DNA of 63,096 nt, from positions 1 to 63,096 of the forward strand of contig JAHJYC010000001.1 in NCBI GenBank assembly GCA_018826905.1. The letters run 5' to 3'. Position numbers and translations under genes: made by a program. This document shows, piece by piece, positions 1 to 63,096 of the stretch; positions within the stretch are counted from its first letter, which is position 1, and each line of letters starts with the position of its first letter. The notes beneath the pieces were generated by a model. It ran no database searches, was not told where the DNA came from, and saw nothing but the letters and a program-made list of their open reading frames with translations. The stretch comes from Patescibacteria group bacterium. Lineage in GTDB: Bacteria; Patescibacteriota; Minisyncoccia; Phycocordibacterales; Phycocordibacteraceae.

Positions 1-185
1 ATGGGCCGATTCTCTTTTCATCCCGCATAGAACCCTCTAGGCAAGGCTTGACGGCTTCAGGGCATTTTCCCAAGGACCTTCTGGTACCGCGCTTGTTCGC
101 GGTGCGCTGGAATCATCCTCAGGCAACTTGTTCACCTTCCCATCCCGGGAAGGAGTGCCTGGAGGGTTCTGTATAGGATGAGAAG
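1..185 (+). ncRNA. Unidentified structured RNA candidate, probably truncated by the window edge
   Basis: No credible ORF. A long-range closing helix pairs 14-37 with 162-185 (CTTTTCATCC/GGATGAGAAG, ATA/TAT, GAACCCTC/GAGGGTTC). Inner hairpins lie at 86-103 and 135-153. An intrinsic terminator follows directly. Confidence 0.3.
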
Positions 186-225
186 ATTAGAAAAACACCG
201 CAGTAAATGCGGTGTTTTTCTAATC
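185..225. terminator. Bidirectional intrinsic terminator (perfect 18-bp inverted repeat)
   Basis: GATTAGAAAAACACCGCA-gtaaa-TGCGGTGTTTTTCTAATC, with A/T tracts on both sides. It overlaps the pilB stop codon. Confidence 0.8.
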
Positions 226-1893
226 TCTTGGAATGTCTACAACCCTAAATACTTCTTCTAGAGAGGAAGTGCCTTCAATTGCCTTGAGAACTCCTTCTTG
301 TGCCATGGTGAGATAACCCTGGCGGCGTACTGATTTTGCAATGTCTCCTTCGCTTGGGTTGTCTCGCAGGAAGGTACCCAACTCTTCGTCCATAAATATT
401 GCTTCGTGCACACCAACGCGTCCCTTATAGCCGTTCTCTTCTTCATTTTTTGGATCCGGTACCCATACTAAATCAAGGGAAGCGGGAAGAAGGGAGGTGT
501 CTGTAACGGTTGAAAGAATCTTCTCCATGGTGCGCTTCTCTTTGTCTGTTGCAGGCACCTGCTTCTTTGCTTCGGGGTCTAGTGTTCGCACAAGCCGCTG
601 CGCCATAGCTACAGAAATTGCTGAGGCAAATGTCTTTGGATCAACTCCAAGATCAACAAGACGAGGGAAACTCCCGGCAGCATTGTTTGTGTGTAGTGTT
701 GAGAATACAAAGTGTCCCGTGAGTGCTGCTTGTATGGCAACATCAGCAACTTCTGCATCTCTAATTTCTCCTACCATAATAACGTCAGGGTCCTGGCGGA
801 GCACTGAGCGGAGCCCTGAAGCAAAGGTATAGTTCTTCCCGTCTGTCTGTGTCTGTACGATTCCAGGCAAGTGATATTCAACAGGATCTTCAATAGTCAC
901 AATCTTAATCTCTGGTGTATGTATATGTCGCAAAAACGCATACAAGGAGGTAGTTTTTCCTGAACCAGTTGGTCCTGTGGTGAGGAGCATGCCAGTGGGC
1001 CGAGTAATTTCTTCGGTCAAACGTGCGAGGAGCTTTGGATGGAGACCGAGTTTTTCAAAGGAAACACCAAGGTTAGAGGCATCAAGGATGCGCATAACAA
1101 AGGACTCTCCATACGCGCCTGGAATAAGTGAGGTGCGGATATCAATTTCAGAATCTCCAACCGGTACCGTGAAGCGGCCGTCTTGCGCACGGTCGCGGAT
1201 ATTTATCTTTAATCCAGAAAGCAACTTGATGCGCGAAGAGATAAGTTGGTAGGTGTGCGCATCAAAGGTGTATGCGTCCACAAGCTGTCCATCAAGACGC
1301 AAGCGAAGCCGAACGCCGGTTTCTTCAGGTTCTATGTGAATATCAGACGCTCTAAGCGAGAGAGACGCAGCAAGAATATCTTCAAGTACTTTTGAGACCT
1401 GCGCACGCTTTCCTGCCACAAGGACTGCATCAAGATGTTCTTTAAGTACAGAGAGACTTGTAATCTCTCCACGCATGCGTGCAAGCTCGTCTCCGCGAAT
1501 ATCAAACACCCCTGCTTTGCTTTCTGCTGCAAAGGAAAGATCGGTATAGCGAGCAAAGGCAACATCAAGACTTCGTTGGGAAACTAAGAAGCGAGTAAGA
1601 ATGTATCCTTGTGCTTCAAGAGCATGCTCAACTTGAGTGAGCATAAGATTGCTCGGATTGCGCACAGCAAGCGAAAGGTGCTTGCCTGTTTTTTCAAAAG
1701 CGACAGCCTCAGCTTCGTGAGCTTCTTTTTCCGGGATGAGACGAAGCGCATCCATATTAACGGCAACAATTCCGAGATCTGTGTAGGCAAGACCGTACTT
1801 TTCAGAGAGTACTCGCGCCAAATCTTCTTCTTCACGCTCTCGCAAGCTCGCGAGCTTTGCGTCTTCAGCGTCGGTATCAAAATGTGCAGGCAT
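220..1893 (-). CDS. pilB: Type IV pilus assembly / type II secretion ATPase (GspE/PilB family)
   Basis: Walker A GPTGSGKTT and GspE-type motifs throughout. I chose the ATG at 1891-1893 (MPAHFDTDAED...). The upstream 160 codons of the 717-aa ORF run antisense to tsaE and look non-protein-like. Confidence 0.9.
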   Translation of the reverse strand: MPAHFDTDAEDAKLASLREREEEDLARVLSEKYGLAYTDLGIVAVNMDALRLIPEKEAHEAEAVAFEKTGKHLSLAVRNPSNLMLTQVEHALEAQGYILTRFLVSQRSLDVAFARYTDLSFAAESKAGVFDIRGDELARMRGEITSLSVLKEHLDAVLVAGKRAQVSKVLEDILAASLSLRASDIHIEPEETGVRLRLRLDGQLVDAYTFDAHTYQLISSRIKLLSGLKINIRDRAQDGRFTVPVGDSEIDIRTSLIPGAYGESFVMRILDASNLGVSFEKLGLHPKLLARLTEEITRPTGMLLTTGPTGSGKTTSLYAFLRHIHTPEIKIVTIEDPVEYHLPGIVQTQTDGKNYTFASGLRSVLRQDPDVIMVGEIRDAEVADVAIQAALTGHFVFSTLHTNNAAGSFPRLVDLGVDPKTFASAISVAMAQRLVRTLDPEAKKQVPATDKEKRTMEKILSTVTDTSLLPASLDLVWVPDPKNEEENGYKGRVGVHEAIFMDEELGTFLRDNPSEGDIAKSVRRQGYLTMAQEGVLKAIEGTSSLEEVFRVVDIPRD

Positions 1894-1951
1894 AAAGACA
1901 TGATAGCGTGCATTGGAGCGTGTTTCTATCTTGCTTGGTACAATTACTACT

Positions 1952-2386
1952 ATGACGCGCACCCTGGCCAGTCTGGAGGAGCTTGTGGAGGAGGCAAGGC
2001 TTCTAGCGAAACGACTTTCTCCAAAGGAAGGGCGAGCAACTCTCGTAACACTTTCGGGAGAGCTAGGAGCAGGGAAGACTACGTTTGTGCAGGCACTCGC
2101 TTCAGCCCTTGGTGTTACTGAGCACGTAACGAGTCCTACCTTTGTTCTTGCAAAGACATACTCGCTTTCCGGCCAATCTTTTTCAAAGGTGGTGCACATT
2201 GACGCGTACCGTCTCAACAAAGGGGCAGACCTAAAGAGTATCGGGTTTGATGAAGCATATACGGAGCCAGGAACACTCATTGTGTTTGAGTGGCCTGAAC
2301 GTGTTGAGGAAGGTCTGCCTGCAGCAGACATAGAAATAGCTCTCACTGTTACTCCTGAAGAACACAGAATCATTTCCTATGCCTAA
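1952..2386 (+). CDS. tsaE: tRNA t6A37 biosynthesis ATPase TsaE (YjeE)
   Basis: GELGAGKTTF P-loop, SPTF and HIDAYRL motifs. The ATG at 1952 is preferred over the TTG at 1913. Confidence 0.85.
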   Translation: MTRTLASLEELVEEARLLAKRLSPKEGRATLVTLSGELGAGKTTFVQALASALGVTEHVTSPTFVLAKTYSLSGQSFSKVVHIDAYRLNKGADLKSIGFDEAYTEPGTLIVFEWPERVEEGLPAADIEIALTVTPEEHRIISYA

Positions 2387-4754
2387 GTCTTCAAAAAAAA
2401 CACGCCTCGTACTGCTTGATGCGCACGCAATTATTCATCGCGCGTACCATGCGCTCCCAGATTTCACTGGGCCAGACGGAGCGCCAACAGGAGCGTTGTA
2501 CGGACTCTCCGCGATGCTTCTTAAGATTGTTACAGACCTTGCACCAGACTATGTCATTGGCTGTTATGACCTTCCAAAACCTACTATCCGTCACGAGGCC
2601 TACGAAGGATATAAGGCAACAAGGACCACAAGCGACGATTCGCTGGTGGCGCAACTAACCACATCACGTAGGGTCTTTGAGGCATTCTCAGTGCCTATTT
2701 ATGAACGTGAGGGGTTTGAGGCTGACGATATACTCGGCACGATTGTTGAACTCTTAAAGGACGATTCTTCTGTTGAAATTATCATCGCATCTGGAGACAT
2801 GGACACGATGCAGCTTATTGATAAGAAAAAGGTGCAAGTGTATACCCTAAAAAAGGGTCTTAACGACACCATTCTGTACGACGAAGCAGCAGTTCTTGCG
2901 CGCTACGGCTTTGGCCCAGAGCTTATTCCAGACTGGAAAGGGCTCCGTGGAGATCCCTCAGACAATATTGTTGGTGTCCCTGGTATTGGAGAAAAAACAG
3001 GAACCGATTTAGTGCAGAAGTTTGGAACCATAGAAAAATTGTACAAAGCAATCAAAAAGGACGAAGCGGCAGTTCTGGCTGAAGGCATAAAACCACGAAT
3101 TCTAAACCTTCTTAAGGAACACGAAGAAGATGCAGTTTTTTCAAAGATGCTCGCAACAATTCGCACTGATGCACCAATTGCGTTTGTGCTTCCTGAAAAG
3201 ACATGGAGAGAAACAGTCTCTTTGAATAGTTTGCAGGAACTTTTTGATGAGCTTGGATTCCGTTCGTTGCGCGCACGCGCACGCACTGCCCTTGGAGCAG
3301 ACGAAGAGACCGTTGAGATTGAGGAAGAAGAGGAACAGGAAAATGTACCGCAAGAACGTCTGGACGAAGCAGCGGTTATGGTGTGGCTTCTCTCGTCAGA
3401 GTTTACGAACGCAACGCAAGAAGACATTCTTTCGTATACAAAGCGCAGAGACTTTGATTCTGCGTATACAGAATTGGAGCGACTTCTTGCTGAGACAGGA
3501 AGGCTCAAAGAATTGTATGACTCTATAGAGCGCCCGCTCATTCCTGTGCTCCGAAAGATGGAAACACGGGGAGTACGTGTAGACAAGGACGTACTAGAGG
3601 CGCTTCGGAAAGAGTATCGCGCAGAACTTGAGGGGATTGAGCAGTCTATATACAAAGCAGCAGGACGAGAATTCAATATTAGTTCTCCGAAACAGCTCGG
3701 AGACGTGTTGTTTGATGAGATGGGGCTTGCAGCAAAGGGACAAAAGAAAACAGCAACAGGACAGCGCTCCACAAGAGAGTCTGAGCTGGAGAAGCTTCGT
3801 GATCTGCACCCAGTTATCGGAGATGTGCTTAAGTATCGGGGACTGCAAAAACTTCTTTCCACATACATTGAGGCGATACCTCCACTTCTTGATACTGATG
3901 GCAGGCTTCATGCGCAGTTTCTTCAAACAGGAACTACAACAGGACGCATGGCGAGCCAGAGCCCGAACCTGCAGAACATTCCTATTCGGGCAGAACGCGG
4001 AAGAGCGATTCGCCAGGCGTTTATTCCTCAGGAGGGGTATACGCTCGTGGGACTTGATTATTCACAGGTGGAGTTGCGCATTGCAGCAATTCTCTCTGGG
4101 GATGAGAAACTCTGCGATATTTTTAAGAGCGGGAGAGACGTGCATCAAGAAGTGGCTGCTGCTGTGTTTGGTGTAGATCCGAAGGATGTGGACCACGAGA
4201 TGCGAAGACGCGCGAAGATTATTAATTTCGGTATTTTGTATGGCATGGGGGTAAACGCACTCAAGGTACAGCTTGGTACTACGGCAGCAGAGGCACACAC
4301 TTTCTATGATGATTATTTCCAAACATTCAGTACGCTCTCAGAATATTTAGAGAGCACAAAGGGCTTTGCGCGCAAACATGGATATACAGAAACTCTCTTT
4401 GGGAGACGTCGGCAGTTTCCAGAGATGAAGTCTCCATTGCCGTATGTTCGCGCACAGGCTGAACGCATGGCTATTAACGCACCAATACAAGGAACGCAGG
4501 CAGATGTTATTAAGCTCGCCATGGTGCGCATTGATGAACTCCTTCAGAAGGAAGGAAAAGAGGATGATGCACATCTTCTTCTGCAGGTTCACGACGAACT
4601 CGTGTTTGAGATTAAAAATGAACAGGTACAGGAGCTCTCGCAGAAAATTGAAACTGTTATGGAGTCTGCGCTTTCTGTAGACCAGACAAAGGGTGTACCG
4701 ATTCTTGCAGAAGCAAAGTCAGGCCCAAGCTGGGCAGAGATGCAGCCGCTATGA
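2379..4754 (+). CDS. polA: DNA polymerase I (5' nuclease + polymerase domains; reduced or absent proofreading domain)
   Basis: N-terminal 5'-3' exonuclease. Motif A is DYSQVELRIAA, motif B is RRRAKIINFGILYGMG and motif C is QVHDELVFE. Confidence 0.95.
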   Translation: MPKSSKKTRLVLLDAHAIIHRAYHALPDFTGPDGAPTGALYGLSAMLLKIVTDLAPDYVIGCYDLPKPTIRHEAYEGYKATRTTSDDSLVAQLTTSRRVFEAFSVPIYEREGFEADDILGTIVELLKDDSSVEIIIASGDMDTMQLIDKKKVQVYTLKKGLNDTILYDEAAVLARYGFGPELIPDWKGLRGDPSDNIVGVPGIGEKTGTDLVQKFGTIEKLYKAIKKDEAAVLAEGIKPRILNLLKEHEEDAVFSKMLATIRTDAPIAFVLPEKTWRETVSLNSLQELFDELGFRSLRARARTALGADEETVEIEEEEEQENVPQERLDEAAVMVWLLSSEFTNATQEDILSYTKRRDFDSAYTELERLLAETGRLKELYDSIERPLIPVLRKMETRGVRVDKDVLEALRKEYRAELEGIEQSIYKAAGREFNISSPKQLGDVLFDEMGLAAKGQKKTATGQRSTRESELEKLRDLHPVIGDVLKYRGLQKLLSTYIEAIPPLLDTDGRLHAQFLQTGTTTGRMASQSPNLQNIPIRAERGRAIRQAFIPQEGYTLVGLDYSQVELRIAAILSGDEKLCDIFKSGRDVHQEVAAAVFGVDPKDVDHEMRRRAKIINFGILYGMGVNALKVQLGTTAAEAHTFYDDYFQTFSTLSEYLESTKGFARKHGYTETLFGRRRQFPEMKSPLPYVRAQAERMAINAPIQGTQADVIKLAMVRIDELLQKEGKEDDAHLLLQVHDELVFEIKNEQVQELSQKIETVMESALSVDQTKGVPILAEAKSGPSWAEMQPL

Positions 4755-5398
4755 TCTATCTCTTTCATGGTTCAGACGTAGGGAAAGCACGCGCCAAAGC
4801 ATTTGCGTGGGTCTCAGCAGCGAGAGCAAAGGCCCCTGACGCAGCCTACATACGGCTTCAGGGGAAGGAGATATCAGAAGCCGCGCTATACGATGCTATA
4901 GGCTCGCAGGGGCTTTTCTTTTCAAAATCCCTCATTCTCATTGATGATCCGTTCTCAGATAGTGAGGCGGGAGAGACAGTACTCGCTCTTTTAGACGAGC
5001 TTGCGAAGTCGGAAAATCCCGTAGCGATTCTCTCCCCAAAACTACTTGCAGCACAAGCAAAAAAACTTGAAGCAGTTGCTACGAAAGTTTTTAAAGAGGA
5101 GGCGGTACCAAAACGAGCTCGCGGATTTAATGGTCCGCTTGTTAACGCGTTGGCGGCAAAGAGCGGTCCGCTTTTGTGGCAAGAGATACAGAAAGCAGAG
5201 AGACAGGGAGACGCACCTGAACTTGTGCACGGACTCCTCCACTGGAAAGCGAGAGACATGATGCAGAAGGGAGGTACTAAATGGAGCAAGCAGGAAGCGA
5301 GAGCGCTTTCTGTTGAGCTTATTGAGCTCGTGTCTCGCGCCCGCTCAGGGGACCTTCCTCTTTCTGAATCACTAGAGCGCTTTGCGCTTACGCTGTAG
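4751..5398 (+). CDS. DNA polymerase III delta subunit-like protein (short)
   Basis: The N-terminus MIYLFHGSD...LILIDDPF resembles the HolA N-terminal domain. ATGA overlap with polA. Confidence 0.4.
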   Translation: MIYLFHGSDVGKARAKAFAWVSAARAKAPDAAYIRLQGKEISEAALYDAIGSQGLFFSKSLILIDDPFSDSEAGETVLALLDELAKSENPVAILSPKLLAAQAKKLEAVATKVFKEEAVPKRARGFNGPLVNALAAKSGPLLWQEIQKAERQGDAPELVHGLLHWKARDMMQKGGTKWSKQEARALSVELIELVSRARSGDLPLSESLERFALTL

Positions 5399-5921
5399 CA
5401 CGCTGTCTTGCTGCCCTGTACTCATTTGTACTCATGTAAGTCTTTGGATCTGCGCGGTCTGTAAACAAGACTCCGTTTAAATGATCCACTTCGTGTTGAA
5501 TGATGCGCGCAAGAAGACCAGAAGCTTTTAATTCAAATACCGCTCCCTCTATGTCTTGAGCCTGTACGGTTACAGAATATGGTCGTCGTACTTTCCCAAA
5601 GAGTCCTGAGAACGCAACACTCCCACACCCCTCCCATCCAAGCACTTCTCGCTTTGAGGAGACAATGATTTTTGGATTAATGAACACACGAAGCGAATCC
5701 TGAAGGGCGGGGTTACGAACCTTTGTTTTTCGTATCTCAGTAACAAAGATGCGGACGTTACTTCCAATTTGAGGTGCGGCCATGCCGACGAGGTCATTTT
5801 CCCTCATGGAATCTATAAGACGAGAAACTGTTTTTCGTGTCTGTGCGGAGGGCACAGAGGATTCGCGCCGAGATTTGGTGCGGATTATAGGATTGCCTAT
5901 CTGTACCGTTTCTTTACTCAT
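5388..5921 (-). CDS. def: Peptide deformylase
   Basis: GMAAPQIG, EGCGS and QHEVDHLNG motifs. Confidence 0.95.
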   Translation of the reverse strand: MSKETVQIGNPIIRTKSRRESSVPSAQTRKTVSRLIDSMRENDLVGMAAPQIGSNVRIFVTEIRKTKVRNPALQDSLRVFINPKIIVSSKREVLGWEGCGSVAFSGLFGKVRRPYSVTVQAQDIEGAVFELKASGLLARIIQHEVDHLNGVLFTDRADPKTYMSTNEYRAARQRATA

Positions 5922-5927
5922 GAATCT

Positions 5928-6003
5928 TGGTCCACCTACCTGGGCTCGAACCAGGGACCGTCTCCTTAAAAGGGAGCTGCTCTACCAACTGAGCTATAGG
6001 TGG
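5928..6003 (-). tRNA. tRNA-Lys (anticodon TTT), CCA encoded
   Basis: Hand-folded cloverleaf: acceptor CCACCTA/TAGGTGG, anticodon loop CTTTTAA, T-loop GGTTCGAGCC. Confidence 0.9.
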
Positions 6004-6019
6004 TGGTGACGTTATACCG

Positions 6020-6952
6020 CTAATACGTGATGAGGTCTACGGTAAGACCATTCTCGTCAATTAGTTTAATCGCATCTCGCGAAGATTTCCAGAGCTCGTC
6101 TTCTCGGTCCAAATAGATGTGCCACGTACGTCCAGAGAAGTTTGCGTCGTATTGATGTGTCGCAACACAGCCGTTGTAGGTGAGCTGATTATCAATAAGC
6201 GCAAAGCAGGCATTCGTAAGGCTACGACTCTCTTTCGGTGTCTCGCATGACGGGGTGCGCTGCATGAGTGTGTAGCACGCGTCGTCTCTTAGTTTGTTTC
6301 CTGTATAGAAGCGCTCAAACTCGTTGCTTGCTGTCGGGCAATTCTTTTGAAGAGGAGGAGTAAAGCGCTGTGGGCCACCAAGATATCCGGTGCACATGTT
6401 TTCTCTGAAAGAAACTCCAATGGGGGACTCGCCGGAAACAATAATCGCCTCGTCTCCGGGCTGGAGCACAATTGCTCCGCGATCATTTACGCGTCCAGAC
6501 CTTGGAATAAGAGCACCGCTAGGAATACGCTCTTCATCACGAGATGCGCCAGACACTACTCGCCATCCGGTAATTGACACGGGTTCAGAACCAGACGCAC
6601 GAATTGAGAAATACTCATCCTCAGGGTCGGTTGCACCAACGCCTCCGTACCCGCTGATGCTAACGAGTCCTCGTTTTGGAGAAGCTTCTCCGAAGCTCTT
6701 AATTTCAGAACTTTGTTTCTGCAAGAAAGAAACGCGATCTTGGATGCTCATAATATCTGCCCAGACACTTCCAGAACCAGAAGGGGAGTAGGTATCGCCC
6801 TCTCCGTATCCTTCTTGAATAGTGTCTACGTCTGTAATAGGGCTAATGTAGGGCCCCGCAAAGGAAATAGGTTTAGTAGGTCCGCCAGAGGCGTACCACA
6901 GTACAAAAAAGAATAGAATTACAACGAAGAAGAAAAGTGCGTCACTCCTCAT
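6020..6952 (-). CDS. Membrane-anchored protein with lamin-tail-domain-like segment
   Basis: N-terminal TM helix. The segment EYFSIRASGSEPVSITGWRVVS...LQPGDEAIIVSG resembles an LTD fold signature. Cys-rich C-terminus. Confidence 0.55.
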   Translation of the reverse strand: MRSDALFFFVVILFFFVLWYASGGPTKPISFAGPYISPITDVDTIQEGYGEGDTYSPSGSGSVWADIMSIQDRVSFLQKQSSEIKSFGEASPKRGLVSISGYGGVGATDPEDEYFSIRASGSEPVSITGWRVVSGASRDEERIPSGALIPRSGRVNDRGAIVLQPGDEAIIVSGESPIGVSFRENMCTGYLGGPQRFTPPLQKNCPTASNEFERFYTGNKLRDDACYTLMQRTPSCETPKESRSLTNACFALIDNQLTYNGCVATHQYDANFSGRTWHIYLDREDELWKSSRDAIKLIDENGLTVDLITY

Positions 6953-6972
6953 TCTCTCTATAGTAGCAGTAC

Positions 6973-8229
6973 TTAGTAGAGCTTGCGGAGTTCTTCTTGC
7001 ACTACAGTAGCGTCACTCCACGGTGTCTTTGTATTGTTCGCTTCCATGAGATACGGGTCAGTGCCTTTTCCTGTAACAAGGACAGCGTCTCCTGTCTTAG
7101 CGAGGGAGAGTGCGTGAGCGATTGCTTCCCGTCTGTCCATGATAATGGTTGGTTGTCTTTCCATTCCGGCGGCCATATCAGACACAATCTTTTCAGGATC
7201 TTCGTCGTACGGGTCTTCGTTCGTAAGAATAACTTCAGCACAGTACTCTTCAGCAATCTTTCCCATCTCAGGACGCTTCCAGGTATCACGTCCGCCTCCC
7301 GTATTCCCAAGTACACAAATCTTCCTTCGCCCCTCATACGCCTCGTATAGAGCCCGAAGTGAATCTGGAGTGTGGGCGTAATCAACAACAGCATAAAAGT
7401 CTTGGCCTTCTTCCACGCGCTCAGCACGTCCGGGAATTCGTGAAAGCTGCGCAAGTGCTCGTGCAGAAGTTTCTACGGGAACCCCGCACACAGAAGCAGT
7501 CTTAATTGCAGCAAGTGCATTCAATACACTAAATGTTCCAGGGTGCGGAATTGATACCGTGGTGTTCTCGTAAGTGAAAGTTGCTGAATGATCTGTAAGA
7601 GTAACGCTATTTGCATCGGCAAGGGAGAAAGGGATGTTGTTTTCAACAGGAAGTGCTAGGAATCGTTTTCCATATTCGCTCTCTCCATTCGCAACAATAG
7701 TACGAGGACGTTTAGAAGAGCGAGTAAGCGCTTTCCCAATTCTAAACTTTGCAGCGAAGTAGTGCTCCATACTGCCATGGGACTCAATGTGCTCCCGTTC
7801 TAGGTTTGTAAACACAAGTGCATCCATAGAAAGGAAGAGATGGCGATACTGTAGTGCTGCTTCGCTTGTCACTTCAATCACTGCGTGTGTCGCACCCTTG
7901 CGCACCGCTTCGCCTAAAAAGTTTTGTATAAACCCGTGCCCTGGCAGAGTCATCTTAAAAAGATTTGGACGTGTTTCAGTGCCGATGCGGAAATGAATAG
8001 TACTTGAGACAGCAACAGTGTGGCCGTTCTCGGTAAGACATGCGGCAATCATTTCAGTTACAGATGATTTTCCTTTAGTCCCTGTTACTGCTATAACCGT
8101 GAGTTTGTTGGCGGGGAATCCATTCTGCACTGCTCGCAGAAGTGTCCACGCAAGATGATAAGGAGAAAGAAGTGCGCGGTACAACGCGCGTGGAAGAATC
8201 TGTTCCAGTACTCTCTTTATTGCATGCAT
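6973..8229 (-). CDS. murE: Mur ligase, MurE-like (UDP-MurNAc-tripeptide synthetase)
   Basis: VTGTKGKSS P-loop, DYAHTPDSL and GNTGGGRDTWKRPEMG. The ATG at 8227-8229 abuts the ruvA stop, and the longer ORF would overlap ruvA by 200 nt. Confidence 0.85.
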   Translation of the reverse strand: MHAIKRVLEQILPRALYRALLSPYHLAWTLLRAVQNGFPANKLTVIAVTGTKGKSSVTEMIAACLTENGHTVAVSSTIHFRIGTETRPNLFKMTLPGHGFIQNFLGEAVRKGATHAVIEVTSEAALQYRHLFLSMDALVFTNLEREHIESHGSMEHYFAAKFRIGKALTRSSKRPRTIVANGESEYGKRFLALPVENNIPFSLADANSVTLTDHSATFTYENTTVSIPHPGTFSVLNALAAIKTASVCGVPVETSARALAQLSRIPGRAERVEEGQDFYAVVDYAHTPDSLRALYEAYEGRRKICVLGNTGGGRDTWKRPEMGKIAEEYCAEVILTNEDPYDEDPEKIVSDMAAGMERQPTIIMDRREAIAHALSLAKTGDAVLVTGKGTDPYLMEANNTKTPWSDATVVQEELRKLY

Positions 8230-8230
8230 A

Positions 8231-8779
8231 CTATTTCGCAGACAATGCGGCTTTGAGTCGCGCATCTTTCTCCACAATATCTTTCGGTATTCCGGCCAAG
8301 GCAGTTCGGGCTTCTCGTTCGGTGTATCCGAGCGCAACGAGCGTATCAAATACTTCTCCATCAGTATCGCCTCGTGTCTCTCCATTTCCAGGAATCTTTT
8401 CAGAAAGCTCCACACATAACTTTTCGGCAACCTTCTTGCTGAGCCCTATAACGCGAGTGAGGTACATGATATCTCTTGCTGAGATAGCTTCTTGCAGGGA
8501 CTCCTGTGGGCCACGTCTGAGGATGGAAAGGGCAGTCTTAGGTCCTACACCAGAGACTGAGAGAAGAAGCTCAAAGAACGCACGCTCCGCCTCCGTAGTG
8601 AAACCATAGAGGTCAACACCGTCTTGCTTCAAGGAAAGATAGGTTTTAAGCGAAACAGTGCTTCCCAGAGAAAAAGTGTCTGATGAGGGGACTGAAACAA
8701 GGACACCCCACCCGGCCACGTCCACAATAAGACTATCGGTCTCAATGCCCAGAATCGTGCCGCGGATCTCTCTAATCAT
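8231..8779 (-). CDS. ruvA: Holliday junction branch-migration protein RuvA
   Basis: MIREIRGTILG..., HhH motifs (GVGPKTALSIL, GLSKKVAEKL) and a C-terminal domain III. Confidence 0.9.
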   Translation of the reverse strand: MIREIRGTILGIETDSLIVDVAGWGVLVSVPSSDTFSLGSTVSLKTYLSLKQDGVDLYGFTTEAERAFFELLLSVSGVGPKTALSILRRGPQESLQEAISARDIMYLTRVIGLSKKVAEKLCVELSEKIPGNGETRGDTDGEVFDTLVALGYTEREARTALAGIPKDIVEKDARLKAALSAK

Positions 8780-8838
8780 AGTGTGTATCGTAGCATTATC
8801 TTGCGCATATTCACGGAATGCCGTACTATTGCGCCCAC

Positions 8839-9102
8839 ATGGCAATCACTAAGTCTGCAAAGAAAGCGCACCGCGCATCCCTCAAAAAGCACGTATTTAA
8901 CGTGCGTCGCAAGCGTGCCGTCACTGACACCGTTAAGGTAGTTAAAAAGGCTATTACTACTGATGTTAAGGAGGCAGAGAAGTCACTCTCAGCTGCCTAT
9001 AAGGCAATTGATAAGGCAGCAAAGACTGGTGTTATCAAGAAGAACACTGCTTCTCGCAAGAAATCACGTCTTGCTAAGGCAATCGGACGCGCCAAGGCGT
9101 AA
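8839..9102 (+). CDS. rpsT: 30S ribosomal protein S20
   Basis: MAITKSAKKAHRASLKK..., a basic helical protein. Confidence 0.9.
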   Translation: MAITKSAKKAHRASLKKHVFNVRRKRAVTDTVKVVKKAITTDVKEAEKSLSAAYKAIDKAAKTGVIKKNTASRKKSRLAKAIGRAKA

Positions 9103-9112
9103 CGAAGAAGAG

Positions 9113-9141
9113 AAAAAGCCGGATCAAGTACCCGGCTTTTT
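9113..9141 (+). terminator. Intrinsic terminator after rpsT
   Basis: AAAAAGCCGG-atcaagta-CCGGCTTTTT. Confidence 0.75.
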
Positions 9142-9183
9142 CATTTGGTATGCTTAAGGGAGTTACGAATAACCTTTCGTCCT

Positions 9184-9618
9184 ATGTTTCATAGACATTC
9201 AGTTGCAGGAAGAGTCAGTATCGGAATCAGTAGTGGTCTTGTTGTTGGAGTGCTCGCCATAGTGAGTCTCCCGCTTTTCGGATTCCCTTTGTTTAGCATG
9301 TTCGGCTTCGGAACACTTCTTATGTTTGTGTTCATGGGGATACTCATTGGCTTCCTTGGATTGTTTAGCAGGCATCCGCTACTAAACTTCAGTATGCCGT
9401 GGTGGGTACGAGGACTTATGGTGGGATTCATGCTTACACTCATGTATATCCTCCTCAGTTATGGATCTCTCGTAGTAATTATGCAGTCAGCACTCGTGTC
9501 CTGGATGGGATTCAGCTCTCCATTCTGGGTGCTGCTTGATGGAATGACTCTTGGAGTTATCATCAGCGCGCTTGAAACACGGTTTGCAGGGGAAGGGGAA
9601 GAGCTGCCCCTTACGTAA
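9184..9618 (+). CDS. Hypothetical integral membrane protein
   Basis: Four predicted TM helices. ATG at 9184; the TTG at 9145 lies inside the terminator. Confidence 0.6.
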   Translation: MFHRHSVAGRVSIGISSGLVVGVLAIVSLPLFGFPLFSMFGFGTLLMFVFMGILIGFLGLFSRHPLLNFSMPWWVRGLMVGFMLTLMYILLSYGSLVVIMQSALVSWMGFSSPFWVLLDGMTLGVIISALETRFAGEGEELPLT

Positions 9619-9630
9619 AGAAAACAAATA

Positions 9631-9658
9631 CAAAACGCCTCTTTCCAGAGGCGTTTTG
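9631..9658. terminator. Intrinsic terminator
   Basis: CAAAACGCCTCT-ttcc-AGAGGCGTTTTG. Confidence 0.75.
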
Positions 9659-9669
9659 TATTTCCCGGG

Positions 9670-9741
9670 TGCTCTTGGTAGGAATCGAACCTACATTACA
9701 ACTTCCGCAAAGTTGCGTCCTATCCATTGAACGACAAGAGC
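9670..9741 (-). tRNA. tRNA-Arg (anticodon GCG)
   Basis: Hand fold: GCTCTTG TC GTTC AATGGATA GGAC G CAACT TTGCGGA AGTTG TAAT GTAGG TTCGATT CCTAC CAAGAGC A. No encoded CCA. Confidence 0.8.
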
Positions 9742-9779
9742 AGTTTTTTGACTCTACCGCTTGAGCGCCTTCGTTGCAA

Positions 9780-10253
9780 CTACAGCCTGAAGAGCTCTAT
9801 GATGCGATCAACAGGGGACTCTTCATGTTTTCCTTCTTCCACATGGTCTGCAAGGAACTCATAAAGTTCTTCGGGGTCTGGACCAACAATAGGAATTAAG
9901 AGATGTGGTGCAAGAATACGATGCGTTTTAAGAGAAAGCGCAGGAGGAAGTTCTGGGTCAATGTACTCAAGCATTGAGAAGGAAATAATGTGTTCATACT
10001 CATACACATTCTGATCAATCATGACCCCTTCGTCAGTAACACGAAAAACGTGTGTGCGCGGGTCTCTCGCTGTAGAGAGAGCAAGAGCACCAGAGGCAGC
10101 TGCAATTAAGAGGGCGAGGATAAGATTGCCGAAAAGAATACTTGCCACCATCCCCGCAACAGCGATGATGCCGAGCGCCCAATACCAGTCACTGCCTTTT
10201 TTTTCAAAGACATACTCCGGGGCTTCCCATTCAAAGAAAACAGCGCGTGCCAT
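9780..10253 (-). CDS. Hypothetical membrane protein
   Basis: Two TM helices followed by a soluble domain. The start is ambiguous (ATG 10253 or GTG 10295). Confidence 0.55.
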   Translation of the reverse strand: MARAVFFEWEAPEYVFEKKGSDWYWALGIIAVAGMVASILFGNLILALLIAAASGALALSTARDPRTHVFRVTDEGVMIDQNVYEYEHIISFSMLEYIDPELPPALSLKTHRILAPHLLIPIVGPDPEELYEFLADHVEEGKHEESPVDRIIELFRL

Positions 10254-10304
10254 AGGTATATGTATGATAGCACCAGCGCGTGTGCTTCTGTGCACACGAC
10301 ATGC

Positions 10305-11033
10305 TTAACGGAGAGTGGTTCCCTCAATACCTCCTTCGCGTAAAAAAGAGTGAATCTTTTTTCTTATTATCCATGAGTCCCATGCACGCGTAAGACCTTG
10401 CAGACTCGTTTTCTCTTTAGCGTGTGCAGTAACTGAGGTCTTATTTGTTACCTCTAGGGTTCCGTGAGGATTCATGAAAAGCGCAATCCAATAATCGTCA
10501 GGATTAGTGGTGAGTTCCAGTTTTTCCGTAAGGACCAAACCTTTTTTAAGTGCATGAATTGCTTTCTGCGTGTCTTTGGCATGAATGCCAAAACTTGCTC
10601 CCCACATCCAGTCAGTCGCTCGGAATCCTTGTGAAGAGCAAAAGAAATACCAGCGCCATGAGGCGAGTCGTGCATAGAGGGTGCCGGACATTTGGATCCA
10701 CGATCCGGCCATAACCATTCCAGGCTTCGCAAGAAGTCCTAAGAGGACTTCTGTCCAATTCTTAGCTGCGCACGCATCTCCATCAACACACAGCACAAGA
10801 TCTCCCTGGGCTTCTTCAAAACCCTTAATGCGTGCATAGGCTGAGCCTATGGGGCCGCTGTAGTGTATGACGCGCACAGGGTATCTTTCAGCGATTTCCT
10901 GTGTCCTGTCTGTTGAGTTGTGGGCAACGACAATAATCTCATCAGCAGGAAGCGTCTGAGTTTGTAGCGATTCTAGGCACGACGCAATATGTCGTTCTTC
11001 GTTGTGAGCAATAACAACGACTGAAATTTTCAC
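10305..11033 (-). CDS. Family 2 glycosyltransferase
   Basis: VKISVVVIAHNEE..., VDGD (DxD) motif. A GTG start at 11033 is chosen because the longer ORF runs into tRNA-Ser. Confidence 0.8.
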   Translation of the reverse strand: MKISVVVIAHNEERHIASCLESLQTQTLPADEIIVVAHNSTDRTQEIAERYPVRVIHYSGPIGSAYARIKGFEEAQGDLVLCVDGDACAAKNWTEVLLGLLAKPGMVMAGSWIQMSGTLYARLASWRWYFFCSSQGFRATDWMWGASFGIHAKDTQKAIHALKKGLVLTEKLELTTNPDDYWIALFMNPHGTLEVTNKTSVTAHAKEKTSLQGLTRAWDSWIIRKKIHSFLREGGIEGTTLR

Positions 11034-11037
11034 AATG

Positions 11038-11122
11038 CGGAGGAGGTGGGATTCGAACCCACGAGACCTTTCGGCCTGGCGGTTTTCAAGACCGCTCGTT
11101 TCGACCACTCACGCACTCCTCC
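11038..11122 (-). tRNA. tRNA-Ser (anticodon TGA)
   Basis: Acceptor GGAGGAG/CTCCTCC, anticodon loop CTTGAAA, long variable arm, T-loop GGTTCGAATCC. Confidence 0.9.
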
Positions 11123-11129
11123 AAGAGTG

Positions 11130-11408
11130 TTATTTTTGCTCAACTCCCTCAACGTCAGGGATGAGCACTTGTTTGTCTTTCCTAAACCCAAGCAAGTAGA
11201 CAAGCTCCAATATGCCAAGGGTGTTGATGACAAGCAAGACAATGAACCAGAGCTTCTGTCCGTTACGGCCAGCATGCCAGAGTGCAAGTCCTTTAATTGC
11301 GAGTGACCAAACGGCCACAATAACAATAAGAGGGAAGAGGAAGGCGAGCCCGGCTCCTGAAAGGAACCCAACAGCCTCTCCTGATGCCTGGTATGTGTCT
11401 GGATTCAT
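11130..11408 (-). CDS. Small two-TM membrane protein
   Basis: 92 aa with two hydrophobic helices (WSLAIKGLALW..., LWFIVLLVINTLGILELVYL). Confidence 0.6.
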   Translation of the reverse strand: MNPDTYQASGEAVGFLSGAGLAFLFPLIVIVAVWSLAIKGLALWHAGRNGQKLWFIVLLVINTLGILELVYLLGFRKDKQVLIPDVEGVEQK

Positions 11409-11458
11409 ATGCTCCCGGAGTGTAGCACGTGCTCCGTCTGGCGTGTAGGATGCAGAGT

Positions 11459-11857
11459 ATGAAGTACTTGGGTATTGATTTCGGCACTAAGAAAGTGGGC
11501 CTTGCGCTCTCAGATGATGCTGGTCAGATGGGATTCCCGCACGGCATACTCCCGAACAATGGATTTCTTATTGATGAGATTCTTTCATTGATAGAACGCA
11601 AAGGTGTGGGGGCTGTGGTGATGGGGGAGTCGCTAAACTTCCAGGGAGAAGAGAACCCTGTCGCAAAGGACGCGAAGGCATTCGCGGAGTTGCTTGAGCG
11701 ACGAGGAGAGATCATTGTCTTCTATGAACCTGAGATGCTCACGACACAAGAAGCACGAAGAGATTTTGAAGGGGTGCGCACAAACGGGCATTCCGTTGTA
11801 GACGCGTCGGCTGCCGCACTTATATTAACAAGCTATCTTTCACGAAATCATGGGTAA
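11459..11857 (+). CDS. ruvX: Putative pre-16S rRNA nuclease / Holliday junction resolvase-like YqgF
   Basis: MKYLGIDFGTKKVGLALSD... RNase H-like N-terminus. Confidence 0.85.
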   Translation: MKYLGIDFGTKKVGLALSDDAGQMGFPHGILPNNGFLIDEILSLIERKGVGAVVMGESLNFQGEENPVAKDAKAFAELLERRGEIIVFYEPEMLTTQEARRDFEGVRTNGHSVVDASAAALILTSYLSRNHG

Positions 11858-12191
11858 GGAACAAATAACAATTGATGAGTTTGCAAAGATTCAGGTGCAG
11901 GTAGGAACAGTTGAAAGTGCTGAACGAGTGCCTGAGACAGACAAACTCCTCCGACTTATTGTTCAGTTTGGAGAAGAGTCAGGAGCGCGACAAATTGTAT
12001 CCGGTATCAATGCTTACGTAGAGAGCCCAGAGGAGCTCGTTGGAAAGCAGCTTGCCTTTGTTACAAACCTTGCGCCAAGAACGATCAAGGGACTTGAATC
12101 AAACGGCATGCTCTTCGCTGTTGGTAGTGACGACACCTTTGCATTCCTCACGCCAGACAGACCAGTACCACCAGGAACAGAAGCACATTAA
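11850..12191 (+). CDS. Stand-alone tRNA-binding domain protein (Trbp111/CsaA-like, MetRS C-terminal-domain-like)
   Basis: FAKIQVQVGTVESAERVPETDKLLRL...NLAPRTIKGLESNGMLFA, an OB-fold signature. Confidence 0.8.
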   Translation: MGKEQITIDEFAKIQVQVGTVESAERVPETDKLLRLIVQFGEESGARQIVSGINAYVESPEELVGKQLAFVTNLAPRTIKGLESNGMLFAVGSDDTFAFLTPDRPVPPGTEAH

Positions 12192-12223
12192 AGCGTACAC
12201 ACGGTATACTGAGCGGTATTGAT

Positions 12224-13309
12224 ATGCCGAATGCTCTTTCACGAATAGCACGGATAGAATTTGCTCCGCCTAAATATCTTGCATTTCCAACTGCAGGTAT
12301 TGATATTTCTGCGAGCGGAGTGAAGCTAGCACTTCTTGAAGAACATCTTCATGGGCTAGAGCTTGCTGCGTATGGAGAAGAGCGCTTGCAGCCAGGAGCG
12401 GTAGTAGATGGAGAGATTCGCGATACAAAGGCAGTTGTTGCAGCAGTGCGAGCACTCACAAAAAAACACGGTATTAAGTTTGCGCATATTGCACTTTCAG
12501 AATCCAGAAGCTATTTGTTTGAGGCGAGTGTAGCAGGACGGACAAAGAGAAGCTGGCGCACCGCTATTGAGTCGCGACTAGACGAGTACGTACCGTTGCC
12601 TCCAGCTGAGGTTGCGTTTGATGTTGCGCCAACAGGGCCCATTGGCGAAGAGACGCACGTAGTTGGGGTAGGGTACGCGCGGAGGGTTATTGAAGAGTCT
12701 TTAAATACATTAGACCAGGCAGGAGTTGAGGTACGTTCAATTGAAAGCGAAACATTTGCAGTGCCGCGCGCGATGATGCCACATGGGGACCAAGAAACCG
12801 TGCTGATTATTGATATTGGTCGTACTACGACGAAACTCGTGGTTGTGAGTAGACGCGTTCCGCGTTTTGCAACAACGCTTGATATTGGCGGGCACGCACT
12901 CACGCTTGCCGTGCAGAAACATTTTGGGGTAACAGAGGACGAGGCAAAGCGTGTGAAAGCAGAACGAGGTCTCGTGAGCGCAGACGCAAATGATGAGTAC
13001 CTGTCTGCAATGCTCTCAACAGTGTCTGCAATTAGGGAGGAGATTGTGCATCGTCTTGAATATTGGCAGACGCACGCAGCGTCTACGTCAAATAATGAAC
13101 AGGTGACACGAGCGATTCTTGTAGGAGGGAACGCCACGGTGCGTGGGTTGCCTGAGTATCTTGAGACAAGTCTTAAAATACCAGTTGAACTTGGGGATGT
13201 GTTTACAAATCTTGCGTCGCGAGAAGAGTGGCTCCCGCCACTAGATTACTTGGAGTCACTCGCGTACTCAACAGCAATTGGGTTAGCTCTACGAGACTAT
13301 GTTGCCTGA
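12224..13309 (+). CDS. pilM: Type IV pilus assembly protein PilM (actin-like ATPase fold)
   Basis: GIDISASGVKLALL..., IIDIGRTTTKLVVV, LVGGNATVRGLPEYL. Confidence 0.8.
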   Translation: MPNALSRIARIEFAPPKYLAFPTAGIDISASGVKLALLEEHLHGLELAAYGEERLQPGAVVDGEIRDTKAVVAAVRALTKKHGIKFAHIALSESRSYLFEASVAGRTKRSWRTAIESRLDEYVPLPPAEVAFDVAPTGPIGEETHVVGVGYARRVIEESLNTLDQAGVEVRSIESETFAVPRAMMPHGDQETVLIIDIGRTTTKLVVVSRRVPRFATTLDIGGHALTLAVQKHFGVTEDEAKRVKAERGLVSADANDEYLSAMLSTVSAIREEIVHRLEYWQTHAASTSNNEQVTRAILVGGNATVRGLPEYLETSLKIPVELGDVFTNLASREEWLPPLDYLESLAYSTAIGLALRDYVA

Positions 13310-13859
13310 ACTAACGAACCTTCTTCCTTCTGAGCGTGCACGCGGACTGCGGCAGCTCTACTTCTTCCGTCTCGCTACGGTAGGGATGTTGGTACTTTCA
13401 GGTGCCGCTATTATCCATGGAGTACTTTTGCTCCCATCTTTTTTGTATGCAAAGCAACAAGTTAAAGAAAAGGAGACCATTCTTGCGTCTTTAACCGCAA
13501 CCCTTGCAGGGAGCGAAGAGCGACAGGTGAGTGCACGCGTGAATAAACTTACACAGGACGCAACGTATCTCGCGCGTCTTAAAGATCGTCCTGCAGCAAG
13601 TACTGTTGTTGCGGCGTTCCTTGAAGTGCCTCGCACAGGAGTGCGCATGACCGGGTTTACGTTTACGGGCCCTGAAGAAGGGAAAGAAGCGCGAATGACC
13701 GTATCGGGAATAGCAGCGTCTCGCGAGAGCTTGCGACGTTTTGAGCAAGCACTCTCAGCTGAGCCATATGTAACTTCCACCGATCTTCCAATCAGTGCGT
13801 ATGCTAAAGAGAGCGATATTGATTTCACTATCACGCTCTCAGGAACTCTATTGCCATGA
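13299..13859 (+). CDS. PilN-like bitopic membrane protein
   Basis: Single N-terminal TM helix. Sits immediately after pilM with overlapping stop/start. Confidence 0.4.
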   Translation: MLPELTNLLPSERARGLRQLYFFRLATVGMLVLSGAAIIHGVLLLPSFLYAKQQVKEKETILASLTATLAGSEERQVSARVNKLTQDATYLARLKDRPAASTVVAAFLEVPRTGVRMTGFTFTGPEEGKEARMTVSGIAASRESLRRFEQALSAEPYVTSTDLPISAYAKESDIDFTITLSGTLLP

Positions 13860-14407
13860 AGCACATAACCTTTGTCCATCTCTCAGTTGCGCTCCTCCTT
13901 TTTATAGGGCTTGTGAGTGCGTATGGATTTTGGTACTCGCTTGTAGGTAAGGCGAGTGCTCAAGCAGCGGTTCTCTCTGAAGAGATCCACCAAAAGAGTC
14001 TGGAGTCTGGGCGCGTGGCCGCAGCAAGAAGAGCGCTCACTGTTCTCGCTGAAGACGAGGCGCAGGTACAGAAATATCTTATTTCTGAGAACAGTGTTGT
14101 GCCGTTTCTTGAAAGCTTGGAGAACACAGGGAAAGCGCTTGGTGCGTCTGTGTCAGTTGCCTCTGTTTCTGCAGAGACAAGCACAACACGGCCACACCTT
14201 AAACTCTCTCTTAAGATAACGGGTTCATTTGATTCAGTTTTGCGTACACTTGGCGCGATTGAATACGGTGCGTATGACAGCCAGCTTCTCACCACCACCT
14301 TTGATACGCCAAAGGTGAGTGACCCTGCTGCTCCCGCCGAGTGGACTGCGACAAGTGCGTTTGTTATTGGTATGCGGGCAGCATCAAGCACTACGCCTAC
14401 GTTATGA
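13856..14407 (+). CDS. PilO-like bitopic membrane protein
   Basis: Single TM helix plus a coiled segment. Translationally coupled (ATGA overlap). Confidence 0.35.
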   Translation: MKHITFVHLSVALLLFIGLVSAYGFWYSLVGKASAQAAVLSEEIHQKSLESGRVAAARRALTVLAEDEAQVQKYLISENSVVPFLESLENTGKALGASVSVASVSAETSTTRPHLKLSLKITGSFDSVLRTLGAIEYGAYDSQLLTTTFDTPKVSDPAAPAEWTATSAFVIGMRAASSTTPTL

Positions 14408-14703
14408 AAATATCTCTAAACACAAAGGCACTTTTGAAGCATCTTTCGTATGGAGAGCATATTCGCCCTGCACGTGATTGGTTTACGTTACTTTCTGTGG
14501 CGGTATTCTTGAGCGCGTGCAGCCTTGCGTGGAACTTGTGGCTCCTGCATACGGTTAAATCAGGAGGCGTTATTGGATCAGAAACAGTAGACGCAACCTT
14601 TGACACAAGACCTATAGAGTCGGTGCAGGGAGTGTTTGAAGAGCGGCGAAATGAAGAGCTCCGCTTTACTCAGGAGTATCGCTTCGTTGACCCGTCTCGG
14701 TAA
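14404..14703 (+). CDS. Hypothetical bitopic membrane protein (pilus-cluster associated)
   Basis: MKISLNTK..., one TM helix. ATGA overlap with the preceding gene. Confidence 0.5.
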   Translation: MKISLNTKALLKHLSYGEHIRPARDWFTLLSVAVFLSACSLAWNLWLLHTVKSGGVIGSETVDATFDTRPIESVQGVFEERRNEELRFTQEYRFVDPSR

Positions 14704-14724
14704 TATCGCTAAGGTAGTGCACAG

Positions 14725-14796
14725 GCCCCTATAGCTTAATGGATAAAGCCGCGGACTTCTAAGCCGTTGATCTTGGTTCGATTCCAGGTGGGGGCA
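14725..14796 (+). tRNA. tRNA-Arg (anticodon TCT)
   Basis: Acceptor GCCCCTA/TGGGGGC, anticodon loop CTTCTAA, T-loop GGTTCGATTCC. Confidence 0.85.
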
Positions 14797-14829
14797 CAGA
14801 CTAGTGCTAATCCAAATGACCGAGTTGAT

Positions 14830-14850
14830 CCGATAAGAAAATCTTATCGG
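14830..14850. terminator. Hairpin terminator between tRNA-Arg and the channel gene
   Basis: CCGATAAG-aaaat-CTTATCGG. Confidence 0.6.
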
Positions 14851-14853
14851 ACC

Positions 14854-15579
14854 TCATTCAACGTCCTTTGCAGAACCTGTGAGGGTTTTTCGCACAAGGG
14901 CGCCAATGATGCCGATGGTTAGGCCGAAAGAGATAAGCGCAGCAAATCTGACTAATATCATAGTGACTGTTCCTCCCGAAGTTTCAGGGAAAGGATGTTG
15001 CCTATCTCCAATCATTACTTGAAACGCCCAATACATGCCTTCTGGAATAGTTGACGCATTTCCATGTGATTCAAATGTATAGAGGAGTGTACCAAGAATC
15101 ACGATTGCCGTGAAAAGCAGTATTACGTAAATCTCAAAATTGATACCTAGAACGGCCTGACTACCCGTCTTCCTATCTGAAAATCGTGCGATCTTAAGAA
15201 GACGGAGAGTACGTAATGTTCTAAGGACGCGGGCAGTCCTCGCTGCTTTAAGGAAAGTGAGATTCGAAAACCCTAGGAGGGTTGGAACAATCGCGAGAAA
15301 GTCGATGATGCCGAAGAAACTGAACACGTATTTTGCTCTAGACTTACTTCCGTACACCCGAATCAGATATTCGGTGAGGAAAATCGCCACAGCAACATAC
15401 TCAACTATTAAAAATAGTGAGTGATATTGAAAGAATTCAGGAACCGTCTCAAGAATGACGGCAAGAACAGAGATCACTGTAACTACACCTAATGTGTAGT
15501 TTGTGAGTCGGAAATATGGATCCCGCGGACGTTCAAGTGCATTATATATGCCAGTAATCCAAGAAACTTTTTTCTTCAT
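14854..15579 (-). CDS. Voltage-gated ion channel superfamily protein (6-TM, BacNav-like) with non-canonical pore loop
   Basis: S4 with Arg every third residue (RTARVLRTLRTLRLLKIAR). The pore helix YWAFQVM is followed by IGDRQ instead of TLESW or TVGYG. Confidence 0.75.
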   Translation of the reverse strand: MKKKVSWITGIYNALERPRDPYFRLTNYTLGVVTVISVLAVILETVPEFFQYHSLFLIVEYVAVAIFLTEYLIRVYGSKSRAKYVFSFFGIIDFLAIVPTLLGFSNLTFLKAARTARVLRTLRTLRLLKIARFSDRKTGSQAVLGINFEIYVILLFTAIVILGTLLYTFESHGNASTIPEGMYWAFQVMIGDRQHPFPETSGGTVTMILVRFAALISFGLTIGIIGALVRKTLTGSAKDVE

Positions 15580-15686
15580 TTTAAATAAACTATATCACTG
15601 AGTGCAATCACTACTGATCCGGTTATGTATAGTGGAAGCTACAATAATTGAAAGATGGGCCGCGATACACAGGGTACAGTAGAGAG

Positions 15687-16193
15687 ATGAATAGAAACAA
15701 TCTCATAGACGCCTTAAAGGAAATAAAGGTTCTGTACAAGGAGGGGGTGGTACTTCGTTCTGGAGAAGTATCCGATTTCTATTGTGATATCAAAAAGGCT
15801 TTTGGGTACCCAGAGATATTAACCATGCTTGCGGATGAAATAGGTAAGAAGATTCCTAAGTCCGCGACGTGCATTGCTGCCTCGGGATACGGAGGACTCC
15901 CTCTAGCTTCTGTAGTTGCGACTCGGAGCAATCTTAAGCTAGCGTTAGTGAGAAGTTCAGAAAAGGACCACGGGAAAGGAGGATTGATTGATGGGTATGT
16001 TCCAGCTAAAGATGACGTGTGCGTGATAGTAGACGATGTACTCACCTCAGGGAGTAGCATTAAAGAAACACTAGCTACGCTAACGTCTAAAGAGGTACGG
16101 GTAGTTTCTGCTGTAGTTGTGGTTAAGAGAAAGGAAACAGAGCTTCCCATTCCTTACTCCTTCCTGTTTACGATAGAGGATCTAACACGGTAA
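15687..16193 (+). CDS. pyrE: Orotate phosphoribosyltransferase-like type I PRTase
   Basis: VCVIVDDVLTSGSS PRPP-binding motif; LRSGEVSDFYCD N-terminus. Confidence 0.75.
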   Translation: MNRNNLIDALKEIKVLYKEGVVLRSGEVSDFYCDIKKAFGYPEILTMLADEIGKKIPKSATCIAASGYGGLPLASVVATRSNLKLALVRSSEKDHGKGGLIDGYVPAKDDVCVIVDDVLTSGSSIKETLATLTSKEVRVVSAVVVVKRKETELPIPYSFLFTIEDLTR

Positions 16194-16203
16194 TTGGTTC
16201 TTT

Positions 16204-16279
16204 TGGTGCGCGCTGAGGGACTTGAACCCCCGACCTTCCCGGTGTAAACGGGGCGCTCTACCAACTGAGCTAAGCGCGC
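16204..16279 (-). tRNA. tRNA-Val (anticodon TAC), CCA encoded
   Basis: Acceptor GCGCGCT..., anticodon loop TTTACAC, T-loop GGTTCAAGTCC. Confidence 0.9.
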
Positions 16280-16353
16280 GTAAAGCTACAGTAGCGCACA
16301 TTGCGAAAATTTTGAAGTAACCTCTCTGTGGGGAGGAGTGTTTTCATAAAAGT

Positions 16354-16632
16354 ATGCACAAAAGATTTGAGGCTATTGTTTCTGGAAGGGTTCAGCTTGT
16401 TATGTACAGAGACTTCGCCCAACGTAAGGCGAGAAGCCTCAAGCTCGTAGGAGAGGTGCGGAATCTCTCTGATGGAACTGTCTCAGTGGTGGCAGAAGGA
16501 GACCAGGAGGTACTTGAGCGATATCTACAACGTCTTCATCACGGACCATTGCTCGCACGAGTGGATGAGGTAAGTCCTGAGTGGAAGGAGGCAACGGGTG
16601 TGTTTAAAGATTTCTTGATCCGTTATGACTAA
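16354..16632 (+). CDS. acyP: Acylphosphatase
   Basis: VSGRVQLVMYRDF...GEVRNLSDGTVSVVAEG. Confidence 0.85.
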   Translation: MHKRFEAIVSGRVQLVMYRDFAQRKARSLKLVGEVRNLSDGTVSVVAEGDQEVLERYLQRLHHGPLLARVDEVSPEWKEATGVFKDFLIRYD

Positions 16633-17305
16633 CGGGCCTAAGGCTATTGGAATCATAATGGATGGCAATCGCCGGTGGGCACGCGAGCGAGGACTCCCTA
16701 CGTTTGAAGGACATAAGATGGGAATAGAAAAAATAACAGAAGTATTTTCGTGGGCACAGGAGGTTGGGGTAGCGCAGGTAACTATATACGCATTCTCAAC
16801 GGAGAATTGGAAACGGGCGCCAGAGGAAGTGGCGTATCTTATGGAACTCTTTGAGAAGTTTTTTACAGAAAACCTTTCTAAGCTACAAGAGAAAGGAGGC
16901 CGTGTTCGCTTCATGGGAGATCGGTCTCTTGCTTCAAAGAAGACACAAGAGATTCTGGAAGAAGTTGAAGAGAAGACTGCCTTAGGAACAGCGGGAACAC
17001 TTGCTGTTGCCTTCTCTTACGGAGGGCGTCCTGAGATTCTTTCAGCGGTTAACTCTTTGTTAAAAGAAGGAAAGTCAGTGGTGAATGAAGAGGAGTTTGA
17101 AAGCGCACTTTGGACGGCTGGTCTTCAAGACCCAGACCTTATTCTAAGGACAGGAGGAGAACAGCGGCTTTCAAACTTTTTGGCGTGGCAGTCTGTGTAC
17201 AGTGAGCTGTTTTTCACTGCCACAAAGTGGCCAGCGTTCTCAAAGGAAGAGTTTATGAATATCTGCAGTACCTACGCAGAGCGTGAAAGAAGGCACGGGA
17301 AATAG
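16625..17305 (+). CDS. uppS: Undecaprenyl (isoprenyl) diphosphate synthase
   Basis: GIIMDGNRRWA, FSTENWKR and RTGGEQRLSNFLAWQ. Confidence 0.95.
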   Translation: MTNGPKAIGIIMDGNRRWARERGLPTFEGHKMGIEKITEVFSWAQEVGVAQVTIYAFSTENWKRAPEEVAYLMELFEKFFTENLSKLQEKGGRVRFMGDRSLASKKTQEILEEVEEKTALGTAGTLAVAFSYGGRPEILSAVNSLLKEGKSVVNEEEFESALWTAGLQDPDLILRTGGEQRLSNFLAWQSVYSELFFTATKWPAFSKEEFMNICSTYAERERRHGK

Positions 17306-17328
17306 TTCTTCGTGCTAGGGTGTGAGCA

Positions 17329-18054
17329 ATGGAACTCCCGGTTATATACGAAGATGATGATCTTGTGGCTATTAATAAGCCTGCGGGTGTTATGATGCAC
17401 CCAGACGGGCATTCGCTAGACGAGACAGCGAGTGAGTGGTTTGAGAAGGCATACCCAGATTCAGCAACCGTTGGAGAGACCCAACGACTCAAAGATGGAA
17501 CGGAGATTGCTCGTCCTGGAGTAGTACACCGACTAGATCGTGATACGTCTGGAGTACTGGTTTTTGCAAAAACTGCAGACTCGCACGCGCACCTAAAAGA
17601 GCTGTTTCAGAACAGAGAAGCGAAGAAGACCTATTTAGCGTTTGTATACGGAACCCTTAAGGAAGAGAAGGGAGTCATTGATTTTGCAATCGGGCGCTCT
17701 CGCAAAGACTTTAGGCTCAGAAGCGCACAGCCTAAGGCAAAGGGAATGATGCGTGATGCGCGCACTGCCTATGAAGTTGTGGGGAGTATTGGAACGCATA
17801 GTCTGGTTAAGGTGATGCCAGAGACAGGGAGGACTCATCAGATTCGCGTACATCTAAAGGCAATACATCACTCAGTTGTGTGTGATCCCCTGTATTCTCC
17901 AGGAAAACCTTGCGATCTGGGGCTCGCTTCTCTTGGACTACATGCCTACCAACTGGAGCTTCCTGGGAAGCCTCTCCTGATTGCACCAGTCCCTAAAAGC
18001 ATGCAAAAGGCGCTCGGGACATTTCCAGAGGGAGCCCAGTTCGTTGCTGAGTAG
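17329..18054 (+). CDS. RluA-family pseudouridine synthase (no S4 domain)
   Basis: HRLDRDTSGVLVFAK catalytic motif; GRTHQIRVH. Confidence 0.9.
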   Translation: MELPVIYEDDDLVAINKPAGVMMHPDGHSLDETASEWFEKAYPDSATVGETQRLKDGTEIARPGVVHRLDRDTSGVLVFAKTADSHAHLKELFQNREAKKTYLAFVYGTLKEEKGVIDFAIGRSRKDFRLRSAQPKAKGMMRDARTAYEVVGSIGTHSLVKVMPETGRTHQIRVHLKAIHHSVVCDPLYSPGKPCDLGLASLGLHAYQLELPGKPLLIAPVPKSMQKALGTFPEGAQFVAE

Positions 18055-18081
18055 AACGGGCTGTGCTACAGTACCGCGGCA

Positions 18082-18627
18082 ATGAACGCTGTAATAACTC
18101 CAGTAAGAACTGAGGAGCGCACCAAGCTCGGCATCCGCCCGGGTGATACTGTGCGTGTCCATCAGAAGGTGGTAGAGAAGGGCAAGACTCGCCTTCAGGT
18201 ATTTGAGGGACTCGTGCTTGCGGTGAAGCACGGCACTGAGGCCGGAGCGACTTTTACGGTCCGCGCCACTATGTCAGGTGTTGGGGTAGAGAAGATCTTC
18301 CCACTATATTCCCCAGTTATAGATAAGATTGAGATTGTTCGCCGTTCTAAGGTCCGTCGTGCGAAACTCTACTTCATCCGTGAGAAGGTTGCTCGTGAAG
18401 TACGTCGCCAGCTTCGCAACATGCGCATGGTGAAACTTTCAACAGAAGATTTTAAAGAAGAGGAGAAGCTTGAGGTTAGTGAAGAGGGAAGTCCTGTAGA
18501 GGAAGTCGTTGAGGCAACACACGAAGAGTCTCCTGAGGTGGTGGCAGAATCAAACGAGGGAGAAGTAACTCCAGAGGAAGTTGCAGCTGAGGAGGTACGC
18601 AAAGAAGAGAAGGAGGAACAGGCGTAA
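18082..18627 (+). CDS. rplS: 50S ribosomal protein L19 with Glu-rich C-terminal extension
   Basis: [25 protein letters not shown]...RRAKLYFIR core, followed by an acidic tail of about 60 aa. Confidence 0.95.
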
Positions 18628-18650
18628 GCCTTCAGGTTGTAAAAGCAAGA

Positions 18651-18680
18651 CAGGCCCGCTATAGTAAGCGGGCTTTCTTG
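18651..18680 (+). terminator. Intrinsic terminator after rplS
   Basis: GCCCGCT-atagta-AGCGGGC followed by TTTCTTG. Confidence 0.65.
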
Positions 18681-18699
18681 TTCTGCGAGGGAGACACCT

Positions 18700-18784
18700 G
18701 CCCAGGTGGTGAAATTGGTATACACGCATCCTTGAGGTGGATGTGCCGCAAGGCGTGGAGGTTCAAGTCCTCTCCTGGGCACCA
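18700..18784 (+). tRNA. tRNA-Leu (anticodon GAG), CCA encoded
   Basis: Acceptor GCCCAGG/CCTGGGC, anticodon arm CATCC TTGAGGT GGATG, long variable arm. Confidence 0.9.
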
Positions 18785-18820
18785 ATGATGAGCCAGTACG
18801 AGTGCGTGCTGGCTCATCAT
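18785..18820 (+). terminator. Perfect 12-bp hairpin directly after tRNA-Leu
   Basis: ATGATGAGCCAG-tacgagtgcgtg-CTGGCTCATCAT followed by TTT. Confidence 0.55.
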
Positions 18821-18852
18821 TTTGAGTAAATCGTGCTATAACCCAGATACAT

Positions 18853-18925
18853 GGCGGCTATGGTGTAACGGTTAACACTACAGATTGTGGTTCTGTCAAT
18901 TCGGGTTCGATTCCCGGTAGCCGCC
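18853..18925 (+). tRNA. tRNA-His (anticodon GTG) with encoded G-1
   Basis: Anticodon arm ACAGA TTGTGGT TCTGT. The extra 5' G pairs with C73. Confidence 0.85.
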
Positions 18926-18935
18926 CCCAGAATAT

Positions 18936-19337
18936 ATGAAAGAATTTTTCCAAGAATTTAAGAAGTTCGCCCTTCGTGGCAATGCAGTAGATCTTGCCAT
19001 CGGTATCGTGGTGGGAGCGTCGTTTACGGCCGTAACGAACTCACTCGTAAACAACATCATCACTCCTCCGCTCTCTCTACTTACAAAGGGTATTAACTTT
19101 GAAGAGCTCTCACTCTCAATTCCAAGTACAGATGCGGCCATTCACTACGGACTATTTGTTCAAGCAATTATAAGTTTTGTTATAACTGCATTCGTACTCT
19201 TCTTGCTTGTGCGCTTCATCAACAAGCTCACTGTTGCTGCTCGCAAGGAACAAGAAGAAGGGAAGACTCCACCGTCTCAGAAAAGCGCCGAGCTCATGGT
19301 GCTTGAAGAGATACGAGATACGTTGCGGAAGGAGTAG
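18936..19337 (+). CDS. mscL: Large-conductance mechanosensitive channel
   Basis: FKKFALRGNAVDLAIGIVVGASFTAV... Confidence 0.95.
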   Translation: MKEFFQEFKKFALRGNAVDLAIGIVVGASFTAVTNSLVNNIITPPLSLLTKGINFEELSLSIPSTDAAIHYGLFVQAIISFVITAFVLFLLVRFINKLTVAARKEQEEGKTPPSQKSAELMVLEEIRDTLRKE

Positions 19338-19346
19338 ACTATAAGC

Positions 19347-19997
19347 ATGAAGCAACTTATTGCTGGTGTCGTACTTATCTTCGTTCTTGGGGTAGGTGCG
19401 TTCCTGTATAGAAACGCTGTAGAGCGTCCGTACGTTGCTCAGCAAACAGCATGTACTCTTGAGGCAAAGTTGTGCCCTGACGGCTCTGCTGTTGGCCGTG
19501 TAGGGCCTTCCTGCACCTTTGCACCCTGTGCCTTTCCTAATGTAGAAATTACCGACAAGAACGTTGCCTTCCTTGTTCCGGAAGGCTATACAGCAGATGA
19601 GCGCGCGTATGGAGGAGATCCAACACTTATTGCAGCCTTTCAGAAAGCAGACACGCATCTTTTGTTTGTGCGGAGCTATTCTATTCCAGAGGGAGAAACT
19701 GCTGAGTCCACTATGCTTGCGAGCACAGTGCATCGTTCATCAGGAGAACAGCCACCAAACCTCAACACGTTTGAAAGCGTGCTCGTAAACGGCAAAACAT
19801 TCCGCTCAATAGTTACTGAGCGTTTTGAAGGACAGGTACGCAGTGTGTACTACCTTCCTCGCACTTCGGATGTTCTCGCGTTTGAGATAGTAGAAAACAG
19901 CGTGCCTAACTGGATGGACACCGCACTCGTTGTAGAGAACCTTCCAGAGCACAAGGCACTCCTTACACTTCTCGGAACTCTTCAGGTAGGGGAGTAG
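19347..19997 (+). CDS. Hypothetical secreted / membrane-anchored protein
   Basis: N-terminal hydrophobic helix and four Cys in the first 60 aa. No recognisable motif. Confidence 0.6.
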   Translation: MKQLIAGVVLIFVLGVGAFLYRNAVERPYVAQQTACTLEAKLCPDGSAVGRVGPSCTFAPCAFPNVEITDKNVAFLVPEGYTADERAYGGDPTLIAAFQKADTHLLFVRSYSIPEGETAESTMLASTVHRSSGEQPPNLNTFESVLVNGKTFRSIVTERFEGQVRSVYYLPRTSDVLAFEIVENSVPNWMDTALVVENLPEHKALLTLLGTLQVGE

Positions 19998-19999
19998 TG

Positions 20000-20764
20000 C
20001 TACTCAAGTACAAGCAACAACGCCATGATGCCAAGTCCAACGAGGATGGCGACAAACTGAAGCAGGGTACGCTTTGCTCCTGTTGTCTTATGCAACTCTG
20101 GCACAAGATCAGAGCCAGCAATATAAACGAAGCTTCCTGCAGCAAATGCTGCGATAAGCGGTGACGCTGATTCAAACGTATCGGCTAGCCAGAAAGCGAG
20201 CCCGGCTCCCGCAAACGCCAAGAGAGCCGAGACAAAGTTAACAAGGAGTGCTTTGGTGCGAGAAAAGCCGGCGTGCACTAGAAGAGCGAAGTCGCCAATC
20301 TCCTGGGGTATTTCATGCAACATAATGGCGATGGTTGTTGCGATGCCAACTTCAACTGAAATAAGAAACGCAGCACCAATCGCAACACCGTCTACAAAGT
20401 TATGCAGTCCGTCTGAGACGAGTACTAAATGGCCAACAGGATGAACGCGCGCATGGGTCTCTGCCTCAAGCTCGTTTTCTCCGTGCGAATGATGCCATCG
20501 TAGAAACTTCTCAAGGGCAAAGAAGGTAAGAATACCTCCAAGAATAAGAGAGGACACAAGCAGAGGATTCCCTGCTTCTTCAAATGCCTCAGGGATGAGG
20601 TGTATGAATGCGTCGCCAAAGAGGGCACCAGCGGCAACAGATACTAATAGGAAAAGAATCTTACGAAGTACACTTTCTTTCCAGGCAAGCGCCACAATAC
20701 CAACAAGGGAAACAAGGCTAACGACGCCAACTGCAAGGAGGGCGGAGATGATTTGTATAGTCAT
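20000..20764 (-). CDS. zupT: ZIP-family divalent metal (zinc) transporter
   Basis: HEIPQEIGDFALL and HNFVDGVAIG motifs; His-rich loop HHSHGENELEAETH. Confidence 0.9.
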   Translation of the reverse strand: MTIQIISALLAVGVVSLVSLVGIVALAWKESVLRKILFLLVSVAAGALFGDAFIHLIPEAFEEAGNPLLVSSLILGGILTFFALEKFLRWHHSHGENELEAETHARVHPVGHLVLVSDGLHNFVDGVAIGAAFLISVEVGIATTIAIMLHEIPQEIGDFALLVHAGFSRTKALLVNFVSALLAFAGAGLAFWLADTFESASPLIAAFAAGSFVYIAGSDLVPELHKTTGAKRTLLQFVAILVGLGIMALLLVLE

Positions 20765-20791
20765 ACATAAACGCTAGCATGACCTCCTCCT

Positions 20792-20812
20792 AGATGCAAT
20801 TCATTCGCATCT
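20792..20812. promoter_or_regulatory. Candidate Fur-family operator (6-9-6 dyad) in divergent ZIP/fur intergenic region
   Basis: AGATGC-aattcattc-GCATCT is the only dyad in the 82-nt intergenic region. Confidence 0.3.
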
Positions 20813-20846
20813 GGATAAAGCAGATGAACACGCGTATGATTACGGT

Positions 20847-21254
20847 ATGAATTCAGAGAAGATACGAGCCCTTCTTGCTGGAGTAGACTTGCGTGCAACA
20901 ACTCAGCGAGTTGCTTTGCTCAAGGAGTTGTTAGAGCAAGCACATCCGCTCTCTGTGGAAAAGCTTACTCAGGGCATGGGCAATGCACTGGACACAGCAA
21001 CGGTGTACAGAACATTGGATACCTTTGAAGAGAAGGGGTTGGTGCGCAAAGTTGAGCTAGCTCAAGGCAGAGCACTCTATGAGCACGCTGGAGAGCACCA
21101 CCATCACATAGTATGTACTGAGTGCGGAGTAATACAGGATGTGGACGTCTGCCTTCCCAAGAGTGTACAAGGTACGGTACAGAGAGCCTCTGGGTTTGCG
21201 AATGTTAACGAGCACGCACTTGAGTTTTTTGGAGTGTGTAAGAAATGCGCATAG
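20847..21254 (+). CDS. Fur-family metalloregulator (Zur/Fur-like)
   Basis: Winged helix plus HHHHIVCTECG...CKKC metal sites. Confidence 0.9.
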   Translation: MNSEKIRALLAGVDLRATTQRVALLKELLEQAHPLSVEKLTQGMGNALDTATVYRTLDTFEEKGLVRKVELAQGRALYEHAGEHHHHIVCTECGVIQDVDVCLPKSVQGTVQRASGFANVNEHALEFFGVCKKCA

Positions 21255-22378
21255 ATATGATACGAACACTAATTCTCCCGTTGATGCTTGGTGCGAGCTT
21301 GTTCGCGCCTCAAGTGGGGTTTGCACAGGTCTTAGAGAGAGATATTGAAACACTTGAGAAAGCGCGCGTGCTTTCCGTTGTGGATCAGGGAATTCAACAG
21401 ATACCCGGCACTGATGTTGCTGACAGAGCACAGCTTCTTTCTGCTGAGGTGCTCACCGGAGAGGAGAAAGGGAAGGTGGTGAGTTTTAGGAATGATTTCA
21501 CACAACTGGAGGAAGGAGATTTGTTTTACTTACGGCATTTAGTAAGTCCCACAGATGGAACTGAGTTTTATTCAGTTGCTGATCCGTACCGATTAAATGT
21601 GTTGATTGGGCTTGCGGTTGTGTTTGTGTTTCTCGTCTTTCTCTTTGGTGGTTTACAGGGCATGCGCGGGCTTCTGTCCCTTGTAGGGAGTCTGCTCTTA
21701 ATTTTTTATGTGCTATTGCCTGGCATTTCTTCAGGGCTTTCTCCTGTGTTTGTCGCAATTGGTGTGGCCTCTCTCATTATTATTGTCGGCTCGTATATTA
21801 CTCACGGCTTCACAAGGACAACAACTGCGGCAGTTATTGGCATGATAAGCACTGTTGTGGTGACAGGTCTTGCTGCATGGCTTGTTGTTGATATGGCGGC
21901 ACTGTCTGGGTATGGGTCTGATGAGAGTGTGTACTTGCGCTTCCAGTCTGGAGGAACAATTGATCTCATCGGAGTGCTCTTGGGCGGAATACTCATTGGG
22001 CTTCTCGGTGTTTTGTACGATAGTGCCATCGGCCAAGCGGTTGCCGTTGAGGAGTTACTTCGCATCGGCGGGTCTGTCTCAAAGAAGGAGGTTTATCTGC
22101 GAGCCCTTCGTATCGGAAGGGAGCACATTGGAGCACTCGTAAACACGCTCGCCATTGCCTACGTGGGTGCGTCCCTGCCGCTCTTTCTACTCCTGCAGTA
22201 TTCTTCAGCCTCTGCAGGTTATATCGTAAACGGGGAGGTATTTGCTACTGAAATAGTACGCATTCTCATCGGCAGTATTGGTCTGGTGCTCGCTGTGCCA
22301 GTAACGACCCTCATAGCCGTCTACTTAATACGGCCTACACAGAATCCTCGTGATACCATGCAGGCACACAAACACTAA
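21245..22378 (+). CDS. YibE/F-family integral membrane protein
   Basis: Signal-like N-terminus, soluble domain, then multiple TM helices. The motif GALVNTLAIAYVGASLPLFLL is typical of YibE/F as I recall it. Confidence 0.6.
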   Translation: MRIDMIRTLILPLMLGASLFAPQVGFAQVLERDIETLEKARVLSVVDQGIQQIPGTDVADRAQLLSAEVLTGEEKGKVVSFRNDFTQLEEGDLFYLRHLVSPTDGTEFYSVADPYRLNVLIGLAVVFVFLVFLFGGLQGMRGLLSLVGSLLLIFYVLLPGISSGLSPVFVAIGVASLIIIVGSYITHGFTRTTTAAVIGMISTVVVTGLAAWLVVDMAALSGYGSDESVYLRFQSGGTIDLIGVLLGGILIGLLGVLYDSAIGQAVAVEELLRIGGSVSKKEVYLRALRIGREHIGALVNTLAIAYVGASLPLFLLLQYSSASAGYIVNGEVFATEIVRILIGSIGLVLAVPVTTLIAVYLIRPTQNPRDTMQAHKH

Positions 22379-22387
22379 TAATTATCT

Positions 22388-23191
22388 ATGAATAAGCTTG
22401 TTGAAGAACTTTCTAGCAATAAAATGATCCGTTCAGCGTTTGCTGCCGTACTCATTGTTCTCGCTTTATTCCTTGTAGCAAAGACCTGGAACGCCATCTT
22501 TGATAAGGGGCCAAACGAGTATGTGAACACGATAACTGTTGAGGGAACAGGCAGAAGTGCTGCGGTACCTGATACTGCACGCATTACGTTCACGGTTACT
22601 GAATCAGCCACAAACGTTGGAGACGCTCAAGACGCAGCAACAAAGCGTACCGATGATGCTCTTAACGCTGTCTCAGAGATGGGAGTGGAAGATAAAGACA
22701 TTAAAACAGTCGCGTACAACGTCACTCCACGGTACGAGTACACGCAGCGTCCGTGTGCTCCGGGAATGATGTGCGCAGCGTATGTTTCAAATAGCCCAAC
22801 TATAGTTGGATACGATGTGTCACAGACAGTTGAAGTGAAGGTTCGCGATACGGCAAAGGCCGGGGAAGTGCTTGAAGCACTTGGCGGACTTGGTGTACAG
22901 AACATCTCTGGCCCTGAGTTTGTCCTTGATGACGAGTCAGCAGTAAAGAACGAGGCTCGCGAGGAGGCAATTAGAGAGGCCCGCATGAAGGCCAAGGAGC
23001 TCGCAAAGGAACTTGGTGTTCGTCTTGGGAAAGTCGTGTCGTACTCTGAAGGGAGCCAGGGCTACCCTATGTACGATAGCTACGGAAAGGGAGGAAGCGC
23101 AATGAATGCTGAAATGCGCTCAGCACCGTCGCTCCCTACGGGAGAGAATGAAACAAATGTCACTGTTATGGTGACGTACGAGATTCACTAA
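22388..23191 (+). CDS. SIMPL / DUF541-family secreted protein
   Basis: N-terminal TM helix. ITVEGTGRSAAVPDTARITFTV... and a C-terminal TVMVTYEI are typical of BP26/SIMPL. Confidence 0.75.
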   Translation: MNKLVEELSSNKMIRSAFAAVLIVLALFLVAKTWNAIFDKGPNEYVNTITVEGTGRSAAVPDTARITFTVTESATNVGDAQDAATKRTDDALNAVSEMGVEDKDIKTVAYNVTPRYEYTQRPCAPGMMCAAYVSNSPTIVGYDVSQTVEVKVRDTAKAGEVLEALGGLGVQNISGPEFVLDDESAVKNEAREEAIREARMKAKELAKELGVRLGKVVSYSEGSQGYPMYDSYGKGGSAMNAEMRSAPSLPTGENETNVTVMVTYEIH

Positions 23192-23202
23192 TCTCACAGG
23201 TT

Positions 23203-23237
23203 GAGAAAACCCCGCCTGCAAAGGGCGGGGTTTTCTC
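23203..23237 (+). terminator. Intrinsic terminator
   Basis: GAGAAAACCCCGCC-tgcaaag-GGCGGGGTTTTCTC. Confidence 0.85.
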
Positions 23238-23311
23238 ATTTGACAGCGTAGGAAGGCCGTACTATCATGCAGATATATAAGGCCCGCGGGGCTTTTTTAT
23301 TTGCAAACTGC

Positions 23312-23500
23312 ATGAAATCACTCTTCACCTACTTCAAAAATGTGCGCGGCGAGATGACGCACGTTGTGTGGCCAGATCGTAAGGTTGCCATTATGCACAC
23401 TGGACTCATTATTTTGATTTCAGCGGTAGTTGCGCTGTATATCGCGGGCATTGACTACGTCTTTGCAGGAGTGGTGAACCGCATCATCTTGGGCTACTAG
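23312..23500 (+). CDS. secE: Preprotein translocase subunit SecE
   Basis: MKSLFTYFKNVRGEMTHVVWP... with a single TM helix. Sits upstream of nusG. Confidence 0.85.
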   Translation: MKSLFTYFKNVRGEMTHVVWPDRKVAIMHTGLIILISAVVALYIAGIDYVFAGVVNRIILGY

Positions 23501-23514
23501 TCCTCTCATACTCT

Positions 23515-24084
23515 ATGGAAATAAAAACACCTCCTCACTTTAATGATGATGCTATGGACCAGACTCCACGCTGGTACACGATTCATACCTATGCAGGGTA
23601 TGAGAATGCAGTGGAGCGTAACTTAAAGCAGCGTATTGAATCTCTCGGAATGGAGAACAAGATCTTTGAAGTAGTTGTCCCTACTGAAAAGAAGATTCGT
23701 GTGAAGGCAGGAAAGCGCATCGTAGAAGAGGAGAAGATTTATCCGGGTTACATTCTCGTGCGCATGATTGTAGACGAGGATTCGTGGTTCGTGGTGCGTA
23801 ACACTCCTCGCGTAACAGGTTTCGTTGGAGCAGGGAACACCCCTGTCCCTATGGAAGAGAGTGAGGTGAAGACACTCATGAAGCGCATGGACGCGGAAGC
23901 ACCGAAGCACCGCATTGACCTTACGAAGGATGACCCAATCGTTATTATGGACGGTCCCTTTAAAGATCTTGAAGGTAAGGTGGGTGAGATTGATGAAGAA
24001 CGAGGCAAGGTTAAAGTTATGGTGGCGATGTTTGGTCGGGAGACTCCGGTTGAGCTGGATTTCTTGCAGATCCGCAAGCTATAA
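23515..24084 (+). CDS. nusG: Transcription termination/antitermination factor NusG
   Basis: RWYTIHTYAGYEN (NGN domain) and a C-terminal KOW (GKVGEIDEERGKVKV). Confidence 0.95.
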   Translation: MEIKTPPHFNDDAMDQTPRWYTIHTYAGYENAVERNLKQRIESLGMENKIFEVVVPTEKKIRVKAGKRIVEEEKIYPGYILVRMIVDEDSWFVVRNTPRVTGFVGAGNTPVPMEESEVKTLMKRMDAEAPKHRIDLTKDDPIVIMDGPFKDLEGKVGEIDEERGKVKVMVAMFGRETPVELDFLQIRKL

Positions 24085-24108
24085 CGTAGAGTCTGTAAAC
24101 GAATTCAT

Positions 24109-24531
24109 ATGGCAAAAGCAATTAAGAAAATCAAACTCCAGATCCCTGGTGGCAAGGCAACCCCAGCTCCTCCTGTAGGAACTGTACTTGGTCCTGCCGG
24201 TGTTAACATTGGCGATTTCGTCAACAAGTTCAACGAGCAGACTCGTGACCAAATGGGCGTCATTATTCCTGTTGAGATGACTGTCTATGACGATCGTACC
24301 TTTACGTTCGTTCTTAAGGTCTCTCCTATGTCTCGTCTTATCCTTAAGGCACTTGGTGTAGATAAGGGTTCTGGCAAGACTCCTCTTTCAAAGGTAGGAA
24401 ACCTTTCAAAAGAGCAGGTACGTCAGATTGCAGAAACAAAGATGCCAGACCTCACTGCGGGAAGTATTGAAGCAGCTGAGCGTATGGTTGAGGGAACTGC
24501 AAAGTCCATGGGCGTTACCGTAGGGAAATAG
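24109..24531 (+). CDS. rplK: 50S ribosomal protein L11
   Basis: [26 protein letters not shown]... Confidence 0.97.
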
Positions 24532-24543
24532 GGTTCCATACTA

Positions 24544-24583
24544 AACAAGCAAAAGGCCCGCACGTGCGGGCCTTTTGCTTGTT
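24544..24583 (+). terminator. Intrinsic terminator after rplK
   Basis: AACAAGCAAAAGGCCCGCA-cg-TGCGGGCCTTTTGCTTGTT. Confidence 0.85.
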
Positions 24584-24645
24584 ATAGGGATGTAGTGTAG
24601 GTTCATCAAGTACATTTCGTACATGCACATTGGAGGGAAGACTAC

Positions 24646-25290
24646 ATGCCCACAGCATGCTTAGACCTTAGCGGTGTCATCTTGGACACCAGCGCAGCGC
24701 TACACGCGCTCGCTTGCGAAGAATCCGGTCTGGATATTCCGGCCGGAATCTTTGCAGGGAAGGAGTCGGTGGGAATGAAATTCCCGCTGAAGGAAGACGA
24801 GAATCGCTTCGGCGAATTTCTGGCTGCGCACTGGGAGGCCGCCAAGCTCCGGTTCTTTGAAAACCGGGATGATTTCCTCAGTCACGCTTTGTTCGTTCAA
24901 GGCGCACTGAGGTCGGCACAGATTCTCGTGTCGCGCGGCTGGGGAATCGCTATCGTCTCAGACGTGAAGCGTCTGGACGAGGGGCTGCTGCGGCACTGGC
25001 TGCATCAGCAGAAGTTCCCGAACACGGATGCCAGCCGCATTCTGACGCGCGGCCAAGAGCCGAAAGCTGGTTGGCAGTCCTGCTGCGACGTCGTCGTGGA
25101 CAACGAGCTGGGACAGCTGCTGCCGCTGGCGAAAGAGAGCGGACTGCGGCTCGTGCACTTCCTGCCCGACCCGAAGTCGGTCGGCGGTCAGCGCAAGCTG
25201 GAGACGTCGCTGCACCCCTCTATCGCGTCTCTTCGCGGATGGGAGGAGGCCCTCCCGTTCATTCTTCAGTTTGAAGAGGCGCTGGCGTAA
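24646..25290 (+). CDS. GC-rich foreign-looking ORF; HAD-superfamily-like fold with degenerate motif I
   Basis: Abrupt GC and GC3 rise confined to the ORF. LDLSGVILD (motif I-like, second Asp replaced by Ser), IAIVSD (motif II-like), VVVDNE (motif IV-like). SD GGAGGG lies 8 nt upstream. Confidence 0.6.
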   Translation: MPTACLDLSGVILDTSAALHALACEESGLDIPAGIFAGKESVGMKFPLKEDENRFGEFLAAHWEAAKLRFFENRDDFLSHALFVQGALRSAQILVSRGWGIAIVSDVKRLDEGLLRHWLHQQKFPNTDASRILTRGQEPKAGWQSCCDVVVDNELGQLLPLAKESGLRLVHFLPDPKSVGGQRKLETSLHPSIASLRGWEEALPFILQFEEALA

Positions 25291-25307
25291 GCCAGCCGCC
25301 ACAACAA

Positions 25308-25335
25308 GCCCTGAGCAAAATGCTTAGGGTTTTTA
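25308..25335. terminator. Bidirectional terminator between the GC-rich ORF and folA
   Basis: GCCCTGAGCA-aaa-TGCTTAGGGT followed by TTTTT. Confidence 0.7.
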
Positions 25336-25860
25336 TTATTCCCGCTCAAGCGTCACCCACTTGTATGTGATGCCGTTCCAATCACGCACTTCCTCTGAAA
25401 TCTTTTTTGTAAACAGGGATTCGTACTCAGGAAAGAAGATATCGCTTTCTTTCTCGTCATCAATAAGAGTGAGATACAGCCGAGACACCAATGGAAGTGT
25501 CTCTTTGTATAGCTCAATTCCTCCGCCGATATGAATCTCTTCAGCGCCTGGAGCGGCCCGTGCAGCTTTAAGTGCTTCTCCGAGTGAATGCACAACCAAT
25601 GCCCCTGGTGCTTCGTAAGTTTCGTTGCGCGTAACAACAATGTTAGTCCTTTCAGGAAGAGGACGATACTTTTCTGGAAGAGACTCCCATGTTTTGCGGC
25701 CCATAATAACGGGGTGCCCTATAGTCAGTCTCTTAAACCGTCTGAGATCATCCGGGATGTGCCACAGAAGTTTATTATCTTTCCCAATAGCGCGATTGTT
25801 TGCGCCGTCTCTCCCTAACGAAACAACAATACTTATCCTTTCTTTTGCTTCTTGTGCCAT
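25336..25860 (-). CDS. folA: Dihydrofolate reductase
   Basis: IGKDNKLLWHIPDDLRRFKRLTIGHPVIMGRKTWESLP. Confidence 0.95.
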   Translation of the reverse strand: MAQEAKERISIVVSLGRDGANNRAIGKDNKLLWHIPDDLRRFKRLTIGHPVIMGRKTWESLPEKYRPLPERTNIVVTRNETYEAPGALVVHSLGEALKAARAAPGAEEIHIGGGIELYKETLPLVSRLYLTLIDDEKESDIFFPEYESLFTKKISEEVRDWNGITYKWVTLERE

Positions 25861-26540
25861 GGTTGCACTTTCTTAATATCCTTGTCGTTCCAAAGTTGGG
25901 GAAGCATTGACTCTGGCTTCCAAGACTTTTTGAGTTCTGAAAGATTTGTAGACTTCGCGTACTTTCCGGCTTTTGTATAATCTCGTTCTAGAATTGGGCC
26001 TGTTTCAAAGAAAATGATCTGTGCAATACGTCGCCCTACAACAAGAGGAATAATGTAGTTCTTGGAGTTGTTCGTAATCTCCATTGTCCAGCGGTTTATA
26101 TAACCAACATCGCCCCACCCAGCACACTTACAGACCTCAATGAAGTTACGTCCCATTGATGAGCGGGCCTTCATCATGGTGGTAATGTGGTCCTTGCCTC
26201 CAATGAACTCATTCGTATGCGCAAGAATGGTTTCTCCAGGACGAAGTACAATAACTTTATCGTCAGGACGAATGCCGTCAAAAGCAAAGTTGTATTTCTT
26301 AAAGGCCTCCTTAGCAAGTACAGCACGCTCTACTTTGTCTGCACCCCACACATGCTCCATGTGCTCCTGGCTCCAGATGTTGTATAGGCTATGGTTGTAT
26401 TTCGTTGGTTGTTCTCTAAAAAACCATTCGCCTAGAGTCACGTCGTAGCTGGATGTTGCAAGCTGCTCCTCTGTAAAGGGAGAGATAACAATAGATCCCT
26501 TCTTCATTTCTTCTTGGATGCGTCTGTCAGATAGTGCCAT
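25833..26540 (-). CDS. dcd: dCTP deaminase family protein (long form)
   Basis: MALSDRRIQEEM...SSYDVTLGE, ARSSMGR and GWGDVGY..WTMEITN. The 3' end overlaps the folA start by 28 nt. Confidence 0.8.
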   Translation of the reverse strand: MALSDRRIQEEMKKGSIVISPFTEEQLATSSYDVTLGEWFFREQPTKYNHSLYNIWSQEHMEHVWGADKVERAVLAKEAFKKYNFAFDGIRPDDKVIVLRPGETILAHTNEFIGGKDHITTMMKARSSMGRNFIEVCKCAGWGDVGYINRWTMEITNNSKNYIIPLVVGRRIAQIIFFETGPILERDYTKAGKYAKSTNLSELKKSWKPESMLPQLWNDKDIKKVQPWHKKQKKG

Positions 26541-26550
26541 AGTCAGGTGA

Positions 26551-27384
26551 TTATACGGCCATCTCCGCTTTTATCGTAGGGTGTGACTCGTAGCCTACAA
26601 GTTTAATGTCTTTCATAGTGAATCCGGTTATATCTTTTACTTCTGGGTTAAGGGAAAGGGTAGGGAACGCGTAAGGAGTTCGTGTGAGCTGTTCTTGTAC
26701 TGCGTCAAAGTGGGTGTGGTAAATATGGGCGTCACCAAGAGAGTGGATGAATTCATGAGCCACAAGCCCCGTTGCCTGCGCCACCATATGAAGCAAGAGG
26801 GAATAGGAGGCGATATTGAAAGGAACTCCCAGGAACATGTCGCATGAACGCTGATGCATGAGGAGAGAAAGCTTTCCGTCTGCAACGAAGAATTGAGAGA
26901 ACATATGGCATGGCGGGAGCGCCATCTGTTCAAGCTCGCCAGGGTTCCACGCCGTAAGGATAAGACGGCGACTATACGGATCTTTTTTGATCTGTTCTAT
27001 AAGGTCTGCAATCTGGTCTACTTCGCTCCCGTCTGGACGCTTCCAGTGTCTCCACTGCACACCATACACACGGCCCAGGTCTCCAGGGAACTTAGCCTTC
27101 GGTGTCCAGTAGTCTGCTTGTGCGTTAGCGCTCCATATAGTGCGCTCAGAGCTGTTTAACTCCTTAAGACGATTCTCATCCCCAGATCCCTCCAAAAACC
27201 ACAGCAGCTCGCTTTTAACGGCCTTAAAAGCAAGTTTCTTTGTTGTTAACGCAGGAAAGCCATCCTGCATGTTGAATTTCATCTGAAGGCCAAAAAGCGC
27301 TCTGGTCCCTGTCCCTGTGCGATCGCTACGATCAACGCCGGTATCCATAATCTGCTTCAGGAGATCTAGATAGGCTTGTTCCAT
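26551..27384 (-). CDS. thyA: Thymidylate synthase (ThyA)
   Basis: DRTGTGT, LPPCH and HMFSQFFV motifs. Confidence 0.97.
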   Translation of the reverse strand: MEQAYLDLLKQIMDTGVDRSDRTGTGTRALFGLQMKFNMQDGFPALTTKKLAFKAVKSELLWFLEGSGDENRLKELNSSERTIWSANAQADYWTPKAKFPGDLGRVYGVQWRHWKRPDGSEVDQIADLIEQIKKDPYSRRLILTAWNPGELEQMALPPCHMFSQFFVADGKLSLLMHQRSCDMFLGVPFNIASYSLLLHMVAQATGLVAHEFIHSLGDAHIYHTHFDAVQEQLTRTPYAFPTLSLNPEVKDITGFTMKDIKLVGYESHPTIKAEMAV

Positions 27385-27405
27385 AAGCGCAGTATACTAG
27401 ACGGA

Positions 27406-28107
27406 ATGCAGCATGGAATGTTTATAGTCCTGGATGGAAACGATGGATCAGGAAAGGCTACCCAATCTAAGCTTTTACAGGACCGTTTTGAGAAAGAGGG
27501 CGTTAGCGTAGCCCATGTAGACTTCCCAGCCTACGATCGCAGCATCTTCGGTACTTTGATCGGAGAGTGCTTGCGTGGAGAACACGGAGATTTCCTCGCG
27601 CTTGATCCAAAGATTGCATCAACACTGTATGCGCTGGACAGATACGAGGCAGCTCCAAAGATACGAGAACTTCTTCAGAAGGGAACAGTAGTTGTTGCAG
27701 ATCGGTACGCAAGCGCAAATCAAATACACCAGGGAGGCAAAATAGAGGACGAGAAGGAGCGAGCAGAATTCCTTCGGTGGCTTGCTACTGTTGAATACGA
27801 AACGTTAAAGATTCCACACCCTGATCAGGTTATCTATCTAGATGTGCCTGTTGAGATAAGTATGGGACTTCTTTCAGAAAAGCGAGCGGTTAAAAATGGC
27901 GGGCTTGGAGAAGGAGAGAAGGATATGGTTGAGCAAGACAGAAACTATTTAGAAAGGAGTCGTGAGAGCGCACAATTTCTTGTGCGTACTGAGAAGTCCT
28001 GGTCTGCGATCTCCTGCATGTCTGCTGAGGGCACTCTTCGCTCTCGGCAAGAGATACACGAGGATATCTGGGAGCTCGCATGCAGGCTTCGAAAGGGTTT
28101 ATACTAG
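27406..28107 (+). CDS. tmk: Thymidylate kinase
   Basis: FIVLDGNDGSGKATQ P-loop and the DRY motif region ADRYASAN. ATG at 27406 (alternative 27418); the TTG at 27376 would overlap thyA. Confidence 0.9.
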   Translation: MQHGMFIVLDGNDGSGKATQSKLLQDRFEKEGVSVAHVDFPAYDRSIFGTLIGECLRGEHGDFLALDPKIASTLYALDRYEAAPKIRELLQKGTVVVADRYASANQIHQGGKIEDEKERAEFLRWLATVEYETLKIPHPDQVIYLDVPVEISMGLLSEKRAVKNGGLGEGEKDMVEQDRNYLERSRESAQFLVRTEKSWSAISCMSAEGTLRSRQEIHEDIWELACRLRKGLY

Positions 28108-28162
28108 AAGTCATGAGATAGGAATCCGCAGCCCGTTTATTCATCAATAATCAGTTTTACCT

Positions 28163-29464
28163 ATGGATTCCTACACACACCTAAAAGAAGAAGATCGCGC
28201 ACTCTACGACATGATAGAAGGAGAGGAGAAGCGCGAGAAGGAGGGTCTTGAGCTTATTCCTTCAGAAAACTATGTATCCCAGGCAGTGCGAGAAGCAATG
28301 GGAAGTGTGCTCACAAACAAATACTCAGAAGGGTACCCCGGCAAACGCTATTACGGAGGACAAGAGTATACCGATCAGGTAGAGACACTCGCTATTGAGC
28401 GCGCGAAGGCACTCTTTAATTGCGATCACGCAAACGTGCAACCGCTTGGGGGAGCTGCTGCGAATATTGCTGCGTACTTCTCATGGCTTGAACCAGGAGA
28501 TGCCATTCTTGGTATGGATCTTTCACACGGGGGACATCTCACGCACGGTTCTCCTGTTACCTACATGTCAAAGCTGTATCGCTTTGTGCGCTACGGCATG
28601 AAAGATATTGAAACAGGAGAGATTGATTACGACGAAATGCTTGAGGTGGCAAAACGTGAGCGTCCAAAGATTGTGCTTGCAGGATTTTCTGGATACCCGA
28701 GAGAACTTAACTGGGAACGTATAGCACAGATTGCTAGGGAAGTTGACGCCGTTGCAATGGCAGATGTTGCGCACATCGCAGGACTTATCGCTGGAGGAGC
28801 TGCAAAGAACCCGTTTGATTATGGATTCAACATTGTAACGACAACAACACATAAAACACTCCGTGGTCCACGCGGGGGAATGATTCTCTCAAAGGGAATG
28901 GTGTCCTCTCCACTTCGTGCGCCTGAGAAGACTATTGAAAACCTTCCTACACTCATAGACCGTAGTGTGTTCCCAGGATTTCAGGGAGGTCCTCATATGC
29001 ATCAGATTGCAGCGAAGGCCGCTTCGTTTAAAGAGGCAGGCACTCCCGCCTTTAAGGAGTACGCACAGCAAGTTGTTACAAATGCGCGCGTTATGGCAGA
29101 GGTGTTTCTTGAGGGTGGCGTACGGCTTATAACAGGAGGTACTGACAACCATCTTATTCTGGCAGATGTGTATGGTTCTTTAGGCATTTCAGGAGGAGAG
29201 GCTGAAACACTGCTTGATAGAGCAGGTATTACACTAAACAAGAACTCCATTGCTGACGATCCTAGAAAGCCATTTGATCCATCAGGAATTCGTTTTGGGA
29301 CTCCGGCCATAACAACAAGAGGCTTTAAGGAGGCAGAAGTGAAACGAGTTGCTGAACTTATGTTGTCCGTGCTTTCAAAGCGAGACGACACAACCGTTGC
29401 GAGCGCTAGAGAAGAGATACGCACGCTTTCACTCGCACATCCGGTGCCAACACGGTTCTCGTAA
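28163..29464 (+). CDS. glyA: Serine hydroxymethyltransferase
   Basis: LIPSENY, TTTTHKTLRGPRGG (PLP lysine). Confidence 0.97.
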   Translation: MDSYTHLKEEDRALYDMIEGEEKREKEGLELIPSENYVSQAVREAMGSVLTNKYSEGYPGKRYYGGQEYTDQVETLAIERAKALFNCDHANVQPLGGAAANIAAYFSWLEPGDAILGMDLSHGGHLTHGSPVTYMSKLYRFVRYGMKDIETGEIDYDEMLEVAKRERPKIVLAGFSGYPRELNWERIAQIAREVDAVAMADVAHIAGLIAGGAAKNPFDYGFNIVTTTTHKTLRGPRGGMILSKGMVSSPLRAPEKTIENLPTLIDRSVFPGFQGGPHMHQIAAKAASFKEAGTPAFKEYAQQVVTNARVMAEVFLEGGVRLITGGTDNHLILADVYGSLGISGGEAETLLDRAGITLNKNSIADDPRKPFDPSGIRFGTPAITTRGFKEAEVKRVAELMLSVLSKRDDTTVASAREEIRTLSLAHPVPTRFS

Positions 29465-29502
29465 AATCCTCATCCATACTTCAGGCAGGGAATGGTGTAC
29501 TA

Positions 29503-29531
29503 AGCAGGTATTACAAACCTAATACCTGCTT
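29503..29531 (+). terminator. Hairpin terminator after glyA
   Basis: AGCAGGTATTA-caaacc-TAATACCTGCT. Confidence 0.7.
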
Positions 29532-29535
29532 TGCT

Positions 29536-29658
29536 ATGAAGACTCTCCAAAAAACACTCACTGAATCAATCGCAGTTCTTTTAGTTGGCGTCGTTATTGT
29601 TGGATCTCTCATGTTTATCTTCTCGCAGAACGCGGGAACAAGCCTACTCGGTCTGTAA
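29536..29658 (+). CDS. 40-aa TM micro-ORF, paralogous to the N-terminus of the next gene (possible remnant)
   Basis: MKTLQKTLTESIAVLLVGVVIVGSLMFIFSQNAGTSLLGL aligns with MHRTLIESGAVLFAGLLVVGGLMFAFAHNAQA of 29715..30245 (about half identical). Confidence 0.3.
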   Translation: MKTLQKTLTESIAVLLVGVVIVGSLMFIFSQNAGTSLLGL

Positions 29659-29714
29659 GGGCACGCACTCTCCTACGTCTTATAGAGAGTTACTGGCCTA
29701 ACCGAACTTCATTC

Positions 29715-30245
29715 ATGATTAAGATGCACAGGACGCTTATTGAATCTGGCGCAGTACTCTTCGCGGGACTTCTCGTTGTTGGAGGGCTGATGTTTGCTTT
29801 TGCACATAATGCACAAGCGAAAGACTCCGAGAGGGTACGCGCGGGCTCGCCTCTAGAAGTTATTATCTCGGATAACGGACGAGTATTAGTGCGAGGTGCT
29901 GAAATAACCTCTGTTGGAGGCGCAGACATCATCGCGCGAAGCGAGTGGGGACAGAGTTCTCTCACGTGGACAGTACGCACTGACAGCGATACTTCTTTTG
30001 TTCAAAAGAAAGGTCCTTCATTGCAGATTGGGGACTTTGAGGATGGCGACTTCATTAGTTTCTCAGGTGTGCTTAACACAGAAACCTCAGCATTTACTGT
30101 TGATGCAGATTCTGTAAAGAACTGGTCACAAGAACTTGAGGCACAGGTGCACACCAAAGCAAAGGTGGAAGTAAATGAAAAGTGGAGTGGTTGGAAAGGA
30201 AAGCTCCCATTCCTTAACTGGTTCAAAGAGAGAAACGATAAATAG
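29715..30245 (+). CDS. Hypothetical secreted protein
   Basis: Signal/anchor helix with AQA cleavage-like site. No recognisable domain. Confidence 0.65.
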   Translation: MIKMHRTLIESGAVLFAGLLVVGGLMFAFAHNAQAKDSERVRAGSPLEVIISDNGRVLVRGAEITSVGGADIIARSEWGQSSLTWTVRTDSDTSFVQKKGPSLQIGDFEDGDFISFSGVLNTETSAFTVDADSVKNWSQELEAQVHTKAKVEVNEKWSGWKGKLPFLNWFKERNDK

Positions 30246-30251
30246 ATGATA

Positions 30252-30283
30252 ACGGCCCTCGCTCCCAGCGGGGGCCGTTTTCT
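30252..30283 (+). terminator. Intrinsic terminator
   Basis: ACGGCCC-loop-GGGCCGT followed by TTTTC. Confidence 0.7.
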
Positions 30284-30298
30284 GTTACTATCCGCAAC

Positions 30299-31978
30299 AT
30301 GGAGCAGACATTGCGAGACGCAGTACAGAACGCACTCAATGAACTCGGAGTACCTGAGACTGAGTTTGTTATTGAGTGGCCAGCAGATCTCGCACACGGC
30401 GATTTCGCCACAAACGCAGCACTTGCGTGCGCGAAGGTCCTTGGGCGTTCTCCGCGAGAGATTGCCGAGGAGCTTGTAGAGAAGCTGCAGACAACGCTTG
30501 GGGATTCTGTAAAACACATTGAAGCAGCGGGACCGGGATTCGTTAACATAACGCTTGCGCACAGAACCATTACAAAACAGGTGGAGGGTGCAACAGTAAA
30601 AGACTGGGGGACACACACATACAACACGGGGAAGAGTGTGATGATTGAGTATTCCAATCCGAATCCTTTTAAGGAGATTCACATTGGGCACCTTATGAGT
30701 AATGTCGTGGGGGAGGCACTTTCACGCGTGCTTGAGGCATCCGGTGCTCGCGTGGTGCGCGACACGTTTGGAGGAGATGTAGGGCCGCATGTTGCAAAAG
30801 CACTCTGGGCTCTAAAGAAGAATAACGTTACGGATATTGGAAACGCTGGCGAGATTGGCAAGGCGTATATTCAAGGATCAAATGCCTACGAGGCAAGCAA
30901 AGAAGCAAAGGAAGAGATAGATGCGCTCAATACCCGCATTTACGACATTGTCGCTACGCAACTAGCGCCTGAGACATTGAGCGAAGAAGACAGAGAGATT
31001 CTCAATCTGTGGAGGAAAGGGAGAGAAGTCTCTATGGAAGAGTTTGCACGTATCTTCAGTATCTTAGGAACGCGTTTTGATTACATTTTCTATGATAGCG
31101 ATACTACGGAGGGAGGAATCTCAGTAGTGCGAGACGGAGTGACAAGCGGAGTGTTTGAACAAAGTGAAGGTGCAATCATCTATCGTGGGGAAAAGAAGGG
31201 ATTGCATACGCTTGTCTTCATCACGTCTCGGGGCACTCCAACATACGAGACCAAAGACATTGGCCTCGCGTTCCTTAAAGAAGAGCGGTGCTCAACTGAT
31301 GAGGTAATTATTATTACTGCTATTGAGCAGGTGGGGCACTTTGAAGTAGTGCTCGCTGCCCTAGAAGAGATTGCTCCACAACTTGCGAAAAAGATGACGC
31401 ATGTGCCGCACGGACTTCTTCGCCTTACGACCGGGAAGATGTCTTCGCGCAAAGGGAATATCATCACTGCCTCGGAGTTACTTGCAGACATGGTTCGTTC
31501 TGCAACAGAAAAGAATGCAGACCCGCTTGTAGCTGAGCAGGTGGCAGTGGCTGCAGTGAAGTACATGATCCTACGCCAGGCACCAGGGGGCGACATTGTA
31601 TTTGATCCTGAGAAATCTCTTTCGCTTGAAGGAGATTCAGGTCCGTATCTCCAGTACGCACTCGTTCGTGCTAAGTCCGTCATTGCTCAGAGTTCTGTAT
31701 CAGCAGATACGAGCGATGCTCCGGAAGAGCCGTATACACTTGAGCGACTCATAATTAGATTCCCTGAAATAATACGTAAGGCAGAGCGCTTACGTGCTCC
31801 TCACCTCATAACACAGTACGTCACCCAGCTTGCGGGGGAGTGGAACTCATTTTATGCAAAAGAACGCATTAGAGACGGTGCGCATGAAGCCTATAAGATC
31901 GCTGTAGCAACAGCGTTTGTCCGCACCATGGAGCAAGGACTTCATTTCTTAGGCATTCCTGTTCCAGAGAAGATGTAG
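30299..31978 (+). CDS. argS: Arginine--tRNA ligase
   Basis: SNPNPFKEIHIGH (HIGH motif); C-terminal DALR anticodon-binding domain ending ...GIPVPEKM. Confidence 0.95.
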   Translation: MEQTLRDAVQNALNELGVPETEFVIEWPADLAHGDFATNAALACAKVLGRSPREIAEELVEKLQTTLGDSVKHIEAAGPGFVNITLAHRTITKQVEGATVKDWGTHTYNTGKSVMIEYSNPNPFKEIHIGHLMSNVVGEALSRVLEASGARVVRDTFGGDVGPHVAKALWALKKNNVTDIGNAGEIGKAYIQGSNAYEASKEAKEEIDALNTRIYDIVATQLAPETLSEEDREILNLWRKGREVSMEEFARIFSILGTRFDYIFYDSDTTEGGISVVRDGVTSGVFEQSEGAIIYRGEKKGLHTLVFITSRGTPTYETKDIGLAFLKEERCSTDEVIIITAIEQVGHFEVVLAALEEIAPQLAKKMTHVPHGLLRLTTGKMSSRKGNIITASELLADMVRSATEKNADPLVAEQVAVAAVKYMILRQAPGGDIVFDPEKSLSLEGDSGPYLQYALVRAKSVIAQSSVSADTSDAPEEPYTLERLIIRFPEIIRKAERLRAPHLITQYVTQLAGEWNSFYAKERIRDGAHEAYKIAVATAFVRTMEQGLHFLGIPVPEKM

Positions 31979-32062
31979 ATAACTACACTTGCACCGAGGC
32001 GTACTTGACGGTAGGGTAGCAAAGTGGCTCTATTTTGGAGTCACTGGATTGGAGGAAATATA

Positions 32063-32335
32063 GTGCGTAAGAACACTTCGCCGCGAGCCAATCGCGGACC
32101 CGACTACCGGAAGACCCGCAAGAAGACGGACATCGTCCAGCAGGTCTGCAACAAGCTCGGCCTGCGCGCCATCGCGCTGTTCCGCAAGGCGTTCCGCTGG
32201 AAGCACGGACACCTGGATCAGCATCAGGTCGGCGTTGACCTGAAGAAGTTTCAGCAGAGCAACGGCCGGCGCCTGGCTGGCTATGTTCTCCGCTTCATCA
32301 AGTCGCTGGAACAGTCCAAGGCCATTCCGGCCTGA
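32063..32335 (+). CDS. GC-rich foreign-looking ORF encoding a small, very basic protein
   Basis: GTG start 6 nt after GGAGGA. By my count, 75 of 90 codons end in G/C. Rich in Arg/Lys. No recognisable motif. Confidence 0.55.
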   Translation: MRKNTSPRANRGPDYRKTRKKTDIVQQVCNKLGLRAIALFRKAFRWKHGHLDQHQVGVDLKKFQQSNGRRLAGYVLRFIKSLEQSKAIPA

Positions 32336-32361
32336 CTACTAGACCACAAGACGATCTTTCC

Positions 32362-32391
32362 ACGGCCATGCTTTCCGCATTGGCCGTTTTC
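32362..32391 (+). terminator. Intrinsic terminator after the GC-rich ORF
   Basis: ACGGCCA-tgctttccgcat-TGGCCGT followed by TTTT. Confidence 0.75.
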
Positions 32392-32425
32392 ATTTTTATG
32401 CGCGAAACGCTAGGATACAGAGACT

Positions 32426-35400
32426 ATGGCCGATACCCAAAAAACAGAGGCAGTGAAGAGGGAAGAGGAGATACTCGCTTTTTGGGAGCGCGAGAAGATA
32501 TTTGAGAAGTCGCTCAAGAAGCCAAGTTCAAAGGGAACCTTCGTTTTTTATGAGGGACCACCAACAGCAAACGGACGCCCTGGCGTGCACCATATGGAGT
32601 CTCGCTCCTTTAAGGACGCAATTCCAAGATATAAAACAATGCGTGGATATTCAGTTCCGCGTCGCGCTGGATGGGACACACACGGACTGCCGGTTGAGCT
32701 TGAGGTTGAAAAGCAACTAGGGTTCTCCGGCAAGAAAGACATTGAGGGATATGGAATCGCGGCCTTTAACAAGAAGTGCCGTGAGAGTGTTCTTGCATAC
32801 ATAGAAGAGTGGGACCGCTTTACGAAACGTATAGGGTATTGGGTTGATCAGGAGAAGGCGTACTTTACCTTTAATGCCCCTTTCATGGAGTCCGTATGGC
32901 ACATCATGAAAAAAGTATCTGATGATGGGCGTCTATTTAAAGACTACAAAGTAGTGCCATGGTGTGCGCGCTGTGGGACGGCACTCTCTTCACATGAGCT
33001 TGCTCAGGGGTATGCAGATGTGAAAGATCTCTCTATAACAGCAAAGTTTGAGCTCGCTGATGAACCTGGAACGTATCTACTGGCGTGGACAACCACACCA
33101 TGGACCCTCCCTGGAAACGTTGGACTTGCAGTTGGAGAGAAAATCTCCTATGGACAGTACGAGAAGGAAGGGGAGAGAGTCATTGTCGCTACAGAACTTG
33201 CAGGCAAGCTCGGGGAAGGATGGACTCTCTCAAAGGAATTCTCTGGAGCTGAACTGATTGGGAAAGAATACAAACCGCTCTATCCGTACGCGAAAGCACT
33301 TGCTCCTGAAAGTGAAGAGGAGAAGTTTACAAAAGCATTTCATGTATATCCTGCTGATTTTGTAACAACAGAAGACGGAACTGGAATCGTGCATACGGCT
33401 GTTATGTATGGACAGGAGGACTTTGAACTTGGGCAGACAGTAGGACTGCCGAAGGTGCACCTCGTTGCGCCAGACGGGAAGTTCATAGGTGGCACTGGAT
33501 TCCTAGAAGGGCGATTCGTGAAAGACCAAGAAGTTGCCATTGATATTCTTAAAGATCTTCAGGAGAGAGGACTCTTTTTCTCAAAAGAAAACTACACTCA
33601 CAGCTATCCATTCTGCTGGCGCTGTAAGACTCCTCTTATCTATTACGCACGAGACTCGTGGTATATCCGCATGCAAGACTTGCGAGATTCGTTGCTTGCT
33701 GCAAATAACACAGTGCACTGGGAGCCGAATCATATACAGCAAGGAAGAATGGGGGAGTGGCTCAAGAACGTAAAGGATTGGGCAATTTCTCGTGAGAGAT
33801 ACTGGGGCACTCCTCTTCCTGTGTGGGTGAGCGAAGACAAGACTGAACAGCTAGTTATTGGTTCTGTGGAGGAACTCCGCAAACACATACTGACAAACAA
33901 GAACCAATACTTCGTCATGCGGCACGGAGAAGCCGAGAACAATGCGAAAGATATTCTGGACTCAACAAATGAGAAGCGGTGGCCGCTCCTTGAAGAAGGA
34001 AAGAGACAAGTACACGAAGGGGTAAACGCACTTCGTGCGGAAGGAATAACACATATATACGCATCTCCTTTTGAACGGACAAAGCAGACAGCGGAAATTG
34101 CCGCAGAAGAACTTGGAATACCGAAGGACCAAATTGTGTACGACGAAAGACTTGGCGAGTTTGAGTTCGGCAAGTTCCATAGCGGAAGCCATCAAGCGTT
34201 TATGGAGTGGCGAGAGGATAAGCAGTACACCGATGCAGTTCCCGGCGGTGCTTCATATCAGGATGCGAAGAATAGATTCGGTGCATTCTTGTATGACATA
34301 GACACAAAGCATAGAGACGCCTCCGTACTTTTGGTAACTCATGGCATTGGTGTTGAAACTCTGCGTTCAATCGCAACAGGGTCTGGACCTGAAGAATCTA
34401 GAGAACTTGCGTACGAAAAGGTTCCGGAAAAGGGAGTTGCCGAGAAGCTGGATTTCGTTCCGCTCCCACACAACGACCAGTATGAGTTAGATCTGCATCG
34501 CCCGTACATTGATTCAGTGGTGCTGGTAAACGAAAAAGGAACTGAACTGCGTCGTGTGCCTGAAGTTATGGATGTGTGGTTTGACTCTGGGTCTGTACCG
34601 TTTGCGCAAGATCACTATCCTTTTGAAAACAAAGAGCACATTGATAGATCGGGATACCCAGCTGATTACATCTCAGAGGCAATTGATCAAACACGTGGAT
34701 GGTTCTACACGTTACTTGCAGTTGGTGCGCTTATGGAGCGGGGCGCTCCGTATAAGAATGTTATCTGCCTTGGGCACTTGCTAGACGAGAAGGGCCAGAA
34801 GATGTCTAAGTCTAAAGGGAATGTTGTTAATCCGTGGGAGGCTATAGAGCAGTACGGAGTAGATACGCTTCGCTTCTGGATGTATAGCGTGAATCAGCCT
34901 GGAGACTCAAAGAACTTTGACGATAAAACCGTGAAGGAAGCAGCGCGTGTTATTTCTTGGCTTGATAACAGTGCAAAGTTTTATGCACTCTTTAAGGATG
35001 GAGCAAGGAAAGGGGAGAAGACAGCAATTGATGTGTGGATGGACGCACGAGTGAATACTGCAGTGCAGGAAGTAACTGAAGCGATGGATGAGTACCGTCT
35101 CTATGAGGCCTCTAGAGCCGTAGCGCACTTGGTTGAAGATCTTTCACAATGGTATGTGCGCCGCATTAGAGATCGTGCTCGTGAAGGAGATACCGCAGCA
35201 CTCGTAACTCTTAAGAGTGCACTTAGGAACGTGGCACTTCTTATGGCACCTCTTTCTCCCTTTATTGCAGAAGAAGTATTCCAGTTAGTGCGCGAGGATA
35301 CGGATGCAGAAAGCGTACATCTTAGTGAATGGCCACGAGCTGAGAGAGGGCTTCTTTGGAAACTTGGAGGAGGAGAAAAAAAAGAAGAAGCATGCATTGC

Positions 35401-35845
35401 TGACATGAAGCGAGTGCGTACACTTGCGTCTGAGGCGCTGATGCTTCGCCAGAAGACAAACAGTAAGGTGCGCCAGCCACTCGCAAAGCTCTCAATCCCG
35501 GGAACTCTTTCTGAAGGACTCGCTCAGATCCTCAAAGACGAAGTGAACGTGAAAGAAATAGAGATGAATGCTGAAGAGCTTTCTCTAGACACAGTTCTTA
35601 CACCTGAGCTTGTGCGAGAAGGGGACGTGCGCGCTTTTATGCGTGCCGTTGCAGAAGCTCGCAAAGAAGCGGGCTACGAGCCAAAGGATATTGTAAATAT
35701 CACAGTAGGGAGTGAAGCAAAAGACATTCTTAGTGGAGAGACCTTTGTGGGCGTAGGCACTCTTACATATGGGGAAGGAGGTACGCTCAGTGCGGAGCTT
35801 TCTACTGGAAAGGTGCTGTTCTCTATTTCTTCTAATGCGTCATAA
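32426..35845 (+). CDS. ileS: Isoleucine--tRNA ligase with an inserted histidine-phosphatase (PGAM-like) domain
   Basis: HIGH-type PGVHH, KMSKS present, editing domain [11 protein letters not shown]. An insert at aa ~488-687 carries RHGE...LLVTHG. Confidence 0.95.
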
Positions 35846-36380
35846 GTACGTTACAGAGGCGATTGTGCTCCAAAGAACACCGCTCGCAGAAGCAGCGACA
35901 CTAGTAACGCTACTCACAGAGGAGTTTGGGCTCGTGCGTGCACGGGCTGAGGGGTTGCGGAAACCCGGAGCAAAACTGTCTAGTGCACTACAAACACTTT
36001 CTCACTCAGAAGTAACCCTCATGCGGGGCAAGCATGGGTGGCGTCTTTCAGGAGCACTCCTCACAAAGAACTGGTTTCAGACTCTTTCTCCGGAGTCTCG
36101 TGAGCGAGCAGGGCGAGTAGGAACACTTATACTCCGCTTAGTGCAAGGGGAGGGACAAGGATCTCTGTATGACTTGTATGATGAATTTTTGGGAAAGCTT
36201 CAGGACTCAACTGAAGAAGAAGGAGACACTGCAGAATGTATTTATGCACTCCGTATCTTGTCTGAACTTGGACTGGACACTGGCGACATACCCGAAACGG
36301 ATCAAAAGGCATTGTCTGCTCAAGCAAGGAGAGATGTGGTGATGCGTATCAATCGCGGTATTACTGCCTCAGGTCTTTAG
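35835..36380 (+). CDS. recO: DNA repair protein RecO (short form)
   Basis: [20 protein letters not shown]...[18 protein letters not shown]-fold N-terminus. Overlaps the ileS end by 11 nt. Confidence 0.75.
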
Positions 36381-36404
36381 AGAGGTACGGTATACTGATG
36401 CGTA

Positions 36405-38288
36405 ATGCCAGAGGAATTGCCGGAATCAAACGACGACACAAGTACGCTTGAGCGACTGCGAAGGAAGCTCTATGCCCAAGAGGCGCCTGAAACGTTTACG
36501 GTGCCTGAGCTTGCGCACGAAGAGGTAGCGCAACCGGGAGTTTCCTGGTCGCCTCCACCAGTTGAGGATAAGAAACCACGCATATCGTGGGCAGTTATAT
36601 TCCTTATTGTTGCTGCGGTATTTTTCGTACTTGCGGTTGCGGGAGCTGCGTATTTCCTTATCTTTGGTGCACGCGCAGTCTCTACCGACCGTGTGATCAT
36701 TTCAATTGATGCGCCGACTGCTATAGCAAGCGGTGATACAGTCGCACTCCTTTTGTCAGTACAGAACAATAATCCGGTTCCCATCCATTCAACTCTTATT
36801 GCGGTTGATTTCCCGGAAACAACACGTTCAGCTGAATCAATGGACACTCCGCTTAATCATTTTGAGGATACACTTGGAGACATAGAGCCTGGAAAAGCAG
36901 GACAGCAAACAATACGGGCAGTGCTTTTTGGGGCAGAGAATGAACGAGTGAGTATTCCGCTACGATTTGAGTATCGTGTAGAAGGATCAAATGCAGTGTT
37001 TGTTAAGGAGACCACCTATGATGTGGCCATTACATCCTCTCCACTTAGTGTGCGTGCAGAGGCAGTAACAGAAGCAACAGCAGGTCAGCCACTGACGTTT
37101 GCAGTAACGGTCCGTTCAAATGCTACTACCCGTGTAGAACACGTTGCCGTGCTTGCTCAGTATCCTTTTGGATTTACTGCACGTAAGGGGGAGGGTCCAC
37201 TCTTTCCCATTGGAAGCTTAGATCCCGGAGAAGAGAAGACCGTTGCTATAACAGGGACGCTCGCTGGAGAAAATAGTGAACAGAAGGTCTTTAGATTTAC
37301 TGCGGGTACGAGAGCCAATGCGGATGCATCTCTTTTAGCTGTCTCCTACACCACCACTGAAGCAGCCGTAACGCTTGGTAAGCCATTCCTCAATACATCG
37401 CTTTCGGTGAACCATGATGGAGGTGCGTCACCAGTAGTTAGTGCTGGCTCGCAAGCTCAGGGAATTATCTCGTGGGCAAATACGCTCTCAACTCCAATTC
37501 TAGATGGAGAGATTCTAATAAAGCTTTCTGGGGCAGCGCTTGATCCGAGTTCTGTGAGCGCATATGGAGGATTCTATCGTTCCTCGGACACCACACTTAT
37601 CTTTAGCAAAGAAACAAATTCAGAGCTTGCGCGCCTCGCGCCAGGAGCAACAGGAAACGGTTCGTTTACGTTTGCAACAAAGAACCCTGCTGCACTTACA
37701 GGTGTGAAAAATCCAACCGTTACTGCAACGGTGTCTGTATCAGGGCGTCGGGTAGGGGAGTCTAACGTACCCGAGAGCGTCTCCTCTTCATTAGTGCGCA
37801 CGATTAAGGTTGGGACAGATCTTTCGCTAAAGGCACGCGCACTCTATAGCATTGGTGCTTTTAAGAACACCGGTCCATGGCCCCCTGTTGCCGACACAGA
37901 GACGACCTACACTATAGAGCTCGTGCTTGCCAACACGCTTAACTCAGTTGCCAACGCCTCAGTCTCAGCAACACTGCCTTCCTATGTAACGTATACCGGT
38001 GCAGTGAGCCCGGATGATGGGTCTCTGACATATAATCCAACGTCTAGACGCGTAACATGGAACGCTGGTGAGGTGCCTGCAGGAGCAGGGAGCCGCACCA
38101 TGAGTTTCCAGGTGAAGCTGTTGCCAAGTGTTTCTCAGCGCGGTACAAGTCCTATACTTATGTCCGCTCAGCAGATAACCGGTACTGACCGATTTACACA
38201 AAAGTCTATTTCATTTACAAACCCAGAAGTAACAACCAACACACTAGCAGACCCGCAGTTCCAGGCTAATTCAGGAACAGTTCGCTAA
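36405..38288 (+). CDS. Large membrane-anchored surface protein with repeated Ig-like (CARDB/DUF11-like) beta domains
   Basis: One TM helix at about aa 60-85, then about 540 aa of Thr/Ser/Val-rich beta-strand repeats. Confidence 0.7.
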   Translation: MPEELPESNDDTSTLERLRRKLYAQEAPETFTVPELAHEEVAQPGVSWSPPPVEDKKPRISWAVIFLIVAAVFFVLAVAGAAYFLIFGARAVSTDRVIISIDAPTAIASGDTVALLLSVQNNNPVPIHSTLIAVDFPETTRSAESMDTPLNHFEDTLGDIEPGKAGQQTIRAVLFGAENERVSIPLRFEYRVEGSNAVFVKETTYDVAITSSPLSVRAEAVTEATAGQPLTFAVTVRSNATTRVEHVAVLAQYPFGFTARKGEGPLFPIGSLDPGEEKTVAITGTLAGENSEQKVFRFTAGTRANADASLLAVSYTTTEAAVTLGKPFLNTSLSVNHDGGASPVVSAGSQAQGIISWANTLSTPILDGEILIKLSGAALDPSSVSAYGGFYRSSDTTLIFSKETNSELARLAPGATGNGSFTFATKNPAALTGVKNPTVTATVSVSGRRVGESNVPESVSSSLVRTIKVGTDLSLKARALYSIGAFKNTGPWPPVADTETTYTIELVLANTLNSVANASVSATLPSYVTYTGAVSPDDGSLTYNPTSRRVTWNAGEVPAGAGSRTMSFQVKLLPSVSQRGTSPILMSAQQITGTDRFTQKSISFTNPEVTTNTLADPQFQANSGTVR

Positions 38289-38298
38289 GTACACACGT

Positions 38299-39675
38299 AT
38301 GGTATCCCTAGAAACAATTGTCTCTTTCGCAAAGCGCCGAGGATTTATATTTCCTGGGTCTGAGATCTATGGCGGATTCGCGGGGACCTACGACTTCGGA
38401 CCTCATGGCCTCGCGCTCAAGAAGAATATAGAACAACTCTGGTGGAGGAGGTTTGTTGAGCTGCGAGACGATATGTACGGTATTGATTCAGCAATTCTTA
38501 TGAGTCCTCGTGTGTGGGAAGCGTCTGGGCATACCACCACTTTTAACGACCCACTCGTTGTTGATCAAAAGACTCAGAAGCGATATCGCGCAGACCACCT
38601 TCTTGAAGAGGCTGGCATTGATCCAACTGGCATGAGTACGGATCAAATGAGTGCTGCGCTCAAAGAGAAGGGTATACAGAGTCCTGAAGGGAACCCCCTG
38701 TCTGAAGTACAACAATTCAATATGATGTTTAAGACCTCAGTGGGATCTGTTGAAGGAGGAGAGATGCCCGCGTACTTACGTCCAGAAACGGCACAGGGAA
38801 TGTTCGTTAATTTCAAGAACATCATTGATTCGTATCATCCAAAACTTCCATTCGGTATCGCACAAATAGGGCGCGCATTTAGGAACGAGATTGCTCCTCG
38901 CGAGTTTATTTTCCGTGTTCGTGAGCTTGAGATTATGGAACTAGAGTACTTCCTTGAAGAGAAAACATGGGAAGAGCAGTTTGCCTACTGGCAGAAGGAA
39001 ATGCACGCCTGGTTTAAGGAAATCGGTTTTTCTGACGAAGACGTGAAAGAAGTTGAAGTGTCTGAAGAGGAGCGCGCGCACTATTCAAAGCGCACCTTAG
39101 ATTTCTATTTTAAGTACCCCGGAGGCTTTAAGGAGATCGGAGGACTGGCGTATCGTACAGACTTTGACCTAAAGAATCATGAGGAAGCATCAGGAGCTGA
39201 GTTGCGGTATCTAGATCAAGAGAAAAACGAAAAGATTTCTCCTCACGTACTTGAGCCAACGTTTGGTCTTGGAAGACACGTGCTGGCAGTTCTTGTTAAG
39301 GCATACGATACAGACTCGCTTGGCGGGGAAGAGCGCGTGGTATTGCGGTTGCCTGCAAAGCTCGCTCCAGTAAAAGCACTCGTCTCTCCGCTTCTTAAAA
39401 ATAAGCCAGAACTCGTTGCGAAGGCGCAGGAGGTACGAAGACGTCTCCAGGAAGTACACCCTGCTATTGCGTGGGATGATAACGGGAATATTGGGAAACG
39501 CTACAGACGACAAGATGAAATTGGTACCCCCTTCTGCATCACTGTTGATTTTGACACCCTGGGAGAGTCTCCTGAGCTTACAGACACGGTTACTCTTAGA
39601 CACCGGGATACTGGGGAGCAAGAGCGCCTTTTTATTGAAGAGGTGGCAGAGCGACTCACACAGGCCCTTAAGTAG
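38299..39675 (+). CDS. glyQS: Glycine--tRNA ligase (dimeric class II type)
   Basis: RRGFIFPGSEIYGG, FRNEISPR-like (FRNEIAPREF), and a C-terminal anticodon-binding domain. Confidence 0.95.
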   Translation: MVSLETIVSFAKRRGFIFPGSEIYGGFAGTYDFGPHGLALKKNIEQLWWRRFVELRDDMYGIDSAILMSPRVWEASGHTTTFNDPLVVDQKTQKRYRADHLLEEAGIDPTGMSTDQMSAALKEKGIQSPEGNPLSEVQQFNMMFKTSVGSVEGGEMPAYLRPETAQGMFVNFKNIIDSYHPKLPFGIAQIGRAFRNEIAPREFIFRVRELEIMELEYFLEEKTWEEQFAYWQKEMHAWFKEIGFSDEDVKEVEVSEEERAHYSKRTLDFYFKYPGGFKEIGGLAYRTDFDLKNHEEASGAELRYLDQEKNEKISPHVLEPTFGLGRHVLAVLVKAYDTDSLGGEERVVLRLPAKLAPVKALVSPLLKNKPELVAKAQEVRRRLQEVHPAIAWDDNGNIGKRYRRQDEIGTPFCITVDFDTLGESPELTDTVTLRHRDTGEQERLFIEEVAERLTQALK

Positions 39676-39706
39676 GAGATTTGGGGCGCTGTGCTAGTAT
39701 TTTCCT

Positions 39707-40756
39707 ATGCACAAAAACGTCTCCATAACTATCACCCCGGGCACCATTATCACTGCAATTCTTATTGGAGCGGTGGCTTTCGCGTTGTGGACGCTTCGTG
39801 ATCTCGCGCTTTTGGTGCTTACTGCAATTGTTATCGCCTCAGCCATTGAGCCAGGAGTTTCATTTTTCCGTAGGAAACATATCCCCCGCGTGCTTGCTGT
39901 GACGGGCATGTATGTAGCAGTATTTGGTTCTTTGTTTGCTATTGTCTACTTTTTCCTTCCTCCAGTACTTGATGACGCTCAAGGATTCCTTTCAACAGCT
40001 CCTCAATATTTGGACACGCTTAATATTCCCGCACCTTTTGCTGTACTAACCGATACTGCTCGTACCGCAGCAGCGCCAGACCAATCACAGTCCATCTTTG
40101 ATACGCTATTTGCGTTCCAGTCTGCGTTCGCAGATACCACAGGTGGGGCAGTGCGCGTATTGTCCACCTTCTTTGGCGGCATCTTCGCGCTCATTCTCGT
40201 TATTGTGCTCTCTTTCTACTTTGCAATCCAGGAGACTGGAATTGATGATTTCGTGAGACTCATAACTCCTTCCAAACATGAGAATTATGCAGTAGGACTT
40301 TGGTTGCGTGCGAAAAAGAAAATAGGGCAGTGGATGCAGGGGCAACTGCTGCTGTCGCTGATTGTGGGAGTCATTGTGTATTTAGGGCTTCTTATTCTTG
40401 GGGTTCCGTACGCGCTTTTGCTCGCACTTCTCGCTGCAATTCTTGATCTGATTCCAATCTTCGGCTCTTTTATTGCTGGAATCTTGGGCGTGATTGTTGC
40501 ATTCGCTTCAGGAGGGGTGACGCTTGCTTTGATTGTTGCAGGGCTCTTCTTTATCGTGAATCAGTTTGAGGCGCACCTTATCTACCCGCTTGTGGTGAAT
40601 AAAGTGGTCGGTATTCCTCCTCTACTTGTTATTCTTGCCCTCATTGTCGGAGGAAGTCTTGCAGGATTCCTGGGAGTTCTCCTCTCTATCCCTCTGGCAG
40701 CCGCACTTCGTGAATTCCTTAGTGACGTAGAGCGCCGGAAACATCTCCCTGTATAG
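39707..40756 (+). CDS. AI-2E family transporter (PerM/UPF0118)
   Basis: Eight TM helices; LDLIPIFGSFIAG motif. Confidence 0.85.
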   Translation: MHKNVSITITPGTIITAILIGAVAFALWTLRDLALLVLTAIVIASAIEPGVSFFRRKHIPRVLAVTGMYVAVFGSLFAIVYFFLPPVLDDAQGFLSTAPQYLDTLNIPAPFAVLTDTARTAAAPDQSQSIFDTLFAFQSAFADTTGGAVRVLSTFFGGIFALILVIVLSFYFAIQETGIDDFVRLITPSKHENYAVGLWLRAKKKIGQWMQGQLLLSLIVGVIVYLGLLILGVPYALLLALLAAILDLIPIFGSFIAGILGVIVAFASGGVTLALIVAGLFFIVNQFEAHLIYPLVVNKVVGIPPLLVILALIVGGSLAGFLGVLLSIPLAAALREFLSDVERRKHLPV

Positions 40757-40768
40757 GGGTAATTAGCA

Positions 40769-42199
40769 ATGGCTCGGTACGTTACTACTACACTTCCATA
40801 CGTAAACGCCGACCCGCACATCGGGTTCGCGCTTGAGATCATTGAGGCCGATGTAATTGCACGTGCATGGCGTCTTAGGGGAGAGGAGGTGTTCTTTTCA
40901 ACAGGCGCAGATGAGCACGGTCAAAAGATATGGGAAGCCGCTGAACGAGCTGGGAAAAACGCTCAAGAGTATGTTGATTATTACGCACATGAAGTAGAGA
41001 AGCTGAAGGAAGCGCTCTCGCTTTCAACAGACCACTTTATTCGTACCACTGACACAGCACACAAAGAGGCAGCACAAGAAATGTGGAGGCGGTGCATGGA
41101 GGCAGGAGATATCTATAAGAAGTCTTATACCGGTAGGTATTGTGTAGGGTGTGAGGCATATAAAACGGAGCGCGAGCTTGATGCAGAGGAACACTGTGTG
41201 CTCCATCCTAGTCTCACACTTGAAGAGAGAACTGAAGAAAACTATTTCTTTGCATTCTCTAAGTACACCGAACAACTGCTTGCGGTGTTGAATACTCCTG
41301 CGTCAATTGTTCCCGAATGGAGACGAGAAGAAGCAGTACGATTTGTTACAGAGGGGCTTGAGGATTTCAGTATTTCTAGGAAGAAGGAGAAGCTTTCGTG
41401 GGGAGTTCCAGTTCCAGGAGACGATACACAAGTTATGTATGTTTGGTTTGATGCGCTTACCAGCTACCTTTCAACACTTGGGTGGCCACGTGATGGTAAC
41501 GGGCTCTATGAAAAGTTTTGGGTAAACGGCACAACTCTTCAAATGGCAGGGAAGGACCAAGTGCGGTTCCAATCTCTTATGTGGCAGGCAATGCTCTGCT
41601 CTGCGGGAATTAAGAATACTGACCAGGTTTTCTATCATGGCTTCATCAATTCCGGCGGCCAACGTATGTCAAAGTCTTTAGGGAACGTTATTAGTCCTTA
41701 CGAGCTTGTTGAGAAATATGGCACCGAGGCTACGCGGTACGTGCTTTTGCGTCACGTACACCCCACAGAGGACTCTGATGTTACATGGGAGCGTCTTGAT
41801 GAATGGTACACCGCCAATCTCGTGAATGGGCTTGGGAATCTCCTTGCACGCATTATGAAGCTTGCAGAGACACATCTGGAGAAGGGAATTGACCAGCCTG
41901 AGGAAGACGACTTTGATCCAAAGTACTGGAATTCTTTGGACACATTTGAGTTCAGTCAGGGAATGGATCTAGTGTGGAGCAAGATTCAGGTGCTTGATGA
42001 GCGCATTACGCGGGAAGAACCATTTAAGCTGGTAAAAAGTGATCCAGAAGCGGGGAGGAAGAATATAACGGAGCTTACTCACGAACTATATGCTGTTGGC
42101 AGATTGCTCGCTCCGTTCATGCCAGATACTAGTGAACGCATAAAAGAGGCCGTCCTCTCAAACAAGAAGCCGGAGAATCTATTCCCACGTCTTTCTTAA
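40769..42199 (+). CDS. metG: Methionine--tRNA ligase (short form without C-terminal tRNA-binding domain)
   Basis: TLPYVNADPHIGF (HIGH), KMSKSLGN and a Zn knuckle CVGCEAY...C. Confidence 0.95.
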   Translation: MARYVTTTLPYVNADPHIGFALEIIEADVIARAWRLRGEEVFFSTGADEHGQKIWEAAERAGKNAQEYVDYYAHEVEKLKEALSLSTDHFIRTTDTAHKEAAQEMWRRCMEAGDIYKKSYTGRYCVGCEAYKTERELDAEEHCVLHPSLTLEERTEENYFFAFSKYTEQLLAVLNTPASIVPEWRREEAVRFVTEGLEDFSISRKKEKLSWGVPVPGDDTQVMYVWFDALTSYLSTLGWPRDGNGLYEKFWVNGTTLQMAGKDQVRFQSLMWQAMLCSAGIKNTDQVFYHGFINSGGQRMSKSLGNVISPYELVEKYGTEATRYVLLRHVHPTEDSDVTWERLDEWYTANLVNGLGNLLARIMKLAETHLEKGIDQPEEDDFDPKYWNSLDTFEFSQGMDLVWSKIQVLDERITREEPFKLVKSDPEAGRKNITELTHELYAVGRLLAPFMPDTSERIKEAVLSNKKPENLFPRLS

Positions 42200-42201
42200 G
42201 T

Positions 42202-43002
42202 ATGAAGTACTTTGATGCACACTGTCATATACAATTTGATCGGTTTTCAGAAGACAGAACAGAGGTTATAGAGAAAATGCAGAAAGAAGAGTTTGGGGGC
42301 CTTGTGGTTGGTGTTGATATGGCCTCTACAAGAGCTGCTGTTGAATTGGTGCAACAGTATCCGCACTTGTGGGCATCTGTAGGTCTTCACCCAAACGATA
42401 CCCCTGAAGAGCCATTTGATAGAGAAGCATTTCTTAGGCTTGCTGGAGACCCTAAGGTTGTCGCTATAGGGGAGTGTGGTTTGGATAATTACCGGCCCGA
42501 AGATCCTGAACAAGAAAAAGAAAGACAGAGAAGGGTATTTATTCAACACGTGGAACTGGCTCTAGAGACAGATAAGCCACTTATGATTCATTCCCGACCC
42601 AAGAAGGGAACAATGGATGCGTACCACGACCTCATTGAGATTTTAGGTTCATATAAGAAAGACTATGGAGAAAAGCTCCGTGGAGATATTCATTTCTTTG
42701 TCGGCGGAATTGAAGAAGCAAAAGCGTTTGTTGAGCTTGGCTTCACGATGTCATTTACTGCAGTGCTTACCTTCGCGAGGGACTATGACGAGGTGGTACG
42801 GTATCTTCCCCTTGAAAGTATATTGTCTGAGACAGACGCCCCCTATGTTGCTCCGGCGTCTAGAAGGGGTACTCGGAATGACCCTTTTGCCGTACGCGAT
42901 GTAGTAGAAGCAATAGCGGAAATTCGTGGAGAAGACACAGAAAAAGTACGAAGTACTATCCTTGCCAATGCAGAGCGAGTATTTGGGCTTTCTGGCCTGT
43001 AG
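42202..43002 (+). CDS. tatD: TatD-family metal-dependent hydrolase / DNase
   Basis: FDAHCHIQF, IGECGLD and IHSR motifs. Confidence 0.9.
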   Translation: MKYFDAHCHIQFDRFSEDRTEVIEKMQKEEFGGLVVGVDMASTRAAVELVQQYPHLWASVGLHPNDTPEEPFDREAFLRLAGDPKVVAIGECGLDNYRPEDPEQEKERQRRVFIQHVELALETDKPLMIHSRPKKGTMDAYHDLIEILGSYKKDYGEKLRGDIHFFVGGIEEAKAFVELGFTMSFTAVLTFARDYDEVVRYLPLESILSETDAPYVAPASRRGTRNDPFAVRDVVEAIAEIRGEDTEKVRSTILANAERVFGLSGL

Positions 43003-43048
43003 GCTGGCATTTGCTGGTCTAAAATAAGCGTGGTAGGATACGGCCACT

Positions 43049-43534
43049 ATGGCTAAGAACGATATTGAATCGGGCGAGATGGTAAACGATACGGAGCACG
43101 CAGAGACGCGTGTTTACGAGCTCGCATTCCATATTGATCCTGAGCTTCCCCAGGAGGAAGCAAAGAAGACCTATCAGACCCTTCGCGAAGGACTTGCGGG
43201 AGCAGGATCTGTAGTGGCTGAAGGAGAGATCCAGAAGATCCCTCTTGCATACACTATCTCACGTAAGGAGCACGCAGGACGTCGTGACTTTGATTCTGCA
43301 TTCTTTGGGTGGATTGCATACGAGGCAGATGGTGCAGGGCACCAAAAGGCACTAGAGATGGTACAGGCAGAGACACGAGTAATTCGTTTCCTTGATCTTC
43401 GTACTACTGTTGAAGGCGCAAAGCATGCTGCTGAGATGCATGAGTTCTATGCAAAGCTTCCTGAGAAGGCTTCTGAGGAAGAAGAGGTATCAGATGCACA
43501 GCTAGATGCTGCGCTTAAGGAGGCCGGCGTGTAG
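43049..43534 (+). CDS. rpsF: 30S ribosomal protein S6 (extended)
   Basis: RVYELAFHIDP... plus the conserved rpsF-ssb-rpsR context. Confidence 0.8.
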   Translation: MAKNDIESGEMVNDTEHAETRVYELAFHIDPELPQEEAKKTYQTLREGLAGAGSVVAEGEIQKIPLAYTISRKEHAGRRDFDSAFFGWIAYEADGAGHQKALEMVQAETRVIRFLDLRTTVEGAKHAAEMHEFYAKLPEKASEEEEVSDAQLDAALKEAGV

Positions 43535-43551
43535 GGTGTACACTGAGGGAT

Positions 43552-44010
43552 ATGTATCTCAACAAAGTACTTCTCTACGGCAACCTTACTCGCGATCCTG
43601 AGGTCCGCGCGCTCCCGTCAGGGCAGCAAGTAGCAACCTTCGGTCTTGCAACAAATCGTTCTTTTAAGAATAAAGAAGGAGCACAACAGGAGCAGACAGA
43701 GTTTCATAACATTGTCTCCTTCGGGCGCACCGCTGAAGTTATGGGGCAGTACCTTAAGAAGGGACGTCCTGTATATGTTGAAGGCCGCATTCAGACCCGC
43801 TCATGGGACAAGGATGGCCAGAAGCAGTACCGCACGGAGATTGTCGTAGACAGCTTCCAGTTCGGCCCTCAGGCGGGAGGGGAAGGGAAGAGTGGACACT
43901 CTGGTCCTGCGCGCGCATCAGACACTGAACGCCCTCAGGAATCCCCAGACCAAGGCGCAAACATTCAGTATCCAGACGAAGAAATAAACCCAGAAGATAT
44001 TCCTTTTTAA
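43552..44010 (+). CDS. ssb: Single-stranded DNA-binding protein
   Basis: NKVLLYGNLTRDPEVR OB fold; acidic tail ending DIPF. Confidence 0.95.
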   Translation: MYLNKVLLYGNLTRDPEVRALPSGQQVATFGLATNRSFKNKEGAQQEQTEFHNIVSFGRTAEVMGQYLKKGRPVYVEGRIQTRSWDKDGQKQYRTEIVVDSFQFGPQAGGEGKSGHSGPARASDTERPQESPDQGANIQYPDEEINPEDIPF

Positions 44011-44020
44011 GTAACACATC

Positions 44021-44227
44021 ATGGCACACCAATCAGAGCGAGAAGAAATAGAGCACAAGAAATTCGTTGACTACAAGGATGTCGCGTACCTGAAGCAATT
44101 CATGACGCCTCATGCAAAGATTGTTGCGAAGAAGCGCTCACGCGTTCCAGCAGCACGTCAGCGAGAGATTGCGCTAGCAATTAAGCGCGCGCGATACATG
44201 GCACTCTTGCCGTACCTCGCAGCATAA
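44021..44227 (+). CDS. rpsR: 30S ribosomal protein S18
   Basis: FVDYKDVAYLKQFMTPHAKI...RQREIALAIKRARYMALLPY. Confidence 0.95.
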   Translation: MAHQSEREEIEHKKFVDYKDVAYLKQFMTPHAKIVAKKRSRVPAARQREIALAIKRARYMALLPYLAA

Positions 44228-44256
44228 GAAAAGCGCCTCACCTGAGGCGTTTTTTG
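44228..44256 (+). terminator. Intrinsic terminator after rpsR
   Basis: AAAAGCGCCTCA-cc-TGAGGCGTTTTTT. Confidence 0.85.
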
Positions 44257-44334
44257 CTTTTGTGAAGGACCCATGTTTATATAGAAAAGCGGCGCAATGG
44301 GGCGCCGTGTTTCTTTCTATGGATAGAGTGAATA

Positions 44335-44499
44335 ATGACTAAGAAAAGCTGGAGCTTTGATAGAAAGCTTCTCATAACCTTCGTCGCCACGGTCTCCCTC
44401 GCTTGTGGAGGGGTCGCTGCGAAAGAGAATTACGAACAGGAGCGAGCTTCTGCCCAAAGGGTGGTTGTCGCACCTGCGTCGTCTGACGTCGCTCGCTAA
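44335..44499 (+). CDS. Possible 54-aa secreted / lipoprotein-like micro-ORF
   Basis: MTKKSWSFDRKLLITFVATVSLACGG... gives a signal-like N-terminus with a Cys after the hydrophobic stretch. Not in the ORF track (<60 aa). Confidence 0.3.
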   Translation: MTKKSWSFDRKLLITFVATVSLACGGVAAKENYEQERASAQRVVVAPASSDVAR

Positions 44500-44541
44500 G
44501 CGAGTATCACTCAAACACACCTGCGCTAGGTAGCGCACAAA

Positions 44542-44566
44542 GGCCACCCTTAGAAAGAGGGTGGCC
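44542..44566. terminator. Bidirectional hairpin terminator (efp / micro-ORF)
   Basis: GGCCACCCT-tagaaag-AGGGTGGCC. Confidence 0.7.
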
Positions 44567-44587
44567 TACGTTGTTTAGGAGGATGTA

Positions 44588-45163
44588 CTAGGCTTTCTCA
44601 ACTCGTTCTACGTAATCGCCAGTTCCAGTGTTAATACGAAGAATGTCGTCAACGTTGATGAAAAGAGGAGTGGAAACAACCGCACCCGATTCAAGAATAA
44701 CCTTCTTGTCTCCTCCTGTTGCAGTATCACCACGCACTGCAGGAGGTGCTTCAACTACCTTAAGGTCTACTTTGATAGGAATATCAATCGTAACGGGTTC
44801 TTCGTTGTAAAGGAGCACTTCAACAGGAGAATTTTGTATTAACCACTTCACTTTGTCCGCCACTGCTGCCTCAGGGAAGGAGAACCTATTTTTCGGGTTT
44901 CCTTCTTCAGCAAACCAAGACTCTCCACGATTTGTATAGAGGTAGGATGCGCCCATCTTGCTGATGTCTGCTTCTGTAACGGACTCGTTTTGATGAAAAG
45001 AGATTTCCAGAACTTTTCCGGAGACTAGGTGTCGCAACTTCGTTTGATTTACAGGCTTTCGTTGCTGCATGCGAAATACATGAGAAGAAAGCACTTCATA
45101 CGGCTCACCGTTGTAATCAATAACCTTCTTCTGCACTATTTCGTTGTAGGAGAGTACTGCCAT
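44588..45163 (-). CDS. efp: Elongation factor P (divergent modification loop)
   Basis: Three-domain EF-P; GDTATGGDKKVILESGAVVSTPLFI conserved. The loop reads FRMQQRKPVNQTKL instead of VKPGKGQAF..KL. Confidence 0.9.
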   Translation of the reverse strand: MAVLSYNEIVQKKVIDYNGEPYEVLSSHVFRMQQRKPVNQTKLRHLVSGKVLEISFHQNESVTEADISKMGASYLYTNRGESWFAEEGNPKNRFSFPEAAVADKVKWLIQNSPVEVLLYNEEPVTIDIPIKVDLKVVEAPPAVRGDTATGGDKKVILESGAVVSTPLFINVDDILRINTGTGDYVERVEKA

Positions 45164-45228
45164 AAGAGTGTAACTGTTCTGAGGGTAAGTGAGTTATAAA
45201 AAATGCCCAGGAACAGAGGATACGGGGT

Positions 45229-45837
45229 ATGATACAGGACAGTATGAGGGAAGTAAATTCTCACCTAGAGTCCTGGAACGATCGCTCTGATGCTGAGGTA
45301 CTAACGGCTGCACAGAGTGATCCTGAGGTATTTGCTGTGCTCGTGCATCGGTACGAAGACGCGTTCATGCGAAAGGCACGCTCAATCCTGCGCTCAACAG
45401 AGGACGCTGAGGAAGTAGTGCAAGATACGTTCACCCGTATCTACGTGTACGCGGACCGCTACCAGCCCCAGGAAGGGGCAACCTTTACTTCGTGGGCTTA
45501 CGCAATACTCACCCGGCTCGCCTTCACTCGGTATCAGAAACTTGTGAAGCACAGAGGTCGGACCCTCGCTCTGGAGCCTGAGACGTACGAGCGGTTGCCA
45601 GAAGAAGGATCTTTTTTGGACACACTAAGTATTCAAAACGAGTTACTTGTTGCTATGGCGAAACTCCCAGAGCAGGCTGCACATGTACTGACACTCCAGT
45701 TCTTAGAAGGGAAAACTCAGGAAGAAATTGCGCAGAGCGAGGGCAGCACCATCCCAGCTGTAAAAACTCGTGTACACCGCGCAAAGAAATTATTAAAGAA
45801 GGCACTCCAAGAAAACGAACACACTCATGAACGCTAA
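45229..45837 (+). CDS. ECF-type RNA polymerase sigma factor
   Basis: Region 2 (DAEEVVQDTFTRIY, FTSWAYAI) and region 4 HTH (EIAQSEGSTIPAVKTRVHRAKKLL). Confidence 0.9.
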   Translation: MIQDSMREVNSHLESWNDRSDAEVLTAAQSDPEVFAVLVHRYEDAFMRKARSILRSTEDAEEVVQDTFTRIYVYADRYQPQEGATFTSWAYAILTRLAFTRYQKLVKHRGRTLALEPETYERLPEEGSFLDTLSIQNELLVAMAKLPEQAAHVLTLQFLEGKTQEEIAQSEGSTIPAVKTRVHRAKKLLKKALQENEHTHER

Positions 45838-46156
45838 TTCATCACTTTCCGATACCATACTGAGTCGTGTGCGCACGGTGCATACGGTACGTCGCGCAAC
45901 ACCTGTTGTGCTCGCTTCTTTTGTATTTCTTGTAGCAAGTCTTTGGGCTTTAGGGAGGGAAGTGTGGGTCTCTCAAGTCTTTGCCAACATGCCTCCATTG
46001 TTTGATATACCAGCACTTGCTAGTTTCATGACGTACGCCTTTCTACACACTGATATTGCAGTGCAGATCCTTTGTCTGGCACTCGTCGTTGCAACGATTG
46101 GACTTGCTCGCGGATGCGCGCGCATCTTAGCTACACTGACAAACTCTTACGTTTAA
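45827..46156 (+). CDS. Putative anti-sigma factor (small membrane protein)
   Basis: Overlaps the sigma gene stop. Three hydrophobic helices. The assignment rests on position only. Confidence 0.4.
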   Translation: MNANSSLSDTILSRVRTVHTVRRATPVVLASFVFLVASLWALGREVWVSQVFANMPPLFDIPALASFMTYAFLHTDIAVQILCLALVVATIGLARGCARILATLTNSYV

Positions 46157-46668
46157 GAGCTAGAGAGAGAACAGATGGTGTAGCTTGTTCCGTCCGGAGA
46201 AGCAATTGCTGTTGCTGAGAATGCACAGGAGCGGGGGTATCCTAAAAGAAACCAAAAGATTGTGTAGGAAGGGCAGTAGCCTCCCGAAGGAGTGCACTGG
46301 TACCCGTACCCCTCAACGGTTCCGTTTGAGAACTCCTGGCTTATACCAGCAGGGAGGGAAGGGATGTACGGAGTAAGGGCGGTGTTAAGAGCCGCACTGG
46401 TAGTCATGCTTCCATTAATTCCGCAGATACCGTCTTCGTAGTCCCCCAAGCAATACAGGGCAGTGCCTCCGGGATCTGGGAATTGTCCGCCGTTATCTAG
46501 CGCGTAGAGGGCCAGAGCATTTTTGTACTCTCTGATTTGTTGTGTGGTGCCAGCATTCCTGCCCTTAACTCGTGCTTGATTAAGGGAGGCTAGCACTACA
46601 GAAGAGAGGATCCCGATAATTGCTATTACAACCAGCAATTCTATAAGAGTAAAACCACGAACTCGCAT
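46153..46668 (-). CDS. Type IV pilin / pseudopilin (prepilin N-methylation motif)
   Basis: MRVRGFTLIELLVVIAIIGILSSVVLASL: G/F cleavage site and Glu at +5. Confidence 0.9.
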   Translation of the reverse strand: MRVRGFTLIELLVVIAIIGILSSVVLASLNQARVKGRNAGTTQQIREYKNALALYALDNGGQFPDPGGTALYCLGDYEDGICGINGSMTTSAALNTALTPYIPSLPAGISQEFSNGTVEGYGYQCTPSGGYCPSYTIFWFLLGYPRSCAFSATAIASPDGTSYTICSLSSS

Positions 46669-46672
46669 AGAC

Positions 46673-47725
46673 TTACTCTGCGTTAAGATGCGTACGAATT
46701 TGCTTTAGGATGTCGTTTGCGATGGGCTTGTTCTCCCGAAGGAATGTGCGTGTTGCGTCGTATCCGCGTGCCAACGGAATCTCTCCAAACTTATAGCTGG
46801 AGCCAGACTTTTGGACGATATCAAACTTCTCACCAAGAGCGATAAGTTCTCCCTCACGGCTGATACCTTCGTTATACAAGAGATCAAACTCTGTTGTCTT
46901 GAACGGTGCTGCAACCTTGTTCTTAACTACTTTTACGCGTACACGTCCTCCCACAATTTCTTCACCCTTTTTAATTTGGGCAATACGACGAATATCAAGA
47001 CGCACTGAGGTGTAGAACTTAAGAGCCTTTCCTCCAGTTGTTGTTTCTGGGTTTCCAAACATCACCCCGATTTGCATACGGATTTGGTTAATAAAGATGA
47101 TGATGGTGCTTGATTTAGCAGTGATAGCAGTAAGCTTGCGGAGTGCTTGGGACATGAGACGAGCTTGTTTACCCATCTGTGCTGAGCCCATATCTCCTTC
47201 AATCTCGTCCTTTGGAGTAAGCGCTGCTACTGAGTCTACGACAATAACGTCTATAGAATTTGCTCGCACGAGCGACTCAACAATTTCAAGAGCCTGCTCT
47301 CCTGTGTCAGGTTGAGAGATAAGAAGCTCAGGAAGCTTCACGCCGATCTTTCGGGCGTACTCAGGATCAAGTGCGTGTTCTGCGTCAACAAATGCACAGA
47401 CTCCTCCTTTTTTCTGAGCCTCAGCTATTACGTGTAAGGCAAGCGTAGTCTTTCCTGATGATTCTGGACCAAAGATTTCAATGATACGGCCACGAGGCAG
47501 TCCACCAATACCAAGTGCAGCATCAAGCCCGAGAGATCCTGTAGGAATAAAATCAATAGCCTTAGGCTTTCCTGCACCAAATGCCATGATGGCCTCATCT
47601 CCAAACTTCGTCTGGATTTCCTTTATGGCAAGATCAATAGCGCGCTGTTTGCTGCTTGTTGAGTCGCCAGACTCTTCAGGAGTAGGAGTTTTTGATACTT
47701 TCTTTGCAGATTTCTTTGCAGGCAT
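46673..47725 (-). CDS. recA: Recombinase RecA
   Basis: [12 protein letters not shown], loop L1/L2 regions, [22 protein letters not shown]. Confidence 0.97.
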
Positions 47726-47736
47726 ACGAATAGGGG

Positions 47737-48060
47737 TTAGGGGACAAAAACGGTGCGACGCTCGGTTATTTCATGTCCAAACCGGTCAGTCGCCGTTAAA
47801 GATAGTATAGCGTTTCCTTGGGGAAGTACGAGTGAGGTGGAAAAGTTTCCTTCCTCATCAATAAGAAGTGGGGCACCATTCAGCCACAGGTTTTCTGTGT
47901 GCAGAGCTTTCCCGACTAGTGCAAGGTTTCCATCCGGAAGCACAGCATGCTCTTGGGGTGTAAAGGAGAGGGAAGGGCCCGAAAGTAGTGGCCAGATTCG
48001 GGTAGCACCGTATCCAACTAAAGCAATGAGAATGAGTGCGACGAGGGGACGGGTTCCCAT
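47737..48060 (-). CDS. Hypothetical bitopic membrane protein
   Basis: [17 protein letters not shown]... The ATG at 48060 avoids overlap with ftsK. Confidence 0.55.
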
Positions 48061-48064
48061 ACGA

Positions 48065-50218
48065 TTAGTTTTCTTCTTCCTCGTCCGCGTCATCACCACC
48101 AGACCCCCCTATAACTTCACGAGGCCGCGAGCCATCAGCAGGGCCTATAACGCCTTTTTCTTCAAGGATATCCATGAGGCGAGCAGCACGAGAGTAGCCG
48201 ATACGGAGCTTTCGCTGCAGGTAGGACGTAGAAGCACGTCCTGCTTCTTCAACTGCTTCACGAGCGGCGCTATATAGCTCATCGTCCGCTTCATCATCGT
48301 CTGCAGCAAGCATGATTGCATCATTTGCTTCGTGAACACCTGCCCCTGCAGTCCCGGCACCCAAATCAATTGAAGAGAGTGAGCCAGAGTTATGTTCCTT
48401 TATATAGCTCACCACCTTCTTTACCTCTTGCTCACTGATGTATGCAGTCTGTAGACGCACAGGCTTCTGCATGTCAGCAGACATATAAAGCATGTCTCCC
48501 GCTCCAAGGAGAAGTTCAGCACCCCCTGAGTCTAGAATAGTGCGTGAATCTATCTGACTAGACACCTGCAAGGCCATGCGGGTAGGGACGTTTGCCTTAA
48601 TAAGTCCTGTAATGACATTTACTGAAGGACGCTGGGTGGAGAGGATGAGGTGGATTCCCACAGCACGAGACATCTGAGCGAGGCGCACAATCGCGCTCTC
48701 AAGCTCTCTCGGGTATGTCTGCATGATGTCTGCAAGCTCATCAATAACAATAACGATGTACGGCATTGCTTCAGGCATCTCCTTTGCCTTACGCTTCTTG
48801 GCTGGCTCAACAATGGTGTTGTGATACGACTCAATATCACGTACTTGCACCTCTTCAAGTATGTTATAGCGACGATCCATTTCCTTGGCAGCCCATTTGA
48901 GTGCAAAGATACACTTTTTCGGGTCAGTTATAACTGGCGTAAGAAGGTGGGGGATACCGTTATAGAGCGTGAGCTCAACACGCTTCGGATCAACCATGAT
49001 GAAGCGCATTTGATTAGGTCCGTTGCGATACAAAAGGGAAGTGATAACAGCATGAATAGCTACCGACTTTCCCGAGCCCGTGGCTCCAGCAATTAGACCG
49101 TGTGGCATCTTCGCGGTGTTCACATAGTGTGGAGTGCCGGTGATGTCTCGTCCTACGGCAGCGAGAAGTGGTTTCTTGCTCGCGTTCCATTCAGGTGCGC
49201 CAATAACACCTCCAAGGCCAACTGTTGCCTTTGATGCATTTGGTACCTCAATACCTACGAGCGACTTTCCTGGAATAGGAGCCTCAATACGAACAGGGTG
49301 TGCAGCAAGCGCAAGTTCAAGATTGTTTTGAAGCCCCACGATTTTATTGAGACGAACTCCCTCTGCTGGTTTTATGGCGTAGCGAGTAACAGTTGGTCCC
49401 ACTGAGATCTCGTCCATCTCTACGGAGATGCCAAAGTTCTGGAAAGTGCGCTTAATGATATTTGCGTTTGCCTTAATGTCTCCGACACCTGGCTTGCCCT
49501 TATCCTCGCCAAGAAGAGAGAGGGGAGGGGCCTGATATTCTGCATCAATATTTGGGATCGGCTCGGTGCTCGGTACAGCACTCTCTCGGTTGAACATGGT
49601 TATGACAGGTTCAGCTTCAGGGGCCTCCTCCTCAGATTCTTCTTCCTGTTCCTCTACTTCAGTTTCTTCGTCTTCTTCATCCTCCTCTGCGCGTGCTCTC
49701 CTCTCAGGGAAAGAAGGAAGTTTTATGGAGCTAGCAGCAGTGCCTGCTTTCTCAAAGAAGCCAGCGAGGACTTTTGAAAGCACAACGATATCAATTGCGA
49801 TAACTACTCCGATTGCTGCAACGGCTACTAGAAGGATCAAGGCGGCTGGCCCAAAGAATTCTGAGACAGTGGCCCCAAGTGCAGTCCCGGCAGCACCTCC
49901 GAGTGCCTGAGTTGTAATACCAAGGAGGGTGAGCAATGAGAGAAGTATCAGGGAAATACCGATTGCGGTGAGTGGAGAGACGAAGGTGCGCTCAAGCATC
50001 ACCGCAAGACCCACTCCCACAAGAAGAAGTGGAAGGAGAAGTGAGGCAACACCAAATACCCCAAAACCAAAAGTGAAGAGGGCGGTGCCAGCAAGACCAG
50101 CAAGTCCGAATGCGGCAAGTCCAAACATTGCTCCGAATGCAATAAGCACGATGCCCGTCGTCCATTTGGCGAGGGCACGATAGTTGTCTTGGTTGCGGCG
50201 CTTTCTGCGCTTTTTCAT
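48065..50218 (-). CDS. ftsK: DNA translocase FtsK
   Basis: Four N-terminal TM helices, acidic linker, motor domain GATGSGKSV, C-terminal gamma wHTH (YLQRKLRIGYSRAARLMD). Confidence 0.95.
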   Translation of the reverse strand: MKKRRKRRNQDNYRALAKWTTGIVLIAFGAMFGLAAFGLAGLAGTALFTFGFGVFGVASLLLPLLLVGVGLAVMLERTFVSPLTAIGISLILLSLLTLLGITTQALGGAAGTALGATVSEFFGPAALILLVAVAAIGVVIAIDIVVLSKVLAGFFEKAGTAASSIKLPSFPERRARAEEDEEDEETEVEEQEEESEEEAPEAEPVITMFNRESAVPSTEPIPNIDAEYQAPPLSLLGEDKGKPGVGDIKANANIIKRTFQNFGISVEMDEISVGPTVTRYAIKPAEGVRLNKIVGLQNNLELALAAHPVRIEAPIPGKSLVGIEVPNASKATVGLGGVIGAPEWNASKKPLLAAVGRDITGTPHYVNTAKMPHGLIAGATGSGKSVAIHAVITSLLYRNGPNQMRFIMVDPKRVELTLYNGIPHLLTPVITDPKKCIFALKWAAKEMDRRYNILEEVQVRDIESYHNTIVEPAKKRKAKEMPEAMPYIVIVIDELADIMQTYPRELESAIVRLAQMSRAVGIHLILSTQRPSVNVITGLIKANVPTRMALQVSSQIDSRTILDSGGAELLLGAGDMLYMSADMQKPVRLQTAYISEQEVKKVVSYIKEHNSGSLSSIDLGAGTAGAGVHEANDAIMLAADDDEADDELYSAAREAVEEAGRASTSYLQRKLRIGYSRAARLMDILEEKGVIGPADGSRPREVIGGSGGDDADEEEEN

Positions 50219-50323
50219 ATGGCCATTCTAACACCTGCATTCCTATATATGCGTAAGCTGCATCGTAGACGGAGTCCATGGTTGCAGAGCTAGAGTAACG
50301 GACATATAATTGTCCTTAACAGC

Positions 50324-51133
50324 ATGAAGGACACAAGAAATAGTAAAGGACAAAAGGAAGGAAATGCTCTTGGAAATTCCGGAGACAATTCTAACTTTGT
50401 CCTTGATAAGGCTATATTTTCAAACGTGTTTGAAAGAGACATTCGTCGCGTGTATCTATACAAGAAGGCAGAAAGACTTGCGAAGGCTATACATCTCGTA
50501 GGTCCTGCTTTTACAAAATCAGCAGCCCTCAAAGATCGTCTTGATCGGATTTCTATTGCGCTTGTTGATGCTGCTATCTTGCCGCCCGCTGCGTCTAGAG
50601 AAGCTCTCTCGCGAGAGCTTCTCGCGCTTTCTAGTATTCTCTCAATCGTACGTGTGGGAGGAGTTCTTTCTCCTATGAATGCAGATCTCATTGCAAACGA
50701 AGCACATTTGCTTCTACAAGAAGTTGCAGGGTACGAAGAGCCACGACTCACTCTTGAGGATGCTCCAACACTAGCCTCTCTCGCAAAATCTGCTGGCACT
50801 GCGAATGCATCTGCACAGGCACCATTGCGGTCTCTCGCAAGGATTACTTTTGATGAGGAGCTCGCAGAGGAAGCTCCTAAAGGACAATCTAAAGGACATG
50901 TATCGGACAAGGTTCCTGGAAAGCAGCAACCTAAGCGCATCTCTGAGAGAAGGGAAGCTATACTTTCTGTGCTTAAGCGAAGAGGAGGTTCCTATATAAA
51001 GGATATATCTCTTGTTATACGTGATGTGAGCGAGAAGACGATCCAGCGAGAACTTTCTCAGCTCGTGTCCGAAGGAGTGGTTACCAGAAAAGGGGACCGT
51101 AGATGGACCACGTACGAGATTGCGAAACAGTAA
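50324..51133 (+). CDS. Putative transcriptional regulator (helical N-domain + C-terminal winged HTH, DeoR-like)
   Basis: C-terminus RREAILSVLKRRGGSYIKDISLVIRDVSEKTIQRELSQLVSEGVV. Confidence 0.6.
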   Translation: MKDTRNSKGQKEGNALGNSGDNSNFVLDKAIFSNVFERDIRRVYLYKKAERLAKAIHLVGPAFTKSAALKDRLDRISIALVDAAILPPAASREALSRELLALSSILSIVRVGGVLSPMNADLIANEAHLLLQEVAGYEEPRLTLEDAPTLASLAKSAGTANASAQAPLRSLARITFDEELAEEAPKGQSKGHVSDKVPGKQQPKRISERREAILSVLKRRGGSYIKDISLVIRDVSEKTIQRELSQLVSEGVVTRKGDRRWTTYEIAKQ

Positions 51134-51141
51134 GAGGAATA

Positions 51142-51170
51142 TTGACTTTTCTGAGGATACGGCCTAGAAT
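51142..51170 (+). promoter_or_regulatory. Sigma70-like promoter (TTGACT-17-TAGAAT)
   Basis: -35 TTGACT at 51142-51147, 17-nt spacer, -10 TAGAAT at 51165-51170. It heads the 560-nt leader of the surface-protein gene. Confidence 0.6.
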
Positions 51171-51697
51171 GTGCGGGTGGTGATCTCTGGAGACAGAACA
51201 ATATAAACGGCCGGAAACGGCCTGTTTTACGTTTGCTGCTTTGGAGGTTATCCACATTCGTTTTACGCGTTTACACATCATTGTTTCTGTATACTGTGTG
51301 TACACCCGGCGCTCATAGGAATGAGGCCGGGAATTCCGAAACGATTGGTGCGTATTCCTAAACGGAAGGGGTCCTTTGAAAACAGAATAGGATTCAAGAA
51401 CCGCGGCGTAAGAAGCTGCGGCTCTACCCGTCTTCATCTGGAGACGGACGCTGTAATGGATGTATTTGATAGAACACGGATGAACGCCGAATGAAAAGAA
51501 CCTTTACCAGCTAGCCGATGGGACGCGCGTCGATAGCACGCCCTGTCGGATAGTGTGAAATATGAAATAACTCACTCCCTTCCTCTCGGGGAGGGGAGGG
51601 ATTACTAAAAGAGAGATAAGGTACGTGTGCACCGCGCCATTCTTTATAAGTAGAACGCGGCGGATGCGTACTTCACTTAATTAAGCAAAGCATTACC

Positions 51698-53596
51698 ATG
51701 CAAATTGCAAACACAAACACAATCGCGAAGATTGCAGCTGTACTTGCAGGACTTGGCCTCGTTGCTTCAACTTTCGCAGCATTTGCTCCAGTAGCAAGCG
51801 CTCAGAGTTCAACTTCGTCAGCTGACCTACAGGCTCAGATCAACGCACTTCTAGCACAGATTGCAGCTCTTCAGGCTAACACCGGAACATCTGCAGCTGT
51901 ATCTTTTGATCGCGACCTTACCATGGGCTCAACAGGAGCTGATGTAACCGCGCTTCAGAACTGGCTTATCAGCAAGGGCTTCACCATCGCAGCTGGCGCT
52001 ACCGGATACTTCGGTGCACAGACGAAGGCAGCTCTTGGTGCCTACCAGGCATCAGTTAGCATCAGCCCAGCGGTTGGTTACTTTGGCCCGATCACTCGCG
52101 CTAAGGTAAACGCTTCTGCAGGAACTGGTACAGGTACTGGAACTGGAACAGGAACTGGCTCTACTGGAGACAGCCTTTCTGGAGGCGAGGCTAACCTCAC
52201 TGCTTACAACCTCCGTTCTGAGGATGGAAGTGGTGACGAGGGTGAGAGCGGAGTTGATATCGCAACTGCAGAGTTCGATGTTGATGACGCAGATGTACGC
52301 GTAGAGCGCGTAGAGCTCACTTTCGATGCTTCTAACGGAGCTCTCGAGGATCGTCCTTGGAAGTACTTCGACTCAATTGAGCTTTCTGCTAACGGCAAGA
52401 AGCTTGGTGACGTTGATGCGTCTGACAGAGACGAGTGGGATGAGACTACAAGTGGTTCTGACATTTATGTCATAACCTTCACTGGTCTTGACTACGTAGT
52501 TGAGGAGGGAGACATGGCAGAAATCTTGGTTTCTGCAGACATCTCTAGCAGCATCGATGATGCTGACCTAGATCAGACCTTCTCTGTTTACGTTGATGAC
52601 AACGGCATCCGTGCTGTTGACGGCGAGGGAATCCAGCAGTACATCGGTCAGGACACTGACACAGTTACTGTTGACTTCAACGCTGAGGACAACGGAGACC
52701 TTACCATCAAGTCAAACAGCGGTGATCCTGATGCATCTATCCTTGTTGGAGACGCTGACGATGTATCTGCTGAGTACGAAGTATTCATCTTTGACATCGA
52801 CAACGGTTCTGACGCTGATACGATCATCAACGACATTGAGGTCGGTGTAACTACCGGTACTGGTACTTCAGCTGTTAACATCATCCGCAACGCAACTCTT
52901 ACAGTTGACGGCGATGAGTTTGACGGAGATGTTGCTTCTACAACAATTACCTTCGACGACATGGATCTTGAGATCTCTGGAGACGATCGTGTTGAGGCAG
53001 TACTCACTGTTGAACTTAAGAGCGGCCCAGTTGAGACTACTCTCGTCTTTGACGTAGTTGGATCAACTGACGTTGACGCTGAGGGTGCTGATTCAGGTGA
53101 TAACTCAGCTGTGTCTGGTACACAGACAAGTTCTACTCACACGGTAGCCCTTGAGGGTATCGCAGTAGAGCCTGTTTCAACCAGCCAGTCTGTTGTAACT
53201 CCTGGTTCTGACGCTACTGCAACCTACGGTACATACACGATTAAGTTCGATGTAACTGCTATTGAGGACGATGCATTCATTGCAACGACAACTTCAACAA
53301 CAGGTACTGTTGGTGTAACGTACTCAATCGATGGAACTACCTACACAGGTACAACCACCGCATTGCTTACTTCATCTGCAGACACATCAGCAGAGGGTTA
53401 CTACGAGGTTGGAGAGGGAGATACTGAGCAGTTCACACTCACAGTTACTCTTGACCCAGCTGCTGCAGGAACATTTGAGGTAGATCTTTCATCGATCCGC
53501 TTCAACAATTCTGCATCATTCTCTGGTTCATCAGTCCTTACGATTGATTCAAACAACCAGGATTACCAGACTGACCCAATCTACATCGCTAACTAA
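51698..53596 (+). CDS. Acidic cell-surface protein A: signal/anchor + coiled segment + PG_binding_1-like domain + Asp/Thr-rich beta domains
   Basis: LTMGSTGADVTALQNWLISKGF...GYFGAQTKAALGAYQ (peptidoglycan-binding repeat), a (GT)n linker, and a very acidic remainder. Confidence 0.8.
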   Translation: MQIANTNTIAKIAAVLAGLGLVASTFAAFAPVASAQSSTSSADLQAQINALLAQIAALQANTGTSAAVSFDRDLTMGSTGADVTALQNWLISKGFTIAAGATGYFGAQTKAALGAYQASVSISPAVGYFGPITRAKVNASAGTGTGTGTGTGTGSTGDSLSGGEANLTAYNLRSEDGSGDEGESGVDIATAEFDVDDADVRVERVELTFDASNGALEDRPWKYFDSIELSANGKKLGDVDASDRDEWDETTSGSDIYVITFTGLDYVVEEGDMAEILVSADISSSIDDADLDQTFSVYVDDNGIRAVDGEGIQQYIGQDTDTVTVDFNAEDNGDLTIKSNSGDPDASILVGDADDVSAEYEVFIFDIDNGSDADTIINDIEVGVTTGTGTSAVNIIRNATLTVDGDEFDGDVASTTITFDDMDLEISGDDRVEAVLTVELKSGPVETTLVFDVVGSTDVDAEGADSGDNSAVSGTQTSSTHTVALEGIAVEPVSTSQSVVTPGSDATATYGTYTIKFDVTAIEDDAFIATTTSTTGTVGVTYSIDGTTYTGTTTALLTSSADTSAEGYYEVGEGDTEQFTLTVTLDPAAAGTFEVDLSSIRFNNSASFSGSSVLTIDSNNQDYQTDPIYIAN

Positions 53597-53663
53597 TGGA
53601 CTCTCTGAGATACGTCTCGGAACCCAAAAGAAAGTGACGTAGACTGCAAAGTCTCGTAAATGC

Positions 53664-53693
53664 AAAAACCCCACGGTACGCCGTGGGGTTTTT
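53664..53693 (+). terminator. Intrinsic terminator after paralog A
   Basis: AAAAACCCCACGG-tacg-CCGTGGGGTTTTT. Confidence 0.9.
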
Positions 53694-53922
53694 GCTATTT
53701 CTTCAGGTTCATGAGGTCTTCAGTACAAGTGCGCTATAGATACAAACAGACTCCTTCAATGAATGATACGAACATACGCCTGTAGGAATAGAAGGATTAA
53801 TACGTCTACTTTTATATAGGCCAGTGATTTGCAGTAAGAAGCAGATCACCAATATGGCTTGAAAGGTTACTAGCGACATCTATCTGAGTAGACGCAGGCA
53901 GATGTCTTAACACCAATTACCC

Positions 53923-55830
53923 ATGACACATATACAACACACACCATTCGCGAAAGTTGCATCTGTGTTTACAGGTCTGGCTCTAATGCTCTCTATGGGA
54001 GTGGCGGCTCCGGCCCAAGCACAGACGGCGACTAACGCACAGCTGCAGGCACAGCTGCAGGTTCTTCTGGCACAACTCGCAGCACTTCAGGCACAACTTA
54101 ATGGAGGAGTTGCGGTAGGGAAGTGTAACTTCACACGAGACCTTACAGTAGGCTCTACAGGAGCCGATGTAACCTGTCTGCAAACATATCTGACAAGTAC
54201 CGGACACTTCACTTTCTCAGGAGGAGCGACTGGGTACTTCGGACCTATTACGCAAAGCGCAGTAGCGCGGTGGCAGGCAAGTAACGGCGTCGCTCCAGCG
54301 GTTGGATACTTTGGCCCGATCTCTCGTGCCAAGTACAACGCTATCGTTACCATTGTTGTTCCTCCAGTAGTGGATGACGATGATGACGACGATGACACAG
54401 CGGGACTCTCTGGAGGAGAAGCAAGCCTTACTGCGTACAACTTCCGTTCTGAGGATGGAAGTGGTAACGAGGGTGAGAGCGGAGTTGAGATCGCAACTGC
54501 AGAATTTGATGTTGATGACGGAGACGTTCGTGTTGAACGAATGGAAATCACGTTTGAAGCATCAGATAACGGACTTGAAGACCGGCCGTGGGATTATTTT
54601 GATTCCATTAGCGTATGGTCAGGTGGAGACAGACTAGAAGAAGTTGATGCAGGAGACCGCGATGAGTGGAGTGAGACTACAGACGATGTGTACGTTCTGT
54701 GGCTCACCAACCTTAATGAAATAGTGAGAGAGGGCGATACTGCTGAGCTCACTATTATGGCTGACATCTCTTCATCAATTGATACTGATGACCTGGACCA
54801 GGAATTCATCATCAGTATTGATGACCGTGGTATACGCGCAGTAGACAGTGAGGGAATTCAGCAGTACATCGGAAACGATAATGACACCGTAACCTTTGAC
54901 TTCGGTGCAGAACTGACAGGTGACCTCACCATTCGTTCTAGCTCAGACGATCCTGATGCATCTATCCTCGTTGCAGATGAGGATCGCGTGTCTGACGAGT
55001 TCACTGTCTTTGCGTTTGAGATTAGAAACGAAGAAGACGTGGAGGTCCTCCTTAACGATCTCACCATTGATGTAGATACTAATGGAGGCTCGGACGCTGA
55101 CGAAATGATCCGTGATGCAACACTTGTTATTGATGGAGACGACTTTGATGGAGACATCAACACAGCTTCAATTGACTTCAACGATCTAGACTTTGAGATT
55201 GATGGAGACGAGACAGTAACAGTTGAGCTCATGATTAGTCTCAATAGACAGGACGGAAACTATTCTGCCTCTGGCGAATCCCTCCAGTTCTCTATTGATG
55301 GAGTTGATCTAGATGCTGAAGGCCTAGACTCTGGAGACAATTCAGATGTAGGAGGAAGTGCTGACAGTGCAGTGCATACTGTTTCCCTAACGGGAATTGA
55401 AGTGCAGGCGCTCAGTACTAGCCAGGCAGTCGTAACTCCAGGATCAAGTGCGTCAGACACGTACGGTACGTACACGATCCGCTTTGAAGTTGAGGCCATT
55501 GATGAGGATGCATACATTGCAACCACAACTGCAGATAGCGGTACGGTGGGAGTGGCGTATGACATTAATGGAAGCAGCTTCTCTGGAACAGAGACTGCGG
55601 TACTCTCGTCAAACGCAACAACGCAGGATGGGTTCTACCGTGTTAATGAAGGTGACGTACGCACCTTTACTCTTACGGTAACGTTGAATCCAACCACTGC
55701 CGGAACGTTCTCAGTAGAACTTGAATCGGTACGCTTCAATGATTCAGCAAGCTTCACTGGAAGCACGCTGTTCACCATTGACTCAAACAATCAGGACTAT
55801 GAGACCGATCCTATCTACATTGCTAACTAG
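53923..55830 (+). CDS. Acidic cell-surface protein B (tandem paralog of A)
   Basis: Same architecture as A, with a poly-Asp linker instead of (GT)n. Both share the C-terminus DSNNQDY.TDPIYIAN. Confidence 0.8.
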   Translation: MTHIQHTPFAKVASVFTGLALMLSMGVAAPAQAQTATNAQLQAQLQVLLAQLAALQAQLNGGVAVGKCNFTRDLTVGSTGADVTCLQTYLTSTGHFTFSGGATGYFGPITQSAVARWQASNGVAPAVGYFGPISRAKYNAIVTIVVPPVVDDDDDDDDTAGLSGGEASLTAYNFRSEDGSGNEGESGVEIATAEFDVDDGDVRVERMEITFEASDNGLEDRPWDYFDSISVWSGGDRLEEVDAGDRDEWSETTDDVYVLWLTNLNEIVREGDTAELTIMADISSSIDTDDLDQEFIISIDDRGIRAVDSEGIQQYIGNDNDTVTFDFGAELTGDLTIRSSSDDPDASILVADEDRVSDEFTVFAFEIRNEEDVEVLLNDLTIDVDTNGGSDADEMIRDATLVIDGDDFDGDINTASIDFNDLDFEIDGDETVTVELMISLNRQDGNYSASGESLQFSIDGVDLDAEGLDSGDNSDVGGSADSAVHTVSLTGIEVQALSTSQAVVTPGSSASDTYGTYTIRFEVEAIDEDAYIATTTADSGTVGVAYDINGSSFSGTETAVLSSNATTQDGFYRVNEGDVRTFTLTVTLNPTTAGTFSVELESVRFNDSASFTGSTLFTIDSNNQDYETDPIYIAN

Positions 55831-55851
55831 ACCCTAGTTAGAAGTGGACAC

Positions 55852-55881
55852 AAAACCCCTACGGTACGCCGCAGGGGTTTT
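55852..55881 (+). terminator. Intrinsic terminator after paralog B (homologous to the one after A)
   Basis: AAAACCCCTACGG-tacg-CCGCAGGGGTTTT. Confidence 0.85.
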
Positions 55882-56175
55882 GGTATACTAATTGGAGCGT
55901 ATGGAATACTTCTTTCACTTTTTGAAGTTCCTCGGAGTTTTTGCCCTTATAATCGCGGGCTCGCTCTCTTTGTTGCAGGTAGTGTCCGGGGGAACGTTTT
56001 AGTGCATTGCACCCCGCGTCTTCTTGGGGTAGAGTGCCAAAGTACGGACCGAAGACAGCAGGCATATATAAGCCCTGCCGAGGGACACTTCGCAAACAGC
56101 TTGTTTGCGGGTCGATCGTCTCCACAGGTCCTGCCTATGCAGGGCCGTTCTCGTTTCCGTACACACACAACAAAC

Positions 56176-56670
56176 ATGGCAATAACCAAAGCAAAGAAAG
56201 AGGAAGTAGTCGCTAAAGTTGCTGACTCAATCAAGAACGCTGCGTCAGTGGTCTTTGTGCGCTTCCGCGGTCTTACCGTGGCAGACACAAGCGCTATGCG
56301 CCGTTCGTTGAGAGAGCAGGGCATTGGCTACTACGTCGCTAAGAAGTCTCTTATGCGCCGCGCATTTGCGGACAAGGGATACACAGGAACACTCCCTGAG
56401 CTTCCTGGAGAAATAGCGATTGCATGGAGCGAAGGCGATTCAACCGCCCCAGCTCGCGAGATCTACGAGCACGGCAAGAAGCACAAAGACTCACTCACTA
56501 TTGTGGGAGGAATTTTTGACGGCGCTTTTGCTGACGCAGTAGCAATGAACGCTATTGCTACCATTCCGCCAGTACCTGTACTACGCGGTATGTTCGTAAA
56601 CGTAATCAACAGCCCAATCCAAGGACTTGTTATTGCGCTTGATCAGATTCGTGAGAAGAAGGCGGCATAA
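56176..56670 (+). CDS. rplJ: 50S ribosomal protein L10
   Basis: MAITKAKKEEVVAKV...VFVRFRGLTVADTSAMRRSLRE. The longer ORF from 56002 is non-protein-like. Confidence 0.95.
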   Translation: MAITKAKKEEVVAKVADSIKNAASVVFVRFRGLTVADTSAMRRSLREQGIGYYVAKKSLMRRAFADKGYTGTLPELPGEIAIAWSEGDSTAPAREIYEHGKKHKDSLTIVGGIFDGAFADAVAMNAIATIPPVPVLRGMFVNVINSPIQGLVIALDQIREKKAA

Positions 56671-56697
56671 GCCAATTACTAAAACTAGATTCATACT

Positions 56698-57183
56698 ATG
56701 GCAGACGAAACACAGCAGGACGCAGTAGAAGAGACTGCCGCTCCCGTAGAAGAGACCAAGGAAGAGGCGGCACCCGCAGCTCCTGAGGTATCTGAGGAAG
56801 CAGCAGTAGAAGTTCCTGAGAAGTTCAAGAAGATTGTCTCTGAAATTGAGGAGATGAGCGTTTTGGAACTCTCTGAGCTCGTAAAGGTATTTGAGAAGAA
56901 GTTTGGCGTTTCAGCAGCAGCAGTTGCTGTAGCTGGACCTGCAGCAGCAGGTGCAGGAGCTGACGACGCAAAGAGCACAATGGATGTTGAGCTCACCGAC
57001 GCCGGAGCGAACAAGATCCAGGTGATCAAGGTCGTGAAGGAAGTACTCGGACTTGGCCTCAAGGAGGCTAAGGACCTTGTGGACGGAGTTCCTTCAATGT
57101 TGAAGGAAGGACTTGGCAAGGACGATGCTGATGCCCTTAAGGCAAAGGTTGAAGAGGCAGGAGGAAAGGTTACTTTTAAGTAA
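56698..57183 (+). CDS. rplL: 50S ribosomal protein L7/L12 with acidic N-terminal extension
   Basis: Core [26 protein letters not shown]...[19 protein letters not shown], preceded by about 40 acidic residues. Confidence 0.95.
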
Positions 57184-57201
57184 TCATTCTTTCGTTAAAA
57201 G

Positions 57202-57227
57202 AAAAGGCGCTTACGGGCGCCTTTTCT
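57202..57227 (+). terminator. Intrinsic terminator after rplL
   Basis: AAAGGCGC-ttacgg-GCGCCTTT followed by TC. Confidence 0.8.
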
Positions 57228-57284
57228 TTATATATAGAAAGGGCCCGTTCCCGAAGAAACGGACCCCAAGATGCTTGTGTGGGT

Positions 57285-57590
57285 TCAGCCGCGGTTGACC
57301 ACGTGCGTTTCGGTGCGCGTGATCAGATCGTTCGGCTTGCTGCTCGTGCAGCTCTCGTAGGCGGCAGTGAACAGGATGCTGTCGTCATGGGCCGGCTTCT
57401 TGAAGCTGAGCCGACGGGTCGGAGATCCGTCCGCTTCTTCGGCCAGGCGCACCCGCAGGTGGCAGGCGCCGACGGTGAGAATGGGCTGATCGACCACGAC
57501 GTAGTTGACCACCACCCGCTCACGCACCGGGCCATTGCCGCACCCTGCCAGAACGATAGCTCCAGCGGCAAGCAACAAGAACTTTTGCAT
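57285..57590 (-). CDS. GC-rich foreign-looking ORF encoding a small lipoprotein
   Basis: MQKFLLLAAGAIVLAGC: signal peptide plus lipobox LAGC. The GC jump is confined to the ORF. SD GAGGGAG lies 7 nt upstream. Confidence 0.6.
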   Translation of the reverse strand: MQKFLLLAAGAIVLAGCGNGPVRERVVVNYVVVDQPILTVGACHLRVRLAEEADGSPTRRLSFKKPAHDDSILFTAAYESCTSSKPNDLITRTETHVVNRG

Positions 57591-57617
57591 TGATTTTCTC
57601 CCTCAGAATGCCTATTT

Positions 57618-57646
57618 AGTTTAGGACATATATGCAATAAAGTCAA
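57618..57646 (-). promoter_or_regulatory. Sigma70-like promoter for the GC-rich lipoprotein gene (TTGACT-17-TAAACT)
   Basis: On the minus strand: TTGACT (57646-57641), 17-nt spacer, TAAACT (57623-57618). Confidence 0.5.
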
Positions 57647-57712
57647 GCGTTTTTTAGAGAATCTCCAAAGGTTGATAGAAGGGAAGCCAGTAGGTACAAT
57701 GCCTGCACTTCC

Positions 57713-58291
57713 ATGGATCCTCTCGCTCGTCTGTTCGGCACTCCCGCCCGCCTCAAACTCCTCCGTCTCTTTTTGTTTAATGACGACACTGCGTTCTCAG
57801 TTCCTGAAGCACTCTTTCGTGCAAAGGCAGCAAAGGATGTTGGGAAAAAAGAAATAGCTCTATTACTTGCGTGCGGTATTTTGCGCAAGAAACTCGCCAA
57901 GCAGGGAACCACCTATGCAGCAGACAAGCGCTTTGCGCACTATGACGAGCTAAAGACATTTTTGCGTACGACCACTGATGTCAGTGACACCTATCTGCTT
58001 TCTGCACTCAAAAAGGCGGGAAGCCTAAAGCTCGTTACACTCACCGGATTATTTACAGGTGTCATAGAATCAAAGATTGACTTACTCGTAGTAGGGGACA
58101 AGTTGGAAGAGAAGCCTCTCGCCAGTGCCGTGCATGCGCTTGAGGCAGAACTGGGACGAGAATTGCGTTACGCATCCTTCTCAACTGAAGAGTTCAGGTA
58201 CCGCCTCGGGGTCTACGACCGCCTTCTTCGCGATGTATTTGATTATCCAAACCGCACCGTTATAGACAAACTCGGCGTAACTGCTAAATAA
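57713..58291 (+). CDS. Hypothetical protein (possible N-terminal winged-helix)
   Basis: MDPLARLFGTPARLKLLRLFLFN... resembles wHTH proteins. No catalytic motif seen. Confidence 0.6.
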   Translation: MDPLARLFGTPARLKLLRLFLFNDDTAFSVPEALFRAKAAKDVGKKEIALLLACGILRKKLAKQGTTYAADKRFAHYDELKTFLRTTTDVSDTYLLSALKKAGSLKLVTLTGLFTGVIESKIDLLVVGDKLEEKPLASAVHALEAELGRELRYASFSTEEFRYRLGVYDRLLRDVFDYPNRTVIDKLGVTAK

Positions 58292-58382
58292 GCCCTATCC
58301 ACAGACCCCGCCCCGCGGGGTCTCTCGCTTGTTACACTTAAGGTATTAACGGAATAACGCCGAAATTAAGTAAAATAACCCT

Positions 58383-59060
58383 ATGTTCCTCACTACCTGG
58401 GCAGATGTGCTAACGCAGTCCTTTCAGAACCTATCCTACGGACTCGTTGCATTCATCCCGAACCTCATTGTTGCAATTATCATCTTCGTTATTGGCTGGC
58501 TCGTTGGCGCTGGTATCGGACGTTTTGTTGCACAAGCCGTAACGTCACTTCGTGTAGATCAGGCACTTCGTGCTGCTGGAGTTGAGCGAGTCGTTGAGCG
58601 CGCAGGGTTCACCTTGAACGCTGGCGCTTTCCTTGGCTTCCTTGTGAAGTGGTTCTTCATTATCGTTTTCCTCGTCGCATCACTTGATGTGCTTGGACTT
58701 ACTCAGGTAACCGCATTCCTTTCAGGAGTAGTTCTCGGCTACCTTCCACAGGTGATTGTTGCAGTACTCATCTTGCTCGTTGCAGCAGTCATTGCTGAAG
58801 CAACACAGCGTGTAGTTACTGGAGCAGCTCGTGCTGCAAACATTAAGAGCGCAAATCTTCTTGGAGCGATCACTCGTTGGTCTATCTGGATCTTTGCGAT
58901 TCTCGCAGCTCTTGATCGTCTTGGTATCTCACCGCTTGTACAGACACTCTTCACCGGAGTAGTCGTAGCGCTCTCACTTGCGTTTGGTCTTGCGTTTGGT
59001 CTTGGTGGCCAGGCAGCAGCCGCTCGCTACATTGAGCGTGTGCAGAACGAGATCAAATAA
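58383..59060 (+). CDS. Integral membrane protein with repeated conserved-TM-helix modules (MscS-related TM-helix-repeat type)
   Basis: Internal repeats of the type IPNLIVAIIIFVIGWLVG / LPQVIVAVLILLVAAVIA. Confidence 0.6.
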   Translation: MFLTTWADVLTQSFQNLSYGLVAFIPNLIVAIIIFVIGWLVGAGIGRFVAQAVTSLRVDQALRAAGVERVVERAGFTLNAGAFLGFLVKWFFIIVFLVASLDVLGLTQVTAFLSGVVLGYLPQVIVAVLILLVAAVIAEATQRVVTGAARAANIKSANLLGAITRWSIWIFAILAALDRLGISPLVQTLFTGVVVALSLAFGLAFGLGGQAAAARYIERVQNEIK

Positions 59061-59079
59061 CTTCACAAAAGTCTCATCA

Positions 59080-59106
59080 AAAGCCCCGCTAACGAGCGGG
59101 GCTTTT
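59080..59106 (+). terminator. Intrinsic terminator
   Basis: AAAAGCCCCGCT-aacg-AGCGGGGCTTTT. Confidence 0.9.
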
Positions 59107-59114
59107 GTATTGGT

Positions 59115-59143
59115 TTGACAGGATATATACCCCCGCGTATACT
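59115..59143 (+). promoter_or_regulatory. Near-consensus sigma70 promoter (TTGACA-17-TATACT)
   Basis: TTGACA at 59115-59120, 17-nt spacer, TATACT at 59138-59143. Confidence 0.7.
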
Positions 59144-59149
59144 CCTTAT

Positions 59150-59243
59150 TACGTGTTAAACACCAAGAAATTACTGACCAAACGGAGCGGATAGGTCGTA
59201 AGACCAGGCGTGAAAACGTCCCCGCCCCGCATGGGGCTTTTTT
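59150..59243 (+). ncRNA. Candidate ~95-nt small RNA or rRNA-leader attenuator
   Basis: Bounded by the strong promoter above and the hairpin GCCCC-gcat-GGGGC plus T6 (59224-59243). Contains a GGTC-GTAA-GACC tetraloop hairpin. No ORF. Confidence 0.35.
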
Positions 59244-59921
59244 CTTGCACAGAACACGGGCTCGTTGACAGACGAATATGCAAATAGGTAATCAACGCCG
59301 CATGGCGTGACTTTCGTCATGTCATGCGGATTGAATATTGCAGAATCACAAAAATTAGAACAGTGGTGTTCAGGTTTCCGCACAGGAGACAATAAGGGTG
59401 CACGGTGGATGCCTAGGCTTGCGACAGCGATGAAGGACGCGACTAATCAGCGAAATGCTTCGGGGAGACGATTTGTAGTCTTTGATCCGGAGGTGTCCGA
59501 ATGGGGAAACCCGGCCAGCAATGGTCACCCAGCTTTTAAGCTGAGGAGCGAACCCAGGGAAGTGAAACATCTCAGTACCTGGAGGAATAGAAAACAACAA
59601 CGAGTTGCGTTCCGTCTATTCGATGCTTCGAGTAGATGGAACGCGACTCTCGTGATTCCCTAAGTAGCGGCGAGCGAAACGGGAATAGCCCAAACCGGGT
59701 ACTTCGGTATCCGGGGTTGTAGGGCGGAAGCGCCGTATTTATACGGCATAAGTTACAAAAGTTCTACATAGCAGAAGAAGCTGGAAAGCTTCGCCCCAGA
59801 GGGTAATGGCCCCGTATGCGAAATGTAAAACTCTTATGCGCTTCCGTTCCTGAGTAGTTCGAGACACGAATAGCTCGGATGAATCTGCCAGAACTAACTG
59901 GTAAGGCTAAATATGTCGCAG

Positions 59922-59967
<46 letters not shown>

Positions 59968-60539
59968 GAGAGGGGAGTGAAATAGAACTGAAACCGTGTA
60001 CTTACAAAGGGTTAGGGTGGGCTCCGGTCCATCCTAGCGTGCCTATTGAAGAATGAGCCTGCGAGTTTATGTATGTCGCTTCGGCTAAATCCGTTACGGG
60101 ATGGAGCCATAGGGAAACCGAGTGTTAATAGCGCGCCCGTGTCATACATAAGACCCGAAGCCAAGTGAGCTTGCCATGAGCAGGATGAAGTCTGTCGAAA
60201 GACAGATGGAGGTCCGAACCCGTAGATCGTACAACGTCTTGGGATGACTTGTGGTAAGGAGTGAAAAGCTAATCGAACTTGGTAATAGCTGGTTCTCTCC
60301 GAAACATCTTTTGGGATGGCGTCGTGTGTTCCCCTTGGGGGTAGAGCACTGGAAGGGATGAACAGGGAGAAATCTCGTCATTCCTATCAAACTCCGAATA
60401 CCAAGGATTATGAGCGCGGCAGTTAGACGGTGGGGGCGAAGCTCCACACGTCGAAGGGGGAAGAGCCCTTGATCGCCAGTTAAGGTCCCAAAATTTACGC
60501 TAAGTACAACTTAAGGAAGTGAGGATTCTTCGACAATGA

Positions 60540-60571
<32 letters not shown>

Positions 60572-61404
60572 GAAAGCGTAACAGCTCACTCATCGAGAGT
60601 CCTTGCGCCGAAGATAATCGGGGTTAAGCGTAATACCGAAACTGCGGGTGTGCATGTCTTCCGAGACGTGCACGCGGTAGGAGAGCGTTCCGTTCTGCTG
60701 TGAAGCTAAAGGGGTGACCCATAGTGGAGCGTACGGAAGTGAGAATGCAGGCACAAGTAACCACAACGCGGGTGAGAACCCCGCGCGTCGAAAGAACAAG
60801 GTTTCCTCAGCTATGGTGATCAACTGAGGGTTAGTCGGGCCTTAGGGGATGGCGAAAGCCGCACCTGATGGACACAGGGTTAATATTCCCTGACCGATCA
60901 TATGTGCGATGGAGTGACGGATTGCTGTATCTATGGCCCATTATTGGATTTGGGTTAGTGCCGTGAGGAGGTCTGGTAGGCAAATCCGCCAGACATTACT
61001 CCGAGCGGAAAAACAATGTCCTTCCACGGAGGGACAGAGCATAGAGAGCGCGGTTCCAAGAAAAACTTCTAAGCTTCAGCATATGACGACCGTACCGCAA
61101 ACCGACACAGGTGTTCAGGTCGAGTAGACTAAGACGAACGAGTTAGAGGTCCTCAAGGAACTCGGCAAAAAAGCGGCCGTAAGTTAGCGATAAGGCCTGC
61201 TCTGGGCAACCAGAGCCGCAGCGAAAGATTTTCTGCCAACTGTTTATCAAAAACACAGCTCCCTGCGAACTCGTAAGAGGATGTATAGGGGGTGACGCCT
61301 GACCAATGCCGGAAGGTCAAGCGCGGGAGGTACATTGATTTATTGATGTGCTGGACCGTATAAGCCCCGGTGAATGTCGGCGATAACTATAATCGTCCTA
61401 AGGT

Positions 61405-61601
61405 TCTGCGTATGAGCAATCGTACGCAGAACGGATTGGGGCGGTTATAGGAGACCGTAAACAGTGTTGAGAGACTTGCGTCATTAAAAGCTACCTCTTC
61501 AAACCGAAAGGTTTGTTGGATCCACGACTCAAATGAGAGGCCATACGTCGTGCCCCCAAGCAATTGGGGTGAAGATATGGTCCTGCTTGAAGGAATAGTA
61601 G
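61405..61601 (+). mobile_element. ORF-less group I intron in 23S rRNA (about E. coli position 1931)
   Basis: The exon junction restores CCTAAGGT|AGCGTAATTCCTTGTC. The 5' exon ends in U and the intron ends in G. R-like element ACGACTCAAATG; S-like element GAAGATATGGTCC; P8-like hairpin CCCCAA-gcaa-TTGGGG. Confidence 0.8.
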
Positions 61602-62262
61602 AGCGTAATTCCTTGTCTGGTAAGTTCAGACGTGCACGAATGGCGTAATGAGTGGAAAACTGTCTCGAGGACTTGCTCGGTGAAAATGCAATACCGGTGA
61701 AGATGCCGGTTACCTGTAGTTAGACGAAAAGACCCCAGGAGCTTTACTACAGCTTGGTATTGGGGCTGCGTGATATATGCGTAGCATAGGTGGGAGACTT
61801 TGAAGCATACCTTTCGGGGTGTGTGGAGTCGCCAGTGAAATACCACTCTTATATTGTGCAGTCTCTAACCCGCGTAAGAACTACGTGGGAACAGTGCCTG
61901 GCGGGTAGTTTTGGTGGGGCGCTATCCTCCTAAAAAGTAACGGAGGAGTCTATTAAGGTTGGCTAGGCGCGAATGGAAACCGTGCCGATAGTGTAATGGC
62001 ACAAGCCAGCTTAACTGTAAGGGGTACATCCCGCACAGATGCGAAAGCAGAGCATAGTGAACCGATGGTACGCCTTAGATGCGGCCAGAGATTAACGGAT
62101 AAAAGTTACCCTGGGGATAACAGGCTAGTTCCGCCCAAGCGTCCATAGCGACGGCGGAGTTCGGCACCTCGATGTCGGCTCACCTTAGCGCGGGGCTGGA
62201 GAAGGTCCCAAGCGTATGGCTGTTCGCCATTTAAAAAGGTACGCGAGCTGGGTTCAAACCGT

Positions 62263-62567
62263 GAGGGGATTGAATAGCAATATTTGATTCTCTCACCGTT
62301 TGAATCCCTTCGAGATTTCTGTTATCAGAACCGATAAAGTGCGATGTGAATGTCTTTTCGTCTTGAAACTAAGATAGAACCAACCATGACACGGCGGTTG
62401 TATGCAGCAATGTATACAAGCAAGCTGACTCATATCGGTGGAACCCTACTCGTAAGAGGGGCAACACCGAGGGAATCCTGAAAGGGAGCCCGTAGAGACT
62501 GAACGTCAGACATCCTTTGGGATGAATTTACAGTCCGATCCTTGGAGTAATCCAAGTAAACGAAATG
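62263..62567 (+). mobile_element. ORF-less group I intron in 23S rRNA (about E. coli position 2593)
   Basis: The exon junction restores GGGTTCAAACCGT|CGTGAGACAGG. The intron ends in G. R-like element GTAGAGACTGAACG; S-like element TTTACAGTCCGATCC; GNRA hairpin CTTGGA-gtaa-TCCAAG. Confidence 0.8.
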
Positions 62568-62951
62568 CGTGAGACAGGTTGGTCTCCTATCTACTACAGG
62601 CGTTGATTCTTGAGGAGACTTGCCCCTAGTACGAGAGGACCGGGGTGAACTGACCTCTGGTCTACGAGCTGTCACGCCAGTGGCATCGCTCGGTAGCTAT
62701 GTCGGGAACTGATAACTGCTGAAAGCATATAAGCGGGAAGCAAACTCCAAGATTAGGAATCGTTATGAGGCTCCTAGAAGATTACTAGGTTGATAGGCTT
62801 TAGATGGAAGCGCAGTGATGCGTTGAGTCGAGAAGTACTAATATGCCCAGACTTCTGTGCGGAATTCTGTATGTCACGTCTAATGATGTGATCTGTAACA
62901 AAAACCTATTTGCATATTCGTCCGTCCATGAGGACGGAAACGTGCGCATGA

Positions 62952-63059
62952 TGCTGGTGATTTATCGGAAGGGCCACACCCGTTCTCATTCCGAACACGG
63001 CAGTTAAGCCTTCTTGAGCCGATGGTACTCGCAAGGGGAGAGTAGGTTGTCGCCAGCAT
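62952..63059 (+). rRNA. rrf: 5S rRNA
   Basis: TGCTGGTGA...CCGAACACGG...GATGGTACT...GAGAGTAGG...CGCCAGCAT. The terminal helix extends into the flanks (62944-63066). Confidence 0.9.
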
Positions 63060-63096
63060 CATGCGCGTGTTTCTTTTACAATTCAAAAGCCGCCCC

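Follow-up and report, generated by a model that had tools for sequence, protein, structure and literature searches.

The window analysed here, by which we mean the whole stretch of 63,096 nucleotides, covers positions 1–63,096 of the forward strand of contig JAHJYC010000001.1 from a Patescibacteria group bacterium (assembly GCA_018826905.1), and its sole ileS gene (32,426–35,845 on the forward strand, stop codon included) encodes a type-2 isoleucyl-tRNA synthetase (IleRS) of 1139 aa with a phosphatase domain nested in it. The protein scored 835.3 bits against the ileS model TIGR00392 (cut-off, 621.4), with the match falling in two stretches on either side of the insert, and a Pfam search of the whole protein assigned tRNA-synt_1 to aa 16–495, Anticodon_1 to aa 869–1019, and DUF5915 to the C-terminus. 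By both sequence and fold comparison, P. megaterium IleRS2 and the T. thermophilus enzyme come closest among solved structures; the P. megaterium IleRS2 structures were the top full-length matches, which together with the C-terminal DUF5915 corresponds to the type-2 C-terminal organisation. The full-length AF2 model was confident (pLDDT 89.8, pTM 0.82), and its pLDDT reached 93–98 over the insert and linkers.

The class I HIGH signature motif takes the form GVHH (aa 53–56; 32,582–32,593, forward strand), where, among 115 homologues, H56 never varies and G53 and H55 hardly do. This is an [A/G]XHH variant, which is described as conferring mupirocin hyper-resistance in IleRS2 (bioRxiv 10.64898/2026.02.03.703510); the window IleRS scored under the cut-offs of the MupA and MupB exception models. 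The CP1 editing domain is represented by WTTTPWTLP at aa 221–229, and the isolated editing-domain structures 1wk8, 1wny, and 1udz aligned to aa 195–395. After the insert, the IleRS resumes (34,487–35,842, forward strand) with the rest of CP3, the second half of the Rossmann fold, and the anticodon-binding and C-terminal domains, as delimited by alignment, motifs, and Pfam; this part contains DVWFDSG (aa 716–722) and KMSKS (aa 792–796; 34,799–34,813). In the 115 homologues, the HIGH-type, KMSKS, editing-domain, and WFDSG motifs are all invariant or nearly so. Given its intact motifs and its being the only ileS in the window, the protein is expected to charge tRNA-Ile.

The nested His_Phos_1 (PhoE-like) domain and its return linker span aa 488–687 (33,887–34,486, forward strand), as delimited by Pfam, the alignment break, and the model, and lie at the tip of CP3, namely the position called site A here. 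When the protein was aligned to solved IleRS, query residues 9–488 and 687–1053 corresponded to residues 10–478 and 485–855 of 8c8w, and query residues 10–486 and 688–977 to residues 11–478 and 488–794 of 1ile. About 200 aa in the window protein therefore stand where solved IleRS have ~7–10 aa, in agreement with the preliminary description of this DNA, which had put a break near aa 487, a resumption some 200 aa further on, and only a short linker in Thermus-type IleRS. The same description placed the domain within the catalytic core, beside the site of aminoacylation, and here it needs to be amended: the insertion lies at the tip of CP3, a peripheral hairpin, and not in the active-site core. 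The base of that hairpin is the CP2–CP3 linker (aa 449–461; 33,770–33,808, forward strand), identified by motif position and by homology to a yeast segment, 453-ARDWNVSRNRYWG-465, that forms part of the wall of the pocket for reveromycin A, a compound that sits in the tRNA-Ile binding site (PMC7955072). The CP3 subdomain as a whole is a peripheral module, the topology of which varies among solved IleRS (PMC7191050).

The insert leads back into the synthetase through a return linker, PLPHNDQYE (aa 679–687; 34,460–34,486, forward strand), which is conserved and found in the embedded form only; the free-standing homologues described below stop short of it, at ...GELRKLN. Seven of its residues (P679, L680, P681, H682, N683, Y686, and E687) reach a conservation of 90% or more, F677 just ahead of it is invariant, and as the most conserved peptide pattern it was used for the genome scan. 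The GC content is even across the junctions (0.47–0.49). Also, we noticed that the window lineage is devoid of the CP3 cysteines that its relatives retain, while at three other loci (L097, L111, and L117) the CP3 zinc knuckle and the insert are both present.

The assignment of the insert to branch 1 of the histidine phosphatase superfamily is indicated by its profile match, RHG motif, pocket residues, and predicted fold. Pfam PF00300 (His_Phos_1) matched aa 496–662 in the whole protein (E 4.2e-29; 102 bits versus a cut-off of 21.7), and the 200-aa segment searched alone, as the preliminary description had proposed, matched significantly as well (E 1.4e-30, 106.9 bits). An AF2 model of the insert only was of high confidence (pLDDT 93.5, pTM 0.90) and found PhoE (1h2e) as its top Foldseek match (TM 0.72/0.75, rmsd 2.6 Å); PDB matches at E<=0.001 numbered 288, and all of the 50 listed belong to the histidine phosphatase superfamily. 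The motifs quoted earlier are correctly placed: the RHG motif is at aa 499–501 (33,920–33,928), SPFERT at aa 547–552, and VTHG at aa 637–640, all on the forward strand. In 258 copies of the domain, R499 and the nucleophile H500 of the RHG motif, the second phosphate-pocket arginine R551 (34,076–34,078), and the second catalytic histidine H639 (34,340–34,342) are invariant without exception, and so is S547. From the established mechanism of the superfamily, E578 in RLGEFEFG (34,157–34,159, forward strand) is the predicted proton donor, and the position is Glu in 246 and Asp in 9 of the 258 copies. The pairwise identity of the phosphatase domain is nonetheless only 43%, versus 73–79% for the catalytic parts of IleRS, and such invariance of the active-site residues in so divergent a domain indicates that the active site is under selection. 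On these residues, the phosphatase domain is predicted to be catalytically competent; the window copy departs from the family consensus at two conserved positions (T522L and E609A), both of them non-catalytic, a point that weighs against the bifunctional enzyme proposed below.

In terms of substrate, none of the narrower models could be applied to the insert. The label "PGAM-like" in the preliminary description is right at the level of the superfamily but not beyond it, since the models of cofactor-dependent phosphoglycerate mutase (dPGM) were missed by far when the insert was searched alone (66.5 bits versus a cut-off of 225 for dPGM_arch, 63 versus 261 for GpmB, 35.2 versus 316 for PRK01295, 16.9 versus 320 for PRK01112, and 16.3 versus 366 for PRK14120) and the closest solved relative is PhoE. 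The substrate-defined models CobC (61.3 versus 162.9), PspA (51 versus 350), and SixA (33.5 versus 74.5, spanning only the N-terminal third of the domain) also stayed under their equivalog cut-offs, so that a substrate assignment cannot be transferred from any of the three. The domains are mostly acidic, with a mean net charge of -4.9, 79% of them being negative, and -12 in the window domain, which disfavours an RNA-binding role.

The nested architecture is widespread. It was found in all of the 120 closest homologues, in most of the best 150 representatives of 50%-identity clusters, and in at least 135 species-representative genomes of Patescibacteria; the survey of these bacteria (CPR) for the same fusion, suggested beforehand, thus gave a positive answer, and the claim of an in-frame branch-1 histidine phosphatase domain, with RHG and a second His, inside the type-2 IleRS of a CPR bacterium is upheld by profile, fold, conservation, and distribution alike. 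In other lineages, furthermore, the phosphatase is nested in three other loops of IleRS (sites B, C, and D), which brings the number of sites to four; these other insertion sites are likewise variable loops. Some lineages carry two to four copies, including tandem ones, and the catalytic residues are intact in every copy; the R and H of RHG, the second Arg, the second His, and the acidic donor are kept in all copies at sites B, C, and D. The multi-site variants are present in independent assemblies, one of them on a contig of 1.06 Mb.

A chimeric join of two genes, either by misassembly or by a frameshift artefact, has nothing in its favour beyond the general possibility in metagenome assemblies, and it is excluded by the recurrence of the same architecture in the 120 best homologues and the 135 or more species-representative genomes. 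The identical in-frame arrangement recurs in assemblies that number in the hundreds, were made independently, and stem from several sources; the composition does not shift over the junctions, and the model is a confident single chain with well-ordered linkers; misassembly is hence refuted for practical purposes. An intein or another self-excising in-frame element was also considered and rejected: the histidine phosphatase fold takes up the entire insert, the "HN" of PLPHNDQYE precedes Asp/Glu but not Cys/Ser/Thr, and the N-terminal junction has no conserved Cys or Ser.

The insert has a counterpart as a gene of its own. In related Patescibacteria, a separate phosphatase gene of ~190 aa (hp) accompanies an ileS without the insert in 20 of 38 metagenome loci, a sample gathered with the phosphatase as bait, and in four of eight looked-up contexts; the free-standing hp was sought in contigs with a profile made from a five-sequence alignment. 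Within the same 38 loci, hp lies immediately 5' of a co-directional insert-less ileS in 18 and abuts a convergent ileS in 2, while the nested form accounts for 7. Three loci (L081, L125, and L127) have the order argS-hp-ileS and match the window in their downstream genes, the gap between hp and ileS being 1 nt in L081. At L084, hp abuts a convergent ileS that lacks the insert, and at L126 one additional gene separates hp from ileS. The conserved order is smpB-infC-rpmI-rplT-argS-hp-ileS-recO, i.e., a run of housekeeping genes. We noted a CYTH gene between hp and ileS at L126 and a HIT gene upstream at L125, which would hint at chemistry on nucleotides or phosphate, but neither gene turned up again in the 127 loci or in the window. 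The top hits that looked free-standing in the search of cluster representatives (P0126, P0123, P0145, P0169, and P0143) were discarded as probable fragments of IleRS, being either on contigs of ~1 kb or clustered with a 723-aa member.

In the window itself, the conserved upstream neighbour is argS (30,299–31,978, forward strand), which encodes an ArgRS of 559 aa recognised by Pfam (Arg_tRNA_synt_N, tRNA-synt_1d, and DALR_1) and by its synteny with L081, L125, and L127. The spacer between argS and ileS, where relatives have the separate hp, contains a called ORF of 103 aa (32,024–32,335, forward strand) that is GC-rich (0.56–0.58 versus ~0.48 nearby). This ORF matched neither Pfam nor the phosphatase HMM and is unrelated to hp, and these blanks rule out a remnant of a separate hp in the spacer; a scan of the spacer for terminators and promoters gave nothing usable. 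Across the 63-kb window, the phosphatase HMM matched ileS only, and no separate hp gene was found.

How the split and nested forms are related was examined with neighbour-joining (NJ) trees. In the trees of the phosphatase copies, the site-B copies cluster, and the copies of P0129 cluster together; in the tree of IleRS cores, split and nested forms are interleaved. These trees are star-like and without support values, and the number and direction of the split-to-nested transitions are thus uncertain. Among the ~290 embedded copies, on the other hand, none was fused end to end with either IleRS or ArgRS; an end-to-end fusion would be mutationally easy from a gap of 1 nt, and its absence hence suggests that the position on the IleRS body matters.

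Several known proteins resemble parts of this architecture. PhoE (YhfR) from Geobacillus (Bacillus) stearothermophilus (PDB 1EBB/1H2E) is both the best solved profile match (E 1e-23) and the best fold match and shares the short domain (~170–200 aa) and the same catalytic R-H-R-E-H set, but it is free-standing, only 23–24% identical, and has no counterpart of the PLPHNxxYE return linker. The type-2 IleRS of P. megaterium (8C8U/8C8V/8C8W) and the IleRS of T. thermophilus (1ILE) are collinear with the window protein over the whole IleRS (E 1e-226; Foldseek TM 0.82, target-normalised), and they share its type-2 C-terminal organisation; the natural [A/G]XHH form of the motif, present in the window protein, was studied in the P. 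megaterium enzyme. Both nonetheless have only ~7–10 residues at the CP3 tip in place of 200. Also, CP3 of the Thermus enzyme has a zinc-binding motif (PMC7191050), whereas the window protein has no cysteines at the corresponding positions. The CP1 editing domain of IleRS, ValRS, and LeuRS is comparable in that a second, hydrolytic catalytic domain has been inserted into the class Ia catalytic domain at one of its connective polypeptides; CP1 is, however, universal in these three enzymes and hydrolyses mischarged tRNA, while the His_Phos domain is confined to one bacterial group, has an unrelated fold, and is a predicted phosphomonoesterase. It sits in CP3 and not in CP1, and the two coexist in the window protein. 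An IleRS with another extra enzyme domain, the N-acetyltransferase GNAT, is described by NF040702 (ileS_w_GNAT) in NCBIfam, to which the window protein does not belong (318 bits versus 1999); NCBIfam has no named model for the His_Phos form. The second-best NCBIfam match of the phosphatase domain (65.7 bits versus 326) was the bifunctional RNase H/acid phosphatase (NF005567, PRK07238), which we take to be the Rv2228c type of Mycobacterium tuberculosis; here, too, a branch-1 phosphatase is fused to a nucleic-acid enzyme, but the partner is unrelated and, judging from the model coordinates, the fusion is end to end, whereas the window domain is nested.

Aminoacyl-tRNA synthetases (aaRS) are among the most studied enzymes, and their known extra domains serve editing, tRNA binding, and, in eukaryotes, signalling. 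To our knowledge, this catalogue does not include a phosphomonoesterase with an intact active site that lies within the catalytic domain of such an essential enzyme and is conserved over a large radiation of bacteria. No description of a phosphatase–IleRS fusion was found in the literature searched, consistent with the earlier remark that the module could not be placed among the architectures described for aaRS, and the main text of a 2026 preprint on the domain architectures of 96,219 IleRS contains neither "phosphatase" nor "Patescibacteria". What is new here comprises the insertion point at the CP3 tip, the split hp gene, the nesting at multiple sites and in multiple copies, and the absence of end-to-end fusions, among which the split-gene arrangement and the multi-site variants are the most informative.

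Our preferred explanation, to which we give a probability of roughly 60%, is that the window protein is a bifunctional enzyme whose phosphatase derives from an adjacent partner gene, with IleRS and the PhoE-like phosphatase working as physical partners. A complete type-2 IleRS harbours, at the tip of CP3, a complete PhoE-like phosphatase that is predicted to be catalytically competent and would derive from the separate ~190-aa hp gene between argS and an insert-less ileS. In the window lineage, the phosphatase coding sequence lies in frame inside ileS. The split proteins would associate in a complex, the nested ones would be joined in one polypeptide, and in either form the phosphatase would act near the synthetase, hydrolysing a small phosphomonoester. 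As our best guess, the substrate is a nucleotide-type compound tied to the adenylation reaction or its control rather than tRNA. The architecture, the fold, the intact active-site residues, the distribution over the clade, the split and nested arrangements, and the insertions at several sites are shown by the analysis; phosphatase activity, the physical and functional coupling, the direction from split to nested, and the class of substrate are inferred. The adjacent genes, the insertions into four loops, and the multiple copies together act as a gene-fusion ("Rosetta-stone") pointer to a link between the PhoE-type phosphatase and isoleucine charging.

Alternatively, the phosphatase might be a housekeeping phosphomonoesterase unrelated to IleRS, the gene of which, as a neighbour in a streamlined genome, was repeatedly rearranged into tolerant loops and kept there since both activities are needed. 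We regard this as possible but less likely. The argS-hp-ileS order could be inherited synteny without any functional link, and mere adjacency may have promoted local rearrangements by which one gene came to lie inside the other. The surrounding genes are housekeeping genes whose order is conserved, the insert has a higher rate of evolution than the core of IleRS, and the profile models give no evident substrate link to IleRS. A tolerance of the insertion sites is also plausible, given that CP3 differs in topology among solved IleRS (PMC7191050) and that the remaining sites are variable loops as well. Such neutrality does not readily account, however, for the fact that an essential gene has taken up the domain in frame at four or more independent sites, or for the expansion to two to four intact copies, nor for the lack of the far easier end-to-end fusions, and the strongly conserved return linker with its high pLDDT suggests a fixed geometry. 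In a narrower version of coupling, which we consider rather unlikely, the phosphatase would be a synthetase-coupled module acting on a ligand of IleRS, be it the acceptor end of tRNA-Ile, from which it would remove a phosphate or pyrophosphate that blocks charging, a nucleotide or inhibitor that is phosphorylated and occupies the synthetic site, or phosphorylated IleRS. If so, it would constitute a repair or control step in aminoacylation for which no aaRS has a described parallel, and both the multi-loop nesting and the conservation of the hp-ileS operon would be the outcome of selection to keep the phosphatase near the ligand.

More specific roles appear less probable still. Repair of the tRNA end, in which the domain would render tRNA-Ile chargeable by removing a 2'/3'-phosphate, a toxin-left pyrophosphate, or a 5'-phosphate from its acceptor end, is improbable: the tRNA-binding scaffold would supply the specificity, the acceptor arm could be approached from several places on the catalytic body, and the pocket in which reveromycin A takes the place of tRNA is bordered by the base of CP3 (PMC7955072), but the prevailing acidity is unfavourable for RNA binding, the closest solved set has no member acting on RNA, and it is not explained why IleRS alone would need such repair. 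HipA-type kinases inhibit other synthetases, and the superfamily includes the protein phosphatases SixA, PGAM5, and Sts-1, so a role in dephosphorylating IleRS or a translation component, e.g., in reversing inhibition by a kinase toxin, might be conceived; several of the surface positions would even suit an intramolecular substrate. The match to SixA is nevertheless weak and partial, no kinase gene was seen in the conserved neighbourhood, and the fold is nearest to small-molecule phosphatases, which makes this role very improbable. We are no less doubtful of a glycolytic cofactor-dependent phosphoglycerate mutase or, instead, a non-catalytic structural stand-in for the lost CP3 zinc knuckle, both of which seem highly improbable. 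An archaeal dPGM model was indeed the top NCBIfam name, yet the dPGM models reached only 16–66 bits against cut-offs of 225–366, and the domain is short and PhoE-sized (~170 aa); the loss of the CP3 cysteines in the window lineage would fit a structural role, but L097, L111, and L117 keep both the knuckle and the insert, and the catalytic residues are invariant.

The link between the phosphatase and isoleucine charging put forward in our preferred explanation is directly testable, as split and nested versions are both available for comparison, and it could reveal a new step of control or repair in the translation of minimal-genome organisms. The locus also illustrates cleanly, in a natural setting, how a domain can be inserted from the gene next door, and thereby bears on the origin of nested multi-domain enzymes. 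The architecture is, furthermore, of relevance to annotation: proteins of this kind are currently named just "class I tRNA ligase family protein" or "isoleucyl-tRNA synthetase."

The ileS gene of the window (32426–35845, + strand) is a single long ORF of 1139 residues, in which Pfam matches to IleRS flank a foreign domain on both sides: namely, tRNA-synt_1 at aa 16–495, His_Phos_1 (PF00300) at aa 496–662 (E = 4.2e-29; 102 bits vs a gathering score of 21.7), and Anticodon_1 at aa 869–1019. The insert alone (200 residues; aa 488–687, nt 33887–34486) was hit by PF00300 at E = 1.4e-30, and the whole protein scored 835 bits in the NCBIfam ileS equivalog model with a cut-off of 621, which places the insert in His_Phos_1 and the whole protein in IleRS. 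The preliminary description had proposed that the protein is collinear with IleRS up to residue ~487 and then carries ~200 foreign residues of a histidine phosphatase; indeed, the alignment to solved IleRS breaks at residues 486–488 and restarts at 687–688, over which P. megaterium IleRS2 (8c8w) and T. thermophilus IleRS (1ile) move on by only ~7–10 residues. The motifs RHG (aa 499–501, nt 33920–33928, + strand), SPFERT (aa 547–552), and VTHG (aa 637–640) were all located in the insert where they had been read, the GC content is flat at both junctions, and the observation of a nested phosphatase is confirmed. The window IleRS itself, furthermore, looks intact: it has GVHH, KMSKS, WFDSG, and the motifs of the editing domain, all invariant in the alignment of homologues. 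Among 115 aligned homologues, H56 of GVHH (window 32582–32593, aa 53–56) never varies, and G53 and H55 hardly do.

The insert modeled with its own alignment (pLDDT 93.5, pTM 0.90) found its best fold match in the broad-specificity phosphatase PhoE (1h2e; TM 0.72/0.75, rmsd 2.6 Å), followed by other short members of the superfamily such as PspA, glucosyl-3-phosphoglycerate phosphatase, CobC, TIGAR, and a riboflavin-pathway phosphatase; the sequence profile agreed with the fold and hit PhoE at E = 1e-23. The domain had been called PGAM-like, which holds for the superfamily profile and fold but not in the sense of a strict phosphoglycerate mutase, for which all NCBIfam equivalog models scored far below their cut-offs; the models of every substrate-defined subfamily were also far under theirs. 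Among 258 aligned copies, R499, H500, S547, R551, and H639 are invariant, position 578 holds Glu in 246 copies and Asp in nine, and N506 and R617 vary hardly at all. From the mechanism established for the superfamily, these residues are predicted to supply the phosphate pocket, the histidine nucleophile, and the proton donor. The mean pairwise identity is 43% in the phosphatase domain vs 73–79% in the catalytic parts of IleRS; the catalytic residues have stayed invariant in a domain much less conserved than the synthetase, which reflects selection on catalysis. At two conserved non-catalytic positions, the window copy departs from the family: T522L (33989–33991; Thr in 242 of the 258 copies) and E609A (34250–34252; Glu in 239). 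The domains are mostly acidic, with a mean net charge of −4.9 (−12 in the window copy).

In the preliminary description, the domain was placed in the catalytic core next to the aminoacylation site. Its nesting in IleRS stands, but the place is the tip of the peripheral CP3 hairpin (hereafter, site A). In structure–sequence alignments, window residue 486 falls at about residue 497 of Candida IleRS and about residue 490 of yeast IleRS, both of which lie inside the CP3 subdomain (473–534 in Candida, PMC7191050; 459–526 in yeast, PMC7955072); the insertion is therefore in CP3, a peripheral module that joins CP2 to the second half of the Rossmann fold, varies in topology among solved IleRS, and carries a zinc motif in Thermus (PMC7191050). 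An insert-less relative (locus L089) has CEKC and CEKC across a short tip, and the nested forms of L097, L111, and L117 have CxxC and CxxC across ~190 residues, which puts the insertion at the hairpin tip. These cysteines are kept in several relatives, including those four, and the window lineage has lost all four zinc-knuckle cysteines of CP3, with SEDK and NEKG at aa 467–472 and 701–705 (window 33824–33841 and 34526–34540). The full-length model (pLDDT 89.8, pTM 0.82; 93–98 in the insert and linkers) superposes on type-2 IleRS (8c8v) with a target-normalised TM of 0.82. In PMC7955072, the reveromycin A pocket is described as lined by the CP3 base, i.e., the CP2–CP3 linker (aa 449–461 in the window), and reveromycin A as occupying the tRNA-Ile binding site. 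The base of the CP3 hairpin is hence at the tRNA-binding pocket, and the phosphatase is on its tip.

The best 120 homologues in a collection of 5.8 billion proteins, which came from NCBI, JGI, ENA, and Logan assemblies, all had PF00300 inside an IleRS (61–89% identical), some of them on contigs of 0.5–0.7 Mb, and the organisms named were Patescibacteria, Paceibacterota, or Parcubacteria. A survey of CPR genomes for the same fusion, with one genome per species, found the nested form in at least 135 species representatives, with record titles including Nomura-, Adler-, Zambryski-, Taylor-, and Wolfebacteria; in all 80 loci fetched, the domain was within a large IleRS ORF. A search with the insert only gave 437 matches below 1e-10 among 1.84 billion 50%-identity representatives, and in most of the best 150 the domain occupied the same site of an IleRS or of a fragment thereof. 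Recurrence of the nested form in many assemblies from several sources rules out an assembly artefact, including the chimeric join considered earlier. We also noticed that many other titles among L001–L080 read “uncultured Candidatus Saccharibacteria”, others being Paceibacterota or Parcubacteria; the range may go beyond Paceibacteria, or the labels may be generic. The IleRS ORF of L068 (4534–7797, + strand; 1088 aa) gave two separate phosphatase-HMM matches in a length that fits one copy, which may reflect a split alignment or a partial duplication.

The phosphatase also occurs as a separate gene (hp). The best genuinely free-standing relative, P0150 (189 aa), lies between argS and an insert-less ileS (931 aa) with a gap of 1 nt, and RecO, a DUF11-like protein, a class II aminoacyl-tRNA synthetase, and an AI-2E transporter follow in the order of the window. 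The arrangement argS–hp–ileS was found in L125, the hp protein of which is attributed to Candidatus Staskawiczbacteria in NCBI, and L127; L126 has one extra gene between hp and ileS, L083 and L086 have argS–hp and then the contig end, and L085 is arranged differently. In L084, an insert-less ileS is convergent with hp and directly abuts it. When metagenomes were scanned with free-standing sequences, free hp was followed immediately by an insert-less ileS in the same direction in 18 of 38 loci and abutted a convergent ileS in two; the others were argS–hp at a contig end (two), nested at the CP3 site (seven), more distant phosphatases with no synthetase neighbour (five), and partial matches (four). 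The free form is a large family, with all 120 clusters listed being 167–232 aa long with PF00300 only and those with organism names being Patescibacteria. Free-standing proteins stop at the strand matching window aa 672–675, and PLPHNxxYE (aa 679–687), strongly conserved among nested forms, is the return linker. The extra gene of L126 (5570–6160) encodes a CYTH domain of the triphosphate-tunnel phosphohydrolase family, which did not recur in the window or the other loci examined, and the ileS of L126 is only 818 aa without the DUF5915 C-terminus. The ileS of L084 (2682–5609, − strand) was called as two ORFs (412 and 554 aa) jointly covering the IleRS core, owing to a frameshift or stop codon or to an error in sequencing.

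In some IleRS, furthermore, CP3 is uninterrupted and the phosphatase is nested elsewhere. The domain is found twice in P0174 (1419 aa) and P0231 (1379 aa), at site B (~ window aa 728–743, after WFDSG) and site C (~ window aa 843–867, the start of the helical anticodon-binding domain); in P0153 it occupies both A and B, in P0215 and P0230 it is duplicated in tandem at A, and in P0129 it occurs four times, including once at a fourth site, D (~aa 416–442). Pfam bore out the numbers of His_Phos_1 domains in the multi-copy variants (two, two, and four), and R-H-R-E-H is kept in every complete copy of the multi-site variants. Six assemblies contained the P0174 type, in one case on a contig of 1.06 Mb; nine contigs carried the P0215 type. 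Across all fetched sequences, we counted 268 copies at A (plus five mis-binned by alignment offsets), nine at B, eight at C, and one at D, the B and C counts being inflated by six near-identical members of the P0174 cluster. In rough distance trees, site-B copies group together and those of P0129 with one another; split-gene and nested IleRS are interleaved in such trees, drawn without support values, which hints at more than one transition between the two forms.

As judged from these sequences, one polypeptide combines an entire IleRS with an entire histidine phosphatase, the active site of which is under purifying selection. The pairing persists throughout a large group of bacteria and takes the form of adjacent genes, of a domain nested at four sites, and of multiple copies. 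By gene-fusion (“Rosetta-stone”) logic, the phosphatase and IleRS would work together. The main rival, to which we give about a quarter of the probability, is that an unrelated housekeeping phosphatase was put neutrally into IleRS, as favoured by the adjacency of the genes and the tolerance of the IleRS loops. End-to-end fusion to IleRS or ArgRS, an easy route from a 1-nt gap, was found in none of the fetched copies, nonetheless, and in-frame nesting in loops of the catalytic body recurs with linkers that are conserved and well ordered, suggesting that the position on IleRS matters.

A small phosphomonoester would be a more likely substrate than tRNA, since the nearest relatives of the phosphatase have small-molecule substrates and most of the domains are acidic; our best guess, and only a guess, is one of the nucleotide type linked to the adenylation reaction. 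Repair of tRNA ends, which would suit the tRNA-binding pocket at the hairpin base, is possible, as is dephosphorylation of a protein. A mutase, given the equivalog scores, or a purely structural role, given the invariant catalytic residues, is unlikely.

Both parts belong to well-known families. As had been supposed, their combination is not among the architectures described in the literature searched, and neither “phosphatase” nor “Patescibacteria” appears in the main text of a survey (2026) of domain architectures in 96,219 IleRS. Databases label the nested proteins simply IleRS or “class I tRNA ligase family protein”; NCBIfam, which models IleRS with a GNAT domain separately, offers no model for the form with His_Phos. 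Conceptually, the CP1 editing domain comes closest, likewise a hydrolase nested in the Rossmann fold, but it is universal and unrelated in fold. The conserved pattern of split, nested, and multi-site forms is of real specialist interest.

Around ileS, four aminoacyl-tRNA synthetase genes lie on one strand in 12 kb (window 30299–42199): argS (30299–31978, + strand), ileS, one of class II with an HGTP anticodon domain (38299–39675), and metG (40769–42199), with RecO, a DUF11-like protein, and an AI-2E transporter among them. The argS–ileS spacer, the exact slot of hp in relatives, is filled by a candidate gene, a basic and GC-rich ORF of 103 aa (32024–32335, + strand; GC 0.56–0.58 vs ~0.48 nearby) that matches no Pfam family and does not resemble the phosphatase. 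Insertions in rRNA are common in CPR bacteria. The 23S rRNA match of the window (59380–62862, + strand) spans 3483 nt vs a model of 2925 positions, i.e., ~550 nt extra; no Rfam intron family was hit in this region at the gathering threshold, and only three short ORFs (101–118 aa) overlap it.

What the first reader, a model, noticed from the sequence alone, without database searches (positions are those of the whole stretch)
61405..61601. Compact (197-nt) ORF-less group I intron in 23S rRNA just 3' of helix 69
The universally conserved string CCUAAGGUAGCGAAAUUCCUUGUC is split after ...CCTAAGGT, and 197 nt intervene before AGCGTAATTCCTTGTC. The insert ends in G. It contains R/S-like core elements (ACGACTCAAATG... 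and GAAGATATGGTCC), a GNRA-capped P8-like hairpin, and a candidate internal guide GGTTATAGGA that can pair with TCCTAAGGT through a U-G at the splice site. It carries no homing endonuclease, and its P4-P6 region appears minimal. The ribosome cannot function unless this intron is removed, so it should self-splice or be processed.
Basis: partly seen in the sequence, partly recalled or inferred. Interest (0 to 1): 0.6.

Follow-up and report, generated by a model that had tools for sequence, protein, structure and literature searches.

The report
Group I intron missing P4-P6 domain
The 197-base interruption of this tiny bacterium's 23S rRNA gene is a real, protein-less descendant of a self-splicing group I intron. 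It keeps the catalytic half of the ribozyme but has lost the scaffold domain (P4-P6) that reviews count as part of the core, and its structure is still strongly conserved.

Summary
Window 61405-61601 (197 nt) splits the 23S rRNA exactly after E. coli U1931; the exon ends in U, the insert ends in G, and it has no homing-endonuclease ORF.

The insert is homologous to canonical L1931 group I introns. It shares the R element GAGAGGCCAUACG, P3', P8, J8/7 and the S element AAGAUAUGGUCC.

It differs in three ways:
- Rfam's group I model gives no hit, even at E<=10.
- Only 8 nt lie where P4-P5-P6 should be.
- The P3 5' strand sits in a new place.

It does not reach the splice site.

The best candidate guide, GCUACCU, complements the ligated junction but pairs the splice-site U with A, not G.

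At least 42 distinct compact relatives (178-231 nt) occur at this site, all in Patescibacteria (CPR).

Two public contigs hold insertion-free 23S. One ends at the mature 3' end and matches an intron-bearing sister species around the junction, which suggests precise splicing. Autonomous self-splicing is untested.

This scan reached the same reading before, on other genomes.

The parts
61387..61400 (+). 5' exon positions -18 to -5 (the 3' strand and loop of helix 69). This is the target of the intron's long exon-binding segment.
   Evidence: It forms 14-15 contiguous pairs with intron nt 33-46 (window 61437-61450). Shuffle p = 0.0002. 98% of cells are paired. Compensatory changes appear in L035 (-11/39 C-G to U-A), L034/L035 (-12/40 to C-G) and L153 (-8/36 C-G to U-A).
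61401..61404 (+). Last four exon bases, AGGU. The 5' splice site follows U61404 (E. coli U1931).
   Evidence: Read from the sequence and the Rfam LSU alignment. These bases are complementary to ACCU at 61493-61496. All 35 sequences keep the pairs, but nothing varies, so there is no covariation test.
61405..61430 (+). Hairpin A: an 11-bp stem with a GCAA loop that begins at the first intron base.
   Evidence: All 11 pairs show changes on both sides, including nt1:nt26 (U-A, U-G and C-G). Its length varies, and L002, L003 and L020 carry insertions in it.
61433..61436 (+). GGAU, which pairs with AUCC at 61520-61523 and closes the 5' domain.
   Evidence: 100% of cells are paired. The fourth pair is U-A in 25 sequences and C-G in 10.
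61437..61450 (+). Exon-binding segment UGGGGCGGUUAUAG, which pairs with exon -5..-18.
   Evidence: See the first part. Variable positions are purine transitions opposite an exon U, or compensatory changes.
61466..61475 (+). Small hairpin with a GAGA loop. It is variable and is absent from the shortest relatives.
   Evidence: Three pairs, all with changes on both sides. It is deleted in L007-L009 and similar members.
61490..61496 (+). GCUACCU, the candidate internal guide. ACCU pairs with exon AGGU (P1, with U-1 opposite A). GCU pairs with 3' exon AGC (P10).
   Evidence: It is a perfect 7-nt complement of the ligated junction. The shuffle p for a junction-spanning 7-mer is 0.034. The motif G[C/U]UAC[C/U]U is present in 42 of 42 compact members, and it varies only C/U opposite an exon G. 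The guide function itself is inferred. Canonical relatives carry GCUACUC or GCUACUU inside a P5b-like stem.
61496..61519 (+). Hairpin with a GAAA loop (core stem 61500-61515). It is probably the remnant of the P5b-like hairpin of canonical relatives.
   Evidence: Six pairs, all with changes on both sides, and 97% of cells paired. The loop is GNRA-like in all members.
61520..61523 (+). AUCC, the 3' strand of the GGAU/AUCC helix. It abuts P3 directly.
   Evidence: helix 5.
61524..61528 (+). P3 5' strand (ACGAC), in a non-canonical place only 8 nt upstream of P7.
   Evidence: It pairs with 61547-61551. Seven Watson-Crick variants were seen among 42 members: ACGAC/GUCGU, GCGAC/GUCGC, GCAAC/GUUGC, GCGGC/GCCGC, AUGAC/GUCAU, UUGAC/GUCAA and ACGGC/GCCGU. 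Four of the five pairs show double changes.
61529..61536 (+). Linker UCAAAUGA between P3 5' and P7 5'. This is where P4-P5-P6 lies in canonical group I introns.
   Evidence: The linker is 5-8 nt in all 42 members. In canonical L153 the same interval holds P4, P5 and P6 (alignment A3).
61537..61546 (+). R element and P7 5' strand, G-A(bulge)-GGCCAU, followed by J7/3 AC. It holds the presumed guanosine-binding G-C pair (G61539-C61582).
   Evidence: It is invariant in all relatives. RF00028 aligns the identical string in L153 to its R consensus AAAGACUAAACG.
61547..61551 (+). P3 3' strand (GUCGU).
   Evidence: It occupies the same position as P3' GUCGAA of L153 in the RF00028 alignment.
61554..61569 (+). 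P8 hairpin (CCCCAA GCAA UUGGGG).
   Evidence: Five of six pairs show changes on both sides. Its length is variable, and L024 carries a large insertion here.
61570..61583 (+). J8/7 (UGAAGAU) followed by the P7 3' strand / S element (AUGGUCC).
   Evidence: It is nearly invariant. It matches the RF00028 consensus UgAAGAUAUAGUCu. P7 cells are 99% paired with no variation.
61583..61601 (+). Short P9 hairpin (CUGC...GUAG). Its last base is the terminal G61601. The loop AAGGAAU (61590-61596) is complementary to the 3' exon.
   Evidence: The stem covaries as CUAC/GUAG, CUAG/CUAG, CAUG/CAUG, CUUC/GAAG and CACG/CGUG. The terminal G is invariant.
61602..61614 (+). 3' exon. AGC (+1..+3) pairs with the guide (P10). 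AUUCCUU (+7..+13) pairs with the P9 loop.
   Evidence: P10 is 100% paired, and C/U varies opposite G. The loop-exon helix is 98% paired. As a 7-mer it is not significant on its own (p = 0.22).

Best explanation
The insert is a stripped-down descendant of the canonical L1931 group I intron lineage.

**Anatomy.** It keeps the catalytic P3-P7-P8-P9 half. That half includes the P3/P7 pseudoknot, a P7 with a bulged A and the presumed guanosine-binding G-C pair, J8/7, and a terminal G. It has lost the original P3 5' strand, P4, most of P5, and P6. P3 is rebuilt with a new 5' strand placed 8 nt before P7. An elaborate 5' domain, closed by the GGAU/AUCC helix, holds the substrate in three ways:
- A 14-nt segment clamps exon -5..-18.
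- GCUACCU probably aligns both splice sites, as P1 and P10.
- The P9 loop pairs with 3' exon +7..+13.

**Proposed mechanism (inferred).** Splicing would follow the ordinary two-step guanosine-initiated transesterification. Exogenous G would bind in P7 and attack after U61404. The terminal G61601, held next to P7 at the base of P9, would then enter the site, and the exons would be ligated.

**What is shown here:** the anatomy, the homology, the structural conservation, and the loss of P4-P6.

**What is inferred:** the chemistry, the guide role of GCUACCU with its U-A pair instead of the U-G wobble, and whether the RNA splices without help.
For: **Homology to canonical introns**
- The R element, P3', P8, J8/7 and S block match canonical L1931 introns, apart from small differences in P3', J8/7 and the P8 sequence.
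- The canonical relative L153 scores 44.9 bits (E = 2e-10) on RF00028, and that alignment labels these elements.
- L153 also shares the 5' leader: hairpin A, GGAUUGG.ACGAUUAUGG and GUAAA.

**Structure is under selection**
- In the proposed structure, 94.1% of cells are paired, against 33-44% when partners are slid by 1-3 columns.
- 35 pairs show changes on both sides, and 0 of 500 shuffles reach the observed values.
- P3 shows seven Watson-Crick variants.

**Loss of P4-P6**
- RF00028 gives no hit at E<=10.
- The same search finds the second intron in this very gene (33.1 bits, E = 8e-7) and the canonical intron in L006.
- Only 5-8 nt separate P3 5' from P7 5' in all 42 members.
- Alignment A3 shows the columns holding P4', P6 and part of P5 of L153 missing in the compact forms.

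**Distribution fits an optional intron**
- 37 of 221 genomes in the genus carry it, and 28 of 200 have the empty site.

**Ligation is needed, and probably occurs**
- In L006 and L026 a canonical intron lies 14 nt or 8 nt upstream, leaving mini-exons.
- The public contig L158 is an insertion-free 23S covering LSU model positions 533-2925. It ends exactly at the model's last position.
- L158 is 100% identical to the intron-bearing genome G188 for 194 nt upstream and 328 nt downstream of the L1931 junction. It lacks all three of the G188 introns that lie in the compared stretch.
- G188 has no uninterrupted junction in its assembly.
Against: - No RNA or biochemical data exist for this organism. 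Its own ligated junction was not found in the metagenome collection.
- I could not verify that L158 comes from RNA. It differs from G188 at 26 positions further upstream. It could therefore be DNA of an intron-free close relative.
- P7 is invariant, so it is supported by homology only, not by covariation.
- The splice-site U would pair with A, not with the G wobble that is nearly universal in group I introns (my background knowledge).
- U92 of the guide often pairs at the base of the neighbouring hairpin.
- The GCUAC motif is inherited from a P5b-like stem of canonical relatives. Its complementarity to the junction may therefore be partly coincidental.
- The review PMC3984707 describes the P4/P6 domain as the scaffolding domain of the group I active core. 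Losing it might abolish unaided catalysis.
Confidence: 0.6

Rival explanations
1. The insert is a crippled intron that is still excised and ligated but is no longer autonomous. Having lost P4-P6, the RNA would need a trans-acting helper to fold or catalyse. That helper could be a host RNA-binding protein or maturase-like factor, or conceivably another RNA.
For: - The scaffold domain is absent.
- There is no canonical U-G wobble P1.
- The reviewed definition counts P4/P6 as part of the active core (PMC3984707).
- From my own knowledge: engineered P4-P6 deletions of group I ribozymes keep only weak activity, and several organellar group I introns depend on proteins.
Against: - No candidate helper was identified here.
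- The family occurs in many Patescibacteria lineages with genomes of about 0.5-1 Mb, and no intron-encoded protein accompanies it.
- The RNA keeps every catalytic-half element invariant. It also has four GNRA-type loops and extensive exon clamps, which look like compensation at the RNA level.
Confidence: 0.25
2. The insert is a canonical, merely small group I intron. P1 would use GGUUAUAGGA with a U-G at the splice site. R would be ACGACUCAAAUG pairing with S. P3 would be CCUCU/AGAGG. A minimal P4-P6 hairpin would complete it.
For: All these pairings are possible in the sequence: 94% of cells are paired across the family. The S element and P8 are correct.
Against:
- ACGAC covaries with GUCGU instead.
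- GGAGACC is deleted in the shorter relatives.
- The exon duplex register -5..-18 has compensatory support.
- RF00028 finds nothing.
Confidence: 0.05
3. The insert is an intervening sequence that RNases cut out without ligation, giving a fragmented 23S. Alternatively, it is an expansion segment kept in the mature ribosome.
For: Rfam gives no group I hit. Short CPR rRNA insertions that match no intron model were left unclassified, and an IVS-type origin was suggested, in PMC11270868.
Against: - The insert's two ends do not pair with each other, as IVS stems do.
- The site lies in the conserved H69-H71 region.
- The invariant core is homologous to the group I R and S elements.
- Relatives have 8-nt and 14-nt mini-exons next to a second intron. 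These would be lost without ligation.
- Contigs L158 and L160 show contiguous, insertion-free 23S across the site.
Confidence: 0.05

Closest known systems
Canonical group I introns at 23S position L1931. Published examples are Thermotoga, Synechococcus and Simkania, 654-700 nt with a LAGLIDADG gene (PMC1995217), and CPR site '23IS7' (PMC11270868).
   Same: - The insertion site is the same, with U at -1 and a terminal G.
- The R element (AGAGGCCAUACG) and S element (AAGAUAUGGUCC) are identical.
- The order P7-J7/3-P3'-P8-J8/7-P7'-P9 is the same.
- L153 also shares hairpin A, GGAU and the long exon-binding segment.
   Different: - Canonical members have the P3 5' strand upstream of P4 (P/Q pairing UGCUG/CAGCA), a complex P5, P6, and an IGS GCCUUAG that makes the U-G wobble. 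They score on RF00028.
- The window's intron has none of these. It scores nothing, has P3 5' in a new position, and is 60-130 nt shorter than the ORF-less canonical forms.
Engineered group I ribozymes lacking P4-P6, that is, a P3-P9 'minimal catalytic domain' (work of Ikawa, Shiraishi and Inoue, about 2000). This is recalled from my own knowledge and was not retrieved here.
   Same: The catalytic P3-P7-P8-P9 half stands alone, without the scaffold domain.
   Different: Those are laboratory deletions with weak activity under special conditions. This is a natural, widely conserved family with added exon clamps and a rebuilt P3.
GIR1 / lariat-capping ribozyme (PMC2219692).
   Same: It is an RNA of about 190 nt derived from a group I core with rearranged junctions and pseudoknots. 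It shows that the fold can be remodelled in nature.
   Different: GIR1 keeps its P4-P6 equivalents and catalyses branching, not splicing. It lies inside a twin-ribozyme intron, and there is no sequence relationship.
Azoarcus pre-tRNA-Ile intron, about 205 nt. This is the classic small self-splicing group I intron, as I recall it.
   Same: It is similar in size, ORF-less and bacterial.
   Different: Azoarcus has a complete P3-P9 and P4-P6 core and a U-G wobble P1.
RNase III-processed intervening sequences of bacterial 23S rRNA.
   Same: They are short, ORF-less, optional insertions in 23S.
   Different: An IVS is a simple extended stem at helix tips (helices 9, 25 and 45) and is removed without ligation. 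This insert has a pseudoknotted, invariant ribozyme-like core in a conserved inter-helix strand.

Membership tests
Group I intron (Rfam RF00028; core as reviewed in PMC3984707) | The 5' exon ends in U and the intron ends in G (omega-G). | tested here: met
   T61404 and G61601. The terminal G is invariant in 35 aligned relatives.
Group I intron (Rfam RF00028; core as reviewed in PMC3984707) | The catalytic P3/P9 domain: a P3-P7 pseudoknot, P8, J8/7, and R pairing with S to form P7 with the G-binding site. | tested here: met
   P3 and P8 covary. P7 is 99% paired but invariant. The R and S strings are identical to those that RF00028 aligns in canonical L153. The G-binding pair is inferred from position only.
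Group I intron (Rfam RF00028; core as reviewed in PMC3984707) | The scaffolding P4/P6 domain (P pairs with Q to form P4; P5; P6), lying between P3 5' and P7 5'. | tested here: not met
   Only an 8-nt linker lies between P3 5' and P7 5', and it is 5-8 nt in all 42 members. There are no P/Q strings. The columns holding P4', P6 and part of P5 of L153 are missing in alignment A3.
Group I intron (Rfam RF00028; core as reviewed in PMC3984707) | P1 formed by an internal guide near the intron's 5' end, with a U-G wobble at the 5' splice site, and P10 formed with the same guide. | tested here: inconclusive
   GCUACCU has the canonical P10-P1 arrangement and complements the ligated junction (p = 0.034). 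However, U-1 faces A, the guide lies 86 nt into the intron, and the exon never varies, so there is no covariation test.
Group I intron (Rfam RF00028; core as reviewed in PMC3984707) | A score on the Rfam covariance model. | tested here: not met
   No RF00028 match at E<=10 on 61350-61660. Positive controls scored 33.1 bits in the same gene, 44.9 bits for L153 and 22.4 bits for L006.
Group I intron (Rfam RF00028; core as reviewed in PMC3984707) | Guanosine-dependent self-splicing with exon ligation. | not testable with these tools
   The evidence is indirect only. The insertion-free 23S contigs L158 and L160 are near-identical to intron-bearing relatives.
Compact P4-P6-less L1931 intron family of Patescibacteria (defined in this scan; I found no published description) | 178-231 nt at L1931, with hairpin A, GGAY/RUCC, an exon -5..-18 binder, GYUACYU, a GNRA-type hairpin, P3 5' next to RUCC, and an invariant GAGGCCAUACG...AAGAWAUGGUCC. 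| tested here: met
   The window sequence has every element. 42 distinct members share them.
RNase III-type intervening sequence (IVS) | The insert's two ends pair into one long stem at a helix tip, with no conserved core and excision without ligation. | tested here: not met
   Neither the MFE fold nor the alignment fold shows pairing between the two ends. Invariant core strings are present. Contiguous 23S contigs span the site.

The most novel reading that the evidence does not exclude
A natural, widespread ribozyme family splices itself out of rRNA using only the P3-P9 half of the group I fold. It would do so with a transposed P3 strand, a Watson-Crick U-A pair in place of the U-G wobble at the 5' splice site, and about 28 nt of exon clamping that replaces the P4-P6 scaffold. 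That would make it a distinct structural class of group I-derived self-splicing intron.
Probability: 0.4. Interest if true: 0.85.

Novelty: new variant of a known kind. Interest (0 to 1): 0.68.

Why it matters
Reviews define the group I active core as two domains: the P4/P6 scaffold and the catalytic P3/P9 domain. If a conserved natural family is removed from rRNA without P4-P6, it would matter in four ways:
1. It would be a natural experiment on the minimal catalytic unit of this ribozyme class, and on how exon-binding helices can substitute for a scaffold.
2. It would challenge the assumed universality of the U-G wobble at the 5' splice site.
3. It would explain part of the 'uncharacterized short insertions' in CPR rRNA genes that covariance models miss (PMC11270868). 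That would improve rRNA annotation in Patescibacteria.
4. It would offer a self-splicing module of about 180-200 nt that could be tested directly in vitro.

If the RNA turns out to need a helper, it would point to an unknown splicing cofactor in bacteria with minimal genomes.

Tried and rejected
- **Rfam on the insert.** cmscan with permissive thresholds gave only chance-level miRNA and flavivirus matches and no Intron_gpI. One multi-source Rfam call failed internally and was repeated one source at a time.
Counted on the family alignment, they show no pair with changes on both sides. I rejected them in favour of P3 = ACGAC/GUCGU, P7 = GAGGCCAU/AUGGUCC and the exon duplex at -5..-18.
- **My own early candidates.**
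  - P7 = GAGACC/GGUC was rejected because GGAGACC is deleted in the shorter relatives while GGUCC stays invariant.
  - P3 = CCUCUU/GAGAGG was rejected because it breaks in L008, L009, L035 and L037.
- **The position of the canonical guide.** The segment RCGUCAU occupies the place of the canonical IGS GCCUUAG, but it pairs poorly with the exon and decays further in the short subfamily. It does not look like a functional guide.
- **ORF search.** Nothing plausible was found.
- **ORF-containing or other-site compact relatives.** These could have tested the guide by covariation. All other-site introns with the same R/S core were long, canonical and ORF-bearing.
- **Metagenome scan for this organism's own ligated junction.** It gave 0 hits.
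- **Literature.** Searches for a published natural P4-P6-less group I intron found none. This is not proof of absence, because the library is limited to open-access papers.
- **Sample type of L158 and L160.** I could not determine whether they come from a metatranscriptome or a metagenome.

Full report
**1. Observation**

Rfam's bacterial LSU model covers window 59380-62862 on the plus strand (2346 bits), followed by a 5S gene. In the permissive scan of 61350-61660, the LSU alignment jumps about 200 nt inside the conserved string CCUAAGGU|AGCG.

Reading the sequence:
- The 5' exon ends at T61404.
- The insert is 61405-61601 (197 nt) and ends in G.
- The 3' exon begins AGCGTAATTCCTTGTC at 61602.

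By E. coli numbering the site follows U1931, the known intron site L1931. I checked the numbering from memory against m5U1939 and m5C1962.

The boundaries cannot slide. The largest ORF inside the insert is 58 aa on the opposite strand, so there is no homing endonuclease.

The genome is 682 kb in 6 contigs, 97% complete, and holds a single copy of the insert. The host is therefore a CPR/Patescibacteria bacterium.

**2. A conserved, optional family at the same site**

- Homologous inserts (70-99% identity, 186-231 nt) sit at exactly this site in 37 of 221 genomes of the genus.
- In the same genus, 28 of 200 genomes have the uninterrupted junction.
- A strict core pattern also finds the family in three other families of the order.
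- Among those loci, the compact L1931 forms (178-214 nt) were all in Patescibacteria MAGs labelled Paceibacterota, Nomurabacteria, Kaiserbacteria, Adlerbacteria or 'Saccharibacteria'.
- In total I collected 42 distinct compact sequences.

**3. Structure**

On a 35-sequence alignment that includes 20 nt of 5' exon and 16 nt of 3' exon (A2), I tested an explicit structure with pseudoknots.
- 94.1% of cells are paired, against 33-44% when partners are slid by 1-3 columns.
- 35 of 73 pairs show changes on both sides.
- 0 of 500 shuffles reach the observed values.

The elements, in intron numbering (add 61404 for window coordinates):

| Element | Intron nt | Support |
|---|---|---|
| Hairpin A | 1-11 / 16-26 | Starts at the first intron base; every pair covaries |
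| GGAU / AUCC | 29-32 / 116-119 | U-A in 25 sequences, C-G in 10 |
| Exon-binding segment | 33-46, pairs with exon -5..-18 | See below |
| GAGA hairpin | 62-71 | Covaries; absent in the shortest members |
| GCUACCU | 86-92 | Candidate guide (section 6) |
| GAAA hairpin | 96-111 | All six pairs covary |
| P3 | 120-124 / 143-147 | Seven Watson-Crick variants |
| Linker | 125-132 | 5-8 nt in all members |
| P7 | G133, bulged A134, 135-140 / 173-179 | Invariant |
| P8 | 150-165 | Covaries |
| J8/7 (UGAAGAU) | 166-172 | Nearly invariant |
| P9 | 179-182 / 194-197 | Closing pair includes the terminal G; covaries |

P3 occurs as ACGAC/GUCGU, GCGAC/GUCGC, GCAAC/GUUGC, GCGGC/GCCGC, AUGAC/GUCAU, UUGAC/GUCAA and ACGGC/GCCGU.

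The exon duplex is 15 bp in this window (shuffle p = 0.0002). It is supported by compensatory changes wherever the exon differs:
- L035: -11/39, C-G to U-A.
- L034 and L035: -12/40 becomes C-G.
- L153: -8/36, C-G to U-A.

**4. Relationship to group I introns**

RF00028 does not match the insert, even at E<=10. The same tool does detect:
- the second insert of this same gene, at 62377-62557 (33.1 bits, E = 8e-7);
- a canonical intron just upstream in relative L006 (22.4 bits);
- a 324-nt ORF-less L1931 intron, L153 (44.9 bits, E = 2e-10).

The RF00028 alignment of L153 labels these elements:
- P3 5' = UUCGAC, upstream of P4 (UGCUG/CAGCA);
- P6;
- R = AGAGGCCAUACG;
- P3' = GUCGAA;
- P8;
- J8/7 and S = UAAGAUAUGGUCC;
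- P9.

The window's insert carries the same R and S strings and the same order R-P3'-P8-J8/7-S-P9. It also shares L153's unusual leader: hairpin A, GGAUUGG.ACGAUUAUGG and GUAAA.

Where L153 has P3 5'-J3/4-P4-P5-P4'-P6 (about 115 nt), the compact family has only about 46 nt. That stretch holds GCUACCU, one GNRA-type hairpin, AUCC, a new P3 5' strand and a 5-8-nt linker.

The core motif is widespread. It occurs in introns of about 705 nt with ORFs in Actinomycetota and in forms of 260-275 nt in Armatimonadota. It is also found at other rRNA sites.

The compact form is therefore best read as a deletion derivative of a canonical lineage. The scenario that a P5-region segment was co-opted as the new P3 strand is my inference. 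The review PMC3984707 states that the active core consists of the P4/P6 scaffolding domain and the P3/P9 catalytic domain. This family lacks the first.

**5.

- ACGACUC is P3, not R.
- GGUUAUAGGA is part of the exon -5..-18 duplex, not a P1 reaching the splice site.

**6. The guide**

GCUACCU is a perfect complement of the ligated junction AGGU|AGC. It has the canonical polarity, with the P10 part 5' of the P1 part. A junction-spanning 7-mer arises by chance with p = 0.034.

The motif is G[C/U]UAC[C/U]U in all 42 members. The only variation is C/U opposite an exon G.

There are three caveats:
- U-1 pairs with A rather than G.
- U92 often pairs at the base of the next hairpin.
- Canonical relatives already contain GCUACUC or GCUACUU inside a P5b-like stem, so the motif is inherited.

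I rate the guide role at about 50%.

The 5' splice site lies in the 4-nt strand AGGU, between the exon duplex and hairpin A. This is a three-way junction with the GGAU/AUCC helix.

**7. Is it removed and are the exons joined?**

- In L006 and L026 a canonical intron lies 14 nt and 8 nt upstream. The resulting mini-exons can only survive if the exons are ligated.
- A scan of public metagenome contigs for this organism's own ligated junction found nothing.
- A scan with the helix-68 tip shared by four intron-bearing sister species found three contigs.
- L158 (2391 nt) aligns to LSU model positions 533-2925 with no insertion. It stops exactly at the model's last position, which corresponds to window 62862.
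- L158 is 100% identical to the intron-bearing genome G188 for 194 nt upstream and 328 nt downstream of the L1931 junction. It lacks that genome's 197-nt L1931 intron and two further introns of 504 and 913 nt.
- G188 shows no uninterrupted junction.
- L160 is likewise insertion-free.

An end that coincides with the mature 3' terminus suggests an assembled rRNA transcript. I could not verify the sample type, and L158 differs from G188 at 26 positions further upstream. I treat this as supportive evidence, at roughly 70%, and not as proof. An earlier follow-up in this scan reported RNA evidence of precise re-joining for another family member. I did not check that claim.

**8. Verdict**

This is a group I-derived intron that lacks P4-P6 and is probably still spliced. 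Whether it is autonomous is open. The published survey of CPR rRNA insertions left short inserts that match no Rfam model unclassified (PMC11270868), and I found no publication describing this architecture. The scan itself has found and followed up the same family several times on other genomes, with the same reading.

Noticed in passing
window 62263-62567: A second insert in the same 23S gene, in the peptidyl-transferase region, is a canonical ORF-less group I intron. RF00028 matches 62377-62557 at 33.1 bits (E = 8e-7). Contigs L158 and L160 lack it precisely.
   Followed up: partly
window about 59601-59652: The Rfam LSU alignment shows a 54-nt insertion in 23S domain I, and a further roughly 20-nt extension nearby. 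These look like helix extensions or an IVS, not introns.
   Followed up: no
L006:1481-2464 (- strand) and L026:1485-1800 (- strand): In two relatives a canonical group I intron sits immediately upstream of the compact L1931 intron. It lies after position 1917 in L006 and after 1923 in L026, leaving mini-exons of only 14 nt and 8 nt. In these genomes the long exon-binding segment can pair fully only after the upstream intron has been removed, or across it. That would imply an order of splicing.
   Followed up: partly
L106:4618 and L139:646 (- strand); L075 and L118: The same R/S core (GAGGCCAUACG...AAGAUAUGGUCC) occurs in introns near the 3' end of 16S rRNA in MAGs labelled Saccharibacteria. 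It also occurs in L1931-type introns of about 1255 nt in archaeal 23S (a Methanoxibalbensis MAG and a Thermoplasmata MAG). One intron core lineage has therefore spread across domains and across rRNA sites.
   Followed up: no
L158 (Ga0099765_1033550) and L160 (Ga0075490_1050357): These public contigs hold completely insertion-free 23S of close relatives. L158 ends exactly at the mature 3' end, and L160 ends 13 model positions short of it. They are probably assembled rRNA transcripts and would be useful as splicing evidence for all introns of this genus.
   Followed up: partly
window 59380-63058: The 23S-5S unit has no 16S gene upstream in the window, so the rRNA genes are unlinked. Other first-stage notes recorded this too.
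   Followed up: no
L153:271-594: This 324-nt ORF-less L1931 intron combines the compact family's leader (hairpin A, GGAU, exon clamp) with a complete canonical P3-P4-P5-P6 core. It looks like an intermediate form. Its P5 region contains a direct repeat, GUAUCCGGUGC, that could have mediated the deletion.
   Followed up: partly
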